DNA of 22,062 nt from NCBI GenBank assembly GCA_002269645.1, contig NIVC01005197.1, forward strand, positions 1 to 22,062, written 5' to 3'. Positions 1-22,062 of this stretch are shown piece by piece. Source of the DNA: Macrostomum lignano (lineage: Eukaryota). Numbering within the stretch: the stretch's first letter is position 1; each line of letters begins with the position of its first letter. The position numbers and the translations under genes are program-made. Under the pieces are notes generated by a model, which did no database searches, was not told the origin of the DNA, and worked only from the letters and a program-made list of their open reading frames with translations.

Positions 1-1590
1 ATTAACACCGAGAATGCGCGCCCAATCAAGATCCCACCGCGTCGTCTGCCTCCCACTTACAGCCAGAAGTAGATCGTCAAGTCAACGAGTTGCTGGAAAA
101 GGGGCAGATCGAAGAAGCACAGTCACCATGGTGCTTTCCTTTTGGTGTGCGTAAAGAAGAAATCAGGGGAAATGAGGATGTGCGTCGATTATCGGAAGTT
201 GAATGAGGTCACCGTCAAGGATGCAGTGCGCGATGCGAGGGTCGATGATGCGCTGGAGGCAGTACACGGCGCCCAAGATCTTCTCGACAATGGACCTTCA
301 CAGCGGGTTTTGGCAAGTAGGGGTGAGACCTCAGGATCAGGACAAGACGGCGTTTGCAGTGCCGCATCGCGGACAATTTCGATGGAAGGTTATGCCGTTC
401 GGCTTAGTGAACAGCCCAGCAACATTCACCAGGTTGATGCAGCCGTTTTGACAAGCAGATGTGGAAAACCTGTCTCGTCTACATCGACGATCTACTGGTT
501 TGGTCAACCGACGTGGATGAACACCTGAGAAGACTGGAGGAAATATTTCAGCAAGTTGCGGCAAGCAAATTTGTGCCTGAAGCCCAGAAGTGTCACTTTT
601 TGCAAAAGCAAGTGAAATTCTCGGTCACACGCTGTCGGCTGCTGGCATCAGTACCGATGAGGAGAAAGTTCAAGAAGTGAAGAACTGGCCAACACCGCGA
701 TCCTCGACGGAGCTGCATTCATTCTTGGGCCTGTGTGGCTATTACAGAAAGTTTATTAAAGATTTCGCCGGCAATAGCAGCGCCTCTAACTCGATTGACA
801 ACAAAAGACGCAAGTTGAATGGAAAACGGAACAGCAGCTGGCGTTCGAAACATTGAAGGAACGAATGACAAGTTCAGAGGTTATGGCTCATCCGGATTTC
901 TCCCCGGATGCCGGAGAGTTTATCTCGATACTGATGGCAGTTCGAAGATGGGCATAGGAGCGGTACTTTCTCAAGTCCAGCCAGATGGAGCAGAACGAGT
1001 GATCGCCTATGGGTCCAAGACACTAAATCAAGCCGAACGCAACTATTGTACGACTCGTTTAGAACTACTAGCGGTTGTGACTTTCATCATGAAGTTCAGA
1101 TACTATCTGCTTGGAAAAGCGTTCTGTCTGCGAACGGACCACAGCAGCCTGCAATGGTTAAAAAATTTCAGTGACGCCGAGGGACAGGTTGCTCGCTGGT
1201 TGGAGAAGTTGGCTCCATTTCAGTACCGCATCGTTCACAGACCAGGTCGATCGCATGGCAACGCGACGCAATGTCGAGGAAGCCAGTACGGAGACATTTC
1301 GGAGGCGGAGACATGCCCGGCATGTGCGCAGCATCCAGAAGGACTAAATGCAGTCGAATTTGAACGATTCTCAGCCGGCAATCTGGCAAGCGAGCAGGAT
1401 CAAGACGACGATTTGAGAACAGTAAAGGAAGCGCTTGGCTCAAACCCAGTTCCAGATAAAAGCGAGACAGCTTGGAGTCCACTGGCTAGAGCCGTCTGGA
1501 CTCGAAAAGACGACCTGGTGCTGCAAGAGAACGTGCTCCTTGTGAGAAACAAAGACAGGCGCGATGAGTATCAAATGGTGCTGCCGAAAG
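1..1590 (+). pseudogene. pol: Gypsy pol: reverse transcriptase and RNase H, broken by multiple 1-bp frameshifts (decay or sequencing error)
   Basis: Motifs recoverable across frames: RPIKIPPRRLP, SPWCFP, KKKSGEMRMCVDYRKLNEVTVKDA, FSTMDLHSGFWQV, KTAF, MPFGLVNSPATF, YIDD (480-491), FLGLCGYYRKFIKDFA. RNase H: LDTDGS..GIGAVLSQ, ERNYCTTRLELLAVV, RTDHSSLQWL, RWLEKL, HRPGRSHGNA. Confidence 0.95.
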
Positions 1591-2917
1591 GCATTGGATC
1601 GTATCTTGAAAACCCTACACGAGGGAGTGGGAGGTGGCCACATGGGCTTTGCGAAGACAAAATTTAAAGTGCTTCAGCGCTACTGGCGTCCAGGATTGTC
1701 TCGTGCCATTGAAGAATATATTCGCGGTTGTGCCACCTGCTGCAAGTCAAAGCCGGGCAAGCGAAACCGAGCACCCCTGCAACCGTTGACATTCGCAGCA
1801 CCATTCGATTGCGTCATGATGGACATTGTCGGGCCGCTACCGCGGAGTAAGGCTGGAAACATTTATCTCCTGACAGTCCAAGATTCGTTTACGAAGTGGC
1901 CTGACGCGTACCCGCTTCGCAACCAGAAGGCAAGGACGGTGGCAAGGGCGCTTTTCAATCGATGGATTAGCCAGCATGGATGTCCGAGTACTTTGCACAG
2001 TGACCAAGGAAGGAACTTCGAATCGCAAGTGATGCGCGAAATGTGCAGGATACTCGAGATCCGCAAGTCCAGAACCACAGCTTATCATCCGAGCGGAAAT
2101 GGACAAGTAGAAAACTTCAATAAAAGTTTAAAATCCATCCTCAAGTGCTGCCTAGAGGACTCAGGACGAAACGACTGGGAAGAATTCGTCAGCTCTGCGT
2201 TAATGGCGTACCGATCAAGCGTGCATCGAGCAACGGGTTATACTCCCCACTACATGGTCTATGGCACGGAGATGCGCCTACCGATAGACTTGACTGACCA
2301 GCCGCCACAGCCTGTCGATTCGCATGTAAATTTCGTCAAGGAGCTAGAAGACAAATTGCAGACAGCTCATCGCGCTGCTCGACAGCAGTTGAATACTTAT
2401 CAGCGGCGACAGAAGGACCAGTACGATAAAAGAACCCGAGGATCCGATATTCAGGAGGGTGACCATGTCTTCGTCTACAGCCCCGCCCTGAAACCAGACG
2501 AAGCCGCAAAGTTTCACGTAAGCTGGCTCGGCCCAGTGAAGGTGCTCGAAAGAAGATCCGAGGTGCTCTTCAAAGTGGAAAACCCGTCAAATCGTAAAAA
2601 GTCGAAGTTCGTCCACTTCAACAACCTCCGGAAGTTCGCTCGACCGGCCGCCCTGGAAACACCAGTTAGGACCGCGCACCGCCGGAGGTGGTCGACGAGA
2701 CGGACTCGAGACAGAGGCGGAATGCGAGACTTGGACTCGGCCTCAACTGATGCCGCCACAGGACGCCGAGGAAGTCGCCGAGGTGCTGGAAGAGCAGATG
2801 GAGTTGGTTGACGACCCGCAGCCTACTCATAACCCGGTGGAAGCTGCACCTGAGCCTCGAAGGTCCGGAAGGTTGCGACGGCCGCCGGATCGCTACGGCC
2901 AGCCAGTGACATTCTAA
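1564..2917 (+). CDS. pol: Gypsy pol: integrase (HHCC zinc finger, DDE core, GPY/F-like region, acidic tail)
   Basis: Open frame 1564-2811 with H-EGVGGG-H...CATC, MDIVGPLP, HSDQGRNFES, AYHPSGNGQVENFN, ALMAYRSSVHRATGYTP and WLGPVKVL. After a frameshift near 2760 the tail reads ...PEPRRSGRLRRPPDRYGQPVTF* (TAA 2915-2917), a typical Gypsy IN C-terminal RRSxR..PP.RY motif. Confidence 0.93.
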
Positions 2918-2991
2918 TGGGTTACTCGTCATCGTGAAGTCTCATCAGTTTCATATGCGATTATCGTTAAAAGCCAGAAAAATATTTCGCG

Positions 2992-3096
2992 AATGCGTCA
3001 TTCATCATAAATACGAGTACTTCATCAATGCATCATTCATCATGAGTACGAGCAGTTCGCCAATGCGTCATTCAAGAAATTCGTTAATGCGTCATT
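2992..3096. repeat. Degenerate ~35-bp tandem repeat with four AATGCRTCATT cores
   Basis: Cores start at 2992, 3027, 3062 and 3086; the first two units also share TTCATCAT...TACGAG. Confidence 0.8.
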
Positions 3097-3340
3097 AAGT
3101 CATTTTAATCGCATCTTCATCGAAGTTTTGACGAGAATCAAATTTTGCCTACAAAATCTATGCATCGGTGGAGGGTATTCGGACTGGCATCCGGTGACAA
3201 CTCGAATTTGCGCTGGGACTTTACGATGCAGGGTACCGCGGGCCACGGTCCGAGGAGATGACGCTCTGGCAAGAGGGGAGCAGGAGTAGAATCTGGAGTC
3301 AGGGACAGTGTGTCGCAGGTTTGAGTACGTTGCTTTGCAG

Positions 3341-5041
3341 ATGGATTTGTACGCTGTCCTCCAAGTCGGACACACAGCCGAACGTGCCGAGATCAGGCGA
3401 GTCTATCGACAGCTAGCGCTCTTCTGGCACCCGGACAAGCACCCGGACAAGGAACTCGCAGGACGCCGTTTCCAAGAAATTGAGACTGCTGGTAGAATTC
3501 TATCGTGTCCATATCGCCGAGCGATGTACGACCAGTTGGGCGATAAATCAATCCCGTATGACGAGGCTGTAACCTTCGCAATGACGTTCATACCTCCTAC
3601 TGGTGTAAGAATGCCGGCGGACATCGAAGAGGGAGTACAGCAAAGGCGAGAAGTTGAAGAAGCTCAGCGCAAGGAAGCTGGTCTCAGGCAGGGGAGACAG
3701 GGACAGAGGAACGATTACGAAGCGGATGGCTACATTCTAATCTCGGACGACGATGAGAGCGAGGAGTCGGATGAGTGTAGCATCGACACAGAAGAAGAAG
3801 ACGAGTTGCTGGCATCGGATGGCTCCTCCGGAAGTAGTGAGTCAGAAGCTATGGAGATCGATGTACCGGAAAGCAAGGAGGTTGTCTCACATCGCGCGTC
3901 GGGAGCAATATGGGATGATGAAAAGCTGTCGTTATCGGCAGCTGCGCGTCAGCTCCGCCATCGTTTGATGAAGCATATTTTGGCTGGACAGTCGGACGGA
4001 ATCGTGTCAGTGCTCACGGCTATGAGACGGCTGTTTCGAGACTCGCAGCGAGAACCGAGGAGCGCACTGTCAATGGTCCTGCTGCAGGCGTTGTTCTTCA
4101 TCCGCAGAGATATCGCTCCGGTAAAGCGTCAGAGAGCAGGCCGCCGTTACTGGTCTAGGCAGAGTTTTGATTGTTTCGTCCGACAGCTCTGTCACGAGCT
4201 CATCCCGCTGTTCGGTTTGCGCCGGCCCGGCAGGCTGCTCGAGGTCCTGAAAAGCTGCGTCGGTCTCCCTGGACTTCGGGTTCGCTGGGGTGCCCAGTTC
4301 CGATTCATACTGTATTTTCTACTTACTTGTATGTATGTTGTTACGCTCGTACTGTATGGGTTTATTTGCATGCTAGTGGGGTCAAGCTTCCTGGGGGAAT
4401 GGCTCAGCAGCTGTGCGGCGGCCACGTGCGCTTCCTGCCGGCTTCTGCGGCGGCCACGTGCGCTTCCTGCCGGCTTCTGCGGCGGCCACGTGCGCTTCCT
4501 GCCGGCTTCTGCGGCGGCCACCTGCGCTTCCTGCCGGCTTCTGCGGCGGCCACCTGCGCTTCCTGCCGGCTTCTGCGGCGGCCACGTGCGCTTCCCGCCC
4601 GGCCATCTGCGCGCCTCGCCCGGCCGCCTTCGCGTCTTGCCGGCCACCTGCGTGCCCTGTCGGCCATCTGCGCGTCCTGTCGGCAACCTGCGTGCCCTGT
4701 CGGCCATCTGCGCGTCCTGTCGGCAACCTGCGCTTCCTGCCCGGCCATCTGCGCGTCCTGTCGGCAACCTGCGCTTCCCGCCCGGCCATCTGCGCTTCCT
4801 GCCGGCCACCTGCGTGCCCTGCCGGTTATCTGCACTTCCTGCCGGCCACCTGCGTGTCCTGCCGGCCACTTGCGCGTCCTGCCGGCCACCTGCGCGTCCG
4901 CCCGGCCACCTGCGTGCCCTGCCGGCCATCTGCACTTCCTGCCGGCCATCTGCACTTCCTGCCGGCCACCTGCGCGTCCCGCCCGGCCACCTGCGCGTCC
5001 TGCCGGCCACCTGCGATGGTTTTCTGTGGCGCCAGCTTTGA
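3341..5041 (+). CDS. J-domain (DnaJ/Hsp40-type) protein, intronless; protein-like to ~4270-4395, after which the frame reads through a minisatellite
   Basis: From ATG 3341: MDLYAVLQV..AERAEIRRVYRQLALFWHPDKHPDKELAGRRFQEIETAGRILSCPYRRAMYDQLG, a complete J-domain (3341-3541) with HPD at 3428-3436. Then an acidic tract and a basic helical region. The true C-terminus is uncertain. Confidence 0.85.
   Translation: MDLYAVLQVGHTAERAEIRRVYRQLALFWHPDKHPDKELAGRRFQEIETAGRILSCPYRRAMYDQLGDKSIPYDEAVTFAMTFIPPTGVRMPADIEEGVQQRREVEEAQRKEAGLRQGRQGQRNDYEADGYILISDDDESEESDECSIDTEEEDELLASDGSSGSSESEAMEIDVPESKEVVSHRASGAIWDDEKLSLSAAARQLRHRLMKHILAGQSDGIVSVLTAMRRLFRDSQREPRSALSMVLLQALFFIRRDIAPVKRQRAGRRYWSRQSFDCFVRQLCHELIPLFGLRRPGRLLEVLKSCVGLPGLRVRWGAQFRFILYFLLTCMYVVTLVLYGFICMLVGSSFLGEWLSSCAAATCASCRLLRRPRALPAGFCGGHVRFLPASAAATCASCRLLRRPPALPAGFCGGHVRFPPGHLRASPGRLRVLPATCVPCRPSARPVGNLRALSAICASCRQPALPARPSARPVGNLRFPPGHLRFLPATCVPCRLSALPAGHLRVLPATCASCRPPARPPGHLRALPAICTSCRPSALPAGHLRVPPGHLRVLPATCDGFLWRQL
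4414..5016. repeat. GC-rich minisatellite: 32-bp units grading into related ~20-bp units
   Basis: GCGGCGGCCACGTGCGCTTCCTGCCGGCTTCT recurs with period 32 (GCCACG at 4421, 4453, 4485...). After ~4595 the units are like CCTGCCGGCCACCTGCGCGT (20-21 bp). Confidence 0.95.
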
Positions 5042-5256
5042 TGTAAAGCCTATTCCGTGCCCCGTGGTTGCTCTGACGAACTTGCGTGCAGAAAACCAGT
5101 ATTTTTTTTCATATTTCTTTTGCGGCAACCATTTTTCTTTTTCCCCTTTGCATTAGTGTGTTTCCAATTTTTTTGTTGTTTTTGATTTTTTTGCTTTGTT
5201 ATTTAAAAAATTTGGAATCCCAGTCGCCGTGGTTCGAGCTCCGCCCTGTTTTTTTT

Positions 5257-5268
5257 AGGAGGGGAGGG
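5257..5268 (+). promoter_or_regulatory. Polypurine tract (plus-strand primer site) of an LTR retrotransposon
   Basis: T-run followed by AGGAGGGGAGGG, immediately followed by TGTAG; canonical PPT/3' LTR junction geometry. Confidence 0.7.
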
Positions 5269-5640
5269 TGTAGTGCATGCGCCCTTGTCAGTTGGCAGGG
5301 CGCGTTGCACTTTGGGGCTGGTTGGGGGGGTTGGCGGGCGTGGCGGGCGTGGCAGGGTTTGGCCGCCGGCCGGGCTTTGCGCGTGCCCCTCCCAGCCGTG
5401 CCCCTGCCCCGTGCTCAGGGCTGGTTGGCTGCGGCCGGGCCAGCTTTGGCGCGGGTGCTGCCCCTCCCCCCTTAGGCGGGGTTTTGATTGGCTGGGCCGG
5501 CGTGGTTTGTTTTGGTGAGCTTAGCCGGTGGGGCCGTCTGCCCCAGGGTTTGGGTGCTATTTATGGTGCGACTCTGGCTCTTGCCCACCTCCTGCGTGCT
5601 TTTTGTGTTTTGGTGTGCTCCGAGAGTGCAAGCGCGAGAC
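5269..5640 (+). mobile_element. Putative 3' LTR (right end not resolved, possibly interrupted)
   Basis: Starts TGTAG after the PPT. Contains GC-box-like GGCGGGCGTGGC repeats, a reverse CCAAT (GATTGG ~5486) and TATA-like TATTTAT (~5557). Composition switches abruptly to A-rich at ~5640. No second LTR copy is in the window. Confidence 0.5.
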
Positions 5641-5642
5641 CT

Positions 5643-5746
5643 GATAAATGAAACAGCAACATTAGCTACTTCGATAAAAGAAACAGCAACATTAGCTACT
5701 TCGATAAAAGAAACAGCAACATTAGCTACTTCGATAAAAGAAACAC
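5643..5746. repeat. 30-bp tandem repeat, ~3.4 copies
   Basis: GAAACAGCAACATTAGCTACTTCGATAAAA at 5650, 5680 and 5710, plus a partial copy at 5740. Confidence 0.95.
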
Positions 5747-5940
5747 AATAGCCTAATTGAGAAGAGTCTTGGAGAATTAAGAAGAAGTCGGAAACTGCGC
5801 TTGAGACCTGCGAATAATAAACGGTGAACAGTCATCTGGCCACTGGTAAGCCGCCTGCTGTTTGAGTCCTTTCTTTTCGGGAAGCTTGCTAGGCCGAATT
5901 CTTGCCAGAGCGTCATAACGCCGGGAGACCATATAGCTTC

Positions 5941-6203
5941 TGTAGTACGGTACCGTTTACCATATATATTGCGTACGCCCTACGGTATAGAGAATAGAAG
6001 CACTCGAGAGTGTCACCACACCTCGAGCCGCAGCGTGAACTCTGAGTGTCACAACACCAGAGGGATCGAATTATTATCGCAGAGCGTCGCCACGCCTGCT
6101 CGTCGTATTCATAAAAGTACAGACAGAGCGTCACAACGCCTGTTATATCACATATAATATATATTGTACTCGGGACTGGGCACCCAAGCCGACCCGGGTT
6201 ACA
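5941..6203. mobile_element. LTR-like fragment with TGTA...TACA ends and internal 15-bp repeats
   Basis: TGTAG at 5941, GTTACA ending 6203; repeated GAGYGTCRYMACRCC motifs. No target-site duplication found; boundaries uncertain. Confidence 0.35.
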
Positions 6204-6899
6204 ACAGTAGTGATGGTGGCTCATTTGATGGCCTAGTATAACTGTATAAATATGATTATAAACTCCAAAAAGATGCAGTTTTATGGTAAGCATGTAAAGG
6301 CCCTGTAATAAATCATCTGCAAGATCTTTATCGATATTTGGCCAAAAAATGTACAATCATCTTGTGACGAATATCTGGTCCGAGAGTTCGCATGCTGACG
6401 GACTGCTATTCAAGTAGTGATTGAACACACAGTTAGTGGTGACCGATAACTGACGGAGCCGATTATTCGATTACGGATTATGTATATTTGTAGGTTACAG
6501 ACACGAACGGTACATGTATATAGCTGATGCTAAACAGGTAATTGGTAACGAACAGCTGTAGTGTCGATGGAATGGCTTCGAAGATGACCTTAGTGGGAAT
6601 TAGTTAATTGAGAGCGATTTTGAACTACTGTTTATCAATGTTTACGGAAATCAAATTTGCTGGCCATAGGAACAGCAGCCGAACTCCATGTACGAGTTAG
6701 TCCTCTCCGAAGCCAAAGAATTCAAAATGTTAAATATAACTATTTCAATTCAGTAAAACAAAGCATTGTTTACTTTTGTCGATAAACATAAAAATGAAAC
6801 CATCTGATATTAATAACATACATATTAAATATTTTTAGTAGATATTAATCGATGAATTGAAATAATAAAAAGAACCACCAACGTACGTCACAATCTTAT

Positions 6900-7545
6900 T
6901 GTGGCAGGCGAGGCCGCCACTGGCTTTTCCCACAGCGTGTAACTCTATTTTTCGCCGCGCGATTTCCCTTTGCCGTAATTTTACGTCATCCTGACGTCAC
7001 GCGCGCTACAGTTAATGTAACTCCCCGTTCCACTCCGTGTATTTTTCGTTCGTTTTAATGCTTTTGAATAGGGGTCCACCCGGTGTTTAGTCGTCACCAC
7101 CCGGTGTTACCCCGTCCCTTTTTCTATCCGGTGTCGCTCTCTCCCCACCCGGGGTAACCCCTTTCCTCCCGGTGGCTCATGAGAGCGCTATTTAAGAGTC
7201 TGCGCCCCGCCTTTCCCAGCCAGACTCGTGGAATCCGCCCAACTCTCATGGAATCCGCCCCAACTCTCGTGGAATCCGCCCCAGCTCTCGTGGAATCCGC
7301 CATAACCCTCGTGGAATCCGCCTCAACTCTCGTGGAATCCGCCCCAACTTTCGTGGTTTTGCCCCGATCCCTTGTGAGACCGACTTCCGTGGTATTGCCC
7401 ATCTTCTTTAACTCTAATACAGTCCATTACGAGAGGCCCCTACGTGTAAGCCCGACATCCCGACCCGACCAGCTCCTCACCCAGCCAGCTAATTATTATC
7501 TCTTAATAATAACATCATAGTACATTGCTTGTGGCTCGTGCAACA
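6900..7545. mobile_element. Possible solo LTR / unclassified interspersed repeat
   Basis: TGTGGCA...TGCAACA ends (6/7 inverted match), GC-rich relative to flanks, CRE-like TGACGTCA, TATA-like TATTTAAG (~7190), internal tandem repeat. Flanks CTTAT/GTTAA match only 3/5. Confidence 0.3.
7224..7360. repeat. 21-bp tandem repeat, ~6-7 copies
   Basis: CTCGTGGAATCCGCCCCAACT and variants repeated head to tail, degenerating to ~7395. Confidence 0.9.
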
Positions 7546-8384
7546 GTTAATAACAATAATACGTGCTATTCAGCTACCTGGCCCCTTTAACGCCAGCCAA
7601 GTAATCTCTTGTATGGAAACGGTGTCTTAGCCTTCGTGACCTCGGAAGCTTTATTTGACCTAGCGGTCTCAAGAGAAGTCCTAGAGCCAACTCGAGCTAG
7701 TTTTGAGCTCTAGAGAGCTTTTCCCATGTATAACCGCGGTGGTGGCAGCAAACTACTACTATTAGCAACAATCTCGACAAACTTAGCTTATTTTGAAGTT
7801 TTCCCCATTTCGGCTACAAATTTCTGCATTCGGCATTCTGGATGTCGGAAAAACTAGACCGCTCTGCCGCGACCACAGCTACCCTCCCTTGAGCCTGAGG
7901 AACTCAGCAGCCGGAGCTCCCCGTCATCTGCAAGCCGAGATCCTCGCTTAAGTTTGTTTGAATCGTAGAAACCGCACCGATTTGAACGGCTGAGATGAAC
8001 GAATTAAATCTCGACCAATCAACACAGACGAAACCCTCCGACCTTATTATCATCTGTGAGAATATATGTATGTTGCAAACGCTGCCGAAAATGGTGTTTC
8101 TGGATTACCATAATCTGTGGCCTATATTCGAAAGATATGCGAATATGAATCCGTGATATGAATTTCAAAAACAGCATTTTTAGTTCAGTAGATCAAAGCG
8201 GCAAAGCCCCATAGAAAAAATTATGGAGGTCATGCTGTTAAAAAATTAATAGTTTTGTTAGTCCTAGACCAAATTTATAAAATGTCTTTGTACTATTAGA
8301 ATTTCATTGGCCCTGGACATTCTACCTACACTACACGACTTTATAGTTCTTAGGTTCTTTCGCGTTTTTTTTGGTATTAAATTT

Positions 8385-8980
8385 GGTTTCAACCTACTTC
8401 GGCGAAAGAATTTTCGGCGAAAGTCAAAAACGGCGAAAAATACTTTCGCAATGACCATTTGTCTAAAGCTGACCATTTCGGCGAAAAATTTATTCTAAGC
8501 TTCGCTGAGAAGTTTTTTGTTTTAGAAGTAAGCTAAAAAAACGACGAACTTTAAAAAGACTAATTTTATCTTAGCATGTTTTTGTTTTGTCGCAGTTTAA
8601 TTTAGTTGTTTTATTAGATGCCCTTCCATTACGGCGGAATTTCAAAGTACGATTTTAAGAGCCTGGTGATTTAATCTGAAAAACCACACCGTCATCATCC
8701 CTAATCTATTGACTGCATATCGATAGATCGCATGTACATAACATAGCTACGAGCTAAGTCATGAGTTTTTTAATTTTCTAACTGCAAATAATTTGCAGCA
8801 ATGAACAATTTATTAAAAGCTATAATCACCAAAGTGGTATATTTGCAATATATACGTAGCCCATCTTTTCGCCGCACTGGTCACTTTCTTTCGCCGAAAT
8901 GTACATCTATTGAAACTTAAAATTCACTTTCGCTGAAGCGTCCTTCGCCGAAAATTCTTTCGCCGAAATGGGCTGCACCC
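8385..8980. mobile_element. Non-autonomous TIR DNA transposon (MITE), Mutator-like
   Basis: Left GGTTTCAACCTACTTCGGCGAAAGAATTTTCGGCGAA versus reverse complement of right end GGGTGCAGCCCATTTCGGCGAAAGAATTTTCGGCGAA. Multiple subterminal TTCGGCGAAA repeats on both arms. Flanking direct repeat TTAAATTT (8377-8384 and 8981-8988; 9 bp if one G is counted as flank). Confidence 0.8.
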
Positions 8981-10858
8981 TTAAATTTGAAGCTTGCATG
9001 ACGCTTATTAATTTATTAGACAGGTACACTTTAAATGAAAATTGCTTACTTGGTGGATTTGAGAGGGGCCATGGCCTTTTGGCTTTCCCTTCGCTTCAGT
9101 TTCAGCTTAGCTTAAGCAGTTTTTAAGCTTAGCTTAGACCTAGCTATGTTATGGCCAAAAATTTGCCATCAAAGGGACATAGGAAGTAGGTATAGATTGT
9201 AACAATTATACCTAGCTAGGACACAATCTAAATTGTGTAGAAGCAAAAATTTTGTAGGCAAACATTGTTAAGCATGCCCTCAATCCTTCATGTCATGCTT
9301 AGGCAAACATCTTGGTCTTAAAGCAGGTCTTTTAGGCACTTGATATTAATCTTTACTATTTATTTATCAGCCTAGGCCTAGGGCCCTAGGCCCCTATGCA
9401 CTCTAAAAAATAAAGACAAGTTATAAAATATGAGGCCTAGTTGAAGAAAAGTTTTACTTTAAGCTTAGTAATTTTTTGGTGTAGCTAGGCTCTACCCTTA
9501 AATATGCATGCTAAATTCAAAATAGTGCCAAACCATACTCCAGGGTAAATCTCAAACACAGAAGTAAAAAAATTGACAAAAAATAAAAGTTCTGTGGCAT
9601 GCAAAATAATGCTTTACCTCTGAAGATTAAACAATAATATAATAATTTTTCTACTTAAAACCACAAGTAGGCCTGAATTTCAAGAAAGAATGCTGTTTGT
9701 TTTTTCGAAGGGTATTCTGACAACGATTAATACCGAAGATAAACTGTTTGTTTATTTAACATACAAAATTGTAGTTTTTGTTTTTTAGAGTTAAATTTCT
9801 ATTGGTTTGTAGTATACACAAAATATTCTTTGTTTTTAAGAAACATTTTGTTATAAATTGAGGCTGTTTATAGTTACTTAATTTAACGTGCTAAGAATCT
9901 GCCTGATTTAATATAAACGGAATATACGGTACCTAAACCATTTTTTATATATATATCGACAACATATCCCGTTGACGGACTGATAACGAACGGAGTTTAT
10001 TATTGATGGCAATGAAACGACGCCAATTGGTTTATTTATCTTTACTAAAATTTAATATGGCGAAACCTACAAATTCTGTAATATTCAGACTGACACCGAT
10101 GGATCATGGATCTAGTATTCAACTTGAACATATTTTAATTAAGCAAATGTATTGAATTTTCTTTAAATTACACGTTTGTCTCTTTAATTCAACTGAATCA
10201 AGTTTTGCAACTATCAAATTGCAAGCCATACCACAAAAATAACACCAATACTTTCCCTTAATTTCTTGACAAAGAACTCAAAGCTGCTGTTCTCTCATAC
10301 TGCTAAAAAGCTAGAAGTTAAAAAATATACTTATACATTTTACTTTTGAAGTTTTGACTAAGGTTTCCATCACTGATCAAATATATCGTCTGTAGAATGT
10401 AGATGTTTGTTTGTAAATTAAAGCAAAACAAAAAATTGCATGTATATTTCCCATTTCTACTTTAAAATGTGCAAGAAAAAACAGACTGAAACAGATACTT
10501 GAACTGCACTGGACTTATATAAAGAAGTGCAGACCATAAAAATGCAATGAAATTAAAAGCGTACAGTTACTCGCACTGGGAAAATGTACAACAGTAAATA
10601 AAAGCCAAAAAGATACTGGCAAAAAGAAAAAAAAAACAGAAAACTTACAGACTGAAAAATACTATATAAAGCAGATATGGCACTGAAAACTAAGAAAAAT
10701 GTAAATGGCAAATGGCAAATGTTAAACTGGAAACTAAAACATATATATATGCTGAGAGAAAGGTAATACAGTATGCTAAGAGAAAGCAACAGATGTACAG
10801 GCCAGGATAAGATGCAACTGACAGTACAAATACAGTATATAGGATTTCAAACTCTTAC

Positions 10859-11014
10859 ATAGATGTGTTAGTTTTTATGCCCAACACTGTAACTACACAG
10901 TGCACATGTGAAACAATGTGCATGTGTGGCATTTGGCATTGGCCCAGCCCAGCAATTCTTTCTACCCTCATGACTGCTATGCCATCATGGCCAACACTCC
11001 CTTCTTGCACTGTA
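10859..11014 (-). other. Candidate internal exon on the minus strand (unknown gene)
   Basis: GC-richer island bounded on the minus strand by ...TATCTCTATAG (alternative TACAG) and GTAAGA. 156 nt with one open frame (TVQEGSVGHDGIAVMRVERIAGLGQCQMPHMHIVSHVHCVVTVLGIKTNTS). No recognisable homology. Confidence 0.25.
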
Positions 11015-12740
11015 CTATAGAGATACATATAAATATATTCTATTATCATGCAATATCCACTTTTATTCCAGACAAGAAATGAATTTTGAAGTAAATTTGT
11101 GTATTGTAGAAAATAGAAACCATATAAGAATGAGGTATTATCATCTTAATGTTATCTGGTATCAATTTAAAGAAAATAACTGTAGTAATTTTAGGAATGT
11201 CTACATTGAAAATTGCCAAAATTTGCAAATAGACAGATAGACTCTCACTTTGTATTTTTGTAAATGAATACCAAGATAGCAGAGTACAATTGAAAATGAC
11301 TAAATAGAAATAATAGATATGGCATTCAAATTGCAAGGTAAACATATACTGCTACACACAGATATTGAGATATAAATACAAATAGAAGTAGATAGATTGT
11401 GCTTCCTAATTATGAGTAAAAAGGCTTTCTAAGGTGTCATTAAATACAATAAAAGTATGCAATACCAGGATTCTTTTTGCTTTCTCCTAACCATGCAAAC
11501 TGTTTCTAAGGGTTCCTGTTCCTGCCATACCTATTGTCTTTTGCTAGCCCAAATAGGCATTCAAATATGATAACATTGGAGGAATATATTAAATACATTG
11601 GCAAAAACAAATTAGAATATTTATATGGATTACCAAACATTAGAGCTCAAAATATACACATAAGATCAAAATTGAATATCATTACAAGCGAATTCATCAA
11701 AGATTTTCATACAAAAATAAACAAACTGCTTACTTAAGTATGTTAGTTGGCTATAAATGGTAAAAACCCATATAATGAACTTAATAAGGTCTATACTTCT
11801 TTAGTAAAATCACAAGAACATGCAATAAAAAACTACTCTTTGTTTAGTATTTTTCTACATAATAACAAGTTTTGGGAACATTTACATGCTTATGAGCTGA
11901 GTAAACTTACACCTTACAGGAAATTTTGTGCTCATGAAAAAAGTCAAAATGTAACATCAATAGGCATAAGTAAGTAACAATGCATTGACAGTCGCAGATA
12001 AAACAAAATAACAATATTTAAAATGTCTCTGAAAGAATGAATCACTAAAGATCAAAATGTTTGGCGTTGTTTATCAGAAAACCTACACCTTACAGGAATT
12101 TTTCAACAGTAGACAAGTGTCATGCAATTAAGACAGGGCTAAATAAGTTCATAAATATTGAAAACACAGCCGTAAAATATCCACAAGCTCACAGATAAAG
12201 GTTTTCCCCTATATTTTCAGTCATTGTCCCATAGACAAAAATAGTACACGTACACAAAAGAGCGTTATGAAACAAAAAAACGTACTTAAAGTACAAGTCA
12301 GAAAAATACGTTTTCGGTCGCTATCGCCACGATAAAAGCATAAGCTCTGGCTAAAAGTTTAAAGACACATTTTTCAATCAGTTTTTTATAAATAAAAGTT
12401 AAATTTATGTACAAATACTTCTGGTTTAACAATTAAATTCATGCTGAAAGAAAAAATTTGTTTATAACTTACGTATATTTCAATTTGAGATTTACCCTCC
12501 ATAGTTCAAATCATATATTAATGTATGCCACAGTCCAATCAGTGGGGAAAAGCATGCTTTTGTTTGTATGCTAGGACTAAAAATATGTCATTAAGAGTGT
12601 TTGTGTTTCTACTATATTTGTATCATCATGTAGGCTTATACTAGGATGTTTATTAAAGTAATGTATATTGAAAATTGCTAATACCTCTATTGTAACTTGT
12701 ATGCCAGGAAATCCTAGCATACATGATATATGTCAATTGC

Positions 12741-13596
12741 GGTTCCTGGACACTTTGTCATCTTACCAGTTCGTCATCCAGATGATGAAGTGACCATGGT
12801 TTTTGGACACTTCATCATACAAAAAAATTGTTAGAAATCTAGATGACGAAGTGACCAAATTTTAAGGACACTTCGTCATCGCAAGATTTCGCAAAGCTGT
12901 AAAATTGTTATTCGATTGTTTTTTATATATGTAAATTGTTTCTCAATCAATAGTATGTAAAATATATGATTAAATACACGTTTAGGGATTCAACTTCTTG
13001 CTATAATTGGCATCTAAATGCACGCTATATGTGTACAAGTGTTGATTGTAATTTTATTATAGCTTTGCTTCCACAACCATGTGTGGAGTTGTAACAATGT
13101 AGATTTAATTATGTTTATGAATAGTGTATTTTTTAGTATTTATTATTATTTATTTTTTAAATTGTATTTAATTTTGCTATTCAGGTATGCAAATTTACAA
13201 TTCATTATTATTTTTGTTTCATTGTATGATTACAAGATTTTGTATGGTATTCAAAACCGCGAGTAGAATTTAATTTTGTACTGATCGCGATATCTTCTCT
13301 TCTCCAGCTCTTCCCCTGTCGTAGTTAATCCACATTAATTATCAGTTAGTTAATCAATTAGTTAATACTCAGTGTAGCCACCTATATTTATGACTACTCA
13401 ATACAACTTAGCTGACAAAGTTACATATAGCTATTCATTCAATAAGTTTTTCAGACAAAGTGGATGACGAAGTGTCCAGGGAGTAGATGACGATGTGTCC
13501 ACAATAGTATCGTAGATGACAAAGTGGTAAGATGACGAAGTGTCTAGAAATATGAGTGGATGACGAAGTAGTAAGATGACGAAGTGTCCAGGAACC
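12741..13596. mobile_element. Non-autonomous TIR DNA transposon (MITE), Mutator-like, 9-bp TSD
   Basis: Left GGTTCCTGGACACTTTGTCATCTTACCAGTTCGTCATCCA versus reverse complement of right end GGTTCCTGGACACTTCGTCATCTTACTACTTCGTCATCCA. Arms built of GATGACGAAGTG subrepeats. Perfect flanking direct repeat GTCAATTGC (12732-12740 and 13597-13605). Confidence 0.9.
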
Positions 13597-13729
13597 GTCA
13601 ATTGCTTTCTAAACTATAAATAGGCCTACCAAACAATGTAGTATTAGGGATATATCCAAAAGTTTCATTTTCAGGATAAGAGGGCTAGTTGGGGCCTAAT
13701 AAAAACTAAAGGGGCAATTATAATACTAT

Positions 13730-13920
13730 CAAAGAGTAGAAAAAAAGAAAGATAAGAGAGCAAAGATAAGACAGAAAAGATGAAGGAATATTGACAAGAG
13801 AATGGAGAGAGAAAAGATAGGGAAAAAAATACATAAGAAAAAGAAAATAGAAGAAACAAAAAAGAAGATATAAGTTTCAAAGGATCTAAGAAGAATAAAG
13901 CAAGGTAGAGACAAAGGCCA
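13730..13920. repeat. Purine-rich (A/G) low-complexity tract
   Basis: Nearly all A/G with scattered T/C; produces the spurious F/L/S-rich minus-strand ORFs. Confidence 0.8.
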
Positions 13921-14494
13921 GAGCACCTAGTCAACAAGATCAATGCTTGCTTCTAATCTTAATTTTATACAATTTATTCTATTTATATTCATCTCTATCC
14001 TAATGATTAGGCCCTAAGGCCTAACAAGTTTTTGTTTGAGTATGACTTCAAATTTAATAGTAAACTATTGTTTCTAAAATTAAAATTGTTAAAAAGAAAA
14101 AAAGGGTTTTTCAAATTCTTTTTTAAAAAATCCAAAGTAGGCCTTAAAATAGTAGAGAACCTATGGCCTAACAGGCCCTCCGTGACCCTCCCTTAGTTGC
14201 ATCACTGGGTAGCAAAGGCTTAATTCAATTCTAATATTAACATGCTTTATTTAATTAATAAAAGAATAAATATATTTTATTTGTTACAAATGATCATTGA
14301 CATTAATATTAGGCCTAGTCAGCTCTATAAGGTTCTTAATAGAGGAAACTAATTGTAAATTGATACATGGCAAGATATAGAGGCAATGGTTCTTAATCAT
14401 TTTGCCATTTGTCATTTTATTATCTAGGGCAGGGGTCCTTTAGCCCTTAGGTCCTTTGAAACTTTATAGTAGCAATCTGGCCTAATTTAGGTTT

Positions 14495-14712
14495 ATGTCT
14501 CTTCTCTTTTCTTTTCTCTTATCCCATTTATTTTTCCCTTTTCCTTTCTCTTTTTTTCTGTCTTCTTCTCTTTTGTCCTTTCTTTTCCTATCCTCTTTTT
14601 TCTTTTATCCTTTCTTTTTTCTCTCCTTTCTTATATTCTACTTTTTCCTCTCTTATTTTATTCTTTCTTATCCTTTTCTTTCTTCTCTCTTGTCTTCTCC
14701 TCCTTTGTTTTA
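14495..14712. repeat. Pyrimidine-rich (C/T) low-complexity tract
   Basis: About 215 nt of almost pure C/T; produces the spurious F/L/S ORF at 14495. Confidence 0.85.
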
Positions 14713-15751
14713 GTCACTTTGTTATCTTAAGTAGCATATACTAACCTAACTGAGGAAGTATTTTCATTATCTACTAAGCATGTCTATTCTAAGCAAATTA
14801 TAGTCAGAAAAATTATAAATGAAGTAAAAGTTTGAAATGTTTAGATTTTGGATAAAAATTTTAATATTCGAGACTTGATATCCATTTTTTAATATTAGTG
14901 ACTTTCTCACTAGAAGATTATTACAGTGTCTAAATTTCTAGTTAAATAGCTTTGTATATATTGTTATCTATATTCAATGCAATTTTATTTATTATTAATG
15001 GCTACTTTGCTCCTTGTCACTTCATTATATAATATGATAAAATAGAATATAATAATCTAACTAGCAACCATGACAAGTTTAGCATATTGTATTTTGAAAA
15101 TTGTATTCTTTTGTTATAGTTTAGTTCTAGTTATATATTGATAAGTTAAACCATCTCATATGTAGTATTTTTCAACTGGCCAAATATGTGTATAATAATA
15201 TAGGTCTTTTTCTATTAAGCATCATTTCTTATAGATTTCACATTTGATATAGATTGTGCCCCCTATAGACACACTTCCATAGTCAGGAAACTTATCTTTG
15301 TTAAAATAGGAAAAACTATCCCCATTCTTAAAAGGATAAAAATGCTTTTATAAAGTTGGCCTTATCTGGATTTGCTATTGATAACACAGAATATTAAACA
15401 ATAAAGTCAATAATATGGCATTCAGAAATTGAAACTATGCAATTAGTCTTAATTGCTTTAGCCTTATATTATTAAATATTAAATTGTCAGAGTATAGTTG
15501 ATTTGAAACTTTAAAAAAAAGGTAATGAAAAATTTCATAAATATGATTCACTATATTATTTTTTGACATAATAGGAGTTAAATAAAGTTTTTTTATGCAA
15601 ACAGAGCATTCAAGAATAAACTGAAGCATATTTTTGCCTTAAGGCAGTTATTTGCATTTGGAATTTGTCATGTCTTTGATGCATTTTGTTTGAGTTATAT
15701 TATAGAACTATGGAAAAATATTGACTTTCAGCATTCACATCTGTGCACAGA

Positions 15752-15832
15752 ATGGCAGAAAGCAATGACCAACCAGTTCCCAAAACGGAATTGGAAGAAA
15801 TTCAACTTCTAATGAATCAAAAAACTGATGAG
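15752..15832 (+). CDS. SNAP25: SNAP-25 family t-SNARE, first coding exon (MAESNDQPVPKTELEEIQLLMNQKTDE)
   Basis: PKTELEEIQ...TDE matches the SNAP-25 N-terminus (Drosophila PKTELEELQ...ADE, human RNELEEMQ...ADE). The exon ends in phase 0 at GAG|GTATGT, the intron position that precedes SLESTRRM in human SNAP25. Upstream acceptors at 15730-31 and 15749-50. Confidence 0.85.
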
Positions 15833-16639
15833 GTATGTTTTATTAACAGTTTCAGTTTTATTGCACTTCTAGGTAGTACAAAATTTTTAGCATTCAAAGC
15901 ACTGTTTTTTAGGTATGCTACTTACCAGTAGAGTGATCAGTGTATATACTTGTTTTATAGATTGCATAGTCTACTGGCCATGCCTGGTAAGTGCATATTG
16001 GCTTGTAAGTTAATGCTAGATCTATTTACAGTTGATCTGTGATCAGTTCTTTCAGTTATTATTTTTGTTTTTTAATTGAATTTTTATTTCGTCTAAAGGA
16101 AGTATTTTACATTTTTCTATCATTTTTTTCTTTACTTTACTTACTTCACCTTTCTTTTCTTGGTTGTTATTGACGATTGCTGTGCCCTTTAAGCTGATTT
16201 TTTATATCCTTAATCAGCTGATTTTGTTGCTTGAGTGCCATTCAATAGTTCAGCATTGCTGAAAGATCTGGACGCGAAGGTCGTACAGTCTTGGAAAGCT
16301 TTTAGCATGGGCCACTTAGATATTACTGCTTCTCTACTTTGAGTTCAGTAGTAATGAAGAATGTGTAAGCTATTTCATGAAAAGAAAGACAGTTTGGGAT
16401 GTCTGCACTTTTAGATGTCTATCTAACACACCCAAATATGTCTATGGCCTAACACACCCAAGCATGTCTATGGCCTAGACAGAGCTTTGACTTTGAGTTG
16501 TTCCTCCGCCCTCTTACTCCCCAAAAAGGTAGTTAAATTGTTTTGGAAACAATTAACAATAGTACATCTGCGCGTTGAACTATCGTGGTTTTGGGTTATT
16601 AATGATTGCTAGCAACCATAATAATTATAATAATTAATA

Positions 16640-17560
16640 TAGGATTTTTCGTTTGATTTCATGAAATTGTCATTTGATTTCGTCCATAGAAGTTGGCAGC
16701 GCGGCCATAGAGTCTATGGCAATAAAGTGCGCTGTTTTCCGATTGAATTCATGACTTTGCCACTTCATTTCGACTTGACGCGCGGAGTGGCTCAAACACT
16801 GCCAGAGGGGGCTGGGATATCAGTGGGTGAATATCTATGGCCAAACCTCTCATAGAAATGAAAAGCCTATATGAACGTGTCCTCTTGGGCAAGAGTCACC
16901 TTCCTTGTGTGCCTAAAAATGGCTGCATACGCGTCCATTGGAAACGTATAAACGCGGCCAATCGTATTCAACTGTGAACTAACTCTGCCACCGTACTCTC
17001 CATTTCTTAACGCCGCGGAGCAGGCACACAGTTGTCTCAAGGCTTCGCTTAAACGCCAGCTAGCAACACCTGAGCTTCAACAGGAACTTAGCTATCCGCC
17101 TGATGGCATCAACCTAACGCAGTGGAGACTCATGATGCTTTTCCGCTGCGGCTACGTTGCACTAGAGGAAATTTCCGCCGCGAAGTTCTTGCCTGGGAAC
17201 GACATGTGATGCGGTTTCTGCCCCTGTGCATCAATGAGCAGCAGATAATGTGAAATTTGTAGCTTGTTGCAGCGAACGAGCATTAACTTTGGCGGACATA
17301 ACTGATTTCACTGATTGCAACTGCCTACTTCCTCATGTGACTTAAATACACAGCTTTCTGTTTTTAACAGTTCTTTCTGTACTGGACAAGCGCATCGACT
17401 TTTCTGTTGCCTTTCTACTGGGTATGTCGAAATGAAGTGGCAAAGTTATGAATTCAATTGGAAAACAGCGCACTTTATTGCCATAGACTCTATGGCCGCG
17501 CTGCCAACTTCTATGGACGAAATCAAATGACAATTTTATGAAATCAAACGAAAAATCCTA
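16640..17560. mobile_element. MITE / non-autonomous DNA transposon with ~135-bp near-perfect TIRs (superfamily unresolved)
   Basis: 16640-16773 (TAGGATTTTTCGTTTGATTTCATG...CACTTCATTTCGAC) is the near-perfect reverse complement of 17426-17560. TAG...CTA termini flanked by TA on both sides. Confidence 0.9.
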
Positions 17561-18609
17561 TAATTGATTACACGTGCCCTAATGGGCAGATGTGCAACCG
17601 ACAGCTCAGCCGCAGCTATTGCGCGGCGCATCTGAAGGCTGCGTACGGCTGTAGCAACCATGCATGTAGGCAAAAGTGCGTGCTTCTTCGAAAGCAGAAA
17701 TTGAAGCGACTCGCCGCTTGTCGGCTAAACACTTAGCAAGGCCCATCTTTCTGACTTCTTCCGCAGGCGATTAGCTCTGCAGCATCTGCTTCTGCAAAGC
17801 CTTAAGCGCCTGAGCTCCCCGTGGATTTAGGACAGGGCCTCTTTATATAAATAGTCGCCTCTGGCTAGCAACTGAATGTCATGCAAAAATTCGAGCAGTT
17901 ATCATCCCATTGGATAGATAGGGGGTGCGGGAAGTTGTGGCCCGCCTGGCTTCGCTGAGTTCGCGCGTGCTGATGTGTGCGTTTTTTATTACACTCATTT
18001 GAGAGGCTTCGTGTGGCCTTGATTGGGTTAATTTCCCTGCTGGCTGACACTGGCAAATCAGACTCATTCTCTTCCTCTTGGCTATCTCACTGCTGCTGCT
18101 TATGCCTCTGGCCCGCCTGCGCTGTCCCATCAAATCAAATATCCAACGATGGAGCAGACAGGCGGGAAGCACAGACAGGCGGCTGTCTTGCGTCCCCCGC
18201 CGCCGCTGCCGAAGCTTCCGCTTGCCTTGCTCGGATTCTGCCTGCCTCCCTTGTCCAGTCGAGGAAAGGAAAGGAAATGAGAGAGATGAGAAGCTCGGGG
18301 TACCGGTCAGCTCTGAGTTTGTCCATCGGGCCTAACGATTGCTTCGCTTAACAACTTTATTATTGTTGTTGTACCCGTTATAGTCTGGTCTGTATGTACG
18401 GTCACCATTGAGTATCTTTTGAGTATCGGCATCCAGTAGAAGTTCAATTAGACATGATTTTCCTTAAACAAAGCCCATAAATTTCATGAAACCTAGCATA
18501 GATATGAACAGACTGAACTGCTAATGTAGCTACCGGGTTTGACTTTATTAATTAAAATCTTTTTAAACTGAGGCAGATTTAACGAAAAGGAATTAAAATA
18601 AAAGATTCA

Positions 18610-19090
18610 CCATGTCAACTATAAAAAGCCTCATGTCAGCCATAAAACAATCGCCATGTCAGCCATAAAACAATCGCCATGTCAACCATAAAACAATCGC
18701 CATGTCAGCCATAAAACAATCGCCATGTCAGCCATAAAACAATCGCCATGTCAGCCATAAAACAATCGCCATATCAGCCATAAAACAATCGCCATATCAG
18801 CCATAAAACAATCGCCATGTCAGCCATAAAACAATCGCCATGTCAGCCATAAAACAATCGCCATATCAGCCATAAAACAATCGCCATGTCAGCCATAAAA
18901 CAATCGCCATGTCAGCCATAAAACAATCGCCATGTCAGCCATAAAACAATCGCCATATCAGCCATAAAACAATCGCCATGTCAGCCATAAAACAATCGCC
19001 ATGTCAGCCATAAAACAATCGCCATGTCAGCCATAAAACAATCGCCATATCAGCCATAAAACAATCGCCATGTCAACCATCAAAGAATCG
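18610..19090. repeat. 23-bp tandem satellite, ~20 copies plus one degenerate flanking unit
   Basis: CCATGTCAGCCATAAAACAATCG repeated head to tail, with a recurrent G>A variant (CCATATCAG). Confidence 0.97.
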
Positions 19091-20661
19091 TCTTTTTGGC
19101 TTTTTAGCTTTTTCTTTTGTACACCATTTTCGTTAAGAAACTAACAATAACTGCTGTACCAAATCACCAAAAAACATCAAGCTCGGCCGAACCCTAATGT
19201 GCTGTGTGGCTATCGGTGCGTGGCTTTGGAAGTTGGGACTCTGCAGACTCCAGCTCTGAATTCGTTTAACGGTTTAACTTAACTTTCATTTTTACAATCT
19301 CCTCGCCCTGAGCTTTATTGATCCCTGAGCGTGTGCGGAAGTGGCAAAGGTAGCCGTCTGCCGCCTCCCTTTCTCAATTTCCTCTGCTGAATGTCTCAGA
19401 CTGTGCTGGGTGTTACACGCTAGAAAATTAAACCCCACGGCATAGTGCATGCACGGAGCAACGGGGCTTCTAGTTGTAAAAAATCGACTTTTCTCTCTTC
19501 CCTGGCTGATGCTGATGAAGCTTTAGCTGAGGAGGCTAAAGGTTGGGTGGATCCGCCGTGGGCAAGTGGCAAGCTGCTAGTTGTCAGGCATGCGACCTTG
19601 AGACCTAGAGCAGTTATCCTCCCCTTCTGCAGCTCCAGCTGGACTACTTTTCCGTCCCAGTCTCCAGCCCCCACACTCCATCCTTTCCATTTCTGCCTTG
19701 ACTATTAGTGCGAGCCGGCTGCTGCTGCTGCAACTACTTGCTTACTTTGAAAGAGAAGAAGAGGAATTGTCGGCAGAGCCATTCAGCCTACCGCAGTTAT
19801 CCCACCTCAGTGGCCCGCCGTCTCAGCCACAGTGTCTATGGCTCGGGGTCTGCCTCGCATTGAGCCGTCCTAATTCTCCCCAATCCCAGTCTGCCTGTAG
19901 AAAACTCGCCCTCTCAACTCCCCCGCTCCAGCCTCAGGCTGAGCCTGGCGGGCTATGCAAACTCTTTCCCGAGCCTGCCAGCCAACCGCGCGGGCTCGGC
20001 TCCCAGTTATTCCTGGCACTCCTCCCCTGTCTCTCTGTCTACCGGTTACTATCGACCGGGCTTGAAATAAAAGTGACAATACTAGGATATGAATGAGACG
20101 GCAGGTCGGAGCGGCTCCGTGGGTGTCTGTTTATCCCAGTGAGCCCATCAGTTTTCCCGGTAACTCCGTCTGAATAAAAATAATTGTCGAGGCGCCCAGG
20201 ATGTCTAATCGGCGAAACCAGCCCGCTGATGTCGGGGGCGTCCATCTGGACGAGAATGGCGAGCCGCGTCCGCTCACGAGGCCGAGGAGCTCATGATGGA
20301 GATCGACCGGGCTCAGAACGAAGTGCGTTTCATTGCTCATTTGCACCTCCCCCCGCCAATCGGAATCCTCCTTTGACAGCCGTCTTTGTCCCCCTTCCTG
20401 CCAGGGGGTTACTGCTCAGTTCTCATTGCTTAATTATTGTATGAACTTCCGCATTTCCAGCTTCTCTCCATTTCCACGATTAAATGAACTTCTATTGGAG
20501 AGAAAGGCTCTGCGCGAGTTTGAAGGGATTAGGCTTGACAAAGCAGCGCAGAGGAGACAGGCAGTGAAGTGCAGTCGGACGGATTGGTGGGAAGAATAAC
20601 CGGGCTAAGACATTGCAGACAGAAAAACAGACTGACTGAAAAAACAGACTAGCAGATAGGT

Positions 20662-20708
<47 letters not shown>

Positions 20709-21360
20709 TAGACAGACAGGCAGGCAGGTTAGCAGACAGACAGGCAGACAGGTTGGCAGACAGGCAGGTTGACAGACAGGCAGGTTGGAAAGACAGGCAG
20801 ACAGTTAGGCAGACAGTTAAACAGGCAGGTTGGCAGACAGGCAGATAGTTAGACAGGCAGGTTGGCAGACAGGCAGACAGTTAGACAGGCAGGTTGGCAG
20901 ACAGGCAGACAGTTAGACAGGCAGGTTGGCAGACAGGCAGGCAGACAGTTAAACAGGCAGGTTGGCAGACAGGCAGACAGTTAGACAGGCAGGTTGGCAG
21001 ACAGGCAGGCAGACAGTTAAACAGGCAGGTTGGCAGACAGGCAGGCAGACAGTTAGACAGGCAGGTTGGCAGACAGGCAGGTTGGCAGACAGGCAGGTTG
21101 GCAGACAGGCAGGTTGGCAGACAGGCAGGTTGGCAGACAGGCAGGTTGGCAGACAGGCAGGTTGGCAGACAGGCAGGTTGGCAGACAGGCAGACAGTTAA
21201 ACAGGCAGGTTGGCAGACAGGCAGACAGTTAAACAGGCAGGCTGGCAGACAGGCAGACAGTTAAACAGGCAGGTTGGCAGACAGGCAGCCAGTTAGACAG
21301 GCAGGTTGGCAGACAGGCAGGCGGGCAGACAGTTAAACAGGCAGGTTGCAGACAGGCAGG
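20662..21360. repeat. (GACA)n microsatellite grading into 16-bp and 28/32-bp minisatellite units
   Basis: Pure GACA run at ~20670-20718, then GGCAGGTTGGCAGACA units and longer units containing CAGTTAAACA/CAGTTAGACA. Confidence 0.95.
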
Positions 21361-22062
21361 CACCAAGGCAGGCGCACAGGCGGTGCCTGCAGTGACGGAG
21401 AGCAATTAACGATCCCGCATAATCTGGCTCAGAACAATGCGGCGGCGGCTTATCGGCGGGCTGTCATAAAAATCTCCAGCCGATATATTCGCCGCGGTGT
21501 CGCGCGCGTTTGAGCAAGCGGGGCGCTCAATCTGTTTTATTTCTCCTGTACCCCATCATCATTCCGACAGTCCCCCCCCCCGGCTAGGAGGAGCAGGACG
21601 ACTCCCCGCTATTCACTGCCTGTGCGCGTCTCGCATTTATTATTCTCTTTCCTCAGCAGGCCAGCCTCCAGTCTCCCCTACACGACTCGTTCCCCCGCTC
21701 GATATGCTCGTTGACCACCCGTGCTGCGGCATCTCTGCTTACGCTGACCGGGACAGATCGCTTGTATCCGCCCTCGGGCCGGGTTGGCGGCCGCCGCGGC
21801 CCCGCCCTTTATTCTTGGCCGGCCTGGGCGCCTTGCTTGATCTGCCTCCACCCCCACCCCCTAATCCCTGTTTGGCACAGCTGATTGCCAGCATTGCTGA
21901 AGCTGGGATAATCCGCTTACTGCTCGAGGTGACGCGCAGACAGGACAGTAAGATGAAGAACAAACAGATGAAAATGGAAATTAGAACACGGAATTAATTT
22001 TTTCATCTGTTTTTTGGGGATGCAAGGACCAATCCTTAAGTTTATTTGAAGGCCCGATTTTG

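Follow-up and report, generated by a model that had tools for sequence, protein, structure and literature searches.

A young Ty3/Gypsy LTR retrotransposon of Macrostomum lignano carries a third gene, ORF3, that encodes a J-domain and is maintained by purifying selection throughout a clade of related families. We put at about 45% the probability that its product acts as an adaptor through which host Hsp70 reaches a chromatin or silencing complex in the nucleus, keeping the element expressed. Linkage to pol, copy number, selection, domain anatomy and the single clade of carriers are direct observations. The window analysed here is the 22,062-nt stretch whose first lines are shown above. A preliminary description had noted a J-domain ORF between pol and the 3′ LTR of a Gypsy element in it; this arrangement is present, and was found far beyond one copy.

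Organization and mobility of the element

The window holds the 3′ part of a family-A element (Table 1). The pol stop, the ATG of an ORF with a complete HPD-containing J-domain, the tandem repeats and the junction of polypurine tract and LTR all lie where the preliminary description had placed them. Pfam matches in pol are RVT_1, RT_RNaseH, Integrase_H2C2, rve and Integrase_p58_C, and the integrase has zinc-finger, core and C-terminal domains. This pol copy is broken by many single-base indels (23 gaps and 1 mismatch relative to the C1428 copy, in which pol is a single frame of 1598 codons). C1428 carries the same four bases on its 5′ side as well, which identifies the target-site duplication (TSD) in the window.

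Table 1. Features of the element in the window
Feature	Position	Strand	Basis and remarks
pol, 3′ part (RT, RNase H, integrase)	1..2917	+	Pfam; stop TAA 2915-2917
pol-ORF3 spacer	2918..3340	+	contains 35-bp tandem repeat 2992-3074
Acceptor-like pyrimidine tract and CAG	ends 3340	+	abuts ORF3 ATG
ORF3, common 315-aa extent	3341..4288	+	reading frames and copy comparison
J-domain	3344..3532	+	PF00226, E 1.5e-17; HPD 3428-3436
Acidic linker, predicted disordered	3701..3937	+	34% D+E
Unnamed five-helix C-terminal domain	3938..4261	+	alignment, model, HMM; basic loop 4124-4147
GC-rich tandem repeats, 32-bp and 20-bp units	4414..5015	+	length varies among copies
Polypurine tract	5257..5268	+	position identical in 10/10 whole copies
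3′ LTR, TG...CA	5269..6206	+	ends ...ACAACA at 6206; matches both LTRs of 10 copies
4-bp target-site duplication, 3′ copy	6207..6210	+	flank shared with C1428 copy

The window ORF3 lacks a stop at 4286-4288 and continues to 5041, giving 566 aa. This length is atypical, as 23 near-identical copies encode 315 aa (13 copies), 344 aa (4) or other lengths (6). The 315-aa form stops at the position of 4286-4288, ahead of the repeats, which in this form are 3′ untranslated.

All ten whole family-A copies have paired LTRs that are 98–100% identical and bear TG...CA ends, and families B, F and G have paired LTRs too. A 4-bp TSD flanks eight of the ten copies, each with a different sequence, and several copies sit inside tandem-repeat DNA. 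Behind the 5′ LTR, nine of the ten have a primer-binding site complementary to the 3′ end of host tRNA-Lys(TTT), a primer we take to be reminiscent of Osvaldo-like elements. The coding region comprises gag with a zinc knuckle and pol in the order protease-RT-RNase H-integrase (Pfam; families A, F, G).

Integrase lies at most 1.5 kb upstream of all 27 near-identical J-ORF matches; in the reverse direction, 26 of 29 near-identical RT matches have a J match at the corresponding place. Linkage of pol and the J-ORF, proposed from this single copy, thus recurs in multiple insertions with paired LTRs and TSDs, and the 5′ LTRs of whole copies match the sequence from 5269. A misassembly at 2920-3340, which the preliminary description had considered, is absent: short-read contigs run from pol into ORF3 with no joint between them (X2 record 17, X1 record 7). 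An assembly chimera is ruled out by these contigs and the independent TSD-flanked insertions.

Domain architecture of the ORF3 product

ORF3 is modular, with a J-domain, an acidic linker, an unnamed five-helix domain and family-specific extra domains. Residues 2–64 of the window ORF3 match the Pfam DnaJ family (PF00226) with 63.9 bits (cut-off 27.8); a word-based protein search seeded with this ORF found no more than 4 J-domain matches, all of them weak. The J-domain model (pLDDT >90) superposes on the DNAJB8 J-domain (2dmx) with Z 10.1 and rmsd 3.6 over 75 residues, and the closest PDB sequence matches are J-domains of the DNAJB2/B8/B6 type. In families A, B, F, G and H, PF00226 exceeds its cut-off and HPD stands between helices II and III. 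The motif is retained in families A, B, F, G, H and I as well as in five outside relatives; in family K it is lost, and PF00226 reaches 18 bits. Six similar proteins exist beyond the loci examined. Given the intact HPD and the predicted fold, the J-domain is likely to recruit and stimulate Hsp70.

Only PF00226 matched ORF3 in Pfam; neither a G/F-rich region nor the DnaJ_C client domain was found, in a scan that did match DnaJ_C in the host class B gene L067. By domain content, ORF3 is not a class A or B DnaJ (Hsp40 proper). No env family matched the 315-aa ORF3, which begins with the J-domain, and by Pfam the element is not an env-bearing Gypsy (errantivirus).

The five-helix domain (model pLDDT 90.8, pTM 0.83) gives HMM matches in all seven ORF3 families, and alignment shows its arginine-rich, basic loop to be conserved in all of them. 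It is found only in these elements and in no host gene. Foldseek against the PDB and viral models returned no match at E≤0.001; the best structural Z, 8.0, is a level common for helical bundles and carries no inference on fold novelty. Sequence-profile matches are mostly designed proteins, and an Atlas search gave no usable match. A metagenome scan with P0010 found no match, and one with alignment A5 yielded 80 loci, all of them ordinary DnaJ and none (0/80) with the helical domain or Gypsy pol. Complex prediction for this domain and Gag residues 26–196, run without alignments, scored 0.00 and gave no answer.

Family G carries a chromodomain at the site of the acidic linker. Pfam Chromo (cut-off 25.1) scores 47.7 bits in G, 48.7 in P0008 and 29.2 in G2, and the best PDB matches are Swi6/HP1. 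The domain is limited to the G lineage and absent from six of the seven families. Pol of A, F and G has no Chromo match, the match in G lying in ORF3; lacking a chromodomain at the integrase C-terminus, the element is by this measure not a chromovirus. At the presumed aromatic-cage positions, G and P0008 are aromatic at two of three, the third being aliphatic (V or L versus Y/F); G2 is aromatic at all three.

Families I and K carry a TatD-like domain (PF01026, cut-off 27: 32 bits in I, 21.6–22.4 in K) with weak PDB matches that, among natural chains, are TatD proteins only. The central strand is still followed by Glu; the next His is replaced in both families, and the late Glu-Thr-Asp in K. 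These residues are presumed to have metal-binding or catalytic roles. The module would be a second nucleic-acid-binding add-on and is probably non-catalytic.

Phylogeny, selection and exchange of ORF3

The seven divergent families with ORF3 (A, B, F, G, H, I, K) form one RT-RNaseH branch with support of 100/100, in a tree that also took in 7 rows without ORF3, placed outside this branch. Eight of 30 clade rows have no ORF3 piece in the stretch examined, including the whole family L096/L097/L109, and related Gypsy families without ORF3 exist. In the J-domain tree (59 rows, 73 columns, 1 starred branch), a single clade of element J-domains was not rejected (p-AU 0.87), and none of the 10 host paralogues included was a supported sister.

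ORF3 is under purifying selection. Comparison among copies, as the preliminary description had suggested, yields dN/dS of 0.18–0.28 between subfamilies (A/A2 0.18; B/B2 0.22; B/B3 0.21; F/F2 0.28; G/G2 0.27), at near-saturated dS; the J-domain gives 0.12–0.18 and the chromodomain 0.24. Within family A the variant ratio is 0.61 (12 synonymous, 22 non-synonymous and 1 stop change in 24 copies, assembly errors included). In family K, which numbers about 18 copies, the J-like region has 5 synonymous changes and 1 non-synonymous one and looks constrained despite the loss of HPD, which implies that Hsp70 stimulation is dispensable in one branch.

ORF3 is exchangeable against pol. Between A and A2, dS in pol is 0.14–0.19, compared with 1.2 for ORF3. 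In the G/G2 pair, gag and RT are 87–96% alike, yet the 5′ part of ORF3 is about 75% alike or unalignable. Elements with near-identical pol, and in the case of G/G2 also near-identical gag, thus carry ORF3 versions that are about 30% apart in protein. Such exchange is easier to reconcile with a client on the host side than with a protein co-adapted to the element. Both recombinants, A2 and G2, are broken copies, and each probably reflects one event.

Expression signals

ORF3 had been described as intronless. Its body indeed contains no intron, but an acceptor-like pyrimidine-CAG lies immediately 5′ of the ATG, which suggests spliced and unspliced RNAs. AG also directly precedes the ORF3 ATG in A2, B, B2, G and G2, against 8.6% of background ATGs. 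No spliced form, joint or loose end appears in the contigs of four runs, a type of data that cannot show splicing level or strand; of the 19 runs containing the stretch, none is recorded as RNA. Trans-splicing with a leader-supplied start codon was considered and set aside: for I/I2 it would be out of frame, provided that the leader has a complete AUG as its end. The frame of I/I2 would call for an upstream exon with A as its last base. In four of four families, the best pairing partner of the last 45 nt of the LTR is located no more than 91 nt from the ORF3 stop.

No canonical heat-shock element (HSE) was found in the scanned LTRs of families A, B, F and G, and the sole family-A match lies within pol. 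A heat-shock promoter link was rejected on this basis.

Proposed function and alternatives

In the adaptor reading, ORF3 would be translated from a spliced subgenomic RNA, as the acceptor-like site suggests, and its J-domain would stimulate Hsp70 through HPD. The client would be picked by the helical domain with its basic loop, by the acidic linker and, in G, by the HP1-like chromodomain. Hsp70 might then dismantle the client complex, much as the SV40 T-antigen J-domain acts on Rb-E2F; J-domain-driven disruption of complexes has this precedent (PMC7356129). The chromodomain in G, P0008 and G2, the acidic linker and the conserved basic loop are pointers to the nucleus and chromatin. Several observations count against this reading, namely the restriction of the chromodomain to the G lineage, the aliphatic cage position in G and P0008, the HPD-less family K, the rows without ORF3, the internal ratio of only 0.61 in family A, the broken state of A2 and G2 and the lack of a spliced form in the contigs of four runs.

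The preliminary description had proposed two jobs for the J-domain, particle folding and remodelling of a silencing complex. Chromatin or silencing-complex remodelling seems to fit the chromodomain and TatD-like add-ons of sister families better. We consider it rather unlikely that ORF3 is a chaperone adaptor for the element's own machinery, directing Hsp70 to Gag particles as they assemble or uncoat, or to the integrase-DNA complex once strand transfer has taken place. Conservation of HPD, the exclusivity of the helical domain to these elements and the finding that polyproteins from 11 families of RNA viruses contain J-domains, with folding or virion assembly as the proposed role (bioRxiv 10.1101/2022.02.15.480533), would suit such a role; the exchange of ORF3 behind near-identical pol and gag, add-ons unexpected for a particle chaperone and related Gypsy families entirely without ORF3 argue against it. 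More doubtful is a Rev/CERV-like RNA factor, whose basic helical domain would bind unspliced element RNA while the J-domain reshapes the RNP so that it can be exported or packaged. Cer1 produces such a protein from spliced mRNA (PMC10309623), and the acceptor-like site, the arginine-rich loop conserved in all families and the LTR pairing near the ORF3 stop are consistent with it, whereas no RNA-binding fold was recognised, the chromodomain suggests chromatin and no splicing was seen in the contigs of four runs.

Steering of integration in trans, the role of the integrase-fused chromodomain in chromoviruses, is improbable: the HP1-like chromodomain of G and the copies within tandem-repeat DNA would agree with it, but six of the seven families lack the domain and the J-domain stays unexplained. 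We give almost no credence to a functionless J-ORF, whether it arose by passive capture of a retrocopied host DnaJ gene or is a chimera of the assembly, although the window copy is indel-rich and has lost its ORF3 stop, and public gene models label these ORFs host 'J domain-containing proteins'. Passive capture is ruled out by dN/dS far below 1 over near-saturated dS, TSD-flanked independent insertions, joint-free bridging short-read contigs and a clade of seven families whose helical domain occurs in no host gene.

The adaptor reading can be extended, tentatively and with the odds against it, to an old Gypsy lineage with a modular chaperone-hijacking counter-defence. The J-domain, with an HP1-mimicking chromodomain or the helical domain, would aim Hsp70 at heterochromatin or small-RNA silencing, and cassette swaps and an HPD-less decoy would be marks of an arms race. 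If true, no earlier transposon would have been shown to turn the disaggregating chaperone of its host against silencing.

Few animal retrotransposons are known to encode host-acting proteins other than Gag, Pol and Env. In the present case young multi-copy elements carry, across a clade, a J-domain gene under selection whose chromatin-reader and nuclease-like modules are interchangeable, and the unnamed helical domain offers a handle on the client. Since transgenesis and RNAi are available in the host animal, resistance of a transposon to silencing becomes directly testable. Several database 'J domain-containing proteins' of Macrostomum lignano are transposon genes.

Comparison with known systems

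No Gypsy element with J-domain cargo was found in the literature searched. HSE-bearing LTR families of Macrostomum lignano (PMC12801592) likewise tap the heat-shock system in the same host. They do so through promoter motifs, and their main text does not mention ORF3, DnaJ, chromodomain or TatD; in contrast, the examined LTRs of A, B, F and G have no canonical HSE. Chromoviruses and EpiLTRs (bioRxiv 10.64898/2026.05.21.726589) are LTR elements that combine a chromodomain with other chromatin-related modules. The family G chromodomain lies instead in ORF3, not at the integrase C-terminus, with no methyltransferase, and 'DnaJ' occurs 0 times in that preprint. Cer1 CERV of C. elegans is a Gypsy-type nuclear accessory protein from spliced mRNA; compared by description only, it differs in that its abstract does not mention a J-domain (PMC10309623).

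Polyomavirus T antigen (PMC7356129) and RNA virus polyproteins (bioRxiv 10.1101/2022.02.15.480533) share with ORF3 a parasite-encoded J-domain ahead of client-binding parts. ORF3 differs in forming an ORF of its own in an endogenous LTR retrotransposon, rather than part of a replicase or polyprotein; its best sequence matches are cellular DNAJB-type J-domains, and its Hsp70 stimulation is a prediction. Additional ORFs occur in plant Ty3/Gypsy elements (PMC7264820), and an AlkB-type ORF in orchid Gypsy elements (PMC9289625). Like these, the bdelloid Juno/Vesta elements place between pol and the 3′ LTR a family-specific, modular additional gene, usually expressed from spliced RNA, with a GDSL lipase or DEDDy exonuclease as cargo (PMC5408684). 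'DnaJ' appears 0 times in that source, and what sets the present ORF3 apart from such accessory genes is its predicted Hsp70 co-chaperone domain, joined to an unnamed helical domain.

Results

The copy of the Ty3/Gypsy element in the window has the layout proposed in the preliminary description: a pol stop, a J-domain reading frame (ORF3) containing the HPD motif, tandem repeats and a PPT/TG junction, all of which were recovered.

Features of the element copy in the window
Feature	Position or length	Basis
3′ part of Ty3/Gypsy element	first 6.2 kb	RT, RNase H and integrase pieces (Pfam)
pol stop	ends 2917	reading frames
Spacer between pol and ORF3	423 bp	
ORF3 with DnaJ domain	ATG 3341	Pfam DnaJ, 63.9 bits
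HPD motif	3428-3436	
Tandem repeats	4414-5015	
Purine tract	5257-5268	
LTR	5269-6206	

The window covers bases 1-22062 of contig C5197 in the source assembly (G000). Its element copy and that on contig C1428 are one and the same insertion, with 99.66% identity over 7.3 kb, flank included (1 mismatch, 23 gaps). Errors of assembly, or a redundant haplotype, therefore seem to account for the pol frameshifts of the window copy. ORF3 ends at 315 aa in 13 of 23 near-identical copies, and the window ORF3 has no stop at this usual end, continuing to 566 aa. Elsewhere in the window, an element at 16638-17562 has 137-bp terminal inverted repeats (98% alike) and an 85-aa frame, which we take to be reminiscent of a Tc1/mariner DDE segment; the frame has no Pfam match. 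Two smaller inverted-repeat elements (8385-8980 and 12740-13597) are MITE-like, and minisatellites with 23-bp and 8/16-bp units occupy 18632-19090 and 20662-21332.

ORF3 is part of the element. A J-domain search of G000 (150 scored among 207 candidates) gave at least 142 matches, at least 27 of them with 84-100% identity, these being copy counts and not insertion counts because the assembly contains duplicates. The window integrase aligns directly upstream in 27/27 of these close matches. Conversely, a J match lies at the corresponding place for 26 of 29 RT matches with at least 96% identity, the other three being truncated, interrupted or deleted. The J-ORF is thus multi-copy and pol-linked, and paired LTRs with target-site duplications, by which the preliminary description would have recognized independent insertions, are likewise present: all ten family-A copies fetched whole (the family of the window copy) have two LTRs 98-100% identical, a 4-bp TSD flanks eight of them, no two of these TSDs being alike, and pol is a single open frame in five. 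The family-A primer site is complementary to host tRNA-Lys(TTT). Misassembly at the pol-ORF3 junction is countered by contigs of four public runs (four studies), which cover pol and ORF3, bridge the spacer singly and list no joint between the two; since the runs are only presumed to be RNA, these contigs bear on linkage and not on expression. At the family-A gag-pol junction (L043:3931-4679 and equivalents), an array of 13-47 tandem 30-bp units is open in several frames and encodes a proline-rich spacer before the protease.

ORF3 is also a clade-wide gene. Among 20 weaker J matches fetched with 7 kb upstream, eight have Gypsy pol ahead on the same strand (families B, F and G), one (L053) has the ORF without pol, and 11 resemble host DnaJ genes; families H, I and K came from sampling led by RT. 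Of the 37 rows in a midpoint-rooted RT-RNase H tree, 30 group on a single branch (100/100), where 22 show at least a piece of ORF3 and eight show none in the stretch fetched; the seven outside rows have no J or helical-domain match. Matches number at least 27 in A, about 27 in G, 20 in F, about 18 in K and 6 in B, all lower bounds. Between families, identity is 41-46% in the J-domain and about 29% in the C-terminal part, against 68-73% in RNase H. The primer-binding site of family G (L060, L061) is unlike that of A, B and F despite the shared clade. In an H-family locus (L087, G000 C506) and in protein P0156, an internal deletion has joined RT-RNase H and the J-ORF into one frame, and in three I-type pol copies (L098, L099, L113) the TatD-like module is reduced to its 3′ part.

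In the structure predicted for family A, a confident J-domain is followed by a long helix, a disordered acidic linker and a C-terminal domain of five helices (pLDDT 90.8 modelled alone), for which structure searches returned no outstanding fold match. Among the loci and searches of this analysis the helical domain is restricted to element ORF3s, and alignment places a basic loop in it in all families. Family G has an HP1/Swi6-like chromodomain inserted in the linker; families I and K have an appended TatD-like domain in which key catalytic residues are absent, and K has lost the HPD. Two copies of subfamily G2, L071 (7130-7770; G000 C455) and L072, are without RNase H and integrase. In these copies J-domain and chromodomain are separated by an AT-rich stretch of about 600 bp, either an intron or an insertion, that ends in a pyrimidine tract and ACAG.

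Among 1.84 billion representatives, a profile search returned nine proteins at E<=1e-30. Two are M. lignano gene models (UniRef) that match families A and H at 94-100% identity over long segments. The J and helical-domain build recurs in proteins that come from Logan and JGI/IMG, namely P0007, P0008, P0009, P0010, P0011 (with P0155 in its cluster) and the fragment P0097, with 34-76% identity to the best locus among those fetched; P0008 carries a chromodomain besides. NCBI/UniRef already lists the family-G protein under the host, as hypothetical or as J domain-containing.

The comparison of dN/dS among copies foreseen in the preliminary description (Nei-Gojobori counts per aligned segment) indicates that ORF3 is under selection. 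Ratios are 0.18 for A/A2 (300 codons, dS 1.2), 0.22 for B/B2, 0.21 for B/B3, 0.28 for F/F2 and 0.27 for G/G2; two H copies give 0.36 and two K copies 0.32, and the J-domain gives 0.12-0.18 in deep pairs. The values are rough because these deep pairs approach saturation. The few variants inside family A yield a ratio of 0.61. Pol is common to A and A2 (dS 0.14-0.19) and ORF3 is not, and G and G2 follow this pattern, with gag and RT alike and ORF3 diverged; lineages have therefore exchanged ORF3, although both cases are broken copies.

An AG immediately precedes the ORF3 ATG in A, A2, B, B2, G and G2 (background, 90 of 1045 ATGs); in F, H and K the AG is a few bases further from the start codon, on its upstream side. 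Families I and I2 have no ATG and show pyrimidine-GCAG followed by TG in the 4/4 copies listed, as if the A of the start codon came from an upstream exon. The acceptor-like AG suggests a spliced, env-like mRNA, of which the contigs of the four runs gave no example; excerpts of PMC5408684 describe splicing as typical of ORF3s. At the other end of the gene, window 4277-4303 is 85% complementary to 6170-6196, late in the LTR. In 4/4 families, with unrelated sequences, the last 45 nt of the LTR find their best partner no more than 91 nt from the ORF3 stop; shuffles that reached the pairing score, per 200, numbered 0 in A, 9 in B, 47 in F and 50 in G. Such pairing might act at long range to circularise the genomic RNA.

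Discussion

J-domains bring Hsp70 to a client selected by the rest of the protein. SV40 T antigen disrupts Rb-E2F by such delivery, according to excerpts of PMC7356129. In the HPD-bearing families, ORF3 probably recruits Hsp70. We rank first a nuclear client, with ORF3 delivering Hsp70 to chromatin or a silencing complex (probability roughly 0.45), because putative chromatin-reading or nuclease-like modules accompany an acidic linker and a basic loop in a cassette that moves independently of Gag/Pol. Against such a client, the chromodomain is confined to one lineage, its aromatic cage is incomplete in G, HPD is dispensed with in family K, and ORF3 appears to be missing from one family of the clade. 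Delivery to the element's own particle or intasome is a less likely alternative, and a role in RNA export is more doubtful still.

The preliminary description knew of no Gypsy lineage with a DnaJ ORF, and this holds within the full-text literature searched, where a J-domain ORF turned up in no LTR element; that coverage did not extend to the repeat collections Repbase, Dfam and GyDB, to subscription papers, to supplements of preprints or to the earlier classification, cited in PMC12801592, of host LTR elements, where the ORF may be mentioned. In the portions of the text and supplements of PMC12801592 searched, DnaJ appears among host transcripts only. The J-domain gene is real, clade-wide and selected, and apparently undescribed. 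Within the known kind of Gypsy ORF3, an ORF3 with a J-domain represents a new type of cargo.
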